Shown here one piece after another: positions 1 to 64,000 of a stretch of 64,000 bases of DNA. Positions within the stretch are counted from its first letter, which is position 1. Every line of letters starts with the position of its first letter. The notes under the pieces are model-generated. The model was not told where the DNA came from, searched no databases, and was given only the letters and a program-made list of their open reading frames with translations. The stretch is from a virus. Taxonomy: Duplodnaviria; Caudoviricetes. Position numbers and translations under genes: made by a program. The DNA is taken from the IMG/VR virus record IMGVR_UViG_3300035208_006730. The stretch is one strand, 5' to 3'.

Positions 1-214
1 AATCGTTACAACTGCATTTAATTAACTTTCCTAAGGAATCTCTTCTCATCGTCCGAATAACGCCATTTTGACGTTTCTTTTCTTCAGAGAAAAGGCCTTG
101 CAAAGTATTGATTAATTCATTCCTAATGCTAATTTCACTAGAAACTGACGAATAGATATCTAATGGATTATTTTTAGACGATTTTGAGTAAAGATTGTCA
201 AGATAGGTCTTCAT
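1..214 (-). CDS. Probable head-completion/neck protein, N-terminal part (runs off the window)
   Basis: Own translation from ATG 214: MKTYLDNLYSK...RTMRRDSLGKLIKCSCND. It abuts the stop of the previous gene; function inferred from position in the virion operon. Confidence 0.55.
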   Translation of the reverse strand, partial: MKTYLDNLYSKSSKNNPLDIYSSVSSEISIRNELINTLQGLFSEEKKRQNGVIRTMRRDSLGKLIKCSCND

Positions 215-1201
215 TTACCACCTACTTTTAAATCCAGTTAACCAACGTCGATGACCAGCTTCTTTTCTTTTAGAATTGGCCACTGGAATACGGCGCGAAG
301 TATTAGATTCTTCATCTAAAGCTTTCCATAATCGAGCAATGATTGGACGGTCTGGATCATGTTCTCCTTTGATAACATTTCTGGGAGTTTGTGTTTTTTG
401 ACCACCGGTATTAACCTGAATCTCCCATTTTTGAAGACATGCTGCTACACGATCCAAAAGAGCATCAACGGCTCTATCATTGTAAGTTACAGAAAAGTCG
501 CCTAAAGACTTAGATTTTGTAGTTTGAAGTCCAGGCCCATTCAATGCAAGATTTGCGGCGGCGCGACATGTCGCCCATTCTCTGCGCGCATGCTCGTAAA
601 ATGCCGAATTAAGATGTCTCGCAAAAGTAATCGCATCTGCCTCGAGACTTGCTTCGAGGATAGAAAGATAGATTGCGTTACTTGGAACTCCCCTAATTGC
701 ACTTCCTACCTCAATTCTAACCTTCATTTCATCTGTGTAAATTGGCGAGATTTCAGTTAAAAATGAAAACTGATACTCATCTTCAAGGCTTGTCCCGTCT
801 GTAGCTAGAATTCCAGAATTAACAATAACATCAACCCAATTATTGAGATTAATTTGTCCTGGTAAACTTTCCCATATTCCGCTTGCAGAAACTTCAAAAG
901 AAAAAATTCCAGAAAGAGTCTGACCATTCAGTTTGCCAACCCAAACATCAATCCAATCTCCATCTGGACCGTCTTCTGGAGGGGTAAAATCGGCTTCAAA
1001 AATTCCTTCTTCCCAATAAGTTGGAACTAGGGTATCAACGGCATTGGATGAGTCTGCAAGGAATGCATCAAGATCTTCTCCAGTCAAAGAGGTTGGTTCA
1101 AATATGTAAGTGAGAACTCCACTCGCTTGAGCTGGATCATTGAGGTCATCAAGCATCTTTGCTCGAAGAACTATTTCGTTCCCTGCACGGACACCTCTCA
1201 T
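215..1201 (-). CDS. Head-tail connector/adaptor-like virion protein
   Basis: Start re-assigned to ATG 1201 (GGAGG RBS, MRGVRAGNE). The C-terminal KSKSLGDFSVTY motif is typical of head-completion proteins. Confidence 0.6.
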   Translation of the reverse strand: MRGVRAGNEIVLRAKMLDDLNDPAQASGVLTYIFEPTSLTGEDLDAFLADSSNAVDTLVPTYWEEGIFEADFTPPEDGPDGDWIDVWVGKLNGQTLSGIFSFEVSASGIWESLPGQINLNNWVDVIVNSGILATDGTSLEDEYQFSFLTEISPIYTDEMKVRIEVGSAIRGVPSNAIYLSILEASLEADAITFARHLNSAFYEHARREWATCRAAANLALNGPGLQTTKSKSLGDFSVTYNDRAVDALLDRVAACLQKWEIQVNTGGQKTQTPRNVIKGEHDPDRPIIARLWKALDEESNTSRRIPVANSKRKEAGHRRWLTGFKSRW

Positions 1202-1214
1202 TTTAGACCTCCAG

Positions 1215-1382
1215 TTATGCTGCCCACTTAATTGCACCATATCTTGCACCGAGATCAAGTATCTGAAAGTTGCCATTTATCCAGTTTACAGTTTGAGTTG
1301 TTCCGGTAGGCACCATTGTTGCGGGAATTGTATGGCTAATTTGTTTTGAAAATATTAATGATTGAGCGAATTTACGAGTCAT
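1215..1382 (-). CDS. 55-aa ORF not in the ORF track, fibre-domain-like remnant
   Basis: AGGA RBS, then MTRKFAQ...TQTVNWINGNFQILDLGARYGAIKWAA*. It fills the gap between its neighbours. Confidence 0.5.
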   Translation of the reverse strand: MTRKFAQSLIFSKQISHTIPATMVPTGTTQTVNWINGNFQILDLGARYGAIKWAA

Positions 1383-1391
1383 TGTATTTTC

Positions 1392-2966
1392 CTAGGTAAG
1401 TCTCTTGAGTTCTGAACCAGCAGATCCCTCAACCGTACTTCCTGCGTTAGCGAAATCACCGGCCCAAGTATAGTCAACAGCATCAACGTTACAATTTGTT
1501 GTTCCGCCCATACCTGAGGGGGCATTAAGGGCCAAAAAGCCACCGCTAGAAATTCGAGCACCAAAGGTATTTCCAGAACAATTTAGAAATGTTCCAGAAC
1601 CGCCTACTTGACAGAAAGCTCCAACATTAGAAATAACGGCGTAAGCATCTGTGCATTTAAAGTGATTAAACATATGGATTTGAGCTAGACCGCCCTCGAA
1701 ACATCCTAACTGAAGAGCAACTCCAGTCCCAGATGTAACTGCTCTAAAGTTGTAACTTCCGAGTTTCAGATAAGAACCAGCGATAGAAATTCCATACTTA
1801 GAGTTGTTTCCGGTCGTATCATAAATTGTCAATTTACTAATATCAGCTATTCCGCCGCCGATTAATTTAATTGCAGCTGAAGCTCCACCTCCCGAATTTG
1901 CTTTGATAAAACAACCTCGAGAGTATAGATAACAACTATCGTCTGTATGGATTACATTGGCGCCTGCGCCCTCGCTTGAAGGAACAAAGCAACATTCATA
2001 AAGCTTAATTGGATTCGAAACAACTTGACCATAGGACATGAAAAAGTTTGTATCTGCAGCAAGATATCCAATGCAGTTTTTAAACTCTAGAGCTCCATTG
2101 CCGGTTCCAGTATTCGATTCAGCAAATCCAAGACCATCTTTACCGAACTGGATGTTTCTGAATTCAATGTCGGCATTTAATCCAGCTTTGCCTCGAGCAA
2201 CTTCAATCCCATACCATTGATATTCTCCTGAGGCGAAGGCGGCAATGCCAATTGCTTTTGGTTCAACAATTGTGAATCTCATAGCAAGACCAGAAGCAGA
2301 GAAATATTCAGCTGGAACCTCCAGTGTTGTTGAAGTATTAGAACAAATTGGAATCTTGTAACCAGTGTAGAATCCACTAGTCACGTCCATTAATTTACCT
2401 TGAAATTCGTTTGTTACCCAGTCGCTTCCAGTACTTCTAACGAAATAGTCGAGCCCAGAAGTAGTTCCAGCTTGTTCAGGCTCTAGTTCCGTATTGTTGC
2501 GCCCGACAAAATAGATTCGCCCATTCTGAAGAAACGCATCGTTCATATTTCCAGAAGGAACCGTATTGGCCACTATGGAACTATCTACTGTATAAAAGCT
2601 CTTATTGATTGCAAGCCATGCTGTCTCGAGATATGTTCCATCATTCCCGACGTTGCCTTCAACTCCAGGATGTTCTCCATCTTCTAGGTTGACAATGACG
2701 TACGGCCCAATTCCGTTTGGCAGAATATCTAAAGCATATTGAGCCCTTTTTAATGGGCCACCCAAAGCATCGTATTCTGTTTGATTTGTAACTAGGGTCC
2801 CACTTGGAGGAATTATTCCCGTTGCATCGTCTACTGACATTACAATATTTGTAGTAGTTCTTAATACGGAGAACTCTCTAACTGCTGCTTCGTCCACACC
2901 TGAAGGATCAACTCCTAAAATAGCGTGGTCGGTGATATGGTCAACTAGTCTTTTGCCTATAGACAT
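1392..2966 (-). CDS. Virion protein, probable beta-helix fibre/spike
   Basis: AAGGAG RBS before ATG 2966 (MSIGKRL). The C-terminal half is G/S/N/C-rich and beta-forming. Confidence 0.55.
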   Translation of the reverse strand: MSIGKRLVDHITDHAILGVDPSGVDEAAVREFSVLRTTTNIVMSVDDATGIIPPSGTLVTNQTEYDALGGPLKRAQYALDILPNGIGPYVIVNLEDGEHPGVEGNVGNDGTYLETAWLAINKSFYTVDSSIVANTVPSGNMNDAFLQNGRIYFVGRNNTELEPEQAGTTSGLDYFVRSTGSDWVTNEFQGKLMDVTSGFYTGYKIPICSNTSTTLEVPAEYFSASGLAMRFTIVEPKAIGIAAFASGEYQWYGIEVARGKAGLNADIEFRNIQFGKDGLGFAESNTGTGNGALEFKNCIGYLAADTNFFMSYGQVVSNPIKLYECCFVPSSEGAGANVIHTDDSCYLYSRGCFIKANSGGGASAAIKLIGGGIADISKLTIYDTTGNNSKYGISIAGSYLKLGSYNFRAVTSGTGVALQLGCFEGGLAQIHMFNHFKCTDAYAVISNVGAFCQVGGSGTFLNCSGNTFGARISSGGFLALNAPSGMGGTTNCNVDAVDYTWAGDFANAGSTVEGSAGSELKRLT

Positions 2967-2976
2967 TGATATCTCC

Positions 2977-3378
2977 TTAAACAGTCGTTCCAATGATAGG
3001 AAGATCTGCCATATTCACCGTGATAGAGCCCAAGGTTGCATTAATTAGCCAAGTTGCAGTTAGATAACTCCCGGAGTTTTCAGTAAAACTTGTAAAATCT
3101 CCAATCATTTGGATTTCTGCAACGACCCTAGAAGCTCCAGTATCTAAGCTAAAAATTTTCGGACTAACTTCCCTAGAGTTCTGAAGTAAACGACCAGTTA
3201 CGGTAGATTCTCCTCCGATAATGGGAGTCATAGCAGGAAGAGCCGAAAATTCGTAGGTAACCTCATCTATTCGAAGAACGTCACCAGCGGCATTTTTGTA
3301 GATTCTATTTAGAGAGCCAACACCAACCTTATCTGGACGATAGGTGCAAGGAATAAAGAAGCGATACATGTCGACCAT
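2977..3378 (-). CDS. Hypothetical virion-operon protein
   Basis: GGAG RBS; tightly packed in the operon. Confidence 0.65.
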   Translation of the reverse strand: MVDMYRFFIPCTYRPDKVGVGSLNRIYKNAAGDVLRIDEVTYEFSALPAMTPIIGGESTVTGRLLQNSREVSPKIFSLDTGASRVVAEIQMIGDFTSFTENSGSYLTATWLINATLGSITVNMADLPIIGTTV

Positions 3379-3387
3379 TTTGAACTC

Positions 3388-4404
3388 CTACAAAAGGATT
3401 TTAAGTGTTTTTCCAGTAACAACAAGACGTTTTGACAGTTCTCCATTCGCCGTTACATCTGCAGCTGGATGCGAAGTGGCACTATTTGCGATAATAGTAA
3501 CACTATCGTCTGTAACGGATGAAGAATCAATGTCTTTATTGAATTCTATTGTGATCTCTAGATTCTCTGGATCGACTTGAGCTTCTCTATTTTCTGGAGA
3601 TGTTTTTTCTACATGAAATGGCTCGTCTGATTTTTCCCAAAGAGCAGAAAGAATACTTGTGCTTGTTGTTGAAGGTAAAGCAATAATTGTTCCAGTTCCT
3701 GTTTCAAACGTCCAGGTTAGATGACCTTCATAAACAGTTCCCTCAGTTAAGGTGGCAGAATACAAATCGTCGACTTCAAATTCTCCATCTTCAAATTTTA
3801 CTGAGACCCCATCTTTGAGGAGAACTTCGCCTCTCCTTGTTGAAAGAACTGGACCATGAAGAGTAAATGGATCTGAATCCATATACCAAGTAAACTTAGC
3901 GATACCAGCTACTCCTGAGGTAGTTGCGCGAAGATTTATTGTATCTGACGTACCTTCCCAAGTCCCATTAAAGGTTAGTTCGCCATTTCCAACGTTTCCT
4001 ACACCAGGAGCTCCAGTCACAATTGAATTTGCAGGAACATCAAATAGATGAGCAGTATATTCGGTAGAAGCCTTCAGTGGTTGACTGGGAGTAAAAGTTA
4101 AAATTGTACTATTTATCCCAGAAACTACGGTGATTTCTCCTGCTACTATTCCATGATATCCGGCAGACTCGAGGAAATCTGGCATTTGACCGAGATGCTC
4201 GCCCCAAATATTTTGGGGAAGTTCAACGTGAGAATCTGGCCCTATTACAACATCATAATCAGGTCCTTCCAGGCAGAAAGACTTTTTTAGATACTCCTCG
4301 TCCATCACAAGAGAAAACTCTACAGTAATAGTAGAACGTAATGGGACGCTAAGAGCCCCAGAGGGAGGAGAATAGTCAGAGATGATGTCGATGAGATTGG
4401 CCAT
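3388..4404 (-). CDS. Ig-like (Big_5/SbsA-type) domain structural protein
   Basis: Two Ig-like segments: SPPSGALSVPLRSTITVEFS...LTFTPSQPLKASTEY and TSPENREAQVDPENLEITIEFNKDID. Confidence 0.7.
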   Translation of the reverse strand: MANLIDIISDYSPPSGALSVPLRSTITVEFSLVMDEEYLKKSFCLEGPDYDVVIGPDSHVELPQNIWGEHLGQMPDFLESAGYHGIVAGEITVVSGINSTILTFTPSQPLKASTEYTAHLFDVPANSIVTGAPGVGNVGNGELTFNGTWEGTSDTINLRATTSGVAGIAKFTWYMDSDPFTLHGPVLSTRRGEVLLKDGVSVKFEDGEFEVDDLYSATLTEGTVYEGHLTWTFETGTGTIIALPSTTSTSILSALWEKSDEPFHVEKTSPENREAQVDPENLEITIEFNKDIDSSSVTDDSVTIIANSATSHPAADVTANGELSKRLVVTGKTLKILL

Positions 4405-4405
4405 T

Positions 4406-5020
4406 TTATTCCTCGGAAATTACTCCATTCGGATCCAATGTTTCGTACATCTCTTCGCAGGTTATGTCCGCTAAACCTTTATCGCCAGAGGCTTTCATTT
4501 CTTGATTTACTTTACCGCTAATGGTTGCGAAATTGGCAGAATTAATTGCATCTATCTTACCGTTTAGATAAGAAATAACTGCTTTTCTCTTTGAGCCAAT
4601 ACGTTCCAATTTCCTCATCTCTTCTAAAAGAAATACAGTAGAAATTTCATCAATATTTTGCTTTACAACTTCTACTTTGTTGCGAAGTTTCGCTACCAAT
4701 TCAGCACGTTGATCGTCTTTAATCTTTTGCCTTTTCTCTAAAACTTGGCCCTTTAACTGTTCTTTCTTTTCTTCGATAATTTTTTGAATAGGATTCAACG
4801 GAGCTTTGACTTCTGGTAACGCTGTTTTGAGAAGGGGATGATCGGGTAAAGGTTCGGACCCGCTTAATCTTCTAGAGTCAATTGATTTCTTTACAATGAG
4901 ATATTCGTCAAGTGGCATATTAATTGGATCTATCGATTGCTCTGGTGTAATACCATTCAAATAAACCCTTGATTTGAAAAGAATCATCATGTCTTTTGTG
5001 TTTGTGAGTCTAATCTTCAT
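4406..5020 (-). CDS. Hypothetical protein downstream of MCP
   Basis: 204 aa, AAGGAG RBS, coiled-coil-rich; ends in an LER...KRKAVI helix motif. Confidence 0.65.
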   Translation of the reverse strand: MKIRLTNTKDMMILFKSRVYLNGITPEQSIDPINMPLDEYLIVKKSIDSRRLSGSEPLPDHPLLKTALPEVKAPLNPIQKIIEEKKEQLKGQVLEKRQKIKDDQRAELVAKLRNKVEVVKQNIDEISTVFLLEEMRKLERIGSKRKAVISYLNGKIDAINSANFATISGKVNQEMKASGDKGLADITCEEMYETLDPNGVISEE

Positions 5021-5043
5021 TATTTTCTCCTTAGCGTGGATAG

Positions 5044-5070
5044 AACTGGAGGAAGTTATTTCCTCCAGTT
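5044..5070 (-). terminator. Perfect 11-bp hairpin after the MCP gene (attenuator or mRNA 3' stabiliser)
   Basis: AACTGGAGGAA-GTTAT-TTCCTCCAGTT. There is no clear U-tract on the minus strand. Confidence 0.5.
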
Positions 5071-5097
5071 TAGTTTAGCATATTTGGGGAATTGAAA

Positions 5098-6357
5098 CTA
5101 GACTACAGCGGTAGTGGCAGAAAGAGTAGCGAGATTTGAGCCTGACACATCAATGGTAGCTTGAGCAGGTAGCACGAGTTCATTCGCTGTAACCTTGACG
5201 TTTTTAGCGACTACAGTCTGGAGACCATCATGCAACTGGAACATCGAGTAACGTTCTCTGAGTTTGATTTTGGTCATGTCGTTTTTCGGATCAGTCCACT
5301 CTTCTGTGGTCACTTCTTCGTCAACGACAAGAGCGCCAAGTTCATTCGCATCGCACAAAATCACGTCAGTGAGCATGTTGTCGACATCGAAACGCACGAA
5401 CGGCGAAACGACCATTCGGAATGGGAAACCAAAATAACTTGGAATAGAAGGTGCCGAATTCATTTGCGGATTGTACTCAGTCAGCGCGCTAGGCGTTAAC
5501 GAAGCAGAATTGCCGCCAGGAATAATGGCTTGACCTGCTGTTCCACCGATGCCACCTTGAATGGCACTTTGCCATGCTTGTTGATTGACATTGCCCTGCC
5601 ATCCCTGGAAGAACGAGCCGCCACCAGAGGCAAGAGCGAAAGCGCGCATGATGGGATCTTTAATGAAGGCGACCCACATTAAAGGATGGACGATCATGCA
5701 GTTGGGCACAAAGCCCTGCGTCATCAGAATGGCGAACATATCAAAAATGTCATCCATAATCATGGAGCCGTTACCAGTGCCGTTCAAAGCCCGACCAGTA
5801 GTAGGACCCTTGATTGACGAGGTAGGATTGGTGTTGTCGAAAGCAACAGTACCAGCATTGAGGATCATGTTGGCAACTTTCACTTCTTTCCAACGTGCTA
5901 GAGCTCTACCAGCAGCACGGAGCATCAAACCGATGAGGTCGAATTGAGAATACCTAATCATCTCTTCGCTGACTTTGACGGCCAAACCTGATTTACCAAT
6001 CGTGCAGGTCTTGCTTCCGCTTGCCGTGTCGATTGATTGCTCCTTGTATTCTCCGCTTTCACCGATATCCGAAGCTTCAAAGGCACCAATCGCTCCGTAG
6101 GTGATCGTTTGACCAACTGAATAGTTGATACGAGTCAAGAGAGGAGTGAGGGTAAGAATAGGTTCGATAGCTTCACGAACAATATTCGTAATCACTTTGG
6201 GGAGAAGGGTACTCGCATTGTGCATCGAGATTGCATCCTGAATGGTCCAGGGAGCGCTCTTCGGATGTTCACTATCAATGCCCTTATTCCGCCAAAGCTT
6301 TTCAATCTTTTGCACATCTTCGATAGTGGCGAGATTTTTCTTGTCAGTTGTTTCCAT
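5098..6357 (-). CDS. Major capsid protein (HK97-like fold)
   Basis: 419 aa with LLPKVI..IVREAIEP, IGKSGLAVKVSEEMIRYSQFDLI and KIKLRERY motifs; lies after the protease/scaffold; AGGAGG RBS. Confidence 0.9.
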   Translation of the reverse strand: METTDKKNLATIEDVQKIEKLWRNKGIDSEHPKSAPWTIQDAISMHNASTLLPKVITNIVREAIEPILTLTPLLTRINYSVGQTITYGAIGAFEASDIGESGEYKEQSIDTASGSKTCTIGKSGLAVKVSEEMIRYSQFDLIGLMLRAAGRALARWKEVKVANMILNAGTVAFDNTNPTSSIKGPTTGRALNGTGNGSMIMDDIFDMFAILMTQGFVPNCMIVHPLMWVAFIKDPIMRAFALASGGGSFFQGWQGNVNQQAWQSAIQGGIGGTAGQAIIPGGNSASLTPSALTEYNPQMNSAPSIPSYFGFPFRMVVSPFVRFDVDNMLTDVILCDANELGALVVDEEVTTEEWTDPKNDMTKIKLRERYSMFQLHDGLQTVVAKNVKVTANELVLPAQATIDVSGSNLATLSATTAVV

Positions 6358-6380
6358 TTAAGGTTCCTCCTGTTACTTTC

Positions 6381-7598
6381 TTAGCGAGAGATAAGGTTGA
6401 TTGTTACGAGAAGATTTGCTCCACCAGCATAATGGAGTTTAGCAGGCACGCCACCGTTGGCTGTACCGGCCATTTGATCCATTTGGCCAGCATACCCTGG
6501 AAGAGCACCAGTTCCAGTAGTGCCGAGCGAACCAAACGCAGTTTTCACCTTATCAAGGCCGCCTTGAGGAGTCGTCTTAATTTGGGTGACTTGACCGCAG
6601 ATAACATCGAATCCCTCAGTTGAAGGATCTGCAACGCAGTAGTTCGAGTCGGTATTGAACTTCACTAAATCACCAGGTTTCAAATTGCCCACTGCGCAAA
6701 CGAACTTCGAAACTTCACTGCCCGAAGGAGCAATGGCTGTGGTGTAAGCATAATAGGTAACAGTGACAGTAGTCAAAGCTTCAGTTGAGTAAACCGAGAT
6801 TACGCCAGTTTTGTAGTTGATGTGCCAGTCGCCAGCCGCTTTAACGTCGGCAACAAGGGTTTTTTGACGAACAAACTTGGCCGCATGAAGATTGCCACCA
6901 TCTTCAAAACTGATTGGAGTACGAATGGTATTTTTGGCCACAGGAAGTCTTACAACTGCAGTGGCTGCATACACACTGGTAGCACCAACTTGTGCGAAGG
7001 TCAAAGCCTCATCAACGGCATCATTGGGCACGAGCGGAACTTCTAGAACGTAGTCAAAAGTGACTTCGCCAGCATGTTGTGGATTGTAGTTCTGGAACTT
7101 GTATCCGAGAGGATTGATGCCGTTATCGTACGCGCCCGCATTGCCTGACCATTGGAGGTAAGGATACGAAGCAACACCGATAAACTTTTTGAAATCAGCA
7201 GCGCCTTCATCGGAATCACCCATGAAGTCGTGTTTGCTACCATCGATTGAGGCGATGGTGTACGAAGTGACTGACGCACAAGCTTCGCCAGTTGTAATAT
7301 CAATAGTGCCAGCATCAATGTCGTTTTGGGTGTAGGCAACCGAAGCGCCAGACACAGTGTAGCCCGCAGGAATCAGATCGCCATAATTATCTAGGGCAAC
7401 TCCCTTTCCAGGCATTAAAACGACCCAATCTTCTGAGTTCAAGTTCTTCATTTTGAATTGAACGGGAAGCCAAGCTGCAACTTTATATCCGCCAGCCGAG
7501 CCCATTCCTTCATGTGAAAACGGATCGGGAATCATGTTCCCGACATGGTCGAATGGTTTGTACGCAGATGTTTGTTGACCAATTGCGTTGGTAGTCAT
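6381..7598 (-). CDS. Head structural protein, probable decoration/cement protein
   Basis: Between scaffold and MCP; AGGAGG RBS; codon usage like that of the MCP. Confidence 0.6.
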   Translation of the reverse strand: MTTNAIGQQTSAYKPFDHVGNMIPDPFSHEGMGSAGGYKVAAWLPVQFKMKNLNSEDWVVLMPGKGVALDNYGDLIPAGYTVSGASVAYTQNDIDAGTIDITTGEACASVTSYTIASIDGSKHDFMGDSDEGAADFKKFIGVASYPYLQWSGNAGAYDNGINPLGYKFQNYNPQHAGEVTFDYVLEVPLVPNDAVDEALTFAQVGATSVYAATAVVRLPVAKNTIRTPISFEDGGNLHAAKFVRQKTLVADVKAAGDWHINYKTGVISVYSTEALTTVTVTYYAYTTAIAPSGSEVSKFVCAVGNLKPGDLVKFNTDSNYCVADPSTEGFDVICGQVTQIKTTPQGGLDKVKTAFGSLGTTGTGALPGYAGQMDQMAGTANGGVPAKLHYAGGANLLVTINLISR

Positions 7599-7612
7599 AA
7601 ATTAATCCTCCT

Positions 7613-9589
7613 CTAAACCTTGTTTTGGGGAAGACGACCTTCCCTTGTGAGTGAATCCAATTGAGCCTTCATCCATTTACTTGCAGCTTCTACGCCATGA
7701 GAAAATTGGTATTGAAGACAAAGAGCTTCGAGTTTTTCAAGTTCGTCTTTTGTTAACATATCAGGCTCCTTATCCTTTACCACTGGACCCACTCCGGTTG
7801 TACAGGGGTTGGCGACCTGATTACCATCTGGGTTCCTCGACATTCCATCATTGAGTTTATCACAGATTTTTTGGATGTCTAATACCTTCACACAGTTACC
7901 GATTTCACTGTCTATTACTTCATTTGTCATTTCGGAAATGTCTTTTTCAAGGCAGACCTTCTTGTCCGCAAGGCTCTTAAGTACGCGAAGACATTCGGCT
8001 TTTGCGTTTTTAACTGCAAGTTTGTCTTGAATGGCTTGAGTCTGTATCCCCTGGAAATCTTTGAAAACAGCATCATATTTCACTTGGAGTACGGCGAAAT
8101 TTTCTTTATTTTTTCCAAGTTCATCCTCGAGACGAGCAACTTCACCGAGAAGAGCCTTGTTGTCGTTGGCTAAATCTGCAGGAGCAGAGCAAGAACAATC
8201 AGGAACAAGGGTCTTCAAGTGTTCGGAAAGAGCGACCAGTTGGTCTTTAGTAAGATCTACGGGAAGAACTTTTGAGGGATCGAAAGCGTCTTCTTTCTTG
8301 CTAGTGCAACCAAGAGCTTTGCCCTTACGTTCTACGCATGCAAGAATTGCAGTCTTATCTCCTGTGCCTTTATAGCGACCAATGAGTCTTTTTGCAGCAG
8401 TGTAGTGCGCGCAATCTGGAACTGGGAAAGATCTATTTGGACCACAGAATGAAGATGAGGCCATCTTTTTACGTGATTCAGCTGAGAGTTTCTTATCTTC
8501 AGCTATTTCGACTTTCTCTTCTCCATCACAATCTTTCATCATGTAGGCGTACAACATCTCTTCCTCATCTGCAGTAATTTCGCCACCTTCAAAAATTTTC
8601 ACAAGAATTTGATCTTCTTTTGAAATTTCAGGAACTGGTGTAGCAGCGGGAGGAGCTGGTGGAGTCACAGTATCTGTAGTCGGAATAGTAGCAGCCGCTG
8701 TAGTAGCGGTTTGATCCATGGGTTGTTCAGGCATTTTGTTCTCCTTAGAATCCATCAGGATAACTCCAACCTGATAGGATTTTTTGTTAGTAAATGGTAA
8801 CGTCTTTTCTTGACCATTAAGTGTCATTTGCATTACGATAGAGCCTTCATCAGCAGGATCTCCAACTATTGAATATTCTCTATAGGTTAGTTTCCCGCAA
8901 ATGATGAAAGCTGGAAGTCCATCGTAATTTTCACCTGGTTGATGTTCACACTGATCATTTTTGATCCAGTCTTGTTTACAAATAGAACAGATTGCCTGAT
9001 CGGTTGTTGCGCCGACAGAACCTGTAAGATAGCGACCATCAAGGAATTTTTGAATTGCATCTTCGTTTGTTATGTGAAGATCTATTTCGGCGAAACCTAG
9101 ACCAGAATATTCCTCGTTATCAAGGATTTTATTAATAGAAAATGCGCGGATTAATTCCCACTCATCAACAAGACTCATCCCACCAGAAACAAACTCGTCA
9201 ATAACTTCAGGAGATAACGTAATAATCCCACTATTTTTAATCGATGACGAATTAGAAAGAAGACTCTTGATGGAATGGGACGTGTCAACATACTGAGAAG
9301 AGATAATCCGACCCAACGGATCTCCGTAAGTGTCGTGATTTAGGTGTACTGCTTTTGGATATGGTTTCACGAAAGTTCTAACGCCAGCAGACATTTGGTC
9401 TGGCAAATACATTCTGTTATTTATGATTTTCCCAGAATGAGTTGCCGCCATTTTAACAACAAAACCGTGTTGATTTATATTTGCTGCCGATTGATTAGGT
9501 TGCTGATATAAAAAATCTTTAATAGTTTTTACTGACTTAACGTCGAATGTGACCGTATCACTAAATTTTAGGAAATTTTTCTTTGCCAC
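7613..9589 (-). CDS. Prohead protease fused to a DUF6582-like module and a coiled-coil scaffold
   Basis: ATHSG...KPYPKAVHLNHD...DGRYLTGSVG..CSIC..CEH...EYSIVGDPAD protease-like domain; P/T/A linker; SFCGPNRSFPVPDCAH module; coiled-coil C-terminus. Confidence 0.75.
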   Translation of the reverse strand: MAKKNFLKFSDTVTFDVKSVKTIKDFLYQQPNQSAANINQHGFVVKMAATHSGKIINNRMYLPDQMSAGVRTFVKPYPKAVHLNHDTYGDPLGRIISSQYVDTSHSIKSLLSNSSSIKNSGIITLSPEVIDEFVSGGMSLVDEWELIRAFSINKILDNEEYSGLGFAEIDLHITNEDAIQKFLDGRYLTGSVGATTDQAICSICKQDWIKNDQCEHQPGENYDGLPAFIICGKLTYREYSIVGDPADEGSIVMQMTLNGQEKTLPFTNKKSYQVGVILMDSKENKMPEQPMDQTATTAAATIPTTDTVTPPAPPAATPVPEISKEDQILVKIFEGGEITADEEEMLYAYMMKDCDGEEKVEIAEDKKLSAESRKKMASSSFCGPNRSFPVPDCAHYTAAKRLIGRYKGTGDKTAILACVERKGKALGCTSKKEDAFDPSKVLPVDLTKDQLVALSEHLKTLVPDCSCSAPADLANDNKALLGEVARLEDELGKNKENFAVLQVKYDAVFKDFQGIQTQAIQDKLAVKNAKAECLRVLKSLADKKVCLEKDISEMTNEVIDSEIGNCVKVLDIQKICDKLNDGMSRNPDGNQVANPCTTGVGPVVKDKEPDMLTKDELEKLEALCLQYQFSHGVEAASKWMKAQLDSLTREGRLPQNKV

Positions 9590-12500
9590 GACTCTCTCCT
9601 TGACGTAACTTGCTGTCAGGCCACACCATTTTTATAACACAATTACAGTTAGGATGGAACGGTGGGCATTCATCAAGATCGTAATGAGGTAGCGACTTAT
9701 CGCCATGTTTTGGAAACGGAAGACTAGAAAAAACTATTTCTTTTCTGTTATGCTCTAAACATATAGAGCAATGACTATCGTGAGATTGCTCTCTAATAGC
9801 AACATAAATTTTACTTGGTCTAACCTTTAATGGATTCGGATCTGGATCATTGGGATTATCAGGGTCTTCTTCTCTTTCTCTCCTTGGCTTTAAAGAATAA
9901 CAGCCATCCAAATTCCCAAGAATAAAAGAGCTTCTAAGTTCCGTTGTATCAATATAGTTTGCTCGATAGCGAAGCGAGTCAAAAACAGTTTTCGCAACAT
10001 TTGCTATTTCCCCTTGGCTGACTGAAAGGCTTTGTCCTTTAGTTATAAACACTTTTAATTGATGAAGAAGGTCTTCAGTTAGTCTATCAACTACACCTTC
10101 TACGTTTGGACGAAAAATTGTAGCTTTTCTAATTGAAGAGAATTCTGGAGCAAAGGATGTATCTCCAGATCTACGGCCGTCAAGATTCATGAATCCATTG
10201 ATATATTCAGAAATACACCTAGTGAGCAATTCTTCTTTTGTTGGATTGAGGATAGCGCGAATTTTCGCCTTTAACCAATCAGTGTCAGTCTGACCATTTT
10301 GAATAGCGGAAACTACCATGTCCTCAGCAGCATCAAATCTATTTCTCATTATTCCAGGGATAGGTCCAATACTATCTTTGAAGTCTTTAGCTGGAATTGA
10401 TTTACCTGATGTACCCTTAGGCTTTGATTGAATCTTGAGTTTTACCGCTTTTTCTTTAGCCGTACGTTCTTCTTGGGCTGCCTCTTCTTCGGCCTGTTTC
10501 TCAATCTCAAAGTCCTTCTCGCCAACCTCGAGAGAACGATTATCGGCTGCAGCTCGGGCAAATGCTGATGAAGCTCTCTTTGTTGCAGAGATAAGAGCCT
10601 TTGGCTCGTCAAAGAGTTTCCAGGCAGTATTGTAAAATTCGGGATACTTGTCCTCTAACCACTCATCAGAAGCCGCTTCTTCTCCAGTTGGAACCCTAAT
10701 CGGCTTGTACCCTAGTTTAGCTCTCAATTCTGACCAGGTAATCGCGTTTTTCAAAAAGATATCCACATAGTGATTATCTTGTCGAATTTGTGTATCAATA
10801 TCTATTTCGAAGAACTTAAATGAAACAATATTGTCAGAATCGAATATATTTATGTCATGGAAATCTGCTTCTAGGAGCAGCTCTCGAATTATCAAAGAAT
10901 TGAATAGTTCTTCAACTGCTAGCTGCATGTCTTTTACGCAATCAATTAAGTTCTGCGACATTGCTTGAGCAGTCGATCTATTACTTGTATTTCCCTGTAT
11001 TGTGACCTTGCCATTACGTCGGGTTACAAATAAATGGTTTGGAACATTATAACAGTAGATCGTTCCTTCATAATGCTCCTTAGAAACAAAAGACGAATTT
11101 AAAATTCTGGCGTGATATTTTTTACTTACTAGTCCTGAAATGAACACTCTGTTAATTATGCGGCCCCAACTTTTTTCATTTTGAACGGTCTCTTTTACTT
11201 TTGCAGACAAACCTAAAGAGAGAGCTAAGACTTGAACATCATTGGCTAATGAGACAGAAGTCGTATAATAAGTTTTATTTGTTGCTCCCTTTTTCTTGCT
11301 AATAGTTCCATCTCCCATAATTAAAGCGTTAAATAGAGCCAAACGTTGCTCAAAATTCCAAGACCAAATAATTTCTGGTAGAAATTTCTCTTTAGCTAAT
11401 CCGGGACACGAAATTTCTAAAAACTTATATAGGGCTTTTGAATAAATCTTTATTCCTGACTGATTTTGTCTTCCAATTCCATTACATTTTATTAACGAAA
11501 ATGACAAACCACATCTTTCAGCACATTGACAAATCTTATCTAAAATTTCTCCCTTATTTTGTGAAATTACTACTCGATAAACTCCTCTATCGCCATTACT
11601 TTTATCCAAACAACCTTCGGAAATATAATATCCAAGAAGTTCCGCGAAATCTACAAGCTTACATGAAATGTCTTTTGCTCTACCTGTAACCTTTGCATAT
11701 GACGGCAAAAAGATATCTTCTTCGTTTTTATTATCAATGGGAGCTGAATCCATCATATAATATTCATTAAATTTTTCATTAAAAAGTTCCCAAGCCTGAA
11801 CTTTTCTCCAATTCAAGTTATTTTTATTTCTTGGAGCTACCCACATCTCGTGGTGTGGAGTAACCTTTACGTCTATATGTTTGCCTTTCCAACAAATCAT
11901 ATCTCCAGAATAAAATCCTTCATATTTATAGTTAGCAAAATTAAATTCCATCTTAGACGTTTCGGGGTTAAATGTTGCGATTTTTTCGTTTAAGTGGTTT
12001 ATTTCCCAATGTTTTTTCCAACCATTTTCGGTTAGTGTCTCTGTTTCCGAATCGTAACAGTCGCCTTCTCCAAAGTCTATCGCGCTCATAGACAATCCAG
12101 CAAATAGACGCTTTTTAAAATGCTCGAGATAAGGTTGAGCTTGAAGAGCTTTTCCTTCTGCACCAAGAAGTTTAATCTCGTGATTTTCGGGAGTAACAAT
12201 TCCTCCCTCAGAAGGCATCCGAGAAATTCTTCTCTCAGCTATATCAACTTCGCTTTCTCCTCTTTCGGTAATCCCAGCTGGCTTATCTTTATTGCCGACT
12301 TGGTAATGAAATAGAGGGAAAAGGTGTTGATAGATTAAAAGCTCAATATTCTCTTCAATTCGACGAAGAGCTCTAATATCGTCAAGAACTGGAGTCCAGG
12401 TTGGAGTTCCAAAAATGAAACCATCTTTTCTATTGTAATGAAGATGAACTATGTCTTCTGGAGAGAAATCTTTTTTAAAATTTTCAGTTAAAAAGTGCTG

Positions 12501-13037
12501 CCAAATTGTAACTCTTTTACCTTTTTCATCCAGATCATACTTAATTGTCTCAGGAGGTATTGGAAAATAAGCAGCTACAGGTTCAAGTTGTTTTCCACTA
12601 GGAAGTCGTCTAACCTTACCGCCTGAAGCTTTGGTCACTCTTGTTTTAGCGAGAAAGGCATTAGACTTTCGAACTATCCCAGAAGCAATCGAACGAACCA
12701 AATTTCCGATAGAGGATTCTCCATCAGAAGCTATTTCCATTTGTTTGAAGCGGTTTTCTATATACTCTACTGTTTTAGGATTATTGCCCTTAAAGAAATA
12801 GCCGTTTTTTAAAAATAGTCCAACCTTCTTAATGAAGGATTGCATAAGATAGGACTCGGTGTCCTCCGCTCTTCCAGCCTCTCCAAGTTCGTATTCTGGT
12901 TCTCTGAGTACTCCACGTACACCTTGTGTATACAGGGCTGCATAAAAAGTAGAGGGATTTCTAAGTGGAGTCTTAATAAACTTCGGTTCAAAGGGAACCT
13001 TTTCTTGACCGGGAGAGATGCTTTTTGCGTCTGCCAC
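9561..13037 (-). CDS. Portal protein with an intein and a C-terminal MuF-like domain
   Basis: Portal motifs (DIVHLHY..GFIFGTP..PVLDDIRALRRIEENIELL); intein; C-terminal CSIC...CPPFHPNCNC. Confidence 0.85.
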   Translation of the reverse strand: MADAKSISPGQEKVPFEPKFIKTPLRNPSTFYAALYTQGVRGVLREPEYELGEAGRAEDTESYLMQSFIKKVGLFLKNGYFFKGNNPKTVEYIENRFKQMEIASDGESSIGNLVRSIASGIVRKSNAFLAKTRVTKASGGKVRRLPSGKQLEPVAAYFPIPPETIKYDLDEKGKRVTIWQHFLTENFKKDFSPEDIVHLHYNRKDGFIFGTPTWTPVLDDIRALRRIEENIELLIYQHLFPLFHYQVGNKDKPAGITERGESEVDIAERRISRMPSEGGIVTPENHEIKLLGAEGKALQAQPYLEHFKKRLFAGLSMSAIDFGEGDCYDSETETLTENGWKKHWEINHLNEKIATFNPETSKMEFNFANYKYEGFYSGDMICWKGKHIDVKVTPHHEMWVAPRNKNNLNWRKVQAWELFNEKFNEYYMMDSAPIDNKNEEDIFLPSYAKVTGRAKDISCKLVDFAELLGYYISEGCLDKSNGDRGVYRVVISQNKGEILDKICQCAERCGLSFSLIKCNGIGRQNQSGIKIYSKALYKFLEISCPGLAKEKFLPEIIWSWNFEQRLALFNALIMGDGTISKKKGATNKTYYTTSVSLANDVQVLALSLGLSAKVKETVQNEKSWGRIINRVFISGLVSKKYHARILNSSFVSKEHYEGTIYCYNVPNHLFVTRRNGKVTIQGNTSNRSTAQAMSQNLIDCVKDMQLAVEELFNSLIIRELLLEADFHDINIFDSDNIVSFKFFEIDIDTQIRQDNHYVDIFLKNAITWSELRAKLGYKPIRVPTGEEAASDEWLEDKYPEFYNTAWKLFDEPKALISATKRASSAFARAAADNRSLEVGEKDFEIEKQAEEEAAQEERTAKEKAVKLKIQSKPKGTSGKSIPAKDFKDSIGPIPGIMRNRFDAAEDMVVSAIQNGQTDTDWLKAKIRAILNPTKEELLTRCISEYINGFMNLDGRRSGDTSFAPEFSSIRKATIFRPNVEGVVDRLTEDLLHQLKVFITKGQSLSVSQGEIANVAKTVFDSLRYRANYIDTTELRSSFILGNLDGCYSLKPRREREEDPDNPNDPDPNPLKVRPSKIYVAIREQSHDSHCSICLEHNRKEIVFSSLPFPKHGDKSLPHYDLDECPPFHPNCNCVIKMVWPDSKLRQGESRGKEKFPKI
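10989..12059 (-). mobile_element. Intein (357 aa) with LAGLIDADG endonuclease, in portal
   Basis: GEGD|CYDSETE...VTPHH...LLGYYISEG...LIMGDG...YCYNVPNHLFVTRRNGKVTIQGN|T. Confidence 0.9.
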
Positions 13038-13046
13038 TTATATTTC

Positions 13047-14825
13047 CTATTCTCCAGAGATCCAGTCATTAATCTGTTCGATGCCTATTATACCTGTGTT
13101 ATTAAATTGACACCCAAATACAATTCTACTAGGAGTGACCAAAGTGTCAACTATTCCAGCTAAATATGGATCGATTACTGGGTCGCCAGTCGAAAGCGTT
13201 GTTGCTGAAGATGGTACTGCTGGCCGCTGACCTCCTGGAACTGTCTCGTAATTCAACGGAGGAGTAATTAGCGGTGCAAGTATATCTCGAATTGGATCTA
13301 TCTGTTCGTCTGGTTCGTCGATGTGAACTTCACCGTCTGGACCAGTCCATACTTTCCATCCCTTATCCTGAGCGTATTTGTTCGCCATATTGCTTTCTAC
13401 GATTCTTTTTAAATCTTCTTTATCGCAGTTTGGTGAACCTTTCATTGCGTTAATAATTGTAGCGATAGCGGCGATCAAACGGATAAGAGCTAGCTTCTGA
13501 GCTTGAGCTCGACCAGTACTCTTGGAGTATCCAACACAATATTCTTCAACTAGTTTCATGAACTCGCCTACAGCTGTATTGGCAAGTTGCTGGAATCTAG
13601 TGGCAGATTGCTGAAGAAAACTGGCTATGTCATTAGTGAAAGACTGCAGCATTCCTCCAAATCTTCGACCCCAATCAGCATTATCTTTCATTAACTTCGC
13701 TGACTTATCTACTCCAGCATTAAACGCTTTTCTTCCGCCACCAGTTTCATCTAAAGACTTTGTTTTCCATCCAGCATCTGTCGGATGAGATGGAGTAGAA
13801 GCATTGATCGAACCAAGATGATATTTATTGGTATCAAACGTCTTTAACTGTTCGTCTGTTGGAATCTCTCCATTCTTTTTGGGGTCTCGGTAGAACATCT
13901 GCATGGGCGCGGGGCCACGAAGTCTAAAGTCTGGGAGTTTAAATGATGACCAATCTAGCTTTCTTGAGAAATTGATTATTGCGTTGATGATGCATTGGAT
14001 TGGTTTCAATATCAGGTTCATAAACTGAATCAGAAGATTTACAAATTCCTGTAATATCGGCATTATCAAGGGGGCAACAAATGACAAAACTAGATCAATC
14101 AACATCCCATCAAGAACGATTGAAATGTCCTGTAGAAGAGCTGAAAGAGCAGCAAGCATTGTGAAAAGATCTGGAAAACATACCCAGTTCAACATAAATT
14201 CGATGAAAGCACATGGATCAATGTATTGCCCAATACCTTTGAGCATGTTTATCATTTCATTGATTTGAGCTATAGTTTCCCGCCAAAACTTTTCGAACGC
14301 TTCTCTAACGCTATCAAATGGATTGGTTAAAAGACCTTTTGCGTCTTTACCCCATCGAGCAAATTCTTCGCCGATACTACGAAAGTCACAAGGAATGCAA
14401 TCTTTAAACATCTTTCGACGGAAAGCTTCACCCATTTCTTTAGAAGAGGTGTTATCTTGAGAACCTGAGTCTGACTGTTGTTTGCTCTCGTCCTTTTCAA
14501 AAAGACTGCCAATTGCTCCTGGGATGGGGAGTAGCGCAGATGCGATTTTCATCGGAACTTTGAAAACATCGGCCGCGCCCGAGCGTCCTTCATCAATTAG
14601 GCTTTCTAACTCTTTACTCTGCTCCTTCAGGTCATTGGAAAAGGCTTGAAGACGTTTACCTGTAGCTAAATCGGTAAATCTTTTCGAAGCTTTGTACATA
14701 GAACCTGTATTCGCAAGTTGTGGAACAAACATTGCGTACACAGATCTCTCGTCTGTAGAGAATGCACAACCATGCTCAAAAGCTCGAATGATCGTAAAAC
14801 AGTCTGCAAAATCTGCGGTTGCCAT
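13047..14825 (-). CDS. Hypothetical virion-operon protein (592 aa, helical, hydrophobic central segment)
   Basis: Long ORF, translationally coupled to its neighbours. Confidence 0.7.
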   Translation of the reverse strand: MATADFADCFTIIRAFEHGCAFSTDERSVYAMFVPQLANTGSMYKASKRFTDLATGKRLQAFSNDLKEQSKELESLIDEGRSGAADVFKVPMKIASALLPIPGAIGSLFEKDESKQQSDSGSQDNTSSKEMGEAFRRKMFKDCIPCDFRSIGEEFARWGKDAKGLLTNPFDSVREAFEKFWRETIAQINEMINMLKGIGQYIDPCAFIEFMLNWVCFPDLFTMLAALSALLQDISIVLDGMLIDLVLSFVAPLIMPILQEFVNLLIQFMNLILKPIQCIINAIINFSRKLDWSSFKLPDFRLRGPAPMQMFYRDPKKNGEIPTDEQLKTFDTNKYHLGSINASTPSHPTDAGWKTKSLDETGGGRKAFNAGVDKSAKLMKDNADWGRRFGGMLQSFTNDIASFLQQSATRFQQLANTAVGEFMKLVEEYCVGYSKSTGRAQAQKLALIRLIAAIATIINAMKGSPNCDKEDLKRIVESNMANKYAQDKGWKVWTGPDGEVHIDEPDEQIDPIRDILAPLITPPLNYETVPGGQRPAVPSSATTLSTGDPVIDPYLAGIVDTLVTPSRIVFGCQFNNTGIIGIEQINDWISGE

Positions 14826-15547
14826 TAGGCGGCTCCCCCAAACTGTTCAGTCATATCTGAATTCAAATCAGTTAGTTGCTGTTTGGCTTGAGCACCACTG
14901 TTTGGAGTACAAATTTCTTCTGGAATCAGTTGATTTAGAGGAGGCGGAATAATACTCCGAATAACCTTTAGGAGAAACATTTTCCACAACATATTCATTA
15001 ACATACAAAGGAGCATATCCTGAAACTCTTCGATATCAATTGGCTCAATCACTTGGCCCTGTTTGGTTAACTCTGGTCTATTTAATCCAGCCTTAGCACT
15101 ATCTGAGAGCGCTTGAATCGGAATATCTTCTGGATTAGCTCTCATTCGCTGGATTTCGTCTTGATCTGGAATTAACGTTTCAGCAACATCATTGCCTCTT
15201 TGAGATAAACCTTCACGACATTCTTTGTATTGGCGATAGGTTATTCTTGGTTTATCGATCTTGAAGCGACGACGAAGAGCATCTATGACATGTTTGTCTC
15301 GAATTGGATCTAGGTCAATGTAAAAACTGTCACATTCTATGTCAACCTTAGCTTGAACTGCTTCAGCTAAGATACGTCCAGCTTGAGCTAGATTGTCTAT
15401 AATTTTAAATTTGTCGTCTTCTTTTTGGGGAGATAGTCTTTCAGGTAGCCCTTCAGGAGGTGGGCCGTCAAATTTTGGTTCTATGTATCTAATCTTAGGA
15501 CGATAATTTAATATACCCTGATCTTCTTTGTCTATCTTTTTTGTCAT
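14825..15547 (-). CDS. Hypothetical protein
   Basis: 240 aa; overlapping stop/start with neighbours. Confidence 0.7.
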   Translation of the reverse strand: MTKKIDKEDQGILNYRPKIRYIEPKFDGPPPEGLPERLSPQKEDDKFKIIDNLAQAGRILAEAVQAKVDIECDSFYIDLDPIRDKHVIDALRRRFKIDKPRITYRQYKECREGLSQRGNDVAETLIPDQDEIQRMRANPEDIPIQALSDSAKAGLNRPELTKQGQVIEPIDIEEFQDMLLCMLMNMLWKMFLLKVIRSIIPPPLNQLIPEEICTPNSGAQAKQQLTDLNSDMTEQFGGAA

Positions 15548-15993
15548 TAGACATCGCTTTCGGTCGCGGAAACCTTAAATCGTACGGTCTTTAGCCGTTG
15601 AACTGGGATAGATGCTGGAATTTCGATTCGAATCCAAACTGGTAACCAAGTATTGGTGTCAGTAAGATCTGAAAGATCTATTTCCCCTGGGGAACCTGGG
15701 ATAGCGTAGTTAATTGTTGACCATTCGTCTGATGTTGGTTGTGTATCGCCCGCGAAAAGTTTGAAAGAAAATCCATCATCTCCACCAACAAAATCGATCT
15801 CCAAAGTGTCAAATTGCTCGATTGACATAGATATATCTTCGTAAACGTGCAAACTGTCATCGTTTCTTACGAAAATTTTTACTTCATGGATACCACCAAT
15901 TCGGCCATCGAAGTTATGTAAAAATGCGTTAGTGAATGTACCAGAACTATATGGGGTACTGTCGCCCTGATTTTCGTAGAGCTGAATTGACAT
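15547..15993 (-). CDS. Hypothetical beta-rich (Ig-like) virion protein
   Basis: 148 aa with KIFVRND and PVWIRIEIP motifs; coupled to terL. Confidence 0.65.
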   Translation of the reverse strand: MSIQLYENQGDSTPYSSGTFTNAFLHNFDGRIGGIHEVKIFVRNDDSLHVYEDISMSIEQFDTLEIDFVGGDDGFSFKLFAGDTQPTSDEWSTINYAIPGSPGEIDLSDLTDTNTWLPVWIRIEIPASIPVQRLKTVRFKVSATESDV

Positions 15994-18900
15994 TAGATAT
16001 TACTCCTCTGCGGTCGATAGGTCCTGGACCTAATGATAGCATTGCCAGATTCCTTTGTCACTCCAAAGTATTTTCGCATGTTAACTACGCGACTATTTTC
16101 TGCAACGTGAGCAGCTGGAATGATGGTTTTGGGTCTAGTAAAAAGATCCGTTCTTTGTTCTGGCTTTTTGATTTCTTTAGATTTTTCTTCTGAAACAACA
16201 AATCCCATTTTCGCAAGAGGAACGTCATCTGTACGAACCTCGCTGCCAGCAGAAAGATTGATTCCTTTAGTAAATCTAACATCTGTGACTGGAACTGGCT
16301 TGCCAAGGCCACTAAACTCAAGAGCAAAAGCTACAAGCCCCAGCATTACCGCGTCTAACTCATGATCTCCACTCTCACCTGGCTTATAGACCGCTTTACC
16401 AGAAGGAGCCACATGATCAATGACATAGCCTTGCAATTGAGAACTAAGCTGTTCGTCTTCTTCTGGATAACGGAAAAGTCCATTCTCAATGTACCGAACA
16501 GCATTTTCGACCATAAAGTTCTTAGCTGGTTCTTTTTTCTTTTCTCGAGTGAAAAGATCTCTGATCTCAACTGTTGAGCCAGAGTCATAAAAGAATGTAC
16601 ATCGAAGGAATGCATCTGGATGATTCGGCCCGCGTTGTTCATCTGCAAGGGCATCGTATCCCCATTTATGTAACATCTCTTCTTGTGTTGCTCCAAATCC
16701 TTTATCTGCATAAATCGCTTTTGGCTTCCAGATTCGATTAAGCCGAGCAATCTCTTCGCACGCTTTGTGCTGAGTATATCCGACCTGCTGTACGCAACAA
16801 AAGTCTACAAGATAAATGTACTTATTAGATGGATTTTCTCCAAGAACTACAATATTTACACCATTCTTAATATCATTCCAGTCGCAACCAATAATATAAC
16901 GCCATCCAGTAGTTGGGACAAAATCTCCATATTTATAGTTACTTTTGGCGATAGAGATGTATTGATTTTGGAAAACCCCGCCCTCCATTTCCCCAAATTC
17001 CGAAAGAACTTCGTGTATATAGCCTATTCTGGTTAAACGTTTTTTATAGAACAAATCAAGTTTTTCATTCCACAGGGGATTTTCCGTAGATGGAAGATGG
17101 AACTCTTTAATTGTGTCGTCAAAACACATCTTGTAAAAACTCTCTCGTTTGCCCGTAGGAGTAGAGCTGGCCCAAGTTTGGGCATCTGGAGAGTTTGTAA
17201 TAATCGACATCGCAGCATCCATGTCGTCTTCATTCAGCATGTCTGATTCGTCAAAAACTAGAAGATTAGCGTGCTGACCACGGGCTGCTGCTGCACCATT
17301 ATTAGATTTGCTTCCCGCAGTGAATCCGATAACGCTCGACTTGTTTGCTAGTTCAAGTGTATATTGGGGAGCCTTCACTGAACGGACAATGGAGTTGCGA
17401 AGTTTTTCAGAGCTAAGGATTAAATCATTTAAACGTTTAAATACAAGATCAATTTGCGATTGAAATGGAGCAATAAGAACTATCGCAAAACCTTCATCCT
17501 CTGGACAGTCCGGTCTCATGAAAAGAAGATAAAGCATTGCGATTACAAGAGCTTCCGTATTATGTGTAATAATATTGTTTGCAATGAAATTATGCGTATC
17601 TGGAACAGTTAAATCCCATGTCATTTTATTACCAACATGGATAACAGATCTTACGCGAATAAAAGCTATGTCACCATCTTCATAAACTTCTGTTTTCGGA
17701 GAAGCCTTCATTTGAAGAGACATTCTATAAACAGCTTCTACTGCTTGATCTTTACCTAATATCCCAATTTTATTTCGAAAGTTTTTTATAGATTCCTTTC
17801 TAGAGATACAGATTTGACGCGCATATAGTTTGCCCTCTTTGCACTTTACTGTCTTGAATCTAACGTCAGCGTAAATGCAAAATCTAGCCAATAGGGCGAT
17901 TATTTGGCTAGCTAGCCTTTCTGAAACTGTACAGTAACCAATTTGAATTTGACCCCTTTTAGAAATAGAAGCCCAACCATCACACCCAAATAAACATCGT
18001 AATAATTCAATCGTATTTTCATCATCTAGGGTCATGAACTCATCGGGAATATACTTTTTATGCGAGTTAAGGCCATAAATACCTATTGTCTTTAACCATT
18101 CCTTAAGTGGATGTAATTTACCAACACCTTCTCCTAAAATATGGTAATCGCAATTAGTCTTATCTGATTCATATTGGTATAGTGTACAGTTATAGTTTTT
18201 TAATGCAGTCTCAAAACGAGAGAGTATTTGTTCATTCGTATTAGAAAATCTGCAATTATTGGAGGTTAGATTTCCATCCGCAATCATACATCCAAGAATT
18301 GTCATTTGGTAATTTGGAACATGTTTCGTTAAGCTCAGGTTTAAGTTCTTTGGGACAGCTACATAGCAGTCATTAGTTAAATCTTGAGCTTCTAACCACT
18401 TATCTTCTAAAATTACATGTCTTAATCCAGTAGTTGCTTTACCCTGTTTTTGTCTGACCAAAAATGGATGATGCTCAGTAGCCTCTATTTCCCTACCATC
18501 CATTAAAGTAATACGCATTACTGGTTTAATTCCATTACAAGCACGAAGAGCAGGGTTAACTACAGTAAAATAATTCCTATCTAGAGATACTACTAAATCT
18601 CCATCCTGAACTTCTTCTATTGGACGTTGACTACCATCTGCCATCTGAATCAACGTACCAGAGACTAAACATTTTCCAAGCTGTCTTCCTAGTCGGTATA
18701 CCTTTTGTTTGGCTGAGCAATTATGAACTACCAAACCATTAGCTATAAAATTATGTCGCGTATCTACTTCAATATCGTAAACAATTTCTTGGCCCGCATA
18801 TTCTATATTGACGATTTTGGTGCGTGTCAGACAAGAAAGACCGCCATGCCGACGCCAATGCGTACGCATCGCCAAATTATCAATTGCTTTTCTACTCTCT

Positions 18901-20255
18901 AATTCCTTCCCATACACTAGACCACAGAAATTAAAAAATTGTTCCTGATCGGCAATACGCTCTATTCTAAGAGAAACTCCCTTAGCATCAATATCTTTTT
19001 TATCTTTATAAATATGGCTCGCATATATCCCAATTTTTTTTAATAAATACCTAAATAAAAGTAAAAAATTTCTATTACCATTTGATAAATTCAAATGCGT
19101 AATTCCAAAGCCGCCCTCGGCCCCTTCGTAGGTATAAATACAACCATCGCCAGACCAACAGCGATTAATAAAAGCGCCCAAGGCAATAGCGGAAAAATGA
19201 AACGCATATTGTAAAATACTGATTTCTCGTGTTATCTTGTCATAACAACCAATCGATCTCAGAAAAACCAGTAAAGGTGAATCGCGATTAGAGAAAGCTA
19301 CACTCCAAAACCTATGATGAGTAACTCCATCTTTGCTGATACGCTCAGGATGAAATCTAATTTCACTGTCTTTAAGTCCAAAAACTTTATCCGCTAACAT
19401 AACAAATTCATCGACATATTCTTTGCGGATATTACTAAATTCAACTACGTGTTTTTCCCCAATTTTACCAGAGTTGCAAACATATCCGTCAGTTACGATA
19501 TAGCCTAAAAGTTTAGCTAAATCCTGATCATTATTGTCCCCAAAAATAGCGAACTGATTGAGCGTATAAACCTTATCGCCAATTGAAAGTCCATCTTCAA
19601 GCGTTTTATAAACTCGCTTAAAAGATTTACAATCGAACATCTCATTAAGAGCCCCATCTTTGTACCAACTCAGAATAGGATGATTTGCCGTTACTTTAAG
19701 TGTGTCGCCATTTTCTAATGTAACCCTCCAAAGGTCTCTCACTCCATTTTGAAATTTCCGCAATACGGCATAACTTCGTTGTGTTTGTTTTCTCCCCTCG
19801 TTATAAGTTACAACTTTATCTCCCACCTCTACATCACGAATCTTCTTGATCGTACCATCGGCCATAAAAATATCTGTATCGCCATGCAAACATCTCAACA
19901 GTGTAGCTTGATAGGGTCGATGATATCTTGAATGACCAAGAATACTTTCTCCTGGATGTCTTGCAATCCATTTTTGGTATTCTTTTGGATTTTTACGTTT
20001 CCAAACTTCACCGTCTGGATCTAGGCAATGCCAGTCCAAATAGTCTGCGGCCCAAATGACAGGGTCAAAGAAAGCTTCAATTTCTCTTTTAGTTAGTTCT
20101 GGATTATCTCTGATTAGTTCTGGCGTTGCATACTCTTTTGGAATACCGTCACATTCTATTTTAAATTGAAGTCTGCCGCTTGTGGCTCCAAATTTTTTCT
20201 TGTACGCCTTAACGCAAGATATACATTCGTGAGAACATTCGTTGAGATTCAGCAT
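15993..20255 (-). CDS. terL: Terminase large subunit with two inteins (about 658 aa after splicing)
   Basis: RPYQ adenine-binding motif, Walker A GRQLGK|T, Walker B LLVFDES, SSTPTG coupling motif, nuclease residues IGCDWN and DHELDA. Confidence 0.92.
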   Translation of the reverse strand: MLNLNECSHECISCVKAYKKKFGATSGRLQFKIECDGIPKEYATPELIRDNPELTKREIEAFFDPVIWAADYLDWHCLDPDGEVWKRKNPKEYQKWIARHPGESILGHSRYHRPYQATLLRCLHGDTDIFMADGTIKKIRDVEVGDKVVTYNEGRKQTQRSYAVLRKFQNGVRDLWRVTLENGDTLKVTANHPILSWYKDGALNEMFDCKSFKRVYKTLEDGLSIGDKVYTLNQFAIFGDNNDQDLAKLLGYIVTDGYVCNSGKIGEKHVVEFSNIRKEYVDEFVMLADKVFGLKDSEIRFHPERISKDGVTHHRFWSVAFSNRDSPLLVFLRSIGCYDKITREISILQYAFHFSAIALGAFINRCWSGDGCIYTYEGAEGGFGITHLNLSNGNRNFLLLFRYLLKKIGIYASHIYKDKKDIDAKGVSLRIERIADQEQFFNFCGLVYGKELESRKAIDNLAMRTHWRRHGGLSCLTRTKIVNIEYAGQEIVYDIEVDTRHNFIANGLVVHNCSAKQKVYRLGRQLGKCLVSGTLIQMADGSQRPIEEVQDGDLVVSLDRNYFTVVNPALRACNGIKPVMRITLMDGREIEATEHHPFLVRQKQGKATTGLRHVILEDKWLEAQDLTNDCYVAVPKNLNLSLTKHVPNYQMTILGCMIADGNLTSNNCRFSNTNEQILSRFETALKNYNCTLYQYESDKTNCDYHILGEGVGKLHPLKEWLKTIGIYGLNSHKKYIPDEFMTLDDENTIELLRCLFGCDGWASISKRGQIQIGYCTVSERLASQIIALLARFCIYADVRFKTVKCKEGKLYARQICISRKESIKNFRNKIGILGKDQAVEAVYRMSLQMKASPKTEVYEDGDIAFIRVRSVIHVGNKMTWDLTVPDTHNFIANNIITHNTEALVIAMLYLLFMRPDCPEDEGFAIVLIAPFQSQIDLVFKRLNDLILSSEKLRNSIVRSVKAPQYTLELANKSSVIGFTAGSKSNNGAAAARGQHANLLVFDESDMLNEDDMDAAMSIITNSPDAQTWASSTPTGKRESFYKMCFDDTIKEFHLPSTENPLWNEKLDLFYKKRLTRIGYIHEVLSEFGEMEGGVFQNQYISIAKSNYKYGDFVPTTGWRYIIGCDWNDIKNGVNIVVLGENPSNKYIYLVDFCCVQQVGYTQHKACEEIARLNRIWKPKAIYADKGFGATQEEMLHKWGYDALADEQRGPNHPDAFLRCTFFYDSGSTVEIRDLFTREKKKEPAKNFMVENAVRYIENGLFRYPEEDEQLSSQLQGYVIDHVAPSGKAVYKPGESGDHELDAVMLGLVAFALEFSGLGKPVPVTDVRFTKGINLSAGSEVRTDDVPLAKMGFVVSEEKSKEIKKPEQRTDLFTRPKTIIPAAHVAENSRVVNMRKYFGVTKESGNAIIRSRTYRPQRSNI
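17559..18671 (-). mobile_element. TerL intein 2 (371 aa, LAGLIDADG), inside Walker A
   Basis: GK|CLVSGT...ATEHHP...LGCMIADG...LFGCDG...THNFIANNIITHN|T. Confidence 0.92.
18720..19892 (-). mobile_element. TerL intein 1 (391 aa, LAGLIDADG)
   Basis: LLR|CLHGDT...VTANHP...LLGYIVTDG...WSGDG...YDIEV..RHNFIANGLVVHN|C. Confidence 0.92.
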
Positions 20256-20257
20256 CT

Positions 20258-20863
20258 TTAGATCTTTCTAATATGGGGCGCATTAAATTTTTCCCAAATA
20301 TCGGAAGCGTCAAATGGTGCCGTGTTGTCCATATTCATTCCAAGAGCACTAAGGCCAGAATTAATTTGAGCTCTATTTTTCATTAGGCCCTCTTCTCGAC
20401 CAATTTGATATCGTCTCGTAGGCCAATCCGTTCTCTGTCTAATGGATGGAGGATTATTAAAATGTCTTCTCATTTGTTGTGGTGTTTCGCTTTTAATTAT
20501 CCTGCTTTTGTACGGATTATTTTCCCTTTGAAATCCATACTGTCCTCCATTATCCCATTCTGAACGATTTCCTTTTTTGAAATTGCCTCTCTTAAAAAAA
20601 TCCTTCAAAGTATCGTCTAAAGAGCTTGCTGGAGCACTTTCAACCGTTTTTCCAACAGAACTGCCCATTAAGCCACGAATATCATTTCTAATTGCTCCGA
20701 CAAAAGCACTACCCTTTGAACTTCTAATGAATCTAGCCGACTGCCCAGCTAAAGCTCCAAAAGCAGCACCAATCAAAACTCCAGTACCCAATCCAGTGTC
20801 TTCAGAAACACCAGAATAGAGAGCTCCAATAGCTCCACCAATTCCTGCGCCGATTAGAGACAT
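20258..20863 (-). CDS. Glycine-zipper protein (candidate internal/ejection protein)
   Basis: N-terminal GAGIGGAIGA...GAAFGALAG. Confidence 0.6.
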   Translation of the reverse strand: MSLIGAGIGGAIGALYSGVSEDTGLGTGVLIGAAFGALAGQSARFIRSSKGSAFVGAIRNDIRGLMGSSVGKTVESAPASSLDDTLKDFFKRGNFKKGNRSEWDNGGQYGFQRENNPYKSRIIKSETPQQMRRHFNNPPSIRQRTDWPTRRYQIGREEGLMKNRAQINSGLSALGMNMDNTAPFDASDIWEKFNAPHIRKI

Positions 20864-21327
20864 TACATCCTCCCTGAACGCCTAATGGCTCCAAATCTAT
20901 TTGCCTGTTTTCCTGCCCAAGAAGCAGCTAGACCCGAAATTCTAGTAAGAGGTTCGTTGGCACGGATACCAGAAGAATTCCCAAAGTCTACGGCAAAGTT
21001 TCTAACCGAATTCATCATAGAAAGTCCCATAGAACCTACAGAAAATCTCGAGCCACTCAAAAAGGCAGCACCAATATTTTGATTACGCCCCATAACTCGA
21101 CCTGCTATAGCTCCAGCTCCAATACGACCGGCAGAAAACATCCCACCCATCATTGCTCCCTGAAGAGCTCCACCAATCATTGTATTATTATCAGAAAATG
21201 CTCCATAAGCAGCACCCACGCCTGCGCCCGAGAGAAGATTTCGACCTAATCGAGTTGAAGTTCCCATACTCCCAAGGTAATTCGCAGCCGCACCAAACCA
21301 CTTGCTTATTACTGGCATCGGTAACAT
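20863..21327 (-). CDS. Glycine-zipper protein
   Basis: GAGVGAAYGAF...GGALQGAMMGG; AGGAG RBS. Confidence 0.6.
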   Translation of the reverse strand: MLPMPVISKWFGAAANYLGSMGTSTRLGRNLLSGAGVGAAYGAFSDNNTMIGGALQGAMMGGMFSAGRIGAGAIAGRVMGRNQNIGAAFLSGSRFSVGSMGLSMMNSVRNFAVDFGNSSGIRANEPLTRISGLAASWAGKQANRFGAIRRSGRM

Positions 21328-21335
21328 TTATTCTC

Positions 21336-22139
21336 CTATCTCATCATTGGAGTGTGCATGAGCATAGCTTCGTTGCCCATTGCAGCTCGACCATTAATAA
21401 AACCTCTCTGAATAGCCATCAGAGACCTCTGTCTCAAAGTAGCAGCATTCCCAAACTGATCTTCAATCGGACTGCAGAATTCTAACTCTCTCAATCCTCG
21501 AGTCTTCTTCTGACCATACTCAAGAGCTTTGTAGGTTCCGTAGGCTGCAGCACCAATGGCAGCTGCAGGCAAAACAGCAGACGATAAGCCACCAAGACCC
21601 ATCGAAGCAGCTATTGCTTCGCCAGCCCCTTGAGCTCCCCACATTACTGCACTCTTTCCAAGACTTTTGGCTGCACCCCAAACGCCACCTTCTTTAAACC
21701 CCTGATAGACCTCGAACGCGGTAAATCCTACCGGTAGCGCACCTTTGGCTACAGTGCCCGCTAAACTCTTAATACCGCCCTTAGCAGCCGTTCTAAACGT
21801 ACCAACTGGACCAAACTTTGAAGCTCCTTCAACCCCAGAAGCTACTTGTTTAGCGCGCTCACCTTCCCAACCCAAGAAACTCATACCACCAACACCTTCA
21901 TTCTTCATCCAACCGACAGATTGAAGCGCTCCGTACTTAGCTCCTCGAGCCATACCAGAGTTCCAACCCCCTCGAAGAAGACGCGATCCTCTCATGTACT
22001 CTGAACCTGAAGACCGTTTGGGGGCGATGGTACTAATTCCCATACCCATTCCAATATTCGCCCCAATGTCAGAGAAAAACCCTCCTCCAACACCAGTCTC
22101 AGGAGCCATATCGTTCATTGAATAGCCGCTTAATCCCAT
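21336..22139 (-). CDS. Gly/Ala-rich putative membrane-inserting virion protein
   Basis: GxxxG-rich; C-terminal AATLRQRSLMAIQ...GNEAMLMH. Confidence 0.65.
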   Translation of the reverse strand: MGLSGYSMNDMAPETGVGGGFFSDIGANIGMGMGISTIAPKRSSGSEYMRGSRLLRGGWNSGMARGAKYGALQSVGWMKNEGVGGMSFLGWEGERAKQVASGVEGASKFGPVGTFRTAAKGGIKSLAGTVAKGALPVGFTAFEVYQGFKEGGVWGAAKSLGKSAVMWGAQGAGEAIAASMGLGGLSSAVLPAAAIGAAAYGTYKALEYGQKKTRGLRELEFCSPIEDQFGNAATLRQRSLMAIQRGFINGRAAMGNEAMLMHTPMMR

Positions 22140-22915
22140 TAGCCATGTCTCCTCTGATGGAGGCCATTTACTAACCCATTGGTACTATTTGCTAATTGAG
22201 AAAAACCAGCGACAGAAGAAGAGCCAGAGCTACCAGAAGAAGGCAGTTCACCATTACTTTGAAGTTCACTTTCCATTAAAGCTCTTTCGTCGTACGTTCT
22301 GACTAAAGAAGCTTGACTCATTGAAGAAGTTGTTTCGGGAATGGCCCCAACAGCAGAAAGAGCCGGACCTCCAAGAAGTGCAGCTCCAGAAACCGCAGCA
22401 GTAGCACCAAGGATGGCGTTTGGATTATTTTTTGCCCAACGGCCTAACCCCTTAGCTCTATTATAGGCTCCAAGCGGAAGATTTGCGTTGCTCGCACGCC
22501 CGACAAGATTCTTTGCTCCAGAAGCTAATGAGTCAGCCCCTCTTCTCAAGAAAGAAGAGCCAAGTTTACCTGCCATTGTCAAACCCAATCCAGCAGTAGC
22601 TCCACCCAACATTCCTTGAGTAATATCTGAAAATCTATTTTCTGAAGTAGTTCCAGGTCCGAAAGCTGCTTGATAGGCTCCACCAATACCTGCGCCCAAC
22701 AATCCACGCTTAACAAAGCCCGCATCTTTCCAGGCACCTATCCCCAAGTATTCTCTAGTGTTTTTAAGAAAAGATCCTTCAGCAAGTTTGCCTGAAAAAC
22801 TACCTGCAGACCAATGGGCCAATCCTCGGCTAGCACTGCCCACGGCTTGAGCGGCAGATCCAGCTGCACTGAGGCCTAATTTACCAAGTCCAAATAATTG
22901 AGTTCCAAGGGACAT
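22139..22915 (-). CDS. Glycine-zipper protein
   Basis: GLLGAGIGGAY...QGMLGGATAGLGL; GGAGG RBS. Confidence 0.65.
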   Translation of the reverse strand: MSLGTQLFGLGKLGLSAAGSAAQAVGSASRGLAHWSAGSFSGKLAEGSFLKNTREYLGIGAWKDAGFVKRGLLGAGIGGAYQAAFGPGTTSENRFSDITQGMLGGATAGLGLTMAGKLGSSFLRRGADSLASGAKNLVGRASNANLPLGAYNRAKGLGRWAKNNPNAILGATAAVSGAALLGGPALSAVGAIPETTSSMSQASLVRTYDERALMESELQSNGELPSSGSSGSSSVAGFSQLANSTNGLVNGLHQRRHG

Positions 22916-22938
22916 TTTCGTCCTCCAAGAAGATTATA

Positions 22939-25900
22939 TCACCATTTCTTTGTACGATTATTCACTTCAGTTAAATAAGGAACTCCCTGTTGTGCAGTTT
23001 GAACGCTAGAGAAAGCAGAATGAGAAGAACCTCCACCCTGAGCAGCATTAAACATCTGAGCTTGAGCGGAGCGCTGATTTGAGGCCATAAAATCGACCCG
23101 CTGAGTCGTTTCAGTTTTTACCGGAAAATTCCCAACTGGTTGCGTTTGTTCAACTGGTTTCTGGGTCCGTTCTTCTACTTGTATTGAAGCCTGAGAAAGT
23201 CTAGCCTGATTCGCCTTAATCCTTTCCATTGTCTGTCTTCTCCACATTAAAAATTCCGTAACATCATCTCCCATCCCCTCAATTCCCAATGGCGAAAGAA
23301 GATAGTTTTGTGGACGAGACATAATGGCTCGCGTCCCAGAATCCATTTCGGCAAGATATGCTGCCCTAAAGGCGTCATCATGTTCTAGTTCGCCTTTACC
23401 TGTCGTTACAATACGTCTAACACGTTCAGCTCCCTCTTCCATTAAATCTGTTTGTTCTGTAATAGCCCTCAAATTAGATGATTCTTTTTTAGAAAAGGCC
23501 ACACCAAAGTCAATAAGCTTAAATTTAACGTCATTTCCTTCTCTTTTGAAAACTATATTTGCCCTATTAATATCTGCATGCATTATGTCGCCTTTGGACA
23601 TTTTTTTAAATGCATCTGCAGCCCAATCAGAAAGTTTTACAGTTTCTTCTTCAGATAAAACACTTTCTTCTACTAATTTGGCATCTTTAAACCTTTTTTC
23701 AAGGATACTGCTTCCAGCATTTTCCATCAATAATGCATCTTTCTGAAAACCGTAAACTTCTGGAACCATTTCTCCATATTCTTCTCGAGCTGCCTTAGTT
23801 AACCTAGCCTCACGTCCAAGATTTAGTTCGTTGTTTTTAGCTAAAATACGAGCGTCAATATTAAGGCCTTCAAGTTCCCTGCCTCGAAGCATCATTGTTC
23901 CAGCACTAAATCCTTGAATTTTTGCGCCAGCTAAATGGGGTAATTCGGTCTTCAGAACTGCCTTACCTTTGCCAGGAACCCAAGCGTTATAAGCTACACC
24001 TTGAGCTCCAGATCCCAATTTATTTAAAACATAGGCTTCCGTTTCGCCAACGCTAACTTTTAGTTTTTCTCCGAGTCCCTCCTTAATCAAAGATTGCATT
24101 TCGCTTTCTGCAGCCTCTGGAGCTGCAGAAAGAATCTTACTGATACGTTCTTCTGGTAAAATTCTGGCCGCTTTATCGGCTAGAGTAGAAATAAATCCTG
24201 AACCAAATGGGGTCATTAGATGTCGAATCTTCGCAGACAGACCTACTTCAGACATGCCCTCAATTATATTAAAAGAAAACTTATCTCCCCAAGCCTGTTT
24301 GTCTGATTGCTTCTTATCTTTCCTCCACATTGACTTTCGAAGTTTTCTTCCCATCATTCGAGCTTTAATAAACTCTTCTTCGGTCAACTGTCGATCTTGA
24401 TCTCCTAGGGAATAAAGAAAGGATTGGTAGGCGCCCAAATTTAAATTTTCTGACAGTTTATCAATACTTGCAAACGTATTGTAGGTTATTGGCTGACCCA
24501 TTTGCTGTTTTGCTTCAGCAATGGCCTGATATCTTGCCAAACCCCACATCCCAATGCCCTGCTCTCGTGCAGCAAGTTCAGCTTGGGCGGTATGCTTTCT
24601 TGTAACTAATTCTTCTGAAGCCTCACCGAATGGCAAAGCCGATACAGCTCCTCTTCGAATTAGTTCTACGTTTAGGTTGGTCTTGTCAGATACGACAGCC
24701 CCGAGGTAACGACCGTAGGTCATTTGCGAAGGATCAATAATTACTGAAGCAGCTGGATTCTCTGCAAGGAGTTTTCGAAGCTCTGCGGTGGCCTCTTGCC
24801 CTCCAGGTTGTTCCTGGTTGATACGTAGTTGGGAAAGAAGAGAACCTTCAGAGTGGCCTGCGGTCTCGGGCGCATCTATACCCGCGAGGCGAATAGAGAT
24901 TTGTCCATATCCAAATTTAGCTTTTAACCAGTTTGCTATTCCAGAACGTCGAAGAACTAGAGTATCAGCGTCTTCCACATCCATAATAAACTGGTCAAGT
25001 ATAATTCTCTTTAATTGTTTGCCTTTTTCGTTGAGAGCTTCTATTTCTGAGGCATTTGCGGCAATTAGATCAGAATCGAGAAGTTGGCCCATCTTTGCTT
25101 GGGTCTCAGCTTCTTCTTTCTGCAATTGGGCCTGAAGATTTCCTCTGATTGTTGGATCGTCCCAAATGTCGCGCCGAAATTCTCTAATCCTTGGGTCTAT
25201 CAGTTGACCCATCAAAGCATCTGGAATTGGTTGTTTCGCAAACGGGATATTAGTATCATCTCCCGCAACAGCCCCTCCAGGAAGAGCTGGAACCTTTGTA
25301 ATGTCCTCTAAATCTCCAACATCATCCCCAGAGAATAGGGACAGAGGCTTCAACCAGGAAAGAAGACCAAGTCCACCAATAATCCCTGCAGCAATTTTAA
25401 ATTTACGATTTGGGCTAACCTGAGTAATAGAACGAAGAGGTGCTCCAACAATCTCTCCAGCATTTCTTTTGGAGAATGGGAGTTCTTCCTGAATAGCTTT
25501 TTCTATTTGTTCCCAAGAAGTCTCAGTTTTTGCTGCTCGAGTCCTGAACTCATCCCAATTAATTGTCTCATTTCTTTCAGTAGCAGCTTTAGCGGCACTA
25601 ATTAATCGGTTTTGTAGGGCCAGATCATGCCACTGCTTAACAGAAATCTCCCCCTTTGAAGCATAGATCTTCGCAAGAGTCGCAACGTCAGAAGAGACTT
25701 CGTGAGCTTCAGCAGAAGTAATCCCAAACAGTTTAGCTGCAATTTCCTGGGTCCAACCAGCGACTTTCTTTCTATCGATCAGATCAACGACTTCAGAAAC
25801 GTTTTTCCCTTGGGCAAATAGACCTGCGGCCTCTTTTCCAAGCGGATACATTTGCTTAATTAGATCTGGATCGTATTTGGCCGCAAGTTCTTCTGGAGAA

Positions 25901-26394
25901 AGGTTCTTAGTCTCTTGATAGATTGTGCTCGAGAGTTGAACGACAAATTCTTGAGCAAGATCTCTAATTGTAATCTTGTCGAGAACCTGATTAAACCGAG
26001 AAGTTAATCCATACTTTTGAGCTCTAGCGAGAATCATTGGAATATCAAAACCATTTACTCCCGGAGCAAGAATTGATCTTTCTCCGATATTCCAACCTGC
26101 TAGAACTGGATTCTCTGTCTGAGAAAATGCTTCAAGATCGTTCAGTAATTCAATTAGAAGTTCTTTTTCCTCAAGAAGTTTTCCTCCAGAAGCTAGCCGA
26201 GTCTTTTCTGCAAGGGGAATAATCCTCTCGCGGGCGAATTTTGAGATGAACGATCCTTCTGCAGGGGTTGAGTACATTACCCTGACGGGACCACCAACAG
26301 ATTGACCAACAGAGAGAATTGGAGAATTTGCGGTCAATCCTCCAGTTTCAATATCAATGAAACGTACATTCCCAAATTGATCAAAAGAAATCAT
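22939..26394 (-). CDS. Polyvalent protein: DEDDh 3'-5' exonuclease + thermonuclease (SNase) + Ser/Thr kinase-like domain
   Basis: Exonuclease DIETGGL / GWNI..FDIPMI / AHE..SDV; SNase DADTL..IRLAGIDAPE..YGRYL..NVELIRRG; kinase LGSGAQGVAY..VLK..HADINRAN..LIDFG. Confidence 0.85.
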   Translation of the reverse strand: MISFDQFGNVRFIDIETGGLTANSPILSVGQSVGGPVRVMYSTPAEGSFISKFARERIIPLAEKTRLASGGKLLEEKELLIELLNDLEAFSQTENPVLAGWNIGERSILAPGVNGFDIPMILARAQKYGLTSRFNQVLDKITIRDLAQEFVVQLSSTIYQETKNLSPEELAAKYDPDLIKQMYPLGKEAAGLFAQGKNVSEVVDLIDRKKVAGWTQEIAAKLFGITSAEAHEVSSDVATLAKIYASKGEISVKQWHDLALQNRLISAAKAATERNETINWDEFRTRAAKTETSWEQIEKAIQEELPFSKRNAGEIVGAPLRSITQVSPNRKFKIAAGIIGGLGLLSWLKPLSLFSGDDVGDLEDITKVPALPGGAVAGDDTNIPFAKQPIPDALMGQLIDPRIREFRRDIWDDPTIRGNLQAQLQKEEAETQAKMGQLLDSDLIAANASEIEALNEKGKQLKRIILDQFIMDVEDADTLVLRRSGIANWLKAKFGYGQISIRLAGIDAPETAGHSEGSLLSQLRINQEQPGGQEATAELRKLLAENPAASVIIDPSQMTYGRYLGAVVSDKTNLNVELIRRGAVSALPFGEASEELVTRKHTAQAELAAREQGIGMWGLARYQAIAEAKQQMGQPITYNTFASIDKLSENLNLGAYQSFLYSLGDQDRQLTEEEFIKARMMGRKLRKSMWRKDKKQSDKQAWGDKFSFNIIEGMSEVGLSAKIRHLMTPFGSGFISTLADKAARILPEERISKILSAAPEAAESEMQSLIKEGLGEKLKVSVGETEAYVLNKLGSGAQGVAYNAWVPGKGKAVLKTELPHLAGAKIQGFSAGTMMLRGRELEGLNIDARILAKNNELNLGREARLTKAAREEYGEMVPEVYGFQKDALLMENAGSSILEKRFKDAKLVEESVLSEEETVKLSDWAADAFKKMSKGDIMHADINRANIVFKREGNDVKFKLIDFGVAFSKKESSNLRAITEQTDLMEEGAERVRRIVTTGKGELEHDDAFRAAYLAEMDSGTRAIMSRPQNYLLSPLGIEGMGDDVTEFLMWRRQTMERIKANQARLSQASIQVEERTQKPVEQTQPVGNFPVKTETTQRVDFMASNQRSAQAQMFNAAQGGGSSHSAFSSVQTAQQGVPYLTEVNNRTKKW

Positions 26395-26423
26395 TTGCCT
26401 TACTCTCTAAATCGCATCGAAAA

Positions 26424-27170
26424 TTACTCTCCAGAATTAAGGAGATCATCTGGGGTCAAAACATCCTTTGGAAGTTCTACCTGTTTAATCTGTTTTTCGA
26501 TGATTTTAGCTCTTTTTTTCGAATCGGTTATGGAGGTATCGCCCTTGTCCTTCTGTTTCAATGCAGCTTGCTTTTTATAGATTTCTTGGGGATCTCCAAC
26601 CATTAATTTGATCAGTCTCTCTCTGCGAGCAGAGAGTTTCAACTTGGCTTCTAGGTAAGGAGTAATTTCGTAGACAGTAACGATCTGTCCTTTGAGATTT
26701 TGGGTAGTTTCGAGAATTAGATCTACGTTCTCTTTCATAGCCAAAGATTTATTAGTTCTCATTAAGAGAATCTCTATTTCAGCCAACTCGTTACAGTAGG
26801 CTACTTCTGCAGCATTAATTGGATTTACATCAAATCTTTCCATGTAACGAAGAAAGAATTCTGAATAGAAACTAATTTCTGCTGGACAGGGTTGACCGAT
26901 TGGGACTTTAGTAATTGGGAATGGACAGGTCTTTCTGTAGAAGCATTCTTCTTGACCAAGACATTCCATTGCCAGGAATGCTCCTGGGCCTGTAACGTAC
27001 TTGGTCATCAATGCTCTAATTCGAAGCATTTCTTCATTTGTGTATTGGATTGGGTTTTTATCAGGATTGAATGATAGCGCCTCGAGAAATGCTTTTTTGG
27101 CGAATTGTTTCTTTCCATCAGCGTCTTGTTCTGCGGAATAGATTGCTAGTTCTTTCTCTATTAATGACAT
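26424..27170 (-). CDS. Cys-cluster protein, first gene of the late operon (small-terminase candidate by position only)
   Basis: 248 aa; C..C....CP......PCP motif followed by a helical, charged C-terminus. Confidence 0.6.
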   Translation of the reverse strand: MSLIEKELAIYSAEQDADGKKQFAKKAFLEALSFNPDKNPIQYTNEEMLRIRALMTKYVTGPGAFLAMECLGQEECFYRKTCPFPITKVPIGQPCPAEISFYSEFFLRYMERFDVNPINAAEVAYCNELAEIEILLMRTNKSLAMKENVDLILETTQNLKGQIVTVYEITPYLEAKLKLSARRERLIKLMVGDPQEIYKKQAALKQKDKGDTSITDSKKRAKIIEKQIKQVELPKDVLTPDDLLNSGE

Positions 27171-27177
27171 CTTGTTA

Positions 27178-27310
27178 CCTGCTACTTTCTAAGTGATTGA
27201 TCACTATGAAATTCCTGCTTCAACGAAGATAGTTTCGTATCTTTTGATACCAGAGCTTTCTTCTCGACAGGCTTGACTTCCCGAGTAGCCCTCGGTAGTT
27301 GTTTTAAGTT
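27178..27310 (-). ncRNA. TnpB omega/reRNA scaffold overlapping the tnpB 3' end
   Basis: CCGAGGGCTACTCGGGAAGTCAAGCCTG...GAAGCAGGAA pattern after the last RuvC motif; boundaries approximate. Confidence 0.65.
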
Positions 27311-28351
27311 TAGGGCCGCATTATGATCACGATCTAAAACTAAACCACATTTACAATTAAAAGTCCGGTCTGATAACTGTAGGTCTTTGATGTCGCCACA
27401 AGAAGAACAGGTTTTGCTACTTGGAAACCAACGATCAGCAACTTGCAAATCAGTTTTATAAATTACCGACTTATAAGTTGTTTGTCGTCTAAACTCTCCA
27501 AAAGCGGCATCACTTAGAGACCTTGCTAGGTAACGATTCTGTACCATGCTCTTCACATTTAGATCTTCAATAATTATCGTTTGGTTTTCACGACAAAGTC
27601 TTGTAGTCAATTTATGAAGAGAATCCTGCCGGATATCTTTAATCTTGCAATGCAAACGAGCTAATCTATCAGCAGCTTTTTTGCGATTAGAAGATCCTTT
27701 TAGTTTTCTTGAATGTCTTCTAGAAAGCCTTTGTAAGCGCTTTAGATATTTACCTAAAGACTTGGGACCTTCTATTTTTTCATCAGTAGATAGAGTCGCT
27801 AGTGTAGTAATTCCAAGATCAACGCCAATCTTTTCGTTGCCAATACGGTCTTTATGGTAGTCACCAACATTAACTTGAACGGCAAGCATCCAACGGTCAG
27901 CTACTCGGCTAACGGTAGCGCTCATTACTTTGCCAGCGAACCTTAAGGTTTCTCGCATGCTAACCCAGCCAAGAACTGGAATCCTAACTTTCTTTTCGTC
28001 AAAAGAGATTTTATCGTTAGCAATGTAGAAAGAGTCTCTTTGTCCCTTTTTATGAAATTTAGGATACCCGGTTTTCTTTTTAAAGAAAGAACTAAACGCT
28101 TTTTGTAAGTTAGCGAAGGGTTGTGCGGTACAGTCTCTATGGACATCGCAGGTCCATGGAAACTCTTGTTTACGAATAGAGTTGAAGATCTTTTTAAGAG
28201 TTGAACTCTTGGGCTTCTCGCCTAACTCGTAACGTTGTTTCCATTGGCCAAGAGCCCAATTGTAAGAGAATCTAGCAGTACCACAAGCTTTCACAAAATA
28301 CTCTATCTGAGTTTTAGTTGGCATAAGTCTTATTTTATGAGAAAGAATCAT
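27182..28351 (-). CDS. tnpB: TnpB RNA-guided endonuclease (IS200/IS605/IS607 family)
   Basis: HTH_OrfB N-terminus; RuvC GVDLG, IIEDL and DRDHNAA; SSKTCSSC zinc finger. Confidence 0.95.
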   Translation of the reverse strand: MILSHKIRLMPTKTQIEYFVKACGTARFSYNWALGQWKQRYELGEKPKSSTLKKIFNSIRKQEFPWTCDVHRDCTAQPFANLQKAFSSFFKKKTGYPKFHKKGQRDSFYIANDKISFDEKKVRIPVLGWVSMRETLRFAGKVMSATVSRVADRWMLAVQVNVGDYHKDRIGNEKIGVDLGITTLATLSTDEKIEGPKSLGKYLKRLQRLSRRHSRKLKGSSNRKKAADRLARLHCKIKDIRQDSLHKLTTRLCRENQTIIIEDLNVKSMVQNRYLARSLSDAAFGEFRRQTTYKSVIYKTDLQVADRWFPSSKTCSSCGDIKDLQLSDRTFNCKCGLVLDRDHNAALNLKQLPRATREVKPVEKKALVSKDTKLSSLKQEFHSDQSLRK

Positions 28352-28467
28352 TTATTTCCGCCTGTTCATGTATATCACTATAGCACAACCACTTGTCAAA
28401 GGTCTAGAAGTACCTCCTAGAGTAGTTTACCAAGGAAAAGTATTTTTAACTAATCTAAAAATAGTTC

Positions 28468-28497
28468 TTGACACGACAATTTTGTCACTGCTATATT
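28468..28497 (+). promoter_or_regulatory. Sigma70-type promoter with a palindromic operator in the spacer
   Basis: TTGACA-18 nt-TATATT with extended TG; the spacer holds GACAATTTTGTC. Confidence 0.65.
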
Positions 28498-28679
28498 CTT
28501 AAGAGAGCTTTGAGTGAAGTATTGAACGAAAAGCGAACGACAGGATATGAAATTCAATCAATTTACTTTTCTCGGGCTGATGGCCCGAGAAATAAAACAA
28601 TGTATTCCGAAATAACTACCTCAGGAGTAATTGACTTCTAATTTACAAAGGAGTTAAACTGTAGACAGGGAGAGAAGAA

Positions 28680-28892
28680 ATGAATTACAAGAAAAAGTCT
28701 ACGATAGTTGAAGCCACAAGACATCCAGAATATTTCGAAATCAAATTACCAGATGGAAGAGTAATCGATGGTAACCCAGGAGATTGGGAAGTAGTTGATC
28801 TCGAGGGTAATCATTTTGTAGTTGGACATGAAATCTTTTTAAGAAGATACGAACCATTTGACGAGGAAGGATGGAACGCTTTTACAAAATGA
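28680..28892 (+). CDS. Small phage protein (PGDW motif)
   Basis: GNPGDWEVVD...IFLRRYE; GGAG RBS. Confidence 0.7.
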   Translation: MNYKKKSTIVEATRHPEYFEIKLPDGRVIDGNPGDWEVVDLEGNHFVVGHEIFLRRYEPFDEEGWNAFTK

Positions 28893-29083
28893 GAGAAGTA
28901 GGAGAGAAGTATACATTCCTAATAAAAAATTTCAGCGGCCCACTCTGGAAAGCCCTGAAATCCTATTCTAAAGAAGAAGGCCTTACCCTTAATAAACTAA
29001 TAGAAAAAATCCTCAGGAGTCATCTTGAAATGGAAGGTATCATCCCCCCAGGTTCTAAAATACTAGAGAAAGGAAAGAAATGA
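28889..29083 (+). CDS. Ribbon-helix-helix DNA-binding protein
   Basis: YTFLIKNFSGPLWKALKSYSKEEGLTLNKLIEKIL. Confidence 0.65.
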   Translation: MREVGEKYTFLIKNFSGPLWKALKSYSKEEGLTLNKLIEKILRSHLEMEGIIPPGSKILEKGKK

Positions 29084-29490
29084 CAGGCGAACAAGTTATT
29101 GAACTTTGGAAACAACATCAAAAAGAAGAAAGAACAGAACGTAAAGGAAAAGAAAGTTCCGAAAGATACTGGAAACAATCTGGAGCTCTAACAATAATCC
29201 TACCAAGACAATCCGGCAAAACAACAACTCTGATCCCAGCTCTAACAAGTTTTTTGGGACCCAATTGTATCGAAGTTACTCCAAGAATTAGATTTGAGAA
29301 TAAAGATCATCCACTAATTTACGAAACTAAAATAGCTTCTCTTTTTGAATGGTGGGAAAGGCCATTTGATCCTGCAGATTTTCACTGCATTGTAGATGAC
29401 TTTACATTTTGCAATCAAAAGTTTTTCGAAGGTAGATGGAAGTCTCTAACCCTATTTGGATCATTATCTGATATCAGGTTTGCACGATGA
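29080..29490 (+). CDS. Small P-loop protein (terminase-like Walker A)
   Basis: IILPRQSGKTT...CIVDD. Confidence 0.55.
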   Translation: MTGEQVIELWKQHQKEERTERKGKESSERYWKQSGALTIILPRQSGKTTTLIPALTSFLGPNCIEVTPRIRFENKDHPLIYETKIASLFEWWERPFDPADFHCIVDDFTFCNQKFFEGRWKSLTLFGSLSDIRFAR

Positions 29491-29687
29491 TTACTATCTC
29501 TAAAGATATGGAAGAATGCCTTGAAGCCTTTTGTAAGAAACATTCTCTCTCCCCCACAAGAGCTCTCAACCAAGCAATTAATGATTTTGTTTCTAGAGAT
29601 ATTGAATTCTCAATAGTAGGTGCACCAGTTCTTGCAAGATTGTCCGCGAAAGAAATTAAAAAACTCCAGAAAGTCTGTTCTGAATAA
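29487..29687 (+). CDS. Ribbon-helix-helix protein
   Basis: ITISKDMEECLEAFCKKHSLSPTRALNQAINDFV. Confidence 0.6.
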   Translation: MITISKDMEECLEAFCKKHSLSPTRALNQAINDFVSRDIEFSIVGAPVLARLSAKEIKKLQKVCSE

Positions 29688-29739
29688 TTCTTGCCTTTTA
29701 TCATTTGGTCATGGTATCCTGATAATCAGGAGGTGCTAA

Positions 29740-29892
29740 ATGAAACAAGGTGAAAGAAAAGAAGTCTGGATTTCCAAAGAACTCCACAAAAGAATCAAGA
29801 TCAAAGCCGTAACGGAGGATGTACGGATGGAAGATCTTGTAGCAAAAATCCTAACAGAAAAACTAGATGAAGAGGAAAAGAAGAATGACTGA
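29740..29892 (+). CDS. Ribbon-helix-helix protein (50 aa, not in the ORF track)
   Basis: AGGAGG RBS; KEVWISKELHKRIKIKAVTEDVRMEDLVAKIL. Confidence 0.7.
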   Translation: MKQGERKEVWISKELHKRIKIKAVTEDVRMEDLVAKILTEKLDEEEKKND

Positions 29893-30691
29893 AGAAATGG
29901 TAAGAATTGAAAACGTACAAATCGGAGATGATCAAATTGAAGCGATTAGGGACAAAAATGAGGGTTGGGTTGTAGTAAAAAGAATGTGTGAAGCATTGGG
30001 GGTCGATGCGAATGGACAGAAACAGAGACTAGATAACAGTTCTTGGGCAACTACGTGCATTATCCACGCAGTTGGAAACGATGGAAAACAAAGAGAAATG
30101 TTCTGTCTATCGGTGAAAAGTGTTCCAATGTGGTTAGCAACTTTACAAACAAGTCGTCTCAATAAAACGATTCGTCCCAAAATAGAACAGTTTCAAAGAG
30201 AAGCTGCTGAAATTCTATTTAGATGGGCAGAACAAAGACCTCCGGCAAAAATGCCCACTCATTTAGAAGCTCTAGAGGGTTGGACAGCTGAACTAAGACA
30301 TTCTATTGCGTTGGAAGAAGAAAATAAAAATCTGGCGGTAATTACCCAAAAACAAGAAGAACAATTAGCTCTTGAAGCTCCAAAAGTAAAGAATTACGAA
30401 AAGTTCCTTTCTACTGATGGAGATTATTCTCTCCAAGCGGCAGCAGAAATTCTTAAATGGGGCAGACAAAGAATGATTAACACTCTTCTTAATAAGGTGT
30501 GGTTCAGAAATCCTAATGGAGAAATTGTTCCTTACCAACAGTATATAGATAGAGATCTATTCAAAGTTAAATCTGGAACCTATTTCAATGAAGTAACAAG
30601 CAAAACTAATTCTTATGTTAAAACTGTAGTAACCCCCAAAGGTCTTGAATTCCTTTCTAACCATTTAGAAACTTCAGAAGCCCTGAACTAA
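29885..30691 (+). CDS. Phage antirepressor (P22_AR N-terminal + KilAC/ANT C-terminal)
   Basis: VKRMCEALGVD...DGKQREMFCL..VPMWL; APKV...PYQQYI..TVVTPKG. Confidence 0.85.
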   Translation: MTEEMVRIENVQIGDDQIEAIRDKNEGWVVVKRMCEALGVDANGQKQRLDNSSWATTCIIHAVGNDGKQREMFCLSVKSVPMWLATLQTSRLNKTIRPKIEQFQREAAEILFRWAEQRPPAKMPTHLEALEGWTAELRHSIALEEENKNLAVITQKQEEQLALEAPKVKNYEKFLSTDGDYSLQAAAEILKWGRQRMINTLLNKVWFRNPNGEIVPYQQYIDRDLFKVKSGTYFNEVTSKTNSYVKTVVTPKGLEFLSNHLETSEALN

Positions 30692-30834
30692 CCCCTCCCC
30701 AATCTCCCCCCCCTCCAATTATTTTTCGAGAAAACTCTTTAATAACAGGTTTTAAGAATTATTTTTCGAGGATACTAGATAGTAAATAAGTCTATCCCTG
30801 CCCTTTCGTTTTGAGGGGCCGGGGTCGATAAACC

Positions 30835-30850
30835 GTGACAAAAATGTCAC
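30835..30850. promoter_or_regulatory. Palindromic operator candidate GTGACA-AAAA-TGTCAC
   Basis: Perfect 6-bp arms directly before the RBS of the 30865 gene; 13/16 identical to the reverse complement of 28473-28488. Confidence 0.55.
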
Positions 30851-30864
30851 AAAGGAGAATGACC

Positions 30865-31125
30865 ATGTATGCCAAGGATATTAACCACATTAAGGAACGT
30901 TTATCAAGGATGCATGAGCGTGACAGAGATTACTTCATGAACAAGATGAAACTGGTAGCAGAGAAGAAGGGATCGTATCTGTCTACTTGTAACAGTTGGA
31001 TGGTAGTAGTAGTGCGTAACAATGAGCGTATTGCCTCTGCCGTAGGGCATGGCAATCAATGGGATACGGTGCTGTCTGCAGGCATGACCTGCAAGGATAG
31101 TAGTGCAGTAATCATTACTGCATGA
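30865..31125 (+). CDS. Hypothetical protein
   Basis: AAGGAG RBS 7 nt before ATG 30865. Confidence 0.6.
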   Translation: MYAKDINHIKERLSRMHERDRDYFMNKMKLVAEKKGSYLSTCNSWMVVVVRNNERIASAVGHGNQWDTVLSAGMTCKDSSAVIITA

Positions 31126-31240
31126 TTGTCCAACACATAACCTCTATTACTGTAATAAGGCAGTAGTAGAGAGTAAAGGGCTAAAGGCAGCCCATAATGC
31201 CTTCTCTTCTTACTGTACCTTAGGGTACAAGGAGTCTATC

Positions 31241-32191
31241 ATGACTACTATCACTAACGTTCGTGAAGCAAAACAAACCCTCATTAACATGGAAGCCCTT
31301 CTGCCCATGGCTCGCAAGCCTGAGCAAGCGTGTAGGCTCGTTGAAGAGCTCAGGGTTTCGATCAATGTGGCTGAGCAAGAGGCAGCAGATGTCTTGTTGC
31401 TCAAGCGTGCAGCTAAAGATGCGGCTGCATGGGCAGCTACCATTGATGAGAGCTACCTGGGTTCTCGTCCACGTCAGCAAGTGGGTAAGAATCGTGACTT
31501 GCTCATCGGGGCTATCGAGAAGTTAGTTTCTGTTGAACGGTCCCTCCTCGTCATCACTGACGAAGAAGGGAAAGAACTCGGCAAGAGAGGCCGAGTCGAA
31601 AAGGAACTGGTAGAGACTCGCAAGGCAGCGCGTGCTGCCCTTGATAAGCTCAACAGTGGACGTGAATATATGGGACTTTCACGTCTCTCTCCCGAAGAAG
31701 TGCGCACTCTTGTGGAGCTCGAGTATGAGCGCCAAGAAAAGGAGGAAGGTCAACGGGACGACGACAGCGTCATCTCATACGTCGCCGATCAGGGAGTCGG
31801 TGTTGAACATGGGCTCAATGCCGACTCTTTGAGAGAAGACATTGGCGACGAGATCTCAAGGTCAGAGGCTATTGCGGAGTATTCATTGTACTCCGTTGAT
31901 CCTAAGTGGTCTGAAAAGGCTACTAAACGGATCCTCGATTGCATGGATCCAAACGGTTTGGGGCGTGCAACTCGCCCCATGTCGTTCAATGGCAAGTCTC
32001 TTGTTTGGAAAAACGGTATCGCCTTTTGGATGCCGTTAACCCATTATTCAGTGAAGCAGTCGTTAGTGTGGCTTCAAGGCCACAAAGGGAATGGGCGGCT
32101 CGGCATGTTGCGTGATCCTCGATTCACGCAGGAACATCGTCAAGTATTGATGGAGTTCGTGAGTAACTCCTGGGAACATTTCAACAGTTAA
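31241..32191 (+). CDS. Hypothetical protein sharing a C-terminal domain with 49117..50568
   Basis: AAGGAG RBS; HYSVKQSLVWLQGH motif. Confidence 0.75.
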   Translation: MTTITNVREAKQTLINMEALLPMARKPEQACRLVEELRVSINVAEQEAADVLLLKRAAKDAAAWAATIDESYLGSRPRQQVGKNRDLLIGAIEKLVSVERSLLVITDEEGKELGKRGRVEKELVETRKAARAALDKLNSGREYMGLSRLSPEEVRTLVELEYERQEKEEGQRDDDSVISYVADQGVGVEHGLNADSLREDIGDEISRSEAIAEYSLYSVDPKWSEKATKRILDCMDPNGLGRATRPMSFNGKSLVWKNGIAFWMPLTHYSVKQSLVWLQGHKGNGRLGMLRDPRFTQEHRQVLMEFVSNSWEHFNS

Positions 32192-32258
32192 CTCTTTCGT
32201 CCTGGGCATTGACGATAAAAGGCCCTGTTTCTTTAACTTATTTGCCTAGGAGATTACA

Positions 32259-32456
32259 ATGAGAAAAACTAAGAATTTATTGGATTTGGCTCGTGAAATT
32301 GGGGATTCTAACTATTTCACCATCTTCGACGAGAAAGGAGGGGGTGAAGCTATTTATCAAACTTTCGATCTTGCATTGGAGGTTCGCGCCTCCAAAAGGA
32401 TCAAGTTCAACAAGGAGTTCTACATTTATCATGGTCCCAAAGACATGGTGGTGTAG
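32259..32456 (+). CDS. Hypothetical protein
   Basis: AGGAG RBS. Confidence 0.6.
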   Translation: MRKTKNLLDLAREIGDSNYFTIFDEKGGGEAIYQTFDLALEVRASKRIKFNKEFYIYHGPKDMVV

Positions 32457-32459
32457 TCG

Positions 32460-32780
32460 CTCCGCCGTTCGGTCTGCTGAGGGCTCCCGCCCTCATCATC
32501 CCTCTCTCACTCCCCCGATTCTCCATCGCTTCGCTCTGGAGAATCTCGAACACCCCCAACCTGGATGACGACAACTAGTCATCGCAGACCCAGAAACGAA
32601 GGGAGGAAGGGCTGTTGCCCTTCCTTTCCCTTCGTTTCGTTTTAGCTCTCGCTGCTTCGCAGCTTTCGCAAAAACAGTGCCAGGAGACAACAGGTTGCTT
32701 TCTCCTAATTTCTGCCCTGGCACTTTCCCTCAATAATACTCGGAAATAGTTGAGTATTTCAGTATTAAAGAGGGTTTTGT
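32460..32780. other. GC-rich non-coding hairpin cluster
   Basis: Several stems, including a ~20-bp stem at 32593-32638 and two GCGAAGC (minus-strand) motifs. Confidence 0.6.
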
Positions 32781-32820
32781 GTTAACAATTTCGATTGCTC
32801 GAAAGAGCAGGGAGAATACA

Positions 32821-33111
32821 ATGCTTTACAGATCAGTGATAGCTCGGAACGAGGGATTCAGCACTATTAACGGTAATTATTCCTGCTCATGCTGCGAGGA
32901 AGATTCTGGCGTAGAGGCAGGTCAGGGCTGCCTCTGGGTGCTATGTCCTATTTGTAATGATAAAGGGATTCACTGTGAATCACAAAGAAATGGCAATGTA
33001 GCTGTGTGTGACAAAGAGCTTTCCGATTGGCTTTATGAAAATGATATTCAATTGGCGGATTTCGATCCGCGTGAGCATCGGGAACTCTTCGAAATCGAGG
33101 TTCAGAAATGA
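32821..33111 (+). CDS. Cys-rich hypothetical protein
   Basis: GGGAG RBS; CSCC and CPIC. Confidence 0.6.
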   Translation: MLYRSVIARNEGFSTINGNYSCSCCEEDSGVEAGQGCLWVLCPICNDKGIHCESQRNGNVAVCDKELSDWLYENDIQLADFDPREHRELFEIEVQK

Positions 33112-33282
33112 AGACTTTTATTTGTTCTTTGAATGGGGAGGGATATTGTTTCTATTTAAAGGGGAAAGTTCTTTTCTTTTCTCCTGTGGCAGTAGGGGGT
33201 AAGGAATATGCCGCCGAAAAAGCCGCCCCACACCTCCAACCATTGGTATTGAAAGCTCTTAACGTATTGAAAGGGGAATAAC

Positions 33283-33609
33283 ATGAACAAACATCTAAAG
33301 AGATACTTTCGTTGTCTCGGTCTTGAAGTCGGAGCAGCAGTTATTGCTCCTATTAGTTATCCTCTCGTCCAAGCTTATTCTTTTCGCTGTATGGCGAAAG
33401 ATCTTGGAAATTCTCAAAAAGTGCAAAACATCTGTGAAGTCGTTGGGATGGTATCAGGAGCTCTATTCATCCCGTTCGCAGGTGTAAACCTTCTTGTTTC
33501 TCCTGTGTGGTGCGCGGTAAAAGTGGGAATAGCCGCAGTAAATGACAAAATTCCCAAAACTCTGCGCCAAACATCCAACGAAATAACAAACTTCATAATG
33601 GAAGAATAA
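33283..33609 (+). CDS. Hypothetical membrane protein
   Basis: Two hydrophobic segments. Confidence 0.6.
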   Translation: MNKHLKRYFRCLGLEVGAAVIAPISYPLVQAYSFRCMAKDLGNSQKVQNICEVVGMVSGALFIPFAGVNLLVSPVWCAVKVGIAAVNDKIPKTLRQTSNEITNFIMEE

Positions 33610-33662
33610 CTTCAACTAGGGACTCTACATCCCTTTTCGAAATTATTTGAAAGGATTAAAAA

Positions 33663-34268
33663 ATGAAATACCTCTACCTTCTCTTCCTCCTTGCAATTAC
33701 ATCTTTCTTAATCGGATGTTCTCCCGTTGCTACAGTATGGAACGCTACGAATTTGGTGAACGCGCCGAAGAATGTCACGTTCTACGGCCTTGACTTCCAA
33801 ACCACTGGCTTCGATGATCGTCATTTCTCCGTCGAGAAAATCGAACAATGCATGCCTCGATGGATGAAGAGTAGTGTCAAGAGGGTGGAAAACGAGTTCA
33901 ACTTCGGTATTAGGGTCAACCTCACTCGAGGAGTAATCAGGGTCGACCAAGAACAACTCTACTTTGAAGTGAGGGAAGAAGAGACACTCAGTAGAGAAAA
34001 ACTTCGCGCCATAACCTCCCAATACATACACCCAGGAGAAGAGGGATTCGGTTACGTTATTCATATATCTTATATGACAAAGAATAAAGGAGTCTTGGGA
34101 TATGGAATCCTATTCTCAAGAGACACAGGTGAGATAATCGTAACTGCTGGAGAGATCTTCGAAGGTGACGGTCATTCACTCTATAGCTTCTATAATGATC
34201 CCTTGGAGAAAATATCCAAGAAAGTTACAAGAAGTATCGCCGTTCTATTCAATCCTCCCTCAGAATAG
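33663..34268 (+). CDS. Lipoprotein
   Basis: MKYLYLLFLLAITSFLIG-C lipobox. Confidence 0.7.
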   Translation: MKYLYLLFLLAITSFLIGCSPVATVWNATNLVNAPKNVTFYGLDFQTTGFDDRHFSVEKIEQCMPRWMKSSVKRVENEFNFGIRVNLTRGVIRVDQEQLYFEVREEETLSREKLRAITSQYIHPGEEGFGYVIHISYMTKNKGVLGYGILFSRDTGEIIVTAGEIFEGDGHSLYSFYNDPLEKISKKVTRSIAVLFNPPSE

Positions 34269-34318
34269 CCCTGTCACCAGCGTAGTTTTATATAACGTCT
34301 TAAATTCAGAGAGAAACA

Positions 34319-34864
34319 ATGCAAAGGCACACCAGTCCCAAACAAATCCCATGCTCAAGATGCGGAAAACTAACTTACATTCAAACGTGTCAAGATTGTA
34401 AAAAGATAATCAAAAAAGAAGAACGACAACTTAAATTAACGAAAAAGAAATTTCTTCAGATTATGAAGAGAAGGATAAAACAACTTTCCCAAACCAACCC
34501 AAAAACCAAGCGCACTCCAAAACTAACAAAATATAATTACATTAAACTTACATCTTTATCTCAAGATGAAAGGGAATTATTTAGTTGTATGTTCAGAAAC
34601 GGCCAAATACCAGAGCACCGTCTTGTCTTGGCAAAATTCTTAAAACGACCTCTCTTAAAAAACGAAATCGTTCATCACATCAACGGAAATAAAAAAGATA
34701 ACAGAATTGAAAACCTTCTGCTCTGTAGAGATTCGACAGAACATCTCTTCATTCATTTGAATAAAGGAGAGCTCGTTCAAAAACTCCTAAGTAGGATTTC
34801 ATATCTCGAATCTCTTCTTCAAGAAAATAACATTGAAATAGCCGCTTTCAACCCCAACCTCTAG
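34319..34864 (+). CDS. HNH homing endonuclease
   Basis: EHRLV...EIVHHINGNKKDNRIENL; N-terminal CxxC pairs. Confidence 0.85.
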   Translation: MQRHTSPKQIPCSRCGKLTYIQTCQDCKKIIKKEERQLKLTKKKFLQIMKRRIKQLSQTNPKTKRTPKLTKYNYIKLTSLSQDERELFSCMFRNGQIPEHRLVLAKFLKRPLLKNEIVHHINGNKKDNRIENLLLCRDSTEHLFIHLNKGELVQKLLSRISYLESLLQENNIEIAAFNPNL

Positions 34865-35216
34865 TGCCACTAAGCAAACCAAAAATGCGGTTTGGTCTCC
34901 AGCCAGAGACACCTTGGTGGCCGAAACCTCCCAAAAACTCCCTAGTGCTAAAATTTAAACGCGCTACCCACCATAAATAGAGGACAAAAATGAACTGGAA
35001 TGAAATATTCCTTGGCTTCCAATTGATGACAGACCTTAAAACAGATGTATACAAACCCGAAGATCCAAATTCAGAAGATCCTTGGACCCCTCCTGAAGAA
35101 TAGCAAGAAATGGAGGAAATTTCAATTAATTAACAGTGACTAATGCCTTCCTATTCCCCAGGAGAAAATAATCGTTTTTTTAGGCCCAAAACCCCCTCTA
35201 ATCGAAGGATCTAAAA

Positions 35217-35492
35217 ATGAACATTGTTCAAAAAACAGATTATCTAGAGATCCTGGATAACAAATTAGAAGTCTTTGCCTATCTAGATAGACTAACTATG
35301 GAACTTCACCTCAGAGAGAAGGAGATAGACCAACTCTCCTTACTCGGAATGCATCCTGAACGACTAATGATCAAGTCAGAAAACGACTTTATTCTCTTGA
35401 TGCTAAACATTCAGGAGGCTTTAAATGGCCTCCCAATAACATTCGAACAACCTACAAAACTTCTGTTCTATCATCAGGAGAGAAAGGAATAA
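35217..35492 (+). CDS. Hypothetical protein
   Basis: AAGGA RBS. Confidence 0.6.
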   Translation: MNIVQKTDYLEILDNKLEVFAYLDRLTMELHLREKEIDQLSLLGMHPERLMIKSENDFILLMLNIQEALNGLPITFEQPTKLLFYHQERKE

Positions 35493-35868
35493 TCTGTCCC
35501 AGTTAGGAGACAGAAATGTTTGAGAGAAAAGAGGACAATAAGTAGAATGGAGTTGATTTGACGGGTTATTTAATGACAGGAAGATACCATTCTTTACCTG
35601 TTAATTCTTCCTCCTCCTCTCCTCTCTCTTTCTATCTCTTCTATTTATCTCTTTACTATCTTTGAAGAATACATTGAAAAGGGTATCAGGGTTTAACGTC
35701 TATAATTGCTCTTTTTGATCTATTAGAGGAAAGAAAAGAGATTTCAATGGTTTATCTAAAGCTCTATTAAAGAGTTATTTTTGTTGAGAATTCTTCCATT
35801 TTTGGATCTTGGAGAATGGGCCGCGAAAAAATCTTTTAATTACCCACTCTTGGGTAGAAAGAATTCCA

Positions 35869-36108
35869 ATGCCAATAACACTGCTAGATGTAGTCAAAGA
35901 ATTCGTCAGCGAAACCTCTATCGATTTGGTCAATTTCGATCTCCTTCATAAACACCTAGCACTCAACATTCTTCCAGACACCGAAGATACCTACACAATT
36001 CGTTTCACAGTCATCGACAAAATCAACGACACACTTCAAAACTTCGAAAAACTCTCGGAAGCAGTTGAAGCTTTTGAAAACCTCCACACAACAAGGAGTA
36101 TCAAATGA
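35869..36108 (+). CDS. Hypothetical protein
   Basis: Start at MPITLL; coupled to the next ORF. Confidence 0.55.
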   Translation: MPITLLDVVKEFVSETSIDLVNFDLLHKHLALNILPDTEDTYTIRFTVIDKINDTLQNFEKLSEAVEAFENLHTTRSIK

Positions 36109-36323
36109 AACGCCTAATCGAAGAATGCCCTTTCCTTTCCTCGTTCACCTTCTTGGATGAAAATTACTACGTCCTTCCGATGACAAAAGGGCAGAAAGAT
36201 GCGATAAAAAGATCTGAAGTAAAAGTCGCATCACTCGACTCGGGAAAAGAAATGTCCATTCCGTTCGGAACGATGGTAACATCCCACTTCAACACTCCAT
36301 GGGAAGAGATGAATCTCAAATGA
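36105..36323 (+). CDS. Hypothetical protein
   Basis: AAGGAG RBS; ATGA overlap. Confidence 0.6.
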   Translation: MKRLIEECPFLSSFTFLDENYYVLPMTKGQKDAIKRSEVKVASLDSGKEMSIPFGTMVTSHFNTPWEEMNLK

Positions 36324-36670
36324 TCAAAATCAAAAATCTCCGAAACTCTAAGCCTTCAGAACCTTGGGATGTCAAAGTCGACAGATCATCTATTCTTGGC
36401 AATCCATACCTAATGCTCAATGAGAGTGAAAGAGAATCAGTCTGTGCTAAATATGAAAAATGGTTCCTAGACATAGTTACAAGTGAAACTACAAACGAAA
36501 AAAGGAAGGAATTCAAAGCAGAACTTCAACGGCTCCGAACGATCTACAAAAAATATGGCAAATTGAATCTATTCTGCTGGTGTGCGCCGAAAAAATGCCA
36601 TGCAGAAACAATTCGTCAATGGGTAAATGGTAGCAGTTGCAACAACTCTTCTCGAACAGAAAGGAACTAA
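36320..36670 (+). CDS. DUF4326-like protein
   Basis: VDRSSILGNPY...LNLFCWCAPKKCHA. Confidence 0.8.
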   Translation: MIKIKNLRNSKPSEPWDVKVDRSSILGNPYLMLNESERESVCAKYEKWFLDIVTSETTNEKRKEFKAELQRLRTIYKKYGKLNLFCWCAPKKCHAETIRQWVNGSSCNNSSRTERN

Positions 36671-37038
36671 AATGAAATACATCCCATTCATCCTTATCGC
36701 TGGTTGGATCATCCTTGCCCTTCTCACAATGGAAACTGGCAACGCAGTAATGTTCATCGACTCAGAAGGAAACTCCTGTTCCTGTCTTTATGAACAAGAA
36801 CTTGTGCCATGCAAAGACCAATCAGAAATCGACTACGTTTATATCGAACAAAATCACTGCTAGGAGAAACCAATGGAAATCTACATTGTATTTGAAGTTT
36901 CCCAGTACGACACCGGTACAGAAATCCACGGAGCGTTTATTTCCCTTGCATCAGCGGAAAAGAAGCGGAATGAAATTAAAGATGGTCTTCTAAACAACAA
37001 CGACGTTCAGATTTGGCCCATCCAATTAGAGGAATAAA

Positions 37039-37542
37039 ATGATCATCATGCTCACTGGTCACCGACCAGAAAAATTAGGAGGCTACAAACCAAACCCAAT
37101 TCAAAACTGGGTAATTGAACAACTCGACGCCCTCCTCAAAAGAGCCCTCCATTCAGATCCAAAAGTCGAAGTTATCTCAGGTATGGCTCTCGGCGCAGAT
37201 CAATGGTGGGCAACTTGTGCAATCCGTCAAGGTATCCCTGTCCACGCGTTTATTCCATTCGAAGGCTATTACTTGAAATGGCCAGAAACTTCCATGGAAA
37301 CCTACAAACAGATCCTTTCTCAATGCGTTGAAGTCAAAATCTGCTGTCCTCCTGGATACCAAGCAGAAAAAATGCAAATCCGTAATGAATTGATGGTCAT
37401 GGCAGCTACTCATCATGTAGCAATTTGGGATGGATCTTCTGGAGGAACGGCAAACGCAGTCAAATACATTAAACAACAAGGTCTGAAATACTACCGAATC
37501 AATCCCATCACCAAAACTCAAGGATGGATCGATCAAAAATGA
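37039..37542 (+). CDS. SLOG-family protein (YspA/DUF1273-like)
   Basis: TGHRPEKLGGY, ISGMALGAD, RNELMV, WDGSSGGTANAV. Confidence 0.85.
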   Translation: MIIMLTGHRPEKLGGYKPNPIQNWVIEQLDALLKRALHSDPKVEVISGMALGADQWWATCAIRQGIPVHAFIPFEGYYLKWPETSMETYKQILSQCVEVKICCPPGYQAEKMQIRNELMVMAATHHVAIWDGSSGGTANAVKYIKQQGLKYYRINPITKTQGWIDQK

Positions 37543-38027
37543 AAACTATCATCTTCTCTCTTCTTCTTTCAGCTTGTTCTCCTTGTAATCTCCAGTCAGG
37601 TATCTGCATTCCAGAAGTAGATGAGGAGATGGTGGATTTCGAAGTTCAGTATTTAAGTTCTGTTTTTGATATTAATCTCTCTGATCTCCTGGAGAATGAA
37701 GGTGTTGAATTGGTTGTGGTTGGCGCGCCAGTAAAAGCAAATAAGTGGAACGCTGGCGGCGTCTACCACAAAGATGAACAAGTTATCATTATCCTCCACA
37801 GAGACGATCCCTTGAATCAGACTCCATGTACCACTTTTTGGGGTACTTTTGGACATGAATTGATTCATTTCGTCTCGATGAATGTCCTAGGCCAAACCTC
37901 AGAACAAAACGTTTCTCACGCCATTCCAAGTCTGTTCTGGGGGTATCCAGAATCAGCATCTTGGACAGTTCAGGGAAACATGCAAAGAGCCACTAGGATT
38001 CAATGTGGCGAAGGAGATGAAGAATGA
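37539..38027 (+). CDS. Lipoprotein with an HExxH metallopeptidase motif
   Basis: LLLSA-C lipobox; GHELIH. Confidence 0.6.
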   Translation: MKTIIFSLLLSACSPCNLQSGICIPEVDEEMVDFEVQYLSSVFDINLSDLLENEGVELVVVGAPVKANKWNAGGVYHKDEQVIIILHRDDPLNQTPCTTFWGTFGHELIHFVSMNVLGQTSEQNVSHAIPSLFWGYPESASWTVQGNMQRATRIQCGEGDEE

Positions 38028-38437
38028 TCCAAGAAATAATCAATCAATGGGAAGCAAACAAACATAAACTTTGTCACTACTTCACCAAAAATCATCCAGG
38101 AAGCTACGAAGAAATCGTTAAAAAAATCTTCGAACTCGTTATCGTTGGTTATGACGCCAAAAAAATCACAAAAATTGACGACGGCGATTACCAAGGAACT
38201 CAAATCTTCCTTATTCCCAAAGACACCTATCAACCAGACATATCAAATTATATCTTCACACACACCTACTATGGCTCTTGCTCGGGATGTGATACTTTAA
38301 AAAGTATTCAAGGTTTTCAAGATAATGATAATCCTCCCAATCAAGAAGAAGTCCAAAAATACATGACATTAGCTCTCCACCTTGTTCAAAAACTCAAGCA
38401 AATGACAGGAGATGACCATGAAGTTCAAGAAGATTGA
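38024..38437 (+). CDS. Conserved phage protein
   Basis: DDGDYQG...YGSCSGCD motif. Confidence 0.7.
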   Translation: MIQEIINQWEANKHKLCHYFTKNHPGSYEEIVKKIFELVIVGYDAKKITKIDDGDYQGTQIFLIPKDTYQPDISNYIFTHTYYGSCSGCDTLKSIQGFQDNDNPPNQEEVQKYMTLALHLVQKLKQMTGDDHEVQED

Positions 38438-38794
38438 TAACACTCCAGTTTCAAATGAAGTTGTTCTGCATGTTGAAATCTTCGTCAAAGGTAAATGGAT
38501 TCAAGATGGCGAAGATAGTTTTAACAAAGCCGAAGCGTTCAATCATCTCTTCAACCTCGCAGATCTGAATCCTTTGAAAAGTGTTCGTCTCATCGAAAAC
38601 GATAAAGTCGTCAAATTCCTCGAGGGAGCTCACCATGTCACTCCATCACCGAAATCCCCGGAAGTTCAAATCAAAAACCGCTTGCAAAACCAAAATTGAT
38701 TGGCAGAAAGAAGTCCAAGAAAAGAAAGAAATCGAAGAAGAAATTGAAGCTCACCTCGATCACCTCCTTTGGGTAGAATCAATGGAGAAAGAAT

Positions 38795-39052
38795 ATGGAA
38801 CAGGTCAATCGCACCTTCGATGAACCAATTAATCAAATGCCCTGCATTCATCGAAAAGAATGCCGGCGCGACTCCCTTCAACTTTTCTCGCCGATAGACT
38901 CCTGCTCTACCTGCCAAGAGTACGTTGAAGACTTTGACGGAGAAGAAAAAGAACTTTCTCCAATTCATTGTCGTCAATGCAATACTCTCTGGCCAAAATC
39001 CGCAATGGATGAAGGTATCTGTCCAGAATGTATGGACAGCATTATCTTCTAG
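38795..39052 (+). CDS. Zn-finger protein
   Basis: Multiple CxxC motifs. Confidence 0.55.
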   Translation: MEQVNRTFDEPINQMPCIHRKECRRDSLQLFSPIDSCSTCQEYVEDFDGEEKELSPIHCRQCNTLWPKSAMDEGICPECMDSIIF

Positions 39053-39060
39053 GAGAACAA

Positions 39061-39540
39061 ATGCGCTATTTCAAAGTAATTTCAATTCTCCAACCAAACC
39101 AAGTGTTTGTATTTACAAGCAATGGCTCAGGTTTTCACGGAGCAGGATCTGCAGCATTTGCAATGTTTGGAAGATCAGATAATTGTTGGAGAGAAATGGG
39201 TCTCGGCAAAATGCCAGATGGCACTCCAGGCCTCTATGCAATAAAGGGATGTGCTAGAGGATTCCAAAAAGGAACTTCTGGCAAATCCTACGCCATCCAA
39301 ACCGTTATCAGACCAGGAGCAAAACGCTCTATCTCCAAAGAGGAACTTATCAAGCAAATCAAAGATCTTTACGTCTATACAAAATTCCACCCAGATTGGG
39401 ATTTTTTAATCGCTGGTTCGCCTCTCAACAAAGCGGGTCTTTCGGGATATAGCGGCCAAGAAATGAAAGACTTGTACTTGTCACTCTCAGTCCCAGAGAA
39501 CGTTCTCTTTCCTGAATCTTGGAACTCAGAATCGAAGTAA
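39061..39540 (+). CDS. A1S_2505-like phage protein
   Basis: VFVFTSN.SG.HGAGSA..A..FG...GKSYAI.T. Confidence 0.75.
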   Translation: MRYFKVISILQPNQVFVFTSNGSGFHGAGSAAFAMFGRSDNCWREMGLGKMPDGTPGLYAIKGCARGFQKGTSGKSYAIQTVIRPGAKRSISKEELIKQIKDLYVYTKFHPDWDFLIAGSPLNKAGLSGYSGQEMKDLYLSLSVPENVLFPESWNSESK

Positions 39541-39579
39541 GTTTCTAAAATTAAATGGCTATTGCCAAAAGGAGATTCT

Positions 39580-39816
39580 ATGGAACCTATCACGATGACT
39601 ACTCTCGTTCTCGTTGCTCTTGGTCTTGATGAAGCTCGTGATTTCGTCAAGGGCGTTACCAAACAAGCCATCGGTCGAGAAATCACCGCAGGCAGTCTTC
39701 TCGGCAGCATCGTCGGCGGCGCAGGTCGAGGTCTCGTTGAACACCTCATTTCCAAACCTGCAAAACAATACGTTGAAACTCCACCCAATGTTCAACCAAA
39801 AGAAGTAGTCGCATGA
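39580..39816 (+). CDS. Small glycine-zipper protein
   Basis: AGGAG RBS; GSLLGSIVGGAG. Confidence 0.55.
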   Translation: MEPITMTTLVLVALGLDEARDFVKGVTKQAIGREITAGSLLGSIVGGAGRGLVEHLISKPAKQYVETPPNVQPKEVVA

Positions 39817-39829
39817 ATCTCTTTACCTC

Positions 39830-40330
39830 TCCACAGCTCAGATCATCTCTATACAGGCAGTGGGGTATCGCACCACGAGTTCTAAAAGTAATTCGTGAGA
39901 CTCCATTGCTCTGGATAGTAAGAGCAAGTGGGATTGAATTTGCTCTCAGAAAACAACCGTTGAAACGGTCCTGAGAGCCGAGCGCAGAGGACAATTGTCT
40001 CTGCAATGAGATTAACCCTCAACGAACCCAAAAGGAATCTAGAATGTTGTAGCTCCGACCTACTAGTGGGATGGATACACTAGAAAATTATTGCGGACTA
40101 CTAAATGAATTGTCATGGCAAGTTAGGCCTCCAGCGCGGAACGTTCTGCCAATCGAGACAAACCTTGCAAATAACAGCTACTGTGTAAGATCCTTGTTCT
40201 AGCCCTTGATCTACACAGAAAGACTCAAAGAGTCAGAGGTAAATCGGCCGAAGGTTAGTCGTGCTTTCCTACCAAAGCCCTAGATTTACCAAAAGAATTC
40301 AGAAGGGTTGACGCTGCAAAACCCTTCACA
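39830..40330 (+). ncRNA. Candidate large structured ncRNA (unassigned)
   Basis: About 500 nt with no credible ORF and at least 8 stems, some with G-U pairs on the plus strand. Confidence 0.6.
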
Positions 40331-40458
40331 AAGGAAAACCATGTTTAATCTCTACAAAAACGGCGAATTCAAATGCTACTAACACTCGGAGTTTCAGTTT
40401 CAGGAGTTATCCTCGGCCTAGCAATTTGCTTCATCCTCCAATATATCGAGGAATCATT

Positions 40459-41226
40459 ATGACAACTTTTAATTTCGGTTTTGGCCCAATACCCGCTCAT
40501 CAACATCCAAATGGAGGTGGTTGGGTAGCGGATACCGCGAAAGTGGATCTAACTGCTTTTGTTGGGGAAAATTGTCAAGTATCCGAAAATGCTTTGGTAT
40601 CCGGAAATGCTCAGGTATCCGGAAATGCTCGGATATCCGGAAATGCTCGGATATCCGAAGATGCTCAGGTATTTGGAAATGCTTGGGTATTCGAAAATGC
40701 TCGGATATTTGGAAATACTCGGGTATCCGAAAATGCTTTGGTATCCGGAAATGCTCAGGTATTTGGAAATGCTCAGGTATTCGAAAATGCTTGGGTATTT
40801 GGAAATGCTCGGGTATTTGGAAATGCTCAGGTATTCAAAAATGCTCGGATATCCGAAGATGCTCAGGTATCCGAAAATGCTCGGGTATCCGGAAATGCTT
40901 GGATATCCGGAGATGCTCAGGTATTTGGAAATGCTCAGGTATCCGGAAATGCTCAGGTATCCAAAAATGCTCAGGTATTCGGAAATGCTCGGGTCCTTGG
41001 TATTCTCCATTCTGGTAATTGGAAGAAATCACCGATATTTATCCAAGGTACTCGAGATTCCATTTCCCAATGTGGACTCGATACCCTTCACATCGGATGT
41101 CAATGTCATTCGATAGAAGAATGGATTCGAGAAGGAACCAATATTGGGAAACAAAACGGATATTCGGAAGAAGAAATTGAAGAATATTTGAAACACATTA
41201 AATACATCCGAAGTTGCATCAAATGA
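40459..41226 (+). CDS. Hexapeptide-repeat (left-handed beta-helix) protein, copy 1
   Basis: 23 units of (S/F)(G/E/K)(N/D)A(Q/R/W)(V/I). Confidence 0.85.
   Translation: MTTFNFGFGPIPAHQHPNGGGWVADTAKVDLTAFVGENCQVSENALVSGNAQVSGNARISGNARISEDAQVFGNAWVFENARIFGNTRVSENALVSGNAQVFGNAQVFENAWVFGNARVFGNAQVFKNARISEDAQVSENARVSGNAWISGDAQVFGNAQVSGNAQVSKNAQVFGNARVLGILHSGNWKKSPIFIQGTRDSISQCGLDTLHIGCQCHSIEEWIREGTNIGKQNGYSEEEIEEYLKHIKYIRSCIK
40579..40995 (+). repeat. 18-nt tandem repeat (about 23 units)
   Basis: Consensus GTATCCGGAAATGCTCAG. Confidence 0.95.
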
Positions 41227-41507
41227 CAAAACAAGAAGCCCAGTTTAAACATCTTCGAGACCGCATCGGCCGAAGATTCGGCATTACACTAACTCCCCAA
41301 CTTCATCAACAAATGATCGAAATGATTCAACAATCCAAAGGAAGATTCGTTGAAGCTCAATCCTCTCGAACAACAGTTTGGGATCTAAACGTCCTGGACA
41401 AAAAGATAAGAGTAGTTTACGATAAAACACGGAAGCAGATCGTTACCTGTTTGTATCCAGAGGATTCACTAGAGTATGCTTTTCTAAATACTCTTTACAG
41501 GTACTAG
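41223..41507 (+). CDS. Hypothetical protein
   Basis: H..RIGRRFG...RVVYDK..IVTCL. Confidence 0.6.
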   Translation: MTKQEAQFKHLRDRIGRRFGITLTPQLHQQMIEMIQQSKGRFVEAQSSRTTVWDLNVLDKKIRVVYDKTRKQIVTCLYPEDSLEYAFLNTLYRY

Positions 41508-42376
41508 ATGCAATTGCCGTTACCATTCATTACTGAAATAACACTGCAAAAACGCTGCACCCAACTCCTCAATTCTTGCCCATCACTCATCCTTCAAAAT
41601 AAAATCGCTGATATCATCTCAAAACCTCATCTTTACCTCTCAGGAGATAAGTCTTTACTCCTGGAGATATTAGAGATATTAAGGAAAGATATTAGTGTTC
41701 TTTTTGAATGGAAAATGGAAGAAATTGATCTTCTCATCAAAACAGCACGGAGAAAAAAATGAAGTGGATGTGGATGCAAATCCAGAATGGATCCATGTAT
41801 TGGTTCGAGAATGAAAATTCTCCACCAATCGAAGTGATACTTGAACATGAACTAGATGACGGCTGGTATCTGAACCAAGACCAAGAAATCATTCCTCTCA
41901 CAAAAGTTCCACCCCCCGCTAGGGGGTAGGGGGCTACTCAACTTCTCTGTCCTAAAGGAGATTTAAAATGAGATCCTGTCGAGAATGTAAACATTTCAAA
42001 ATGGATCTTAAAACCAGGGACACAACTTGTACTTGTCCAATACCTGTCTGGGTAGAAAATTATCTTTCACTACTTCGTTCTCTTTCTTTTCCAACTTTTT
42101 CATCTCCTCGTTCTTTACCAGAAGAAGCAAATGTAGATGAACTTTGTCCTGCATGGCATTCAGAAGATCCTCATAACAATAGTCGTACCTAGGAGAGTCC
42201 AATGAAAATAGATCTCTCAAAAACAGAACAAGAAATAATTATAGATGCTCTCTGTTCACTAATGCTTGATATCACCCGTTGTACAAATCTAGAAACATCA
42301 AAATCAAATAAAGAAATTGATCAAATAATAGCTCTTAAACAACGCATTAGCATTTTAGCTGAAGAAGAAAATTAAA

Positions 42377-42703
42377 ATGAAAAGTCATCATAAAATCCGT
42401 CACAAGATTCTGCGAGCAGATCACAATGAAGAAATAGATAACGTCGTCAGAACAATCTATCCAAATTTCTCAGAATATCTCAAAAAGAATCCTGGGATAG
42501 AAGAAATTGAACTTGAAGTAATGTTTAATCGTGATACCGTCTTTCAACAAGTTCTCAAAGGTATAGGGCACGATAACATTGACTTTGATAAATGTGAATG
42601 TAAATCTCTCAGCCCAATTGCAATGGAAGATCAGATCAGAGCAGATGAAATTCTTCAAAAATATGCATTTGACAACTTTAAAGGAGAAAACGATGAAAAA
42701 TAA
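42377..42703 (+). CDS. Hypothetical protein
   Basis: Co-oriented ORF in a dense small-gene array. Confidence 0.55.
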   Translation: MKSHHKIRHKILRADHNEEIDNVVRTIYPNFSEYLKKNPGIEEIELEVMFNRDTVFQQVLKGIGHDNIDFDKCECKSLSPIAMEDQIRADEILQKYAFDNFKGENDEK

Positions 42704-43128
42704 TAATTTAGCTATTTAGAAAATGCGCCGACAAATTGAAATTCTCAAAGAATTTGTCAAGGATTTTCGTTATCATGGTCTCAAAGCTGATCTCACTCCA
42801 ACTCGATTGGTTCGCCAAGATCTCGATCCCATTCAGCAAAGGCAAGAAGAGCTTTCTTGGTATCAAAAATACGTTCAAGATGCACAACGAAATATGATGT
42901 TTACAGCAGAACGATGTCTAATGGATTCAAATCTTTTGAGTGACGGAGAATTGAAAATGATTCAAAAAAGGAATGAAAGGGAAGAAGAATGAATCTCGCA
43001 GGCTGTACTTTCTGTATTCTCCTTGTTACAAACATCACTGGATACACTAATATTCATTGGGGATGGTTTGTTGGATTAATTATTTTGAATGGAATAATTA
43101 ATACTGGTGCAGCTCGTTTGGCAAAAAA

Positions 43129-43422
43129 ATGAAAGTCATTAACTCCAATAAGTTTCCACTTCCTGGACCAAATTATCCTCGAGCAGAACATCTAGGTACT
43201 ATTAAAGATGGTCTTCGTGAATACGTTGTCTTTCAAATCCTAGAAGGAAAGATGAAAGGAAATGTATACATAGAAGAAATAAGAGGAGTTCTCCTGGGAA
43301 ATAATATGGCAGCAAATCTCTTTTTCATAGAAGATGATAATTTAGCTATGGAATTAGAGAATTTTGCGCGGGAAAACGGAATCCTTAACCCAATCCGACA
43401 GGTAGAAATGAGAAAGAAATGA
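43129..43422 (+). CDS. Hypothetical protein
   Basis: Coupled ORF. Confidence 0.6.
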   Translation: MKVINSNKFPLPGPNYPRAEHLGTIKDGLREYVVFQILEGKMKGNVYIEEIRGVLLGNNMAANLFFIEDDNLAMELENFARENGILNPIRQVEMRKK

Positions 43423-44141
43423 AACAATGTCAAAATTGTAGGTATTATGAATTCAACCAAGATTCATTTCCTTGTTGTTATTGTGTTCGTGGTGATCGTT
43501 GGGAAATTAAAAATGACTGTCCTAGCTGTAAAAATTCCAATCTAACACCACTTCAGCATCCTTGCTCTTTGAGTGGGAAAGATTCCAACAATTGTGATCA
43601 ATGGGGACCTCAAGAAAAGGCTCAGGAGAAAAAGATGACAAAAAGCTGTGATAACTGTGAGCATAAATATAATAAGAATACACATCAATGCAATAAATGC
43701 GGCGAAAATTATAGTCAATGGGTAGAACAAAAACCAGAAAAACATAATTGTTCAAACTGTGGATTCGGTGGTACAACTTCGACCTTTCCGCCATGTTGTA
43801 GCTGTGAAAACTACAATCTCTGGAAAGCTGAAGAAGATGAACCAGAAGACTGTGTCGTTCAAGAATGTGCTTGTGAATTGACTAAGGAAGATGAACTCAA
43901 AGCTCAGGTCAAAGAGTTAATTACGAATTGTACTGATTGCGAAGGAGAAAAGATCGTTCTTCAAAATCAGATGAATGAAATAGGTGAAAGAAATCTCGAT
44001 CTTCGTAAAGAACTTGCAGAACTCAAACAAGACTACGATCAAATCCAAAAAGATCTTCACAAAGTCGAAATACTTACAGGCGAATTAATCGGCGAGAACA
44101 TCCAACTTGTTCAAATTCTGCATTGCATTGTTACGAAATAA
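43419..44141 (+). CDS. Tandem Cys-repeat (Zn-binding) protein with C-terminal coiled coil
   Basis: Four CxxC...C..C...W modules, then heptad repeats. Confidence 0.65.
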   Translation: MKQCQNCRYYEFNQDSFPCCYCVRGDRWEIKNDCPSCKNSNLTPLQHPCSLSGKDSNNCDQWGPQEKAQEKKMTKSCDNCEHKYNKNTHQCNKCGENYSQWVEQKPEKHNCSNCGFGGTTSTFPPCCSCENYNLWKAEEDEPEDCVVQECACELTKEDELKAQVKELITNCTDCEGEKIVLQNQMNEIGERNLDLRKELAELKQDYDQIQKDLHKVEILTGELIGENIQLVQILHCIVTK

Positions 44142-45081
44142 TCTCCTAGGAGAAACAATGTTAGTAACTTTATTAGTAGGTTTCCTAGGTGGTATGGCTG
44201 GTGGAATAGCGACGAAAATTTCGGAAGATATGTATTCTTCAATAATAATTGCTATTCGACAACAACCTAATGTTAAAGCTTTTTCTTCGACGCTTACTCA
44301 AAAAATTGCAAAAACTGCTGATACCTCCTGTGGGTATCTAATGAGTGGCTCGTGGAAAAAATTAGGAGAATTCAATGCTTCCTCTTAGAAATCCAAATCC
44401 TGATCTTTCGAAAGTTTTTGAATTCATAGAGAATGCTATGGATGACTTCTATTCTCGCAAAGATGTCGACATTAACATAAAGGATGTAGTCTATCGTGAA
44501 TTTATGATAGCTCTTTATGGTTCCAACGTCTTTGAGGAAATGATTAACTTTCAAATAGAATCGAGGAGATAATGAAACCAAACATTACATGGAGAGATGG
44601 AATTCCTATTTGCCAAGAAGCAGAGTGTCCGCATTTTGATGGCAAACGTTGTAGATTAACGGGATTTCAACCAAATGTAGTATGTGAGGTTATCATTTCT
44701 CATATGTTTTGTCTTCTGAAAATAAAGGGTATTACTGCAAAACGAATCGTAAAAACCAGTGTAATGGAATAGGAGAAAGAATGACTAAAGATATTCTCGA
44801 ATTTCAAGGACTTTATTGGTGAAGGACAAATAGTAGTCGGAGATACAGGAAAGCATTTGAGTCTTCAGTTTTGCGTTAATGACGAAAGCACAACATGGAG
44901 TGTTCCACATAACCTATGGAAAAAATTTCTTCAAAAAGCTTTGGAAGACTGCAAATAGTCACAGGTCCTTCATTCTATTGCCAATGTCTCAGGTGTAAAA
45001 AGAATCTTTATCATCCTGAAGATGAAGTCTTTGCAGATCTGGAAGGAGAACCCTTTAAAGCCTATTACTGCGAAGAATGTT

Positions 45082-45471
45082 CTAGAGTTTTACAACAAGA
45101 CGAGAAGCCATCTCGGGATTGATAAAGTTGCTTGAGGCAAGTATCTGCTCTGAAAGGGCAGGAATAGTTCCAGCTTTAGTCTGAAGAACTTCTGGATGAC
45201 TTGCCCAAAGAACTCTTTTTTCAACTACTCGATCCTCAAAAGGAATAGAAGGATCTTTCATTGATTCTTCCTGAATATCTCGATACTCTTTTCGAGTAAT
45301 GGGGCGAAAAATAAAAATTTCGTCATCGCCCATTCCCGAAGAAAGAACCGCTGGATAGATCTTCTTCCATTCAGCGATCTGAGTATCACTTGGATGTTCT
45401 GGGAAAGCTTGCAAGGTTGAAATTAAAAGTTCTTTAAATGTCTTTTTTTCATCTGGTTTTTCTTCTGGCAT
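45082..45471 (-). CDS. Probable tail assembly chaperone, isolated on the minus strand
   Basis: AGGAG RBS; IAEWKK...FIFRPITRKEY...GTIPALSEQIL..SNF. Confidence 0.6.
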   Translation of the reverse strand: MPEEKPDEKKTFKELLISTLQAFPEHPSDTQIAEWKKIYPAVLSSGMGDDEIFIFRPITRKEYRDIQEESMKDPSIPFEDRVVEKRVLWASHPEVLQTKAGTIPALSEQILASSNFINPEMASRLVVKL

Positions 45472-45676
45472 GTTTTATCTCCTGTTAAAGTGTCCAGAAT
45501 TAGAATAACAGAAAAGAAATAATAATGCTAGAAGAACTTCAAAAAATGATAGCAAAACTCGAGAAGAGAATTGATCTACTCGAGAAGGAGAATGAAAAGC
45601 TTAATCAGATCTTGATTCAAGAATTAGAAGAAAGTCAAAAGGATTTCAAAAAGAAATTGAAAGAGTTTGAAAAGAC

Positions 45677-45754
45677 GCGCCTGTAGCTCAGTTGGATATG
45701 AGCAATTGTTTTCTAAACAATGGGCCGCCCGTTCGAATCGGGCCAGGCGCGCCA
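45677..45754 (+). tRNA. tRNA-Arg(TCT)
   Basis: GCGCCTG/CAGGCGC acceptor; ATTGT-TTTCTAA-ACAAT anticodon arm; TTCGAAT T-loop; encoded CCA. Confidence 0.9.
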
Positions 45755-45954
45755 ATTTCAAAAAGAGAAACTAATGAATATCAAAAAGATAATTTCTGAA
45801 TTCGAAAATTGTCTCAAACATCTAAAAGAATTAGATGACGAAATAAATGAACCTAGGTGTCATACCTGCTATTTTATAGATTGTAGAGAAACTTTCGAGC
45901 GAGGACAAATTTTCCCTTGTTTTGAATGTAATCACTGGGATAAATGGAGAAAAC

Positions 45955-46251
45955 ATGAAAGTTAAATGCATTGATATGTCAGAGGTTACTGGCTTAACCT
46001 TGAATAAGGTTTATTCCGTTGAAGAGTCCGATGAATTCGATTTTCAAATAAAAAATGATCTAGGAGAACCGCTTTACTATCTTCGATCTCGCTTTGAAAT
46101 CGACCATGCTCAGGAGATTCAAGAATATCTCCAACAAAATCTTCGGATCGAGCTCAATCGATATGGTCAAACTATCAGGGTAAAGCTCGTACTCGAAGGA
46201 AGACTCCTTGCAGATTCAGAAGTAAGTCTTCCTCCCACTACATCTTATTAA
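45955..46251 (+). CDS. MKVKCI-type (SH3-like) domain protein
   Basis: GGAG RBS; N-terminal domain shared with 61505..61984. Confidence 0.65.
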   Translation: MKVKCIDMSEVTGLTLNKVYSVEESDEFDFQIKNDLGEPLYYLRSRFEIDHAQEIQEYLQQNLRIELNRYGQTIRVKLVLEGRLLADSEVSLPPTTSY

Positions 46252-46279
46252 AGTCAATTTCAGAAATTAGGAGAAACAA

Positions 46280-46417
46280 GAGCAAGACCGCAAGAATCTT
46301 CGAGACAAGATCGCCAAGCGTAGGAAACTCGAGGGTCTCATTGCAGAGAAGCAAGACGAAGCCGAAAAGGGCAAGTCTATCGAAGATCTGCGCAAAGAAC
46401 TCGAGGCTCTTGGTTAA
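46280..46417 (+). pseudogene. Start-less C-terminal gene remnant
   Basis: AGGAG RBS with no start codon, then ...IAEKQDEAEKGKSIEDLRKELEALG*. Confidence 0.45.
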
Positions 46418-46513
46418 TCGAAAAACTGATCTTCCTCGAACTCTGTATTAAAGTATTTTTTTTGAAATTTTTAGATCTGATAAAACGTCAGATCGTAACA
46501 GGGAGAAGAGCAA

Positions 46514-46897
46514 ATGAACAAAGTGATTCTGGAAGGTCATCTCGGTGCGGATCCTCAAATCAATTATTTGGACAACGGTCATACGGTCTGCAATCTTCGT
46601 TTGGCAACGAACGAATATTACTACCAAAACGGCGAACGTCGGCAACGGACTGAGTGGCATCGGATCGTTGTATTCGGTAACCAAGCCGTCGCCTGTGAAA
46701 ACCTGCACAAGGGCAGTCACGTTCTCATTGAAGATGGCCGTAATCAAACCCGGAAGTTCACTGGGAATGATGAAGTGGTTCGGTATGTCACGGAAGTCGT
46801 GGCGAATCGGATCGTCTTTTTGGATCGGCGTCCTGCGGAAAAGCCCGCTCCCGCTCCTGATCTCGAAAAGGCCATGAACGAACAACCGAATGCTTGA
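46514..46897 (+). CDS. ssb: Single-stranded DNA-binding protein
   Basis: MNKVILEGHLGADP...RTEWHRIVVFG...YVTEVVA. Confidence 0.9.
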   Translation: MNKVILEGHLGADPQINYLDNGHTVCNLRLATNEYYYQNGERRQRTEWHRIVVFGNQAVACENLHKGSHVLIEDGRNQTRKFTGNDEVVRYVTEVVANRIVFLDRRPAEKPAPAPDLEKAMNEQPNA

Positions 46898-47043
46898 GCC
46901 CGTAACTCAAGCTGGATGAATAATCCTAACAGCTAAAACCTTCTCGCACTACTCTTCAAGAAGGAAAAAGATTCAGAGACTGACCTACTCTGAATTGCCG
47001 GTGACGCTGGAAAATCCGGCTGTTTTTAAAAAAAACAGTTTAG

Positions 47044-47113
47044 GGCAGGGCTTGGCGAGGCGCGGCAGGGCAGGGCGCGGCGGGGCTAGGCATGGCGAGG
47101 CGGGGCGAGGCAA
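47044..47113 (+). repeat. (GGCNN)x14 pentamer tandem repeat
   Basis: 14 consecutive GGCNN units directly 5' of tRNA-His. Confidence 0.9.
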
Positions 47114-47122
47114 GGGTTGTAA

Positions 47123-47196
47123 CCCATCATCGTCTAATGGTAGGACGCTTGACTGTGGATCAAGAAATCTCTGTTCGATCCAGAGTGATGGGACCA
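47123..47196 (+). tRNA. tRNA-His(GTG), atypical acceptor end
   Basis: CCCATCA/TGATGGG acceptor; CTTGA-CTGTGGA-TCAAG; TTCGATC; ends A-CCA. Confidence 0.85.
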
Positions 47197-47198
47197 AA

Positions 47199-47274
47199 GC
47201 AGAAGTAGCTCAATTGGTAGAGCTCTGGCCTTCCAAGTCGGAGGTTGCGGGTTCGAGCCCCGTCTTCTGCTCCA
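47199..47274 (+). tRNA. tRNA-Gly(TCC)
   Basis: GCAGAAG/CTTCTGC acceptor; CTTCCAA anticodon loop; ends T-CCA. Confidence 0.92.
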
Positions 47275-47352
47275 ATTTTCTAGAAAGAACAGCTTTACAG
47301 ACTTGACGGTCTGAAAAGGTTACTAGTCGGTGACGCTGGAAGTCCGACGATT

Positions 47353-47700
47353 TAAAGAAAGATCTGGAAGGTAGGGCTTAAACCCCATCCTTTAAAGAGT
47401 TACGAGTGGAAGAAGATGTTTTGCAAGCGTCTTCAAGCGTCTAGACACCGCATCAAGGGCTAGCGTATAACCACAGGGAAAGGTAGCAATTTTCAGGAAA
47501 CTATATCTGGACCACGTACAAGTTGTTTCTGTCTGGATATAGCTGAGAGAAAATTAAGCCAGGATCACACTGTATGTTCGGCTTGTACGAGAGGAACGCT
47601 GAATTAAGAGTAAAGACATAATAACAGAAAGGTCTAAACTCAAGGCAGTTCAAGATCGCCCTTAGAGCATTTAGCTGATTGCACACCAGATCTTTCTTTA
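47353..47700 (+). ncRNA. Candidate structured RNA with a 23S GTPase-associated-centre-like closing domain
   Basis: 15-bp perfect closing stem; CCATCCTTTAAAGAGT; internal pseudoknot. Confidence 0.7.
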
Positions 47701-47756
47701 CTTTTCTTTTTTCTTTTGGTATTCTAGTCTTTGGATTAGAAACCAAAGGAGATAAG

Positions 47757-48113
47757 ATGAAAGTGAAAGTTAATCAGATCCTCGATAGCCAACCAACAAT
47801 CAATAAACTTCTTCAAACTGAAATGGCTCCTCGTCCCGCATTTCTCTTGATGAGATTAGCAAGAGAGATCGATACTGAGTTAAAGTCGTTTCAAAAGATC
47901 AGAAATGATCTAATTAAAAAGTACGGAGAAGAGCTTCCTGACAAATCAATTAAAGTCAAAGATGAGAATTTCAAACAGTTTGAGGCCGAGATCAACCCTT
48001 TACTTCAAACGGAAGTAGACATTAAAGCAGATCTAATCAACCTTTCTGACCTGGAAGGGATCAAGATAACTCCTATCGAAATCAATTCAATTTTTGTTTT
48101 CCTCGCCGAATAA
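47757..48113 (+). CDS. Conserved phage protein (LIKKYGE motif)
   Basis: AAGGAG RBS; ATG 47757. Confidence 0.7.
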   Translation: MKVKVNQILDSQPTINKLLQTEMAPRPAFLLMRLAREIDTELKSFQKIRNDLIKKYGEELPDKSIKVKDENFKQFEAEINPLLQTEVDIKADLINLSDLEGIKITPIEINSIFVFLAE

Positions 48114-48135
48114 ATTCAACTACATAGGTGACTAA

Positions 48136-48477
48136 ATGGACGATGGAAATCACTTCGATTTTTCCGCGCATCAGCACCAATCTAACGACTCAAATGGAAT
48201 GGAAAATATTGTTCATGGAACAGTTAAAGGAGATATTAAGACTTTAATTCCTGAAGATATTGCTCCTGGGACTATGCCCGCGAAAGTTTGGTGGGAAAAA
48301 GTTGAGTGTATGGCTAAAGAGCATGGAATGTATGCAGGCAAATTACTCAAAGCAGGCCCAGGAGAAAATCAAGGTGACTTTCAAATGCTTCATGATAAAT
48401 TAATAGTCACTCGAGGATTTGATCATTTCATGGCTACTAAAATAGCAGCAGCTGTAAAGAATAGGATCTACGGATGA
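48136..48477 (+). CDS. Hypothetical protein
   Basis: AGGTG RBS. Confidence 0.6.
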   Translation: MDDGNHFDFSAHQHQSNDSNGMENIVHGTVKGDIKTLIPEDIAPGTMPAKVWWEKVECMAKEHGMYAGKLLKAGPGENQGDFQMLHDKLIVTRGFDHFMATKIAAAVKNRIYG

Positions 48478-48792
48478 AAGTTTTTAAAACCTAAAGATGA
48501 TCGGAAAAAGTAAAATAATCTGACTTCTTTAATCCCGACCAAATCCTGATATTCTCCTCCGTCTAGAGCAAGTTAACGCTCTAAAGAACAATCCCTGAAA
48601 TCAAGTCTTAAAGTTTTAGGAGTCATTAATGATTACTACTATCTTAAGTATAGCTTTGTCTGGTCTAACAATTATTGGATATGGGACAATGCTTTGTTTT
48701 GGTTTTTGGATTGGACGTCACATTACAAATAAAATCGACGAAATGGTCCTTCTCGCAGATCCAAACGTAGCAAAGATTTTAGGAGTTATCTA

Positions 48793-49107
48793 ATGAGACT
48801 CAACATTGATGATCCTCATCATATTTTTCATGCTGTCGAACTAACTCATCTTCTTCATGGAATCGAACATCTGTTTGTCTATGGCAAGAACCAAATACGC
48901 TTAACTTTCAGAAAAGTCCATGAAGATTTTATCGAATTCAAATTCGCAACCAATCTTGATGAAGAAGCAGAAGTTTGTCTTTCAAGGGATACTCATGAAT
49001 ACTTTATGTATGCTCCATTCTGCGAGAAAGCAAACGTAATTGACTTCATCTTTATTTCTAGAGAGATGTTTTTGAAAGAAACTTCTATCGAACGAAAAGA
49101 CTTTTAG
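48793..49107 (+). CDS. Hypothetical protein
   Basis: AGGAG RBS. Confidence 0.6.
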   Translation: MRLNIDDPHHIFHAVELTHLLHGIEHLFVYGKNQIRLTFRKVHEDFIEFKFATNLDEEAEVCLSRDTHEYFMYAPFCEKANVIDFIFISREMFLKETSIERKDF

Positions 49108-49116
49108 GAGGCTCTA

Positions 49117-50568
49117 ATGACCTATTTTGCCGCTATTGGTGAACTTGAAAATGTGCGCGCAAAACTCCAAGAAATGATCGATGAATTTCAAGAAAAGAAA
49201 GCTAGGTCCCAGGAGTTTGCAGCAGCAGTCGTTGATGGTCTCCAAATTGCTGGAGAAGATCAATCGGAAGTTGCTCCATTCTATCGTTGTGGTACTGAAT
49301 CTCGTCTCTCTGGTCCAATTAGGACTGATGAAGAACTTCTTCGAGACGCAGAAAGGAATGCTAAACGCAACTTCAAGGTCAGCGAAGAAACTGAAGAAGA
49401 ATGGACTGCGAAACCTATTTGGATTGGGAAGAATGATCATGGCTATTCCATCTCGATAAATGAAAGTCTCTGGAGTAAAGTTCAAGACGGTATCTCCTGG
49501 AGGTTTTCTGGTGAAGATGGTTTTGGCCGCAGGAAAAATCAAACTGAACTTGGTGAAGAACTTCTTCGCAATGTTAAAGCAAAACTTGCTCTCACTCAAG
49601 CTGTTCGGAAAGAAAGCGGAGTGATTGTTAAAGACCAAGGGAAGCAGATCAAGAATAAAGATTTGATCTTCGTCTATTCCATTGGCCCTAAAGAACAATT
49701 AACTCTTCGTATCTCCAAAGCAGGACAGGTTCGGGAAATTCAAGCCTGGAGATACATTTCGAAGAAACCTTCGTTTCAAGAACGACTGTTCGATTCGACC
49801 GATCACTGGAAAACTGTGAAAGAATTGGATTTCTTCCGACGTAACTTCAAAAAAAGCACTTCTCGTTGGGAAGAAGTATTCGAAATCGCAGGGATGGAAT
49901 TTCCTCTTTCGGAAACTGCTCGAGAGAAAGATCTCCAAGGTAAATGGAGATTCGATTTCCTTCCTTCGTTTCCTATGGTCGTTGGTTGTCTTCGTAGCGA
50001 AAAACATCGTGAAGTCGTCGAAAAAATGTACGAAACATTTGATCAGATGGCAGATCGAATCAGGGACGAAGACGAGCAAAAAGTTGCGGTAACCTACATC
50101 GAACTTGATATTACCGACATCATCGAAATGCTTCCCAATGATGATGAGACTATCGAGTTCACTCCTATCCATCCTGAGAACGATTTGAATGACGTTCTTC
50201 ATGCTATTGAAGATGGAACCGATATCAGTTGTTCTCCTGTAGATGTCGATTGGGCCGCTAAAAAAGTGAATGAGATTATCGAAGAATGCGATCCAGATAA
50301 TACTGGAGTGATTTGCAAAGCTTCGAAATCACGAGAACATCGTTCGGTCAAAGAAACTCTTCGGTGGTTGTATGGTCATCGTCAACAGAACAAGATCGTC
50401 CCTGGTTTTGTTTCGAATCCAGCTCTTGGGTTTGAACAACGTTCATTTCTTTTGGCTCTGAAGAATCCTAGCTATCAGGCTGTTAAAGAAAAAGAATTTG
50501 AACGACAGTTCGACATTCAAGAGATGAGTATTACTGATATTGAACAATTCTTTCAAGTCATTGCTTAG
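49117..50568 (+). CDS. Hypothetical protein (483 aa) sharing a C-terminal domain with 31241..32191
   Basis: AGGAGG RBS; HRSVKETLRWLYGH motif. Confidence 0.8.
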   Translation: MTYFAAIGELENVRAKLQEMIDEFQEKKARSQEFAAAVVDGLQIAGEDQSEVAPFYRCGTESRLSGPIRTDEELLRDAERNAKRNFKVSEETEEEWTAKPIWIGKNDHGYSISINESLWSKVQDGISWRFSGEDGFGRRKNQTELGEELLRNVKAKLALTQAVRKESGVIVKDQGKQIKNKDLIFVYSIGPKEQLTLRISKAGQVREIQAWRYISKKPSFQERLFDSTDHWKTVKELDFFRRNFKKSTSRWEEVFEIAGMEFPLSETAREKDLQGKWRFDFLPSFPMVVGCLRSEKHREVVEKMYETFDQMADRIRDEDEQKVAVTYIELDITDIIEMLPNDDETIEFTPIHPENDLNDVLHAIEDGTDISCSPVDVDWAAKKVNEIIEECDPDNTGVICKASKSREHRSVKETLRWLYGHRQQNKIVPGFVSNPALGFEQRSFLLALKNPSYQAVKEKEFERQFDIQEMSITDIEQFFQVIA

Positions 50569-50653
50569 CTCGGGTGGTGTAATCCGGCAGACACAAGAGA
50601 CTCAAAATCTCTTGGCTTCGGCCGTACGAGTTCAAATCTCGTTCCGAGCACCA
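50568..50653 (+). tRNA. tRNA-Leu(CAA)
   Basis: GCTCGGG/TCCGAGC acceptor; AGAGA-CTCAAAA-TCTCT; long variable arm; ends A-CCA. Confidence 0.9.
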
Positions 50654-51519
50654 AATAGTTAACAATCCGTGATAACCGGCAAGGGAGGTGGAAAGCCTCC
50701 CATCAAAAGAGTAGAATTAAGTAGGAGGTCTCAATGAGTTATCTTTTTTCAACTCTTGAAGGAGAATCTTTCATTGCATTCAAGAAGGATAAAGAAATTC
50801 TTGTAGACCATGTCGGATATGGAAAAACCTACCGACTTCAAGATCTTCAGATTGATAAAGATCCAGAAAAAGACAAAGAGATTAGAGAAAGGATTCTCAA
50901 AGCATTTGGAGAACGACATGAGCCCACCGAATGAACTCTTTCTCTTTATTGAAGAAGATCTCGAAGAAATTGAAAGCCTACCAGAAGTTCCTGAAGTAAA
51001 TTTTGAAGTAAATTTTGTTATTGGAGAAGAAGATCCAGACTGATTCTCCAGAGGAGATCTGAATGATTCGTTTACTCCTTAGTGCTATGTCAGGAATACC
51101 TATTGAAGAATCTCGTCCAGTTCAAATTGAAAGTCAAATAGTTGATATGAATAATCTCCTGGAAGTATTAGAGATGTGGCAGCAGAAATTTGGAAGTTCG
51201 GCGCGTATCTCCAAAATTTCCAAACAACTTCAGGAAGTTCGAGATCAAACTGAACTTCAATGGATTGAGAATCAATGACAGACCATATCCGTCTCCACCT
51301 TGGCCGACATCCAGATGGTAATTTTTATTTTTCGGAATGGCCATGTTGCTGTTCAGACATGACTCTAGGTTCTACTCTCTTTTGTTCTACCTGTGTTAGA
51401 AAAAACGAAATAAAACAAGGTGAAAAAGAATTAATTAAGAAAAGACTTTCTTCATTGCTTAAAGAAAAAGAACTCATTGAGAAACAGGTTGGAAATCTTT
51501 TAAAACTAGGAGACCCAAC

Positions 51520-51867
51520 ATGATCAGCCAAGCAATTACTCTTTCAGTTTTGACGTTTGCTGGATTTTTCATTATCTATGGAAAACTTCCCCAGAAAATT
51601 CGTGATTTTCTCGAACAACATTCATTACTTGCAGATGCACTTGCAACGGGTGGAACCTATGTTCTTCTTGGAGGAACTCTCACCGCCTTGTTAGCTAGTG
51701 CAATGACAGGTCTTCTGGTTTCTACAGGATTGTATGTAAGTAATAATCCTGAGAAATTTGAATACCTGAGTGACCTGAAAGCTGCCTTTCAAGAAGGTCT
51801 TCAAAAGATCAATGAATATATCGCTGATCTTTCTCATCAATATCGAGAGTACAAGGAAGCAAAATAA
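51520..51867 (+). CDS. Membrane protein
   Basis: Three hydrophobic segments; AGGAG RBS. Confidence 0.65.
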   Translation: MISQAITLSVLTFAGFFIIYGKLPQKIRDFLEQHSLLADALATGGTYVLLGGTLTALLASAMTGLLVSTGLYVSNNPEKFEYLSDLKAAFQEGLQKINEYIADLSHQYREYKEAK

Positions 51868-52460
51868 TGGAATGGTATGAAGTTATTTCCTGTGTCGTTA
51901 TATCTCTAGCAGGTTTCTACTTCATTTATAAAATGAAGGAATGATAATGCTCTATGCAATATTAGGAGTTCTTTGTGCTATCTGGATTATAATTTTTGCT
52001 GTCCGACAAAAACAAAAAAGAGACGAAAGAAAACTATTAGAGAGAATAATAACGAACAGAATAATAAAGAATATCGCAGCACTAAACTTTGATTGGGAAT
52101 ATTCTTTCGATTATTTGTTAATAGAAATGGATCCAAAATGTTTTAAGGAGAAAAGAAATGATAACTAAAGAATATTTGCGCGCAAAATACCGAATCATGG
52201 CACGTCACATTGCTTCTAAAAAGATTCAACCAATGCTCATTCCTACTTTCGTTAGTACTCAAAAATGGTTTCTGCTTTCCCTAGGAGTAGATATCCAAAA
52301 TAATCGTATTGTCCGTAATGGAGCGATTGAACTCTTCGGTAAAGAGTATTGCGACAAAGCTTTCAACGAAGAACTAGTCCGAACTGGTGTCTACAAAGAA
52401 GACTCCAATGGATTTCAAGGAATTTCACTCAATACTAATATTTAAAAAAGGAAAATTAAA

Positions 52461-52814
52461 ATGAAAATCGAAGAAGTAAAAATTGATCAGCTAGTCCGAA
52501 TCAAAAAGCAAGAAAATCAAAAATATAGTCATATTTATAGAGTTCATTCCTTTGATGCCTCAATGGTTCGTATTGAACGTATAGAATCATCAAGTCTTCG
52601 AAAAGCATTGTGGAAACTTGATTATACTCCACCCTTTAATCAACTAACCCCAGAATTACCTACAGATAAAGGTCTAATGAACATAGCTGATAGGATAATG
52701 GAAGCGATTGACGCAGAATGTAAAAAATATCTTCCAGACTTCGATTGGGAAATGACTGCTTTCGAACAATATGAAGTTTCCCCAGAAGATCTGATCCTAA
52801 TGGAGTATCGATGA
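52461..52814 (+). CDS. Hypothetical protein
   Basis: Co-oriented ORF with RBS. Confidence 0.6.
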   Translation: MKIEEVKIDQLVRIKKQENQKYSHIYRVHSFDASMVRIERIESSSLRKALWKLDYTPPFNQLTPELPTDKGLMNIADRIMEAIDAECKKYLPDFDWEMTAFEQYEVSPEDLILMEYR

Positions 52815-53016
52815 ACTATTACGTAGAAACATTTCGACTTCCTTATCCTGCTAAAGGAGTTTCATTTCAAGTTCATTCTGAAAAACTTTGGAAAATAGAT
52901 GCCTGCAGTCCTGATCTGACATCTCTTTTCCTTGTTCGAGATGTTCCAAGTAGAAAATCTGCAATAGCTCTTTTGATCGAATGTTCAGGAAAAGCTTCTA
53001 ACGTGGAGAAAATAAT

Positions 53017-53385
53017 ATGATTACCATTATTGAACGTCCTGAAATGATCATCATTGAGTATCGTGGCAAGACTGTGACCGATCTAGAACAAAAGACTGTT
53101 CTTGAAGATGTTGCCCGATTAATAAAGAGGAATAATAAAGTTGTTTCTATCCTCTCAGATACTGGAGATACAGAACTTACAGGTATTCAAAGAAAAATGA
53201 GCGCTGAATGGTTCAAGGATGGTGGTATTATTCCATTAATCAAGTCATTTGCAGTTGTTATTCATTCAGCAATTCAACGAGGTCTTGTTACTGCGATTAT
53301 ATGGCTCGCGCCAAAACTTCCAATTCCAGTAAAAATATTTAATGATGTTGCTTCAGCCACAAAATGGATCAAGGAAAGAAAATGA
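53017..53385 (+). CDS. STAS/SEC14 (SpoIIAA-like) domain protein
   Basis: QRKMSAEW...AVVIHSAIQRGLVTAIIW...PVKIFNDVASATKWI. Confidence 0.7.
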   Translation: MITIIERPEMIIIEYRGKTVTDLEQKTVLEDVARLIKRNNKVVSILSDTGDTELTGIQRKMSAEWFKDGGIIPLIKSFAVVIHSAIQRGLVTAIIWLAPKLPIPVKIFNDVASATKWIKERK

Positions 53386-53818
53386 TTACTCAAAAAGAAC
53401 TAGATTTTCTGCTCAAGTACATTCGTGAAAAAGAATGTCAAATTCCTACTGAATTAATGACAGTTATTGACAAGATTCAGGTAGGAGATCTGAAAACCGA
53501 AGTGAAAATTACAAAAAGCTACAAAAGTCAGATTACTTTTGATCAACTTCTTCAAGCTTTTAACCTTCCAGAAAATGTTCAAATGTTTATCGCAGGACCG
53601 TTTCTTGTACAACCTTTTGTTCAGGGCGACACAATAAAATTACTCTGGACTGAAGAAGAACGAGAAACATAATAATCCAAATTAATTGCAAAGAAGAGTT
53701 CTGTGGTAGATGCAGACATTTGATATCTTCCCATCTTGCTCGTAGAGATTGGATAGGAAACTCCAGAACGACGATCACGCTGGTAAACAGCGAGAGAAAA
53801 ACGGAGCGAGGTTAACAG

Positions 53819-54403
53819 ATGATCCACACATCAACATCATGTCGCATCCTGACCGGAAAGGTGAATGCGGACCTCTGCTCTGCCTGCCGCAAGGTCGATC
53901 CGTGCCTATGGACCACGCGCCGCAGTTTTGGGGTTGCCGGTGGTCCAGATGAAATTGTGCTTACCGACGAGGGGAACGCCAAAGCTTTCTCGGTAGGCGC
54001 ACAGGTGCGTCGAGGCCAAGCATCGGAGGCGCTCGAAGCGCTTGCGGCTGCTGGTGGGCATGGACCGTTGTCTGTTCGAGACGATGGAGCCCGCTATCGG
54101 CCCACCGAACTAGGCAGATTCGATCAACTCGCTTGGGGACACTTGCGATCACTTGGGTACGTCGAATCTACCCCACCAGAGCCAGACAAAGGGATTGCCG
54201 ATGGCGTGCGTTTGACCGAGGCGGGTGGGCGCGCCGCTGAGAATGGCAAAAAGGAGCGGATTATGCTGCTAGAAAGATGCTCGGCAGCGGCCGATCTTCC
54301 GTTTGGGTTCACGTCACCGGATCAACTTATGGAGCCGTTCTGCGCTTGCGGGCGCGTGTTTTCCATGTGCGATGGGTCTAGGAAGGGATGCGTCAGAAAA
54401 TGA
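53819..54403 (+). CDS. Hypothetical protein in a GC-rich insert
   Basis: Longest ORF in the island; may be mosaic or degraded. Confidence 0.4.
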   Translation: MIHTSTSCRILTGKVNADLCSACRKVDPCLWTTRRSFGVAGGPDEIVLTDEGNAKAFSVGAQVRRGQASEALEALAAAGGHGPLSVRDDGARYRPTELGRFDQLAWGHLRSLGYVESTPPEPDKGIADGVRLTEAGGRAAENGKKERIMLLERCSAAADLPFGFTSPDQLMEPFCACGRVFSMCDGSRKGCVRK

Positions 54404-54622
54404 GCCCGTGGGTTAGAAAGGCCATGGACCGCAGGGCGGCACGCCGACGACGAGAAACGATGTTGTCCGAGTGCAATCGCCGATTTAAAAAATCTGAAAA
54501 AGGAAACAAGATGATTATTGGTGGAGGATTTTGGCTGTTAATTGGTATATTTGGAGTTATTTTCTATTCGCTTATTACTGCATTACCTATGGCTTGTACA
54601 GAGCAATTAAAGGAAATTGATC

Positions 54623-54934
54623 ATGGAAGAAACGGCCCAACAAAACTCTAGTCTTGCAGAAGATATCGATAATTTTATCGAAAATAATCAAGAAACCTTT
54701 CAAAAAATAAATCAATTCAATGAAGAATATCTACGAGGAGATATTGAAAGATGCATTTTTATTGGAATAATATTGACAGGAGCAGCAATTGGAACAGGAA
54801 TCGCAGTTATTAGTTCAAGTCCAGGTTGGATAGGAGCAATTGTAGGAAGTACAGTTAGTTCGGCAGTCTTTGGAACTTATAAACTTGTTCTTGATTCAGA
54901 AACTTCAAAGAATTATCTCAGGAGTAAAAAATGA
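54623..54934 (+). CDS. Glycine-zipper membrane protein
   Basis: GAAIGTGIA...GAIVG. Confidence 0.55.
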   Translation: MEETAQQNSSLAEDIDNFIENNQETFQKINQFNEEYLRGDIERCIFIGIILTGAAIGTGIAVISSSPGWIGAIVGSTVSSAVFGTYKLVLDSETSKNYLRSKK

Positions 54935-55449
54935 CAACCTTTATTATTACTTTTATTGCTGGAATTGGTTTTGTTTCTATTCTTAGTCTTGCCACTTATG
55001 GAATAATTCAAGTGGTTCTAGGAACATGAAAATCTCTTCAGATAATATTTTCGATGTTGTAGCAGCAGTCTATTGGTATCTGACTGACAATCATTTTGGG
55101 CAATGGTCTGATGAGTATCTAGCTCTCTGTTCAATGGAGTATTCTCCTGGAATGATGGAGAAGGGGCCGCCAACAGAAGAATCTCAAGAGATCTATCTGA
55201 ATCTAACCTCTAAAAAAGCCATTAAATTGGCCGCTAAAATCAAAAAATATCTTGACGAGGAGTACTAATGAAATCTCCAGTCTATCATCGAATTCTTGCT
55301 AAAGATCTAGTAGAAAAACTAGGTGTCAAGGATAGAAATCTTCGACTCATTCGTTTAAAGAGTCAGCGGGAGTATTGGGATACTTCAATCGAAGATGAGA
55401 TTGAATTTATGTTTATGGAGGAAGAAACAATAATTTCTAAAGATTAATT

Positions 55450-55477
55450 GTCATGTCTTAGACATGTGGATTGAAAC
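55450..55477 (+). CRISPR. Solitary type I-C repeat-like unit (variant stem)
   Basis: GT-CATGTC-TTA-GACATG-TGGATTGAAAC in a 43-nt intergenic gap. Confidence 0.65.
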
Positions 55478-55490
55478 ATGGAGGAAGAGA

Positions 55491-55736
55491 ATGAAGTCCC
55501 CCAAAAGTCTTGAAGAACTAGTAGTAAAGTACGAAACTCAAGTAACAGTTTTTCAGCGAGAACTTGCTCAACGGACAGAAGATCATCTCATTACTTTGAC
55601 TAAATATTCTGAACTTCTTCAGAAGTACACAGAGTTAGTCGAAGCAGTGAAGCATCTTGGAATGACAACCCCTGAAGACATCACAGTTAGAATAAAGAAT
55701 ATTCTGAGTGATGTTGGAGTATTAAAGGAGAATTAA
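55491..55736 (+). CDS. Coiled-coil hypothetical protein
   Basis: GGAGG RBS directly after the repeat-like unit. Confidence 0.65.
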   Translation: MKSPKSLEELVVKYETQVTVFQRELAQRTEDHLITLTKYSELLQKYTELVEAVKHLGMTTPEDITVRIKNILSDVGVLKEN

Positions 55737-56081
55737 ATGGGTTATTCAGATATCGATGCCTATACTTTTCAGGATGTCTCAGAAATAATGAAACAATTAT
55801 TGGCTCAAGGATTTACAACTCCTACTCAACCTGCGGTTCCAAGTCCACTTGGTCCCAATACTTGTTCTTGTCCATCTTGCAAAGGAACTTCAGGATGTGT
55901 GCCTCGAGAAGTAGTAACAATTCAAGTAAAGACTCTTGAGGGGAAAGAGATTAGTCTTGAAGAAGAAAGCGAAGTTAAGCTTTGGCATTCTTCGAAAAAA
56001 ATAAAAGCCCGCGACATCCTCCCAGGAGACAGACTCGAGATTGAAGGAAAAGAAACCCAAATAACAAAGGTGATCAAATGA
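55737..56081 (+). CDS. Hypothetical protein (Cys cluster, Hint-like C-terminal fragment)
   Basis: AAGGAG RBS; CSCPSC; KARDILPGDRL. Confidence 0.6.
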   Translation: MGYSDIDAYTFQDVSEIMKQLLAQGFTTPTQPAVPSPLGPNTCSCPSCKGTSGCVPREVVTIQVKTLEGKEISLEEESEVKLWHSSKKIKARDILPGDRLEIEGKETQITKVIK

Positions 56082-56293
56082 ATCCTATTACTCCAAAAGG
56101 AATTAATGAAATGAATCTTTATCAAAACATTAACCAGAATCTTGCTCCTACTGCAGATCATCTTCGCCTTCTCGCTGAGATGGAAAAAGAAGTAACCTCT
56201 AAGATTATCGACAAGTTTACTTTCGATCTTCCAGATAATGAATTGACAAGCGCTTTACCGAAAGAGAATGTATCGAAGAAGGGGAGTACACAC

Positions 56294-56953
56294 ATGACAA
56301 CTTTTAATTTCGGTTTTGGCCCAATACCCGCTCATCAACATCCAAATGGAGGTGGTTGGGTAGCGGATACCGCGAAAGTGGATCTAACTGCTTTTGTTGG
56401 GGAAAATTGTCAAGTATCCGGAAATGCTTGGGTATCCGGAAATGCTCAGGTATCCAAAAATGCTCAGGTATCCGGAAATGCTCAGGTATCCAAAAATGCT
56501 CAGGTATTCGGAAATGCTCGGGTATCCGGAGATGCTCAGGTATCCGGAAATGCTCAGGTATTCGGAAATGCTCAGGTATTCGAAAATGCTCAGGTATTTG
56601 GAAATGCTTGGGTATCCGAAAATGCTCGGGTATTTGGAAATGCTCGGGTATTTGGAAATGCTCAGGTATTCAAAAATGCTCAGGTATCCGGAAATGCTCA
56701 GGTCCTTGGTATTCTCCATTCTGGTAATTGGGAAAAGTCGCCAATTTTCATCCAAGGTACTCGAGATTCCATTTCCCAATGTGGACTCGATACCCTTCAC
56801 ATCGGATGTCAATGTCATTCGATAGAAGAATGGATTCGAGAAGGAACCAATATTGGGGAACAAAATGGATATTCAGAAGAAGAAATTGAAGAATATTTGA
56901 ACTATATTTTCGTTATAGAACTTCAAAGGAGAAAGAATGGCAACTTTAAATAA
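56294..56953 (+). CDS. Hexapeptide-repeat protein, copy 2 (in frame with upstream ORF from 56078)
   Basis: GGGGAG RBS before ATG 56294; 16 repeat units; flanks nearly identical to copy 1. Confidence 0.85.
   Translation: MTTFNFGFGPIPAHQHPNGGGWVADTAKVDLTAFVGENCQVSGNAWVSGNAQVSKNAQVSGNAQVSKNAQVFGNARVSGDAQVSGNAQVFGNAQVFENAQVFGNAWVSENARVFGNARVFGNAQVFKNAQVSGNAQVLGILHSGNWEKSPIFIQGTRDSISQCGLDTLHIGCQCHSIEEWIREGTNIGEQNGYSEEEIEEYLNYIFVIELQRRKNGNFK
56414..56704 (+). repeat. 18-nt tandem repeat (about 16 units)
   Basis: Same unit as 40579-40995. Confidence 0.95.
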
Positions 56954-57272
56954 GGCGATTTTAATTGGATTTCTTGGCTCAGATCCTGAAATTTCTTATC
57001 TTGATAGTGGAACTCCTGTTTGTAAATTTCAGCTTGCAACTTCTGAAAACGATAAACCAGAATGGCATCGAGTTGTTACCTTTGGACAATTAGCTGGACT
57101 TGTTATTAAACACGTATCAAAAGGAAATCAAGTCTATGTTGAAGGAAAAATACAAACACGACACTGGCTCGATCCTAATGGAAATAAACGTAATATCACA
57201 GAAATTGTTGCAGATGAAGTTCTTTTTCTTGGAGAACCAAAAAAGAATGAAGTCGAACGGAGCACTGAATGA
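56937..57272 (+). CDS. ssb: Single-stranded DNA-binding protein (second copy)
   Basis: LNKAILIGFLGSDPE...PEWHRVV..GNQVYVEGKIQTR. Confidence 0.9.
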   Translation: MATLNKAILIGFLGSDPEISYLDSGTPVCKFQLATSENDKPEWHRVVTFGQLAGLVIKHVSKGNQVYVEGKIQTRHWLDPNGNKRNITEIVADEVLFLGEPKKNEVERSTE

Positions 57273-57438
57273 ATATCTATCAAGTCGATTGGTACGGAAT
57301 AGATGATGATGGATCTCCTCTTGGAGGATCTATTACAATTGCAGCAAAAGATACTGATGAAGTTGGAGATCGCGTCAAAGAAATTCTGAAAGAAAGAGAT
57401 ACAAAATTGATTAATTTTTCAATAGAAAGGATTGAAGA

Positions 57439-57711
57439 ATGAAAATTTGCCCGAAAGCAAAAACTTGTACAATTGAACCCGATTGTTCTCATAAAATTCC
57501 TCATAAACACAATGATTATTGTGGATGTTCAGCAGGTTGTGTGACTTGTGTTGAAGCTCCAAAGCACAAGACATTGAAAAAAGCTTTAGCTGGACTAGAT
57601 AGGCTTTGTTCTGACTTCTGTGACGAATGGGGAAAAACTTGTCCAGATAAAATGCCAGATAATGATTGTGAAATTCCATTGCTTCGTCAAGAAATCGAAC
57701 AAAAGGTATGA
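57439..57711 (+). CDS. Cys-rich hypothetical protein
   Basis: Ten Cys in 90 aa. Confidence 0.55.
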   Translation: MKICPKAKTCTIEPDCSHKIPHKHNDYCGCSAGCVTCVEAPKHKTLKKALAGLDRLCSDFCDEWGKTCPDKMPDNDCEIPLLRQEIEQKV

Positions 57712-58900
57712 GAGATATTTTTGGAACAAGTCTTCTAGTTATTACTACTTTAGCTTTAGGCTTTTGGATAGGCTGGTCAATTCCTAAAGAAGATTGTTGC
57801 AAATTAGCTTTACATCAGTCAAAGTTATTAATGGACGTAGAGATTAAAGGATTAAGTCTTGAAAAAAGTATTAAAGAAGCTGTAAAAAATCTTGGTGTTG
57901 GAAGGAAATTCGATGCAAATACTGATTCTAGTCTTCCTCCTAAATAGTGGTGTATCTGCGGAAAAAAATTATCTCGGCCAATACCGCCATTATCAAAAAA
58001 TAGAACGTTCAGGAAAATCTCTTACCTTTATCTCAGGAGTACTACACATAGCTGCTCTTGGATTTACTCTTACTTATCTTCAAGATCGATCTAAAGCTCC
58101 AATGATTCTTTCAATAGGAATTAGTTCAGTTTTACTTCAAATAGGTATTTCAACTTGGATCTTTGGGAAAGTAAAGAAAGATAGACTGAAAAAACCCAAG
58201 AAACAAAGAATTTTTATTTGGATTGGAGATTGAAATGGAAACTCCTCCTGAATTCATTGACGCAAAAGTTACTTCTGAAGAGGCCAAAGTTATTATTGAA
58301 AAAGAAGGACGAGAGTTAGATTGCATAATTCAAACAAGATTTGAAAAAAGAAAATATCCACCATTGTATGATATTCAGCAAGTTATTTTCGAAGTCTTCA
58401 TAGATTGGGAAAAGCGTGGATTAATTAGGAGAAAGAATGTGGAATAGCCCTTACATTATTTTACGGAATACAATGCAAATGTGTCTAGATTTATCTTCCG
58501 AAACTAGTGATCAAGCTATTATAGATAAGATTGTTAAACTATTTGAAGAGAATAAGAAGATAAAGAAATTAAATAAAAAATTAAAGTCAGAGATAAAGAA
58601 ATTGAAATCTGACTACAAAATAGAGGAGTGGTAAATAGCAGGAAGTCTCAAATGACAACTTGGACGATAAAAATAGTAGGATCTAAGAAGTTTGAGATTC
58701 TTGCGATAAGTAATAATAACTGGGGAATATGTCACGTTCTTGCTCGAGGACTTACTAGAAAAAAAGCTGAAGAAATAGCAGAAATAGTCAAAATCACTTT
58801 CTTTCGTGGAATGCAGGCAATGAAAGATGAAATTCAATGGACTGAACTTCCTAAAGTTGAGGTGATTAATGAAATTAACAGTTGAACTAGAGGCTAGATC

Positions 58901-59347
58901 ATGAGAGACTCCTGGGAAAGTTATTGTTTTGATATCTGTAAAAAAGTTTCATCTAGATCTACCTGTCTTCGTAGACAAGTGGGAGCTATTATCGTTAGGG
59001 ACCGAGCAATTCTTTCAACAGGATACAATGGAGCACCATCTGGGATTGAACACTGTAAAGAGTGCCGCCGAAAAGATATTCCATCAGGAGAAAAGCTTGA
59101 TCTTTGTATGGCAGTCCATTCAGAACAAAACGCGATTATTCAGGCCGCTAAACATGGAGTTAATATTGACGGATCAGATCTATTCTGTACCTTACTTCCT
59201 TGTCCTACCTGCTTCAAGATGATTATTAATGCAGGTATCCAAAGAGTTTATTTTCAAACTCTCTATGGAGATGAGAAACAAATTAGAGAATTGTGGGAAC
59301 AGACCAAAATTGATATTCTTGAAGGCGGCAGGATATTGTGGACATAA
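58901..59347 (+). CDS. dCMP deaminase
   Basis: RSTCLRRQVGA, TGYNG, HSEQNA, PCPTC. Confidence 0.92.
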   Translation: MRDSWESYCFDICKKVSSRSTCLRRQVGAIIVRDRAILSTGYNGAPSGIEHCKECRRKDIPSGEKLDLCMAVHSEQNAIIQAAKHGVNIDGSDLFCTLLPCPTCFKMIINAGIQRVYFQTLYGDEKQIRELWEQTKIDILEGGRILWT

Positions 59348-60002
59348 TTTGGATAAAATTAGTGGAGATAAAATGGTAAAAAATCAATTTGACGATATCA
59401 TTAATTTTACAGAAAAACTTAAGAATCTAACCGCAGATCTTACTATTTGTAATGCTTCTGCATTTAGTTACAAACTTGAAGATCTGAAAAAATATATTGA
59501 AAATAATAAGAACGTAACAAATGCCCGCAATATTTTAGAGATATATGATGCTATCGAACATTGGGATTCTGATATAGATTTTCCAGAGCTTTGCAAGAAA
59601 TTCAACAAACTAAAAAATAAATTAGCACGTATATCTAAAGCAATCAAAGATAAGAATACTCGTCTCGCAAAACAAATTAGCGAGATTATGGAGAACAAAT
59701 GATTTGCGCCAAGTGTTCTAATTTCGGAAGATTATTCTGTTATTCCAGTCATCGAACAACAGAATGTGACTCTTTTATTCCCAATAAATCTTTGGAAAAT
59801 GAAATATCTTTACAATTAGATCCAATTCAAAGAACTTTTCTTCGAGATCTAGTTCAAAGTATTATTTTTTCTTGTGAAGCTGAATTGGGAAAAACTTATC
59901 TTTCTCTCAAAGATCAAGAAAAGAATAATCTCTTTTGGGAATTCAGAAGACAAATGGCTATTACACTTTACGGACAACTGAAGGAATAATAAATGATAAC
60001 AG

Positions 60003-60034
60003 GTCGCGCCCCGCGCGGGCGCGTGGATTGAAAC
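60003..60034 (+). CRISPR. Solitary type I-C CRISPR repeat (32 nt), no array
   Basis: GTCGCGCCCCGCGCGGGCGCGTGGATTGAAAC, GC-rich within an AT-rich intergenic gap. Confidence 0.85.
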
Positions 60035-60075
60035 AACAGACGTATGGACAATATCTTGGAAATAAGGAGAGAAAA

Positions 60076-60264
60076 ATGGGAAGAGTAGAAGCATTTGCCT
60101 GTGACTTTTGCAAAAGAATCTTGTCGGGAGATATTTTTAAAATAACAGGAATAATTAAAGGAGAAGAGATTAATCTCGATTCTAGGGATTTCGGAGGTGA
60201 AATGATTTTGTGCAAGCATTGTTTTGCTAAATCTCTTGGATTTGAAGTAGTAACTAAAAGATGA
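60076..60264 (+). CDS. Small Zn-finger protein
   Basis: AAGGAG RBS; CDFC...CKHC. Confidence 0.65.
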   Translation: MGRVEAFACDFCKRILSGDIFKITGIIKGEEINLDSRDFGGEMILCKHCFAKSLGFEVVTKR

Positions 60265-60836
60265 GAACATTTCTTTCAATAGATCTTGATTATTTCAACA
60301 GACATTTGAAATCAATAGATCCATTTTTCAAACAATTAATCAGAAAGAAATGTTACTGGTCTATCTGTTGTGAACATCAACAAATGCTCACTGATATTTT
60401 AACTTTTGGTCCTGACAAAATAATTAATATTGATGCTCATTCAGATCTCTATTATGAAAAAGAGGATTCTAATCAACTTGGATGTGGTAATTGGCCCAAA
60501 TTCATTCCTAATCCAGAAAAGATCTCTTGGGAATGGCGATATTCAAAACCAAACCTAACCAATGAAGATAGAATCTATCTGAATGACAAATTCAAAGAAG
60601 TAAAGACAAAGAAGGGTCTTCATGGAGTTTTAGATCAAGAAATTTTTGCAATTGGGATTTGCTGTTCCTTTAGCGATGATTATACTTCAGAGGAAGTTCT
60701 TCCTCGAATTAGACCTTGGTTTGAAAAGATACAAAGACATGACCCTCCTATTTGTAGAACTGGAATAGATTATTCCGGTCATCTTTCAAGATGTGCTAAC
60801 TGTCCACTAGAAGAGGAAGAAGACAATGGATTGTGA
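60261..60836 (+). CDS. Arginase/UPF0489-like metallohydrolase
   Basis: LSIDLDYF...EH...INIDAHSD...GNW. Confidence 0.75.
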   Translation: MRTFLSIDLDYFNRHLKSIDPFFKQLIRKKCYWSICCEHQQMLTDILTFGPDKIINIDAHSDLYYEKEDSNQLGCGNWPKFIPNPEKISWEWRYSKPNLTNEDRIYLNDKFKEVKTKKGLHGVLDQEIFAIGICCSFSDDYTSEEVLPRIRPWFEKIQRHDPPICRTGIDYSGHLSRCANCPLEEEEDNGL

Positions 60837-61118
60837 TATTCATCTGTACGTAGAAGCTCTTCGAGAATGCGATAATAATTCTAAATTGAAATATCAGTTC
60901 GAATAGCCTCGGAAGCGTAAAACTCTCAATTTAGGAAGATTAATGTCAAAGCTCAATGATAAACTCATTAGGGTTCTACAAGACTGTATTCATTCTATTA
61001 AAACCTATCATTCCTATGACTACTGTTACACTTCTGAATGCGCTGCTTGCCAAACAAGAAAAGACGCTGAGGAAGTTATCAGAGAATTAAAAAAGGCAAA
61101 GGGCGAAAAACCAAAGAA

Positions 61119-61508
61119 ATGAATATCAAACTCCTCCAACTTCTTGGATTTCGTCTTTTTGAACTTCGAGATCGAAGAGGAGTTATCTCTCAAGGAATTT
61201 GTGCTATAGGCGAACGTCCTTCCGGATTCATCTTCAAGAATATTTCCTGGTTAAAATTCAATCAACAAACAATTAACGTTGACTGTACTATTCCAGATCT
61301 AGAAACTCCAGAAGGATTTCTTTTGATCTTAAAAGTTTTAGCAAAGAAGGGTTATTGTCTTCTCTTTTCGATAGATAGAAAAACAGATATTTGGAGAGTT
61401 GAATTGCAGGATCGTCAAGGATTTTTTATCTCGGCACAAACTGGAAAAGATCCAATCTCAACTCTTCTTGAATGCATTCAGAACCTTAATGCAGTGGAGG
61501 AAATATGA
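61119..61508 (+). CDS. Hypothetical protein
   Basis: Coupled ORF. Confidence 0.6.
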   Translation: MNIKLLQLLGFRLFELRDRRGVISQGICAIGERPSGFIFKNISWLKFNQQTINVDCTIPDLETPEGFLLILKVLAKKGYCLLFSIDRKTDIWRVELQDRQGFFISAQTGKDPISTLLECIQNLNAVEEI

Positions 61509-61984
61509 AAGTAAAGTGCATCAATTCTGATGGTCGTGAAAAATTTTTAACAGTTGGAAAAGTATATGAAGTTGCAGACAAAGACGATACTTATTATTTC
61601 ATAAATACTAACGATGAAGCCTTCAGTTTCCATAAGAATAGGTTCATTGAGCCAAATCTTTGGGAATCAAAGCATTCTTACTATTGTGAAGAAAGTGGCG
61701 ATCATCAGTTTTATTCTTCTTGGGAAGAATTTCTTGAAAATTGCAACGATTTAGATGATGATTTGAATTTTATCTTTCGTTGGGATTGGAAAGAAAAAGA
61801 TGAACACACCGTAGAACCAGATGATTCTTCTTTCCAAGAAGTTCTACTTCTTTATCGAGTATTGCAAAGAAAAGGACGTCTGACTTCTCAAGAGATTTTA
61901 GTTCGACGGGACCAAGAACCTGAGATCAAAGAGTGGCTTCGGAAAAAATTTGATTATCTCAAAAAACTTTGGGAACCGCTTTGA
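61505..61984 (+). CDS. MKVKCI-type domain fused to an HSYYC/FRWDW phage domain
   Basis: GGAGG RBS; two-module architecture. Confidence 0.65.
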   Translation: MKVKCINSDGREKFLTVGKVYEVADKDDTYYFINTNDEAFSFHKNRFIEPNLWESKHSYYCEESGDHQFYSSWEEFLENCNDLDDDLNFIFRWDWKEKDEHTVEPDDSSFQEVLLLYRVLQRKGRLTSQEILVRRDQEPEIKEWLRKKFDYLKKLWEPL

Positions 61985-62173
61985 GACCTCGCTATTTGAA
62001 GCATTCTGACGTTACTCTTCAGGAGAAAAATCTTTCTGATAAAGATTACAATGGTCTTTGGCATCCAGTAACAAGAGAAATAACAATTAGAGAAGATCTT
62101 TCAAAAGCGGCTAAAGTAACAATTCTTTTGCATGAAGCAATGCATTTTGCTGAAACTGAGTTAAAAAAGAGAA
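61981..62173 (+). pseudogene. ImmA/IrrE-like HExxH metallopeptidase gene interrupted by the IscB element
   Basis: GLW...ITIREDLS....TILLHEAMH; the frame runs into the IS end at 62174. Confidence 0.65.
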
Positions 62174-62430
62174 GTCAATCACCCCTGAATAAATTCAGGG
62201 GCTTGAGTTGTGAAACTTAAGGGTAACAGGTTGATTAGGGGGCTTAAGGAGAAATCTTTTATGCAAACGTTACAAAGAGAGTTTAAGAACGTACCTACGG
62301 ATGCTTCACTAGTCTGTAGCTCTACAAGTTGTGAGTTAAACAGAGAGGAAACTCTCAGTGCTCATAGCAAAGTACTGATTTGTAACAATCCCGAAGTGAA
62401 TCAACATCAACTACAAACTGGTGGACTTAA
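62174..62430 (+). ncRNA. IscB omegaRNA scaffold (HEARO-like)
   Basis: GTCAATCACCCC..GGGGCTTG..GTTGATTAG..CCTACGGATGCTTCACTAGTCTGTAGCTCT..CCCGAAGTGAA; 3' boundary approximate. Confidence 0.8.
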
Positions 62431-63622
62431 AGTCAAGGTGTTTGTATTAAACATTAATGGAAAGCCATTAATGCCTTGTTCAATCACAAAAGCAAGACAT
62501 TTATTGCAAGGAGGAAGAGCTAATGTAGTTAAAAGATTCCCATTTACAATTAAATTGAATTTTGAATGTGAAAATAAAGTACAAGAAGTTAATTTAGGCA
62601 TTGATAGTGGTGCAAAGTTTATAGGTTTTTCAGCTACTTCTGAAAAGAAAGAGTTAATGTCAGGAACTTTAGTGTTAGATTTAAAAACAAAAGATCGATT
62701 AGATGAAAAAAGAATGTATCGTAGGAAACGTAGAAATAAATTAAGATATAGAAAACCAAGATTTAATAATAGAAAAAGAAAGACTGATTGGTTAGCACCT
62801 TCTATAGAAAGAAGATACCAAACTCATTTGACTTTGATAGAAAAAATTAAAAATTTACTACCTATTAAAAATGTTATAGTTGAGGTAGCAAAATTTGATA
62901 TACAAAAAATAATGAATCCTGAAATTAGTGGTGTTGAATATCAGCAAGGTAATCTTTATGAATATCAAAATATAGTTAGTTATCTTCAAGTAAGACAGGA
63001 TAATATTTGCGCTTATTGCAAGAAAGAATTTAAAGGTGAATCAAAAGCTACACATCATATTTACAGGCATGGTGATAATCGTAGAACAAATAGATCTGAA
63101 GGTTTAATTTTATTACATAAGAAATGTCACATTGATTTGCATGAGAAACATAGAGAAAAAGAATTTCAAAAACCTGTTAAAAGATATGAGCAATCAACAT
63201 TTATGTCAATAATACATAAGAGATTTTTTAAAGATATATCTGATTTACATGTAACTTATGGTTATATTACACAGGTGAAACGTAATAATTGTAATATAGA
63301 GAAAACTCATTATAATGATGCATTTATAATATCTGGTGGTAGTAATCAAATAAGAAGCAAACCTATAACTATAGAACAAAAGCATAGAAACAATAGAGTT
63401 TTACAGTTAAATAGGAAAGGTTTTAAACCATCAATTAAAAGAGAAAGAAGTAAAATATTGCCGAAAGATTTGTTTTGGTCAAATAATATTAAATATACTT
63501 GCAAAGGGATGTTTAATAAAGGTAAATATGTTTTATTTGGTGACTCTAAAAAGAAAGAATATATTAAGTTTACATTGATAGATAATATTTACAATTTTGG
63601 AAGTTTTGTATGGAATATCTAA
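62261..63622 (+). CDS. iscB: IscB RNA-guided nuclease
   Basis: PLMP; RuvC-I LGIDSG; Arg-rich bridge helix; RuvC-II VEV; HNH (CAYC..HH..N..CH); RuvC-III HYNDA; AAGGAG RBS before ATG 62261. Confidence 0.93.
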   Translation: MQTLQREFKNVPTDASLVCSSTSCELNREETLSAHSKVLICNNPEVNQHQLQTGGLKVKVFVLNINGKPLMPCSITKARHLLQGGRANVVKRFPFTIKLNFECENKVQEVNLGIDSGAKFIGFSATSEKKELMSGTLVLDLKTKDRLDEKRMYRRKRRNKLRYRKPRFNNRKRKTDWLAPSIERRYQTHLTLIEKIKNLLPIKNVIVEVAKFDIQKIMNPEISGVEYQQGNLYEYQNIVSYLQVRQDNICAYCKKEFKGESKATHHIYRHGDNRRTNRSEGLILLHKKCHIDLHEKHREKEFQKPVKRYEQSTFMSIIHKRFFKDISDLHVTYGYITQVKRNNCNIEKTHYNDAFIISGGSNQIRSKPITIEQKHRNNRVLQLNRKGFKPSIKRERSKILPKDLFWSNNIKYTCKGMFNKGKYVLFGDSKKKEYIKFTLIDNIYNFGSFVWNI

Positions 63623-63999
63623 CTAAAAATCATTCAAAATATTTATTGCAATATCATATTATATTTGTGGTAAAGTATAGATTAAAAATTATTGATCAAT
63701 TTCCAATTAAAGATATATGTAGTCAATTATCTATTAATGATAATTATATCATTAAAGTAATGGAAGTTGATAAGGATCATATACATTTATTAGTTCAAGC
63801 TGAACCAAAAATAAGTCCATTATATATTGTTAAAAAACTTAAAGGAAAATCTACGATAATATTATGGAAAAATTATTCTCAAATATTGACAAGATATTTT
63901 TGGAAAGAACATACTTTTTGGTCTGATGGTTATTTTGTATCTACTATCGGCAATGTTTCAGAGCAGACATTACAGAAATATATTAATGAGCAAGGTTAA
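63610..63999 (+). CDS. tnpA: IS200-family Y1 (HUH) transposase
   Basis: YHIIFVVKYR, DHIHLL, FWSDGYF, KYI..Q. Confidence 0.93.
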   Translation: MEYLTKNHSKYLLQYHIIFVVKYRLKIIDQFPIKDICSQLSINDNYIIKVMEVDKDHIHLLVQAEPKISPLYIVKKLKGKSTIILWKNYSQILTRYFWKEHTFWSDGYFVSTIGNVSEQTLQKYINEQG

Positions 64000-64000
64000 G

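Follow-up and report, generated by a model that had tools for sequence, protein, structure and literature searches.

A non-coding gap with recurrent stem-loops in a large environmental tailed phage: a possible modular leader

Stem-loop cassettes (PeSL) were reportedly described by Arbiol et al. in 2010 in the intergenic regions of T4-type phages, and the tRNA region of T4 includes the stable RNAs C and D. Phage hairpins of the boxB/nut type bind protein. Much larger phage RNAs have also been characterized, namely ROOL and GOLLD, which form elaborate multi-stem, pseudoknotted structures supported by covariation and often lie near tRNA islands, with one GOLLD example found downstream of a Met-tRNA; both were resolved by cryo-EM as nanocages (bioRxiv 10.1101/2024.12.08.627333). 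The region considered here lies in a 64-kb stretch of phage DNA (64,000 nt, hereafter the window). It resembles ROOL and GOLLD in being a phage-borne non-coding stretch of hundreds of nucleotides in a phage with tRNA genes, but matches neither of their Rfam models, even at E ≤ 10. The explanation we favor, with a probability of roughly 45%, is a modular leader or spacer whose hairpins would act as signals at the RNA level, in processing, stability, termination, or protein binding.

The phage and its non-coding gap

The window belongs to an uncultivated, myovirus-like tailed phage of ~160-185 kb whose genes are found again on contigs of 159-186 kb, and the same DNA is present in landfill and groundwater metagenomes from four studies. 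Its capsid protein shares ~30% identity with its counterparts in large myoviruses, 0305phi8-36-like ones included. The phage belongs to a large clade known from metagenomes, with contigs of 160-205 kb, in which the nearest capsid homologue is 58% identical. The capsid gene is located at window positions 5098-6357 and has more than 700 homologues at E ≤ 1e-30. Genes of the first 28 kb are on the minus strand, while from 28 kb onwards the window is densely packed with plus-strand genes that are small and for the most part orphans; this arm also contains four tRNAs, a TnpB, and an IscB accompanied by its HEARO RNA. Within this arm, the region of interest and its right boundary were delimited as follows.

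39817-40341, plus strand: non-coding gap of 525 nt, based on codon log-odds, no gene in the ENA assembly, and no Rfam match
40342-40383 (13 aa) and 40373-40462 (29-aa hydrophobic peptide), plus strand: two mini-ORFs at the right boundary of the gap

The left edge of the gap is the stop codon of a 78-aa orphan gene (39580-39816), and the right edge is the first mini-ORF, which is preceded by a ribosome-binding site (AAGGAA) and starts with an ATG at 40342. Using codon-usage log-odds trained on 30 long ORFs of the window, all three plus-strand frames scored negative from ~39790 to 40400, with small ORFs in the gap at -0.12 to -0.33 compared to 0.02-0.41 for neighboring small genes. The longest ORF in the gap (39813-39974, 53 aa) overlaps the upstream stop through an ATGA, also has a negative codon score, and displays neither a Shine-Dalgarno sequence nor a Pfam family; a search against 1.84 billion representative proteins returned only the ORF itself and two repetitive proteins. 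The ~500 nt initially described as free of ORFs are hence ORF-poor, with a codon usage that is non-coding in the plus-strand frames. In a simple gene model with ~114 predicted genes, the stretch 39817-40458 (mini-ORFs included, unscored) is the second-largest gap, the largest (46898-47756) containing two tRNAs and another RNA candidate. Given the negative codon scores, the lack of Pfam matches and real homologues, and the size of the gap, its non-coding status is solid, and we consider region 39817-40341 truly non-coding. GC content is also raised, at 0.46-0.48 vs ~0.40-0.42 in the flanks.

Both mini-ORFs at the right end may be real, their coding status being putative. The 29-codon ORF (40373-40462) overlaps the start of the downstream beta-solenoid gene through an ATGA, is uncalled in the ENA assembly, and may encode a putative small membrane peptide. 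We also considered that the gap could be an intron in a split gene, and rejected this because the 78-aa protein shows no relationship to the N-terminal extension carried by the second beta-solenoid copy.

Local hairpins and fold stability

Every stem listed in the initial annotation was found at its place in the sequence, and the resulting hairpins, along with one alternative pairing, are distributed across the gap.

H1, 39857-39909, plus strand: 10-bp outer stem and 8-bp inner stem (39874-81/39890-97), with three G-U pairs
Alternative pairing, 39906-39946, plus strand: AGAGCAA at 39921-27, with TTGCTCT at both 39906-12 and 39940-46
H2, 39942-39978, plus strand: perfect 8-bp stem around a 5-bp ACCGT/ACGGT stem, with a UGAA loop
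H3, 39984-40005, plus strand: GCAGAG/CTCTGC stem (plus strand -10.5 kcal/mol, minus strand -8.8)
H4, 40049-40101, plus strand: outer stem GTAGCTCCG/CGGACTAC around the conserved core CTAGTG/CACTAG
H4 core, 40058-40083, plus strand: 6-bp CTAGTG/CACTAG stem with a 9-nt loop
H5, 40181-40218, plus strand: 11-bp stem interrupted by a single bulged A, 15-nt loop
H6, 40222-40234, plus strand: GACTC-AAA-GAGTC mini-hairpin
H7, 40238-40290, plus strand: perfect 8-bp stem GGTAAATC/GATTTACC
H8, 40302-40327, plus strand: perfect 8-bp stem, loop motif (T)GACGCTGCAA; the ATG at 40342 follows after 14 nt

Perfect hairpins of at least 8 bp are more frequent here than expected, with three in the region vs ~0.55-0.58 (window mean, 0.55 per 500 nt), and the 3' halves of H7 (AGCCCTAGATTTAC) and H5 (AGCCCTTGATCTAC) are alike. 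The two TTGCTCT copies overlap the 3' arm of H1 and the 5' arm of H2. The initial annotation had taken this as a hint of a switch; AGAGCAA does have these two partners, so that an alternative pairing is possible from the sequence, although a switch would involve 7 nt only.

For the 525-nt plus strand, the predicted fold has an energy of -152.1 kcal/mol (z -3.28), and none of 100 dinucleotide shuffles was as stable, while the minus strand reaches a z of -1.78 on the same type of controls. A description of the region as densely base-paired thus stands when compared to shuffled sequences, but only moderately so when compared to the rest of the genome: 3 of 24 same-length plus-strand windows across the plus arm reach z ≤ -3.3, one of these being a tandem-repeat gene. 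At a resolution of 160 nt, windows in 39841-40080 and 40161-40400 score z about -2 to -2.6, those in the middle (40001-40240) are no better than shuffles (z about 0), and z falls to between -3.3 and -3.7 in coding windows at 38881-39120 and 39201-39360. Fold stability is therefore inside the range of coding windows from the same genome. Robust predicted pairs all belong to local hairpins and are retained in the centroid, and the only long-range pairing of the minimum free energy structure (MFE) is one weak helix of 6-7 AU-rich pairs. No supported long-range helix, junction, or pseudoknot was identified in the MFE or centroid of the region, and 9-nt long-range inverted repeats occurred at chance frequency only.

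Strand preference varies between hairpins. H1 is predicted at -20.2 kcal/mol on the plus strand vs -10.7 on the minus strand, half of its stability being lost because of its G-U pairs, whereas H2 is slightly more stable on the minus strand (-18.1 vs -15.5). The proposal that G-U pairs favor the plus strand accordingly applies to H1 only, since H2 and 40102-40181 are more stable in the minus-strand orientation and the remainder shows no preference. No sigma-70 promoter or U-tract terminator was detected on the plus strand of 39817-40341, so the hairpins are not assignable to standard signals. Separately, the 7-mer ATAACAG occurs at 30742, 40171, 45505, 47621, 59996, and 60142, with 5 of 11 copies in intergenic gaps of the plus arm and one directly before a CRISPR-repeat-like sequence at ~60003. 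This enrichment in gaps was rejected as it fails multiple testing; the 7-mer may still, on statistically weak grounds, belong to a phage promoter or start site.

Relatives, recurrent elements, and what they exclude

Rfam cmscan yielded no match in the region, whether on the whole window at the gathering score or on 39600-40600 at E ≤ 10 with permissive filters, and hence no known family. The initial view that tmRNA, RNase P, and group I signatures are lacking was borne out: Rfam and ARAGORN gave no match in the region to tRNA, tmRNA, RNase P, group I and II introns, or HEARO-omegaRNA. A decayed tRNA cluster was rejected as well, with ARAGORN empty in 39701-40500 even at 80-90% thresholds and no Rfam match. 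A BLASTN search of 50,697 phage records with the region as query returned nothing. From a capsid-protein alignment, we then derived 80 related IMG/VR loci and searched the 25 longest records, of which four are complete. BLASTN against these (capsids at most 58% identical) identified nothing but the 26-nt H4 core, and covariance models of the predicted hairpins in R1 (39857-40005) and R2 (40182-40327) had no hit at E ≤ 1 in the 25 records and no paralogue in the 64-kb window.

Neighboring genes offered no alternative route to a relative of the region. For the 78-aa gene, neither the protein database nor the 25 related phage records contain a counterpart. Homologues of the 170-aa gene upstream (≤ 53% identical) occur in unrelated contexts with no gap after them, and the seven IMG/VR loci found for the downstream beta-solenoid gene are likewise non-syntenic and all lack an upstream gap, nhmmer finding nothing either. 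The lack of any counterpart for both the region and the 78-aa gene fits a fast-evolving accessory spacer. Copies of the region itself, from four studies (2018-2022) and from ENA contig L008, display zero differences in 39000-40488, the flanks being identical too; the six differences found in L008 are all in the repeat gene. There is thus no polymorphism and no sequence variation for covariation, and the searches identified no homologue of the region besides the H4 core. The sequencing runs listed as containing this stretch include none from RNA.

The H4 core is the sole part of the region with a homologue elsewhere. It is identical at 24 of 26 positions to 1501-1526 of locus L213, from IMGVR_UViG_3300011013_000023 (BLASTN, 25 capsid-related records), with an E-value of 4.2e-5 for that record and ~2e-3 when scaled to all 25. 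The corresponding phage belongs to the same capsid clade and is also represented by Ga0114933_10000171 (L222). In L213, the element lies directly 3' of a tRNA-Met (1425-1501), on the same strand, in a ~330-nt non-coding gap. Both differences are in the loop, the stem being identical, and they abolish the ATG of a 43-aa ORF of the window, so that conservation is not explained by this ORF. The core is single-copy in each of the two phages, an exact scan of all IMG/VR contigs found it in the IMGVR_UViG_3300011013_000023 phage alone, and the flanks share nothing beyond the core at either the DNA or protein level. From this sequence match, we take the H4 core to be a genuine 26-nt element that is portable and tied to an RNA gene. 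In the same stretch of L213 (1425-1530), the tRNA-Met encodes its own CCA end, and a 32-codon hydrophobic mini-ORF is found upstream. A pattern search of metagenome and genome collections returned only L222 and a single Saccharibacteria match inside a coding sequence, the latter being dropped given the ~4 chance matches expected in the genome collection.

The second recurrence is internal to this phage and involves the loop of H8. The loop UGACGCUG(G/C)AA is common to three plus-strand hairpins on different stems, all in non-coding gaps, the two others being:

46997-47020, plus strand: second loop-motif hairpin, lying between ssb and tRNA-His, with a GCCGG/CCGGC stem
47326-47348, plus strand: third copy, stem GTCGG/CCGAC, 52 nt after tRNA-Gly

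TGACGCTGSAA has three exact plus-strand copies in the window, each inside a hairpin loop, compared to ~0.06 expected from base counting. While the H8 loop reads (T)GACGCTGCAA, the other two hairpins carry exactly TGACGCTGGAA in their loop. These two flank the tRNA-His/Gly pair, and the one at 47326-47348 lies 5 nt before the 15-bp closing stem of an RNA candidate (47353-47700) that folds with a z of -3.5. H8 combines all the features of this loop-conserved hairpin, i.e. an exact loop, plus-strand orientation, a non-coding gap, and a stem that is free to vary. The 11-mer occurs only at chance level in the 25 related phage records, so the motif is specific to this phage, and a 14-mer of the hairpin gave only scattered single chance matches in IMG/VR. 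Judged by these expectations, the recurrences of the H4 core and of the H8 loop are not chance.

Two further features were noted around these hairpins. Another hairpin is located 2-12 nt before each TGACGCTG(G/C)AA hairpin, and G-rich units resembling GGC(A/G)(A/G)GGC occupy 47040-47115, between the second loop-motif hairpin and tRNA-His, where they could form G-quadruplexes or represent a degenerate short-repeat array.

These recurrences weigh on whether the gap is simply decayed coding sequence or a neutral recombination spacer at a module junction, in which most hairpins would arise by chance. Fold stability within the genome's own range, orphan adjacent genes, the lack of homologues besides the H4 core, and a 10-nt direct repeat bracketing the region would all be compatible with such a spacer. 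However, three perfect stems of at least 8 bp where 0.58 are expected, the two non-random recurrences, and the lack of any protein remnant (the 53-aa ORF matching only itself and repetitive proteins) all point away from it, as does a sequence kept identical across four studies, though so are its flanks. We thus regard decay or neutrality as quite unlikely. The direct repeat itself, ACCAAAAGAA at 39795-39804 and 40288-40297, brackets 483 nt in a manner reminiscent of a target-site duplication, a reading that was rejected since terminal inverted repeats are lacking and chance alone would yield such a repeat about as often.

The orientation of the H4 core next to a tRNA gene also informs two explanations that do not involve a plus-strand RNA. 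One is a minus-strand small RNA of ~130 nt, running from a sigma-70-like promoter (ATGACA-18-AATAAT, 40116-40087, 10/12 matches) to a terminator-like hairpin (39970-39955, followed by GUUUUCU to 39948) situated ~110 nt past the promoter-like site. Both sites are on the same strand at a suitable spacing, the 160-nt windows in 39841-40080 have lower z values on the minus strand (-3.2 to -3.4) than on the plus strand, and H2 is more stable in this orientation. Yet such promoter- and terminator-like matches are no commoner than in shuffled sequences (3-kb scan), the U-tract is inside the larger H2 stem, both H1 and the H4-core orientation in the relative favor the plus strand, and such an RNA would account for just a quarter of the gap, making it the least probable of the explanations weighed here.

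The other explanation is an element acting at the DNA level, i.e. a replication origin, a single-strand initiation site, or a protein-bound DNA site, with the inverted repeats functioning in DNA. Most stems are indeed perfect inverted repeats that are about equal on both strands, the non-coding stretch is long, and the cumulative GC skew of the window has a broad minimum at ~38-42.5 kb, inside the co-directional gene arm. Against this, the region has raised GC and contains neither iterons nor an AT-rich unwinding tract, the fine-scale skew minimum is closer to 42.4 kb than to 40.3 kb and skew tracks gene blocks in this phage, H1 is only half as stable on the minus strand owing to its G-U pairs, and the H4 core is co-oriented with the adjoining tRNA gene in the relative. 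A DNA element thus appears very unlikely. On the plus strand, GC skew is negative at 34-40 kb and positive from ~42.5 kb, with all genes there on the plus strand. A change of sign at the gap within a co-directional arm suggests a boundary between gene modules, and the change over 34000-42500 could reflect either such a boundary or a replication-related switch.

One large RNA, modular signals, and known systems

The remaining question is whether the gap encodes a single new large structured RNA of ~450-520 nt on the plus strand, which might act together with the RNA candidate at 47353-47700. Several of the observations above would suit such an RNA: a 525-nt non-coding stretch with raised GC, a plus strand more stable than any of its shuffles, G-U pairs that stabilize H1 on the plus strand only, and an H8 loop shared with hairpins of a tRNA/RNA locus. 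In addition, H5 (40199-40210) is perfectly complementary over 12 nt to 47452-47463, a hairpin of the other RNA candidate, with ~0.01 such matches expected for these two regions in an estimate made post hoc. The arguments on the other side concern the fold and its evolution, namely long-range pairing limited to 6-7 AU-rich pairs with no supported helix, junction, or pseudoknot, an unremarkable middle (40001-40240), equally or more stable windows elsewhere in the arm, including a tandem-repeat gene, no Rfam match, empty searches for homologues in 25 related phages and for paralogues in the window, and invariant copies that leave no variation for covariation. We thus consider a single large RNA unlikely, and less likely still a new class of ~500-nt hairpin-chain RNA that would be processed at the UGACGCUG(G/C)AA hairpin like tRNAs and whose H5 loop might pair with the 47353-47700 candidate.

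A modular leader fits better with robust pairs that are all local, with an ordinary middle, and with the outside support that H4 and H8 receive near tRNAs. The change in GC skew at the gap, which suggests a module boundary, agrees with it as well. Starting from the non-coding status of the stretch, its hairpins, and the two recurrences, we infer transcription, strand, and function as follows. The stretch would serve as a non-coding leader or spacer particular to this lineage. It separates two blocks of plus-strand genes, with which it is most likely co-transcribed, and would comprise about nine independent local stem-loops instead of one globally folded RNA. At least two of these, the H4 core and H8, would act as discrete portable signals, a form of RNA punctuation serving as sites of processing, stabilization, termination or antitermination, or protein binding. 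Collectively, the hairpins would shape the transcript that feeds the downstream mini-ORFs and beta-solenoid gene, and one or more stable RNA fragments may be released. Importantly, however, H4 and H8 represent just ~50 of 525 nt, the other hairpins are without outside support, and a z of -3.3 with raised GC would equally fit one structured RNA. Overall, the initial interpretation is retained for a non-coding region outside known families with two hairpins tied to RNA gene loci, but not for a single ~500-nt fold, which is less likely than a modular leader and unproven.

If the leader is modular, its value would reside in two small elements and not in a large RNA: a 26-nt hairpin common to two distantly related phages, and a loop-conserved hairpin that marks three non-coding loci. 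Both would be candidate binding or processing sites for a phage or host factor in a large environmental clade of ~160-200-kb phages. Conversely, if the region were one stable RNA, it would constitute a notable new large phage ncRNA without relatives, a status that is not claimable from one invariant sequence.

Compared to known systems, the region carries no defining feature of a named family. A large RNA of the ROOL/GOLLD type, the size class named in the initial annotation, was not supported, given the lack of model matches, of long-range helices, junctions, or pseudoknots, and of covariation; unlike ROOL and GOLLD, the region is a string of local hairpins without relatives. It is also ~5.3 kb from the nearest tRNA (tRNA-Arg, 45677), as opposed to the frequent position of these RNAs near tRNA islands. 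However, the H8 loop recurs at the tRNA-His/Gly locus, and the H4 core located downstream of tRNA-Met in a relative does echo GOLLD. The tRNA link of the region is only indirect.

In contrast to the PeSL cassettes, no promoter consensus is tied to the hairpins, the constant part is a loop and not a promoter box, and there are only three copies in 64 kb of a motif absent above chance from relatives. Similarly, the boxB/nut hairpins differ from those described here, which have loops of 10-14 nt and come with no identified N-like or Q-like protein or boxA. There are also resemblances in both cases. Like PeSL and the T4 RNAs C and D, these are short recurrent stem-loops between small accessory genes and beside phage tRNA genes, and like PeSL they combine a constant with a variable part and would function in transcription or RNA processing instead of through a large fold. 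Like boxB/nut hairpins, the UGACGCUG(G/C)AA hairpins are small, with a conserved loop and a stem free to vary. By analogy, the closest systems in terms of behavior would be the intergenic stem-loops that recur in large phages, along with hairpins that proteins bind in a loop-specific manner.

Follow-up and report, generated by a model that had tools for sequence, protein, structure and literature searches.

A compact type I-C repeat-like unit ahead of a phage ribosome-binding site as a candidate RNA anti-CRISPR

Introduction

Phages carry solitary CRISPR repeat units that function as RNA anti-CRISPRs through the sequestration of Cas proteins (Camara-Wilpert 2023, PMC10651486), and a non-targeting crRNA inhibits in the same way, namely by competition (PMC10651486). 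An instructive example for type I-C systems is RacrIC1, which is encoded by a prophage of B. pseudocatenulatum (Bifidobacterium pseudocatenulatum) 11 nt after the acrIC5 gene, shares a single transcript with it, and is an inhibitor of type I-C interference (PMC10651486). To enter the SRUFinder collection, a solitary unit had to reach a BLAST bit score of 41.1 or more against a known repeat (PMC10651486). RacrIF1 works via Cas6f, a protein that binds the hairpin of the repeat, whereas Cas5c reads the handle side. Recognition of type I-C repeats by Cas5c depends on the base of the stem and the UGG/3' overhang and not on the loop or the 5' overhang; all characterised repeats of this type possess a 7-bp stem and a 5-nt loop (PMC8524198).

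Solitary type I-C units also occur in Neisseria and other bacteria, where they are cut by Cas5c to yield RNAs with an 11-nt handle and ragged 3' ends (bioRxiv 10.1101/2024.12.27.630466). The crlRNAs derived from such solitary units of the host repress promoters, and their psiR elements combine a diverged palindrome with a conserved handle (bioRxiv 10.1101/2024.12.27.630466). Phages copy the crlRNA principle, and the viral Cracrs that result include representatives of type I-C (bioRxiv 10.1101/2024.10.29.618823).

The subject of this report is a 28-nt element at position 55450 of a 64-kb stretch of phage DNA (hereafter, the window), to which an earlier note, made from the sequence alone, had drawn attention as a mimic of a type I-C repeat that abuts a ribosome-binding site (RBS). 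We describe its sequence and fold, its relationship to a second repeat at position 60003, and the recurrence of its design in other viral contigs, and we weigh what it might do.

Two solitary repeat units in the window

The element at 55450 (Table 1) has the sequence GTCATGTCTTAGACATGTGGATTGAAAC on the + strand and is composed, in this order, of GT-CATGTC-TTA-GACATG-TGGATTGAAAC. Its stem consists of six Watson-Crick pairs between positions 55452-55457 and 55461-55466, the loop is UUA (55458-55460), and the handle, UGGAUUGAAAC, comprises the 11 nt from 55467 to 55477 and is identical to positions 60024-60034 of the second unit. RNA folding yields, for both units, a hairpin that is flush with an 11-nt tail and leaves a 2-nt GU overhang. 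In the 55450 unit a C-G pair closes the stem, and folding and sequence agree that the hairpin ends exactly at the predicted Cas5c cleavage site, which is located between 55466 and 55467. The folding-energy z-score is unremarkable (-0.98), as is to be expected of a stem of this length, and the G+C content of the unit (39%) is the same as that of the phage. The unit takes up most of the 43 nt that separate the preceding stop codon from the ATG at 55491. Another ATG at 55464, which lies in frame within the 3' arm of the stem, was considered as an alternative start but was rejected, as no RBS precedes it.

Table 1. Positions of the two repeat units, of the features next to them, and of the closest analogues in other viral contigs
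Feature	Position	Strand	Remarks
Compact type I-C solitary repeat unit, 28 nt	55450-55477	+	Assigned from sequence, fold, covariance model and viral analogues
ORF, 59 aa	55268-55447	+	Upstream of the 55450 unit; stop codon at 55445-55447, 2 nt before the unit
GGAGG ribosome-binding site of ORF 55491	55480-55484	+	Starts 3 nt past the handle
ORF, 81 aa	55491-55736	+	Downstream of the 55450 unit; predicted long helix plus short helix
11-nt direct repeat ATGGAGGAAGA, first copy	55415-55425	+	Within the end of the upstream ORF
11-nt direct repeat ATGGAGGAAGA, second copy	55478-55488	+	Abuts the 3' end (handle) of the unit; contains the RBS
Canonical type I-C repeat, 32 nt, second solitary unit	60003-60034	+	7-bp stem, 5-nt loop, same handle
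ORF, 62 aa, CxxC...CxxC	60076-60264	+	41 nt past the 60003 unit
Closest analogue in L161	1761-1788	-	Overlaps the stop of the upstream gene (AAG TCA TAG)
Closest analogue in L172	4902-4929		Overlaps the stop of the upstream gene (AAG TCA TAG)
Closest analogue in L202	11697-11724		Overlaps the stop of the upstream gene (AAG TCA TAG)

The second unit begins 13 nt past a stop codon and is followed by an AAGGAG motif at 60064-60069, that is, 30-35 nt past the handle, and then by the ATG of ORF 60076. Its repeat corresponds to the type I-C consensus, and identical copies are found in the CRISPR arrays of many phyla. The two units have in common the 5' GTC and the exact 12-mer GTGGATTGAAAC, with a contiguous identity of 13 bases, and a comparison of their flanks revealed no likeness beyond this 13-mer. 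Relative to the 60003 repeat, pairs 2, 3 and 5 of the 55450 stem are changed on both sides (G-C to A-U, C-G to U-A and C-G to U-A, respectively), the stem is shorter by one pair, and the loop measures 3 nt against 5 nt. Rfam holds no match for the 55450 unit, and the 60003 unit matches CRISPR-DR9 weakly. The account that had originally been given of the locus, with a hairpin and an 11-nt handle at 55450, a 5' GTC, closing C-G pair and handle shared with the repeat at 60003, a 43-nt gap that also holds GGAGG and ATG, and a next RBS within about 35 nt at 60003, is borne out in all of these points by the sequence, the coordinates and the RNA folding.

Solitary, dispersed copies of the 60003 repeat are also present in other viral contigs, for instance three in a single 50-kb contig (L001:6125-6156; L002:358-389 and 955-986). 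Two of these three copies have about 22 nt of their upstream flank in common (GGTGATATCTTCARTATCTGCG), which means that the unit was copied along with its flank.

The likeness between the two units exceeds what the composition of the window would produce. There are two exact copies of GTGGATTGAAAC in the 64-kb window, both on the + (gene) strand, where 0.03 would be expected, and none of 100 shuffled sequences contained two or more. The exactness of the match matters because the 11-mer is found at background level in the window when one mismatch is allowed. Covariance model R1, which represents 28-nt units, scores the 55450 unit at 42 bits and the 60003 unit at 32 bits, with the next best position at 13 bits, and a script that looks for the motif plus a hairpin returned these two units and no others from the 64 kb. 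They are placed 4.5 kb apart and are thus not arrayed with spacers of about 33-35 nt. Chance as the source of the likeness is excluded by the sequence.

An 11-nt direct repeat, ATGGAGGAAGA, occurs exactly twice in the window, and its two copies bracket a 52-nt segment that includes the 55450 unit. The probability of such bracketing is about 0.005, a value that was calculated post hoc. The arrangement points to an insertion or duplication at the RBS as the origin of the unit, with the repeat pair as a possible footprint of this event.

Comparison with described solitary repeats

The 55450 unit keeps the parts of the repeat that Cas5c reportedly reads and shortens the rest. Like RacrIC1, it is a solitary type I-C mimic that is carried by a phage within a few nucleotides of a small gene, with which it would be co-transcribed, as RacrIC1 is with its own neighbour. 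RacrIC1, however, bears a close resemblance to a full repeat and is located downstream of a known acr gene, whereas the 55450 unit has a 6-bp stem and a 3-nt loop, lies directly upstream of an RBS, and has no recognisable acr neighbour. Solitary intergenic repeat mimicry is likewise a trait of RacrIF1 and the SRUFinder units, which act by competition for Cas proteins. While the latter were found through their similarity to known repeats, the 55450 unit is estimated to fall below the 41.1-bit cut-off, because it has only 13 contiguous bases in common with the canonical repeat. The short-stem sequences that were tried did not occur in the available part of the PMC10651486 supplement.

Short-stem type I-C units in other viral contigs

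A scan of viral contigs for the pattern GTC-N10-15-GTGGATTGAAAC returned at least 120 loci. Among the 122 pattern matches listed, 37 possess a flush stem of at least 5 pairs, while only about 3.1 would be expected when the interior of the pattern is shuffled. These 37 short-stem units are 27-31 nt in length; their stems are variable, and the stem base and the handle are constant. A wider script pass, in which the gap between GTC and the handle could extend to 18 nt and which also took in the window and L001-L004, yielded, among the matches listed, 36 unique units with lengths of 27-33 nt. In these 36 units, the C-G identity of pair 1 follows from the search pattern; pair 2 is R-Y in nearly all of them, and all four Watson-Crick types occur at pairs 3-5. 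The pair statistics come from structure-anchored counts and from counts on a gap-free 28-nt subset, both of which were used because MAFFT placed gaps wrongly within the 5' arm when it aligned the 36 units. For the 28-nt subset the covariation counts are high but partly circular, because the analogues were picked for having a hairpin, and the enrichment over shuffled interiors (37 against about 3.1) is the cleaner evidence, as it is independent of this selection. The claim of the earlier note that handle and structure are kept while the stem sequence changes is supported; the same pattern recurs in many unrelated viral contigs and matches the published determinants of Cas5c.

The closest analogue among the matches listed, GTCATAGC-TTA-GCTATG-TGGATTGAAAC, is found in L161, L172 and L202 (Table 1) and agrees with the 55450 unit at 24 of 28 positions, the differences amounting to two pair swaps. 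Within this group of three, neither the stem nor the handle varies, while each of the three loop positions does. The downstream proteins of these contigs are only 47-56% identical, while the upstream gene is well conserved, and recent shared ancestry therefore explains part of the invariance of the unit. A comparable picture emerges from L137/L242, L160a/b and L154a/b, whose differences are confined to the loop or the tip of the stem and in which pairing is kept through G-U. The units of L161, L172 and L202 carry ACTATCA on both flanks, a possible sign of an insertion accompanied by a short duplication.

With respect to the orientation of the neighbouring genes, 12 of the unique units are co-directional, 10 are antisense, and 14 are ambiguous. 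Roughly one in three of the unique units from other phages forms a stand-alone small-RNA gene; many of these genes have terminators, and they are often antisense to their neighbours. The layout seen at 55450, in which the unit occupies the entire space from a stop codon to the RBS that follows, recurs in unrelated phages, with distances from the handle to the start codon of 10 nt in L169, 19 nt in L188, 26 nt in L137/L242, 13 nt in L231, and 14 and 46 nt in L160.

Two further arrangements deserve a brief description. At L136:1835-1960 (and also in L213 and L229), a compact type I-C unit is followed by 14 nt, a Cas12a-type repeat (AATTTCTACTATTGTAGAT), about 21 nt and a terminator; this locus looks like a small-RNA gene that joins mimics of two CRISPR types. 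The other is a pair of 30-nt type I-C-like repeats with slightly different stems, 54 nt apart in a viral contig of 141 kb (L134:5058-5171), which may represent a mini-array or a unit of the Cracr type.

A probable decoy for Cas proteins and the alternatives to it

The 55450 unit is best seen as a somewhat unusual member of a known counter-defence strategy, of a kind described in 2023. More probably than not, it is a miniaturised type I-C solitary repeat that would be transcribed within an operon and that makes a candidate RNA anti-CRISPR of the Racr type. The idea that it serves as a decoy is a reasonable one and had been raised in the earlier note, together with the statement that no such system was known; for the decoy part that statement was wrong, since RNA anti-CRISPRs, RacrIC1 among them, are described in PMC10651486.

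The analysis establishes the sequence of the unit, its fold, its non-random likeness to the 60003 repeat and the recurrence of its design in other phages; from these we infer that the unit is transcribed, that Cas5c binds and cuts it, and that immunity is inhibited. Both units would be transcribed as part of the + strand operon, and the Cas5c protein of the host would recognise the base of the stem together with UGGAUUGAAAC and cut after G55466 (and after G60023 in the second unit). Cas5c would then remain on the 11-nt handle and nucleate the assembly of Cas7 and Cas8c on the RNA that follows, and the product would be a Cascade complex with a non-targeting "guide" made of the phage's own sequence. 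In the phage DNA, the copy of this would-be guide has AAC in front of it instead of a TTC PAM, and the phage would therefore not be attacked by the Cascade formed in this way. Cas proteins would be drawn off from the real crRNAs. The presence of two units with different stems might serve to raise the dose, or to cover the Cas5c variants of different hosts. With its 6-bp stem and 3-nt loop, the 55450 unit departs from the 7 bp and 5 nt of all characterised repeats, a point against this reading, and is a putative substrate of Cas5c.

Should the 55450 unit bind Cas5c, it would stand for a class of candidate RNA anti-CRISPRs that are miniaturised type I-C units of 27-31 nt. In such compact units nothing but the stem base and the handle is retained, and searches for solitary repeats that build on similarity probably miss them. 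The count of RNA anti-CRISPRs would rise accordingly, and a minimal natural recognition element for Cas5c would be defined. In addition, the stop-unit-RBS layout, which is present twice here and in several other phages, offers a concrete test of whether phage mRNAs are processed by Cas nucleases.

The position of the unit ahead of an RBS can also be read as a device that acts in cis, in which cleavage by Cas5c and coating by Cas7 past the handle would cover the RBS and the AUG, so that the translation or stability of the ORF 55491 message follows the Cas status of the host. The GGAGG is placed 3-7 nt and the AUG 14-16 nt past the handle, both within the first three 6-nt steps of Cas7, and the recurrence of the gap-filling layout in L169, L188, L137/L242, L231 and L160 would fit such a role. 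However, any insert in a 15-nt intercistronic gap would adjoin an RBS, many of the units elsewhere are stand-alone, terminator-equipped genes that run antisense to their neighbours, the distance from handle to start drifts within the L161/L172/L202 group (30, 31 and 38 nt), and the genes downstream of the units share no family. The direction of the proposed regulation is unclear as well, for an anti-CRISPR protein should be on, and not off, when Cas proteins are present. We regard Cas-dependent regulation in cis as unlikely, and note that it could coexist with action as a decoy. The "Cas-sensing mRNA switch" of the earlier note, which had been drawn solely from the closeness of the RBS, a circumstance natural in a tightly packed operon, is not supported. 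In the literature searched, no description of a natural Cas-gated mRNA switch of this kind was found. Hairpins for Csy4 (Cas6f) were reportedly engineered between cistrons by Qi et al. in 2012 and insulate gene expression. The 55450 unit resembles these insulators in that a CRISPR hairpin is placed between a stop codon and the next RBS; the Csy4 insulators, in contrast, are synthetic, depend on Cas6f, and were designed for the cutting of a polycistronic mRNA by a Cas protein, whereas such a use of the 55450 unit is hypothetical. That compact mimics between stop codon and RBS turn ordinary phage mRNAs into substrates of Cas5c or Cascade, with the CRISPR status gating the downstream gene, is a possibility to which we give little credence. 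If true, it would provide a natural counterpart of the engineered Csy4 insulators, with a recurrent layout in several unrelated phages.

We see equally little likelihood in a regulatory crRNA-like guide (a Cracr or crlRNA), whose handle and about 35 nt of following sequence would steer the host Cascade to a partly matching host promoter and repress it, for example the promoter that drives the cas operon or a defence system. A diverged palindrome next to a conserved handle, as present in the 55450 unit, is the psiR hallmark of type I-C crlRNAs, and viral Cracrs of this very type exist; the described crlRNA and Cracr units are cut by Cas5c to an RNA that starts with an 11-nt handle. These RNAs, though, contain a spacer-like part that matches a PAM-adjacent promoter, along with a 3' hairpin or second repeat-like element, neither of which was found for the 55450 unit, as judged for the latter by folding and the covariance model. 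Its would-be guide consists of the RBS and the first codons of a phage gene and is hence constrained by coding; partial targets flanked by a PAM were not found in the window above the level of shuffled guides; and scans for promoters and terminators at the units gave background-level results. Still further from likelihood is a functionless remnant, either a captured repeat in decay or a by-product of the recombination that made the ATGGAGGAAGA repeat. The bracketing of the 52-nt segment by this repeat does hint at an insertion or duplication, and the G+C content of the unit matches that of the phage; a perfect 6-bp stem in which three pairs have changed on both sides, next to a 12-mer that has stayed intact, is however not what decay would produce, and the same compact design recurs widely. 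Least credible of all, and in our view highly improbable, is a single-repeat guide, by which the phage sequence past the handle would arm the host Cascade against relatives that lack the insert: neither locus nor homologue searches found relatives, and in a version without the insert a TTC would have to precede the protospacer.

Phage context and neighbouring genes

The window is part of a large phage with a major head protein, a single-stranded DNA-binding protein (SSB) and a dCMP deaminase, and both units reside in an extended series of small ORFs that run in one direction and mostly have no assigned function. The 55450 unit is intergenic on this phage; there is no second unit in its 100-bp flanks, there are no cas genes nearby, and no known Acr gene was found in its vicinity. 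Examined as possible Acr or Aca neighbours, the four small ORFs that flank the two units gave nothing in PHROGs, Pfam, a PDB sequence search or the atlas, and the 59-aa ORF upstream of the 55450 unit has neither a family nor a match among solved structures. A structure model of ORF 55491 (pLDDT 88, from a single sequence) had no significant fold match, and the model of ORF 60076 is of low confidence (pLDDT 53). An anti-CRISPR role of ORFs 55491 and 60076, as had been suggested for them, thus finds no support in the family, PDB-sequence and structure-model work.

A homologue search with ORF 55491 returned the identical protein and none outside this phage, the contigs that encode it being the same phage (99.4-99.99% identity) with an identical 55450 unit. 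No relatives emerged when loci were searched by protein with ORF 55491 and ORF 55737, and scans of the viral, genome and metagenome collections for the exact 55450 unit gave no match. As to the host, none of 1377 spacers from 95 canonical type I-C arrays fully matches the window.

BLAST against phage records hit only a repeat-rich beta-helix gene. This gene, which has an internal array of short repeats, is present in two copies, at 56078-56953 and at about 40459-41226, and its array is the main variable site among the near-identical metagenome copies of the phage. A 470-aa HNH/IscB-like ORF overlaps at its start with a 121-bit match to the HEARO (omega) RNA (window positions 62174-63622), and the phage therefore carries an IscB element. 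A 389-aa ORF on the - strand (27182-28351) matches the phage transposase family phrog_506 (E 1e-111) and adjoins structural genes. Four tRNA genes, all on the + strand, were identified through Rfam at 45677-45751, 47123-47193, 47199-47271 and 50568-50650.

Follow-up and report, generated by a model that had tools for sequence, protein, structure and literature searches.

Why does a phage carry a single exact copy of a type I-C CRISPR repeat between two of its small genes? This question is raised by a 64,000-nt stretch of the IMG/VR record IMGVR_UViG_3300035208_006730 (the whole stretch is hereafter called the window), in which a 32-nt GC-rich word lies in an AT-rich gap at positions 60003-60034 on the + strand. 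Phage solitary repeat units (SRUs) act as RNA anti-CRISPRs (Camara-Wilpert et al. 2023, PMC10651486), and the original prediction took this word for a candidate of that kind, leaving a crRNA with one spacer as the alternative. Its premise that solitary phage repeats can serve as Racr decoys is sound for type I-C, where the example RacrIC1 has been validated (PMC10651486). On balance, and by analogy with RacrIC1, we favor the reading that the unit, termed SRU1, is an RNA anti-CRISPR of the I-C Racr kind, acquired by the phage as a copy from a type I-C array, and that a second unit, SRU2, does the same job; we hold this to be slightly better than an even bet. As such, SRU1 is a further case of a known phenomenon and not a new principle, and it leaves the current picture of phage counter-defence unchanged; the most useful new point is SRU2, in which the stem has been re-paired.

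Sequence and layout of SRU1

Sequence comparison revealed that the 32 nucleotides at 60003-60034 match the repeats of type I-C CRISPR arrays with 0 mismatches. The predicted word was thus recovered exactly, with a G+C content of 75% against 33%-35% in the flanking 2 kb. It is the single match to the 32-mer in the 64-kb window at up to 3 mismatches, where 0 are expected from 100 shuffles. The unit consists of a 2-nt 5' overhang GT (60003-60004), a stem of 7 bp whose arms (60005-60011 and 60017-60023) enclose a 5-nt loop (60012-60016), and an 11-nt UGG-led 3' overhang, the handle TGGATTGAAAC (60024-60034), all on the + strand; the hairpin is present in the MFE fold. This is the layout of type I-C repeats, which Cas5c cuts after nucleotide 21 to give an 11-nt handle (PMC8524198). 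The corresponding cut in SRU1 is predicted between 60023 and 60024, and the assignment to the I-C layout, with a cut at the stem base and an 11-nt handle, holds in that the word is identical to the repeats of cas-adjacent arrays. For recognition, Cas5c uses the stem base, U22-G23-G24 and the 3' overhang, and not the loop or the 5' overhang; in the I-C system, it stays on the 5' handle after cleavage (PMC8524198).

In a scan with the Rfam CRISPR-DR models, SRU1 did not reach the gathering score (22.8 bits vs 45 for CRISPR-DR9) and no match was reported for SRU2. These models are old and few, and the sub-threshold score carries little weight against the exact identity to real arrays.

SRU1 occupies an 86-nt gap (59990-60075) between two small ORFs of the same strand and lies on the coding strand of both. 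It starts 13 nt past the stop codon of a 96-aa orphan ORF (59699-59989, +) and ends 41 nt before the ATG of a 62-aa ORF (60076-60264, +), which contains two CxxC pairs and was judged by eye to be zinc-ribbon-like. The leader in between (60035-60075, +) holds the ribosome-binding site (RBS) of the latter, AAGGAG at 60064-60069, which begins about 30 nt past the handle. Both flanking ORFs belong to a block that runs on the + strand throughout, from about 28.4 kb to the end of the window. Sequence scans near SRU1 revealed no promoter or terminator beyond chance, and none just upstream, unlike many described SRUs. The dose of SRU1 would thus depend on read-through of the operon.

The unit stands alone, as predicted. 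A scan of 120 nt on each side gave no second repeat at up to 12 mismatches, no spacer remnant and no degenerate repeat. Furthermore, tblastn with Cas3, Cas5c, Cas8c, Cas7c, Cas4 and Cas1c queries, taken from two array loci bearing the SRU1 repeat, detected no I-C cas genes in the window, in line with the earlier claim. SRU1 is therefore an SRU in the usage of SRUFinder: intergenic in a virus, a high-scoring known repeat, with no neighboring repeat and no cas genes.

The surrounding DNA is that of a phage. Besides many small orphan genes, it encodes a major head protein, an antirepressor, HNH nucleases and four tRNAs; when about 50 window ORFs were scanned against Pfam and PHROG, nothing but phage genes, TnpB and IscB came up. 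The parent contig has a length of about 186 kb, and the phage was found in landfill and groundwater metagenomes. Four other assemblies show the same flanks around SRU1 at 100% identity, and single contigs bridge the unit in metagenome runs X1 and X3; the junction is no assembly artefact. These four contigs, all 100% identical to the phage, are the only relatives found. No match to the phage was obtained by blastn against 50,697 phage records, no related locus by an IMG/VR search with both neighboring proteins, and no homologue but itself for a 191-aa neighbor protein among 5.8 billion proteins. The copies of the phage thus show no differences from which conservation at the SRU1 site could be measured.

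A second unit with a re-paired stem

The window contains a second unit, SRU2 (55450-55477, +), a 28-nt look-alike of the I-C repeat whose hairpin is present in both the MFE and the centroid folds. It comprises a GT (55450-55451), a perfect AT-rich stem of 6 bp (55452-55457 and 55461-55466) with a 3-nt loop, and an 11-nt handle (55467-55477) identical to that of SRU1. A 59-aa orphan ORF without family match (55268-55447, +) ends 2 nt before SRU2. Downstream follows an 81-aa ORF without significant family match (55491-55736, +), whose RBS GGAGG (55480-55484) begins 3 nt past the handle. The exact 11-mer of the handle is expected 0.07 times per window; it was found twice, and both occurrences are intergenic, on the + strand and immediately 3' of a hairpin.

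Comparison of the two units showed no change in the GT overhang, in the closing C-G pair or at any of the 11 tail positions, whereas all remaining stem positions differ with the pairing kept. A frozen handle next to a re-paired stem is unlike a decaying relic, and the features kept include every element that Cas5c reportedly reads (PMC8524198). At the level of sequence, the pattern argues for selection on these features, the re-pairing being weak covariation between two sequences only. The possibility that SRU2 is itself a copy of a real array repeat was rejected, as its 28-mer had 0 exact matches in IMG/VR (2.9 million viral contigs) and in the metagenome contig collection. An exact copy and a re-paired mimic in one phage together make a natural experiment on the requirements of Cas5c. 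The case of SRU2 also suggests that similarity-based SRU catalogues undercount diverged mimics of this type.

The ORFs flanking SRU1 and SRU2 gave no Pfam, PHROG or PDB match and belong to no known Acr or Aca family. Racr units often, though not obligatorily, neighbor acr or aca genes, and novel Acrs may be among these orphans. For the 96-aa ORF upstream of SRU1, an anti-CRISPR role could be proposed only by positional analogy, given that acrIC5 precedes RacrIC1.

Two further hairpins were considered and set aside. The one at 39907-39945 has 7 bp and leads into GTGGGATTGAAT, which resembles the handle but contains an additional G, and was too diverged to count as a third unit. It sits in an ORF-poor stretch (39541-40425) that may contain a structured RNA. 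The other, G+C-rich and located at 41906-41939, belongs to the end of an ORF and is not a repeat.

The same repeat in bacterial arrays and in other phages

The 32-mer of SRU1 occurs exactly in at least 120 genome contigs, mostly in arrays. The genomes with such arrays include Deltaproteobacteria, Spirochaetota, Acidobacteriota, Nitrospirota, Bacteroidota, Chlorobium, Methylococcales and others, more than 10 phyla among the matches listed. The repeat therefore does not point to a particular host, contrary to what had been expected of it. These arrays adjoin cas3-cas5c-cas8c-cas7c-cas4-cas1c operons; cultured strains among the matches include Chlorobium sp. KB01 and Methylomonas sp. TEB. At two array loci (L016 and L051), NCBIfam models matched Cas3, Cas5c, Cas8c/Csd1, Cas7/Csd2, Cas4 and Cas1c, the models for Cas5c, Cas8c/Csd1, Cas7/Csd2 and Cas1c being equivalogs. 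The array repeat and the adjacent cas genes share one reading direction, indicating that the orientation of SRU1 in the phage is the transcribed sense.

The metagenome runs with the phage contain many repeat-spacer-repeat joints, and the depth of the repeat bin greatly exceeds that of the phage (1405 vs about 9 in run X2, and 1077 vs about 6 in run X5). Thus, bacteria with I-C arrays of the exact repeat are abundant alongside the phage. The presence of the phage and matching arrays in the same runs is a co-occurrence and not a host link. Spacers adjoining the SRU1 repeat gave 0 matches to the window among 4,243 (1,762 + 2,481), and four AT-rich spacers from the same runs likewise found no match there; one match of 24/35 at 47053-47087 was dismissed as a G+C-rich coincidence. 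Among the phage proteins, the dCMP deaminase has its nearest homologues, 55%-60% identical, in Desulfuromonadia- or Geobacter-like bacteria, and homologues of the phage-borne IscB, at 80%-91% identity, are on short contigs; both are too weak for naming a host.

The 32-mer is also found, solitary and intergenic, in unrelated IMG/VR phages that have no other DNA in common with the window. One of them, IMGVR_UViG_3300031673_000079, carries it three times. Like the present phage, it has the identical 32-nt repeat (33 nt with the preceding G) in intergenic, same-strand positions and more than one unit per genome. All of its copies are exact, however, whereas the second unit of the present phage is re-paired and AT-rich. 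Entries in the SRUFinder table (PMC10651486) give the units of this record as I-C SRUs, with the 33-mer as repeat I-C:15730, and include other phages of the same landfill samples as well as phages with two I-C units. A unit such as SRU2 would probably escape a BLAST-based finder.

In the soil phage lineage of UViG_3300031673_000079, a gene of about 173 aa is bracketed by two exact repeats about 600 nt apart. This arrangement is kept in three variants (L002:358-986, L212:2101-2725 and L218 from 5373), which show indels right beside the repeats (a 4-nt indel and a 25-nt insertion) and divergent adjacent sequence, the repeats themselves being exact. The distance from unit to start codon ranges from about 25 to about 130 nt in the other phages with the 32-mer. 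Another SRU-bearing phage segment was found in an IMG/VR contig, in a contig binned to a Collinsella aerofaciens MAG and in a 180-kb metagenome contig (solitary repeat at L004:8040-8071, at L015:3345-3376 and on the minus strand of L130), and a MAG of an uncultured Collinsella sp. (L055) has a five-repeat array of the same 32-mer.

A putative model for RNA anti-CRISPR action

RacrIC1, from a Bifidobacterium pseudocatenulatum prophage, is the closest known counterpart of SRU1. It is located 11 nt downstream of acrIC5, is co-transcribed with it and restores phage infection under I-C targeting (PMC10651486). Both are lone I-C repeats in sense orientation in a phage with no cas genes nearby, and both follow a small gene by a few nucleotides (11 nt for RacrIC1 and 13 nt for SRU1), with whose message SRU1 is putatively read as well. 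In contrast, the gene upstream of RacrIC1 encodes an AcrIC5 homologue and that upstream of SRU1 is an orphan; RacrIC1 belongs to a gut prophage and SRU1 to an environmental phage of about 186 kb; and RacrIC1 has been assayed in PAO1::IC, whereas SRU1 is a candidate known from its sequence.

The identity of SRU1 to array repeats, its structure, its solitary state and sense orientation, the lack of cas genes and the co-occurrence with arrays are established. From these we infer transcription, Cas5c binding and cutting, and inhibition, the details of the mechanism being drawn by analogy, and propose a putative model. The phage would have acquired SRU1 from a type I-C CRISPR array. The unit would then be transcribed within a same-strand early-gene message, by read-through from the gene upstream, and its RNA would adopt the hairpin of the repeat. 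Host Cas5c would recognize this RNA via the base of the stem and the 11-nt tail with its leading UGG, cut it after 60023 and remain on the handle of the downstream fragment, which carries the leader of the next gene. Afterwards, Cas7 and Cas8c may assemble on this fragment, an RNA without target, and host Cascade subunits would thereby be drawn off the phage-targeting crRNAs. SRU2 (55450-55477) would do the same with its shorter, AT-rich stem.

The proposed action is reminiscent of RacrIF1, which traps Cas6f and Cas7f in an unproductive complex (PMC10651486), with repeat mimicry, competition for Cascade subunits and an unproductive complex as the common elements, on the side of SRU1 as proposals. 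The two systems differ in that RacrIF1 is driven by a strong promoter of its own, the hairpin is held by Cas6f, and the inhibitory product in I-F is the part upstream of the cut (PMC10651486). The processing enzyme of I-C, Cas5c, instead keeps hold of the downstream handle, so that SRU1 probably differs from RacrIF1 both in the subunits it would trap and in its active fragment. If active, SRU1 would be an RNA anti-CRISPR against one of the most widely shared I-C repeats, with arrays in more than 10 phyla among the matches listed, and could serve as a broad I-C inhibitor in many bacteria.

Alternative explanations

The same observations can be read in other ways. SRU1 might be a neutral relic, either a scar left when the phage recombined with a host I-C array or the final remaining unit of an array that the phage once carried. 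Its 75% G+C marks it as foreign and possibly recent, and the identity of all phage copies makes selection at its site undemonstrable. In addition, it is flanked on either side by the 5-nt word AACAG (59998-60002 and 60035-60039), a pair that was not seen at the other solitary units examined and may be the trace of an insertion event or a product of chance. A relic of an array should nevertheless be hard to reconcile with the finding that only the repeat itself is foreign, with neither spacer remnant nor degenerate repeat near it, and that it is placed exactly in an intergenic gap in sense orientation. The perfect stem and intact handle that SRU2 retains despite a different stem sequence, as well as the recurrence of the 32-mer in unrelated phages, again in intergenic positions, also speak against decay; we regard this explanation as unlikely. 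A role at the level of DNA, in which the 32-bp identity with host arrays serves recombination or integration into CRISPR loci, would equally account for the match of 32/32, as needed for a DNA attachment site, and such a role for SRUs has been raised in literature to which parts of PMC10651486 refer. Yet the Pfam and PHROG scans turned up neither an integrase nor a recombinase in the window, the metagenome runs show only array-internal joints and intact phage contigs, and SRU2 keeps the RNA features with no DNA identity to any array in the searched collections. We therefore consider this role highly improbable, and give just as little credence to a plain RNA hairpin that acts as a stabilizer or terminator independently of Cas proteins. 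The hairpin of SRU1 is indeed stable and G+C-rich, but it has no U-run 3' of it on the + strand, and the fold energy of the region is unremarkable (z -0.37). Such a function also leaves unexplained the exact identity to a CRISPR repeat and the 11-nt single-stranded handle common to SRU1 and SRU2.

Two further explanations retain the use of host Cas proteins and assign it a different purpose. The downstream RNA with the handle might form a crRNA-like guide, a one-guide weapon or regulator directed against sibling phages without the insert, against other mobile elements, or against the promoter of a host cas or toxin gene in the manner of Cracr or CreA-like RNAs. A single repeat could in principle load the downstream sequence, given that Cas5c stays on the 5' handle (PMC8524198), and viral crRNA-like regulators, the Cracr RNAs, include I-C examples (Liu et al., bioRxiv 10.1101/2024.10.29.618823). 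Like these and viral mini-CRISPR arrays, SRU1 would be a phage-borne, repeat-derived RNA that uses host Cas proteins, as proposed here. However, Cracr RNAs and mini-arrays depend on a seed match and on a spacer that ends in another repeat, often a degenerate one, and neither was found: no such repeat lies within 120 nt on each side of SRU1, and the would-be spacer is the RBS and start of the next gene. The search for a protospacer with a TTC PAM, by which the one-spacer crRNA was to be recognized, came back empty as well. The 41 nt downstream of SRU1 have no protospacer in phage and plasmid collections, and a search for TTC plus seed across 817 kb of sequence surrounding I-C arrays yielded no match of 10 nt or more, with one 9-nt match for SRU2 (0.1 expected) and none for SRU1. 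Moreover, removal of the units would place CAG/GAT (SRU1) and ATT (SRU2) before the would-be protospacer, and not a TTC PAM. The one-spacer alternative is thus not borne out, and a guide of any such kind now seems very improbable indeed. As a different use, Cas5c cutting and Cas7 loading near an RBS might alter the stability or translation of the downstream gene, by which the phage would sense or exploit the I-C system. Such a Cas-dependent control of its messages would fit the position of both units just before a gene start, with the RBS 3 nt (SRU2) and 30 nt (SRU1) past the handle, and the gene bracketed by two repeat copies in the unrelated phage. The spread of unit-to-start distances elsewhere, about 25 to about 130 nt, reveals no consistent geometry, and any insert into a small intergenic gap comes close to an RBS. 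We know of no precedent for a control of phage messages by repeat units and judge it very unlikely.

A combined reading, in which both units are decoys and at the same time Cas5c-operated processing sites before RBSs in early messages, so that host I-C proteins alter downstream cutting, stability or translation, appears distinctly doubtful to us. If it were true, SRU2 would show that these sites evolve by re-pairing of the stem with the handle frozen, and such units would match no known repeat and be invisible to similarity-based SRU searches. The RNA anti-CRISPR reading, with SRU1 as an exact copy and SRU2 as a mimic, is the one we retain.

Other features of the window

Downstream of SRU1, the window contains an IscB element. 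It consists of a HEARO (IscB omega) RNA at 62174-62405 (121 bits), a 470-aa IscB with RRXRR and HNH domains at 62210-63622, and an IS200-type Y1 transposase from 63610 onward. In other assemblies of the phage, the sequence agrees fully up to 62173 and leads thereafter into a different gene, a beta-helix paralogue. The divergence after 62173 indicates that the element is present in some members of the population and absent in others. A TnpB with OrfB_IS605 and a Cas12f1-like TNB domain is encoded at 27182-28351, at the border between the structural block on the minus strand and the small-gene block on the plus strand. Just upstream of tRNA-His (47123-47196), there is a 77-nt G-rich tract (47041-47117) of GGCGAGGCG- and GGCAGGGC-like units, which stands out in the AT-rich genome. 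Finally, near-identical copies of a beta-helix gene carry variable 18-nt arrays at 56294-56901 and 40459-41000. In the metagenome runs, the beta-helix region shows a several-fold higher depth and many variant letters, indicating that the 18-nt repeats vary within the population.
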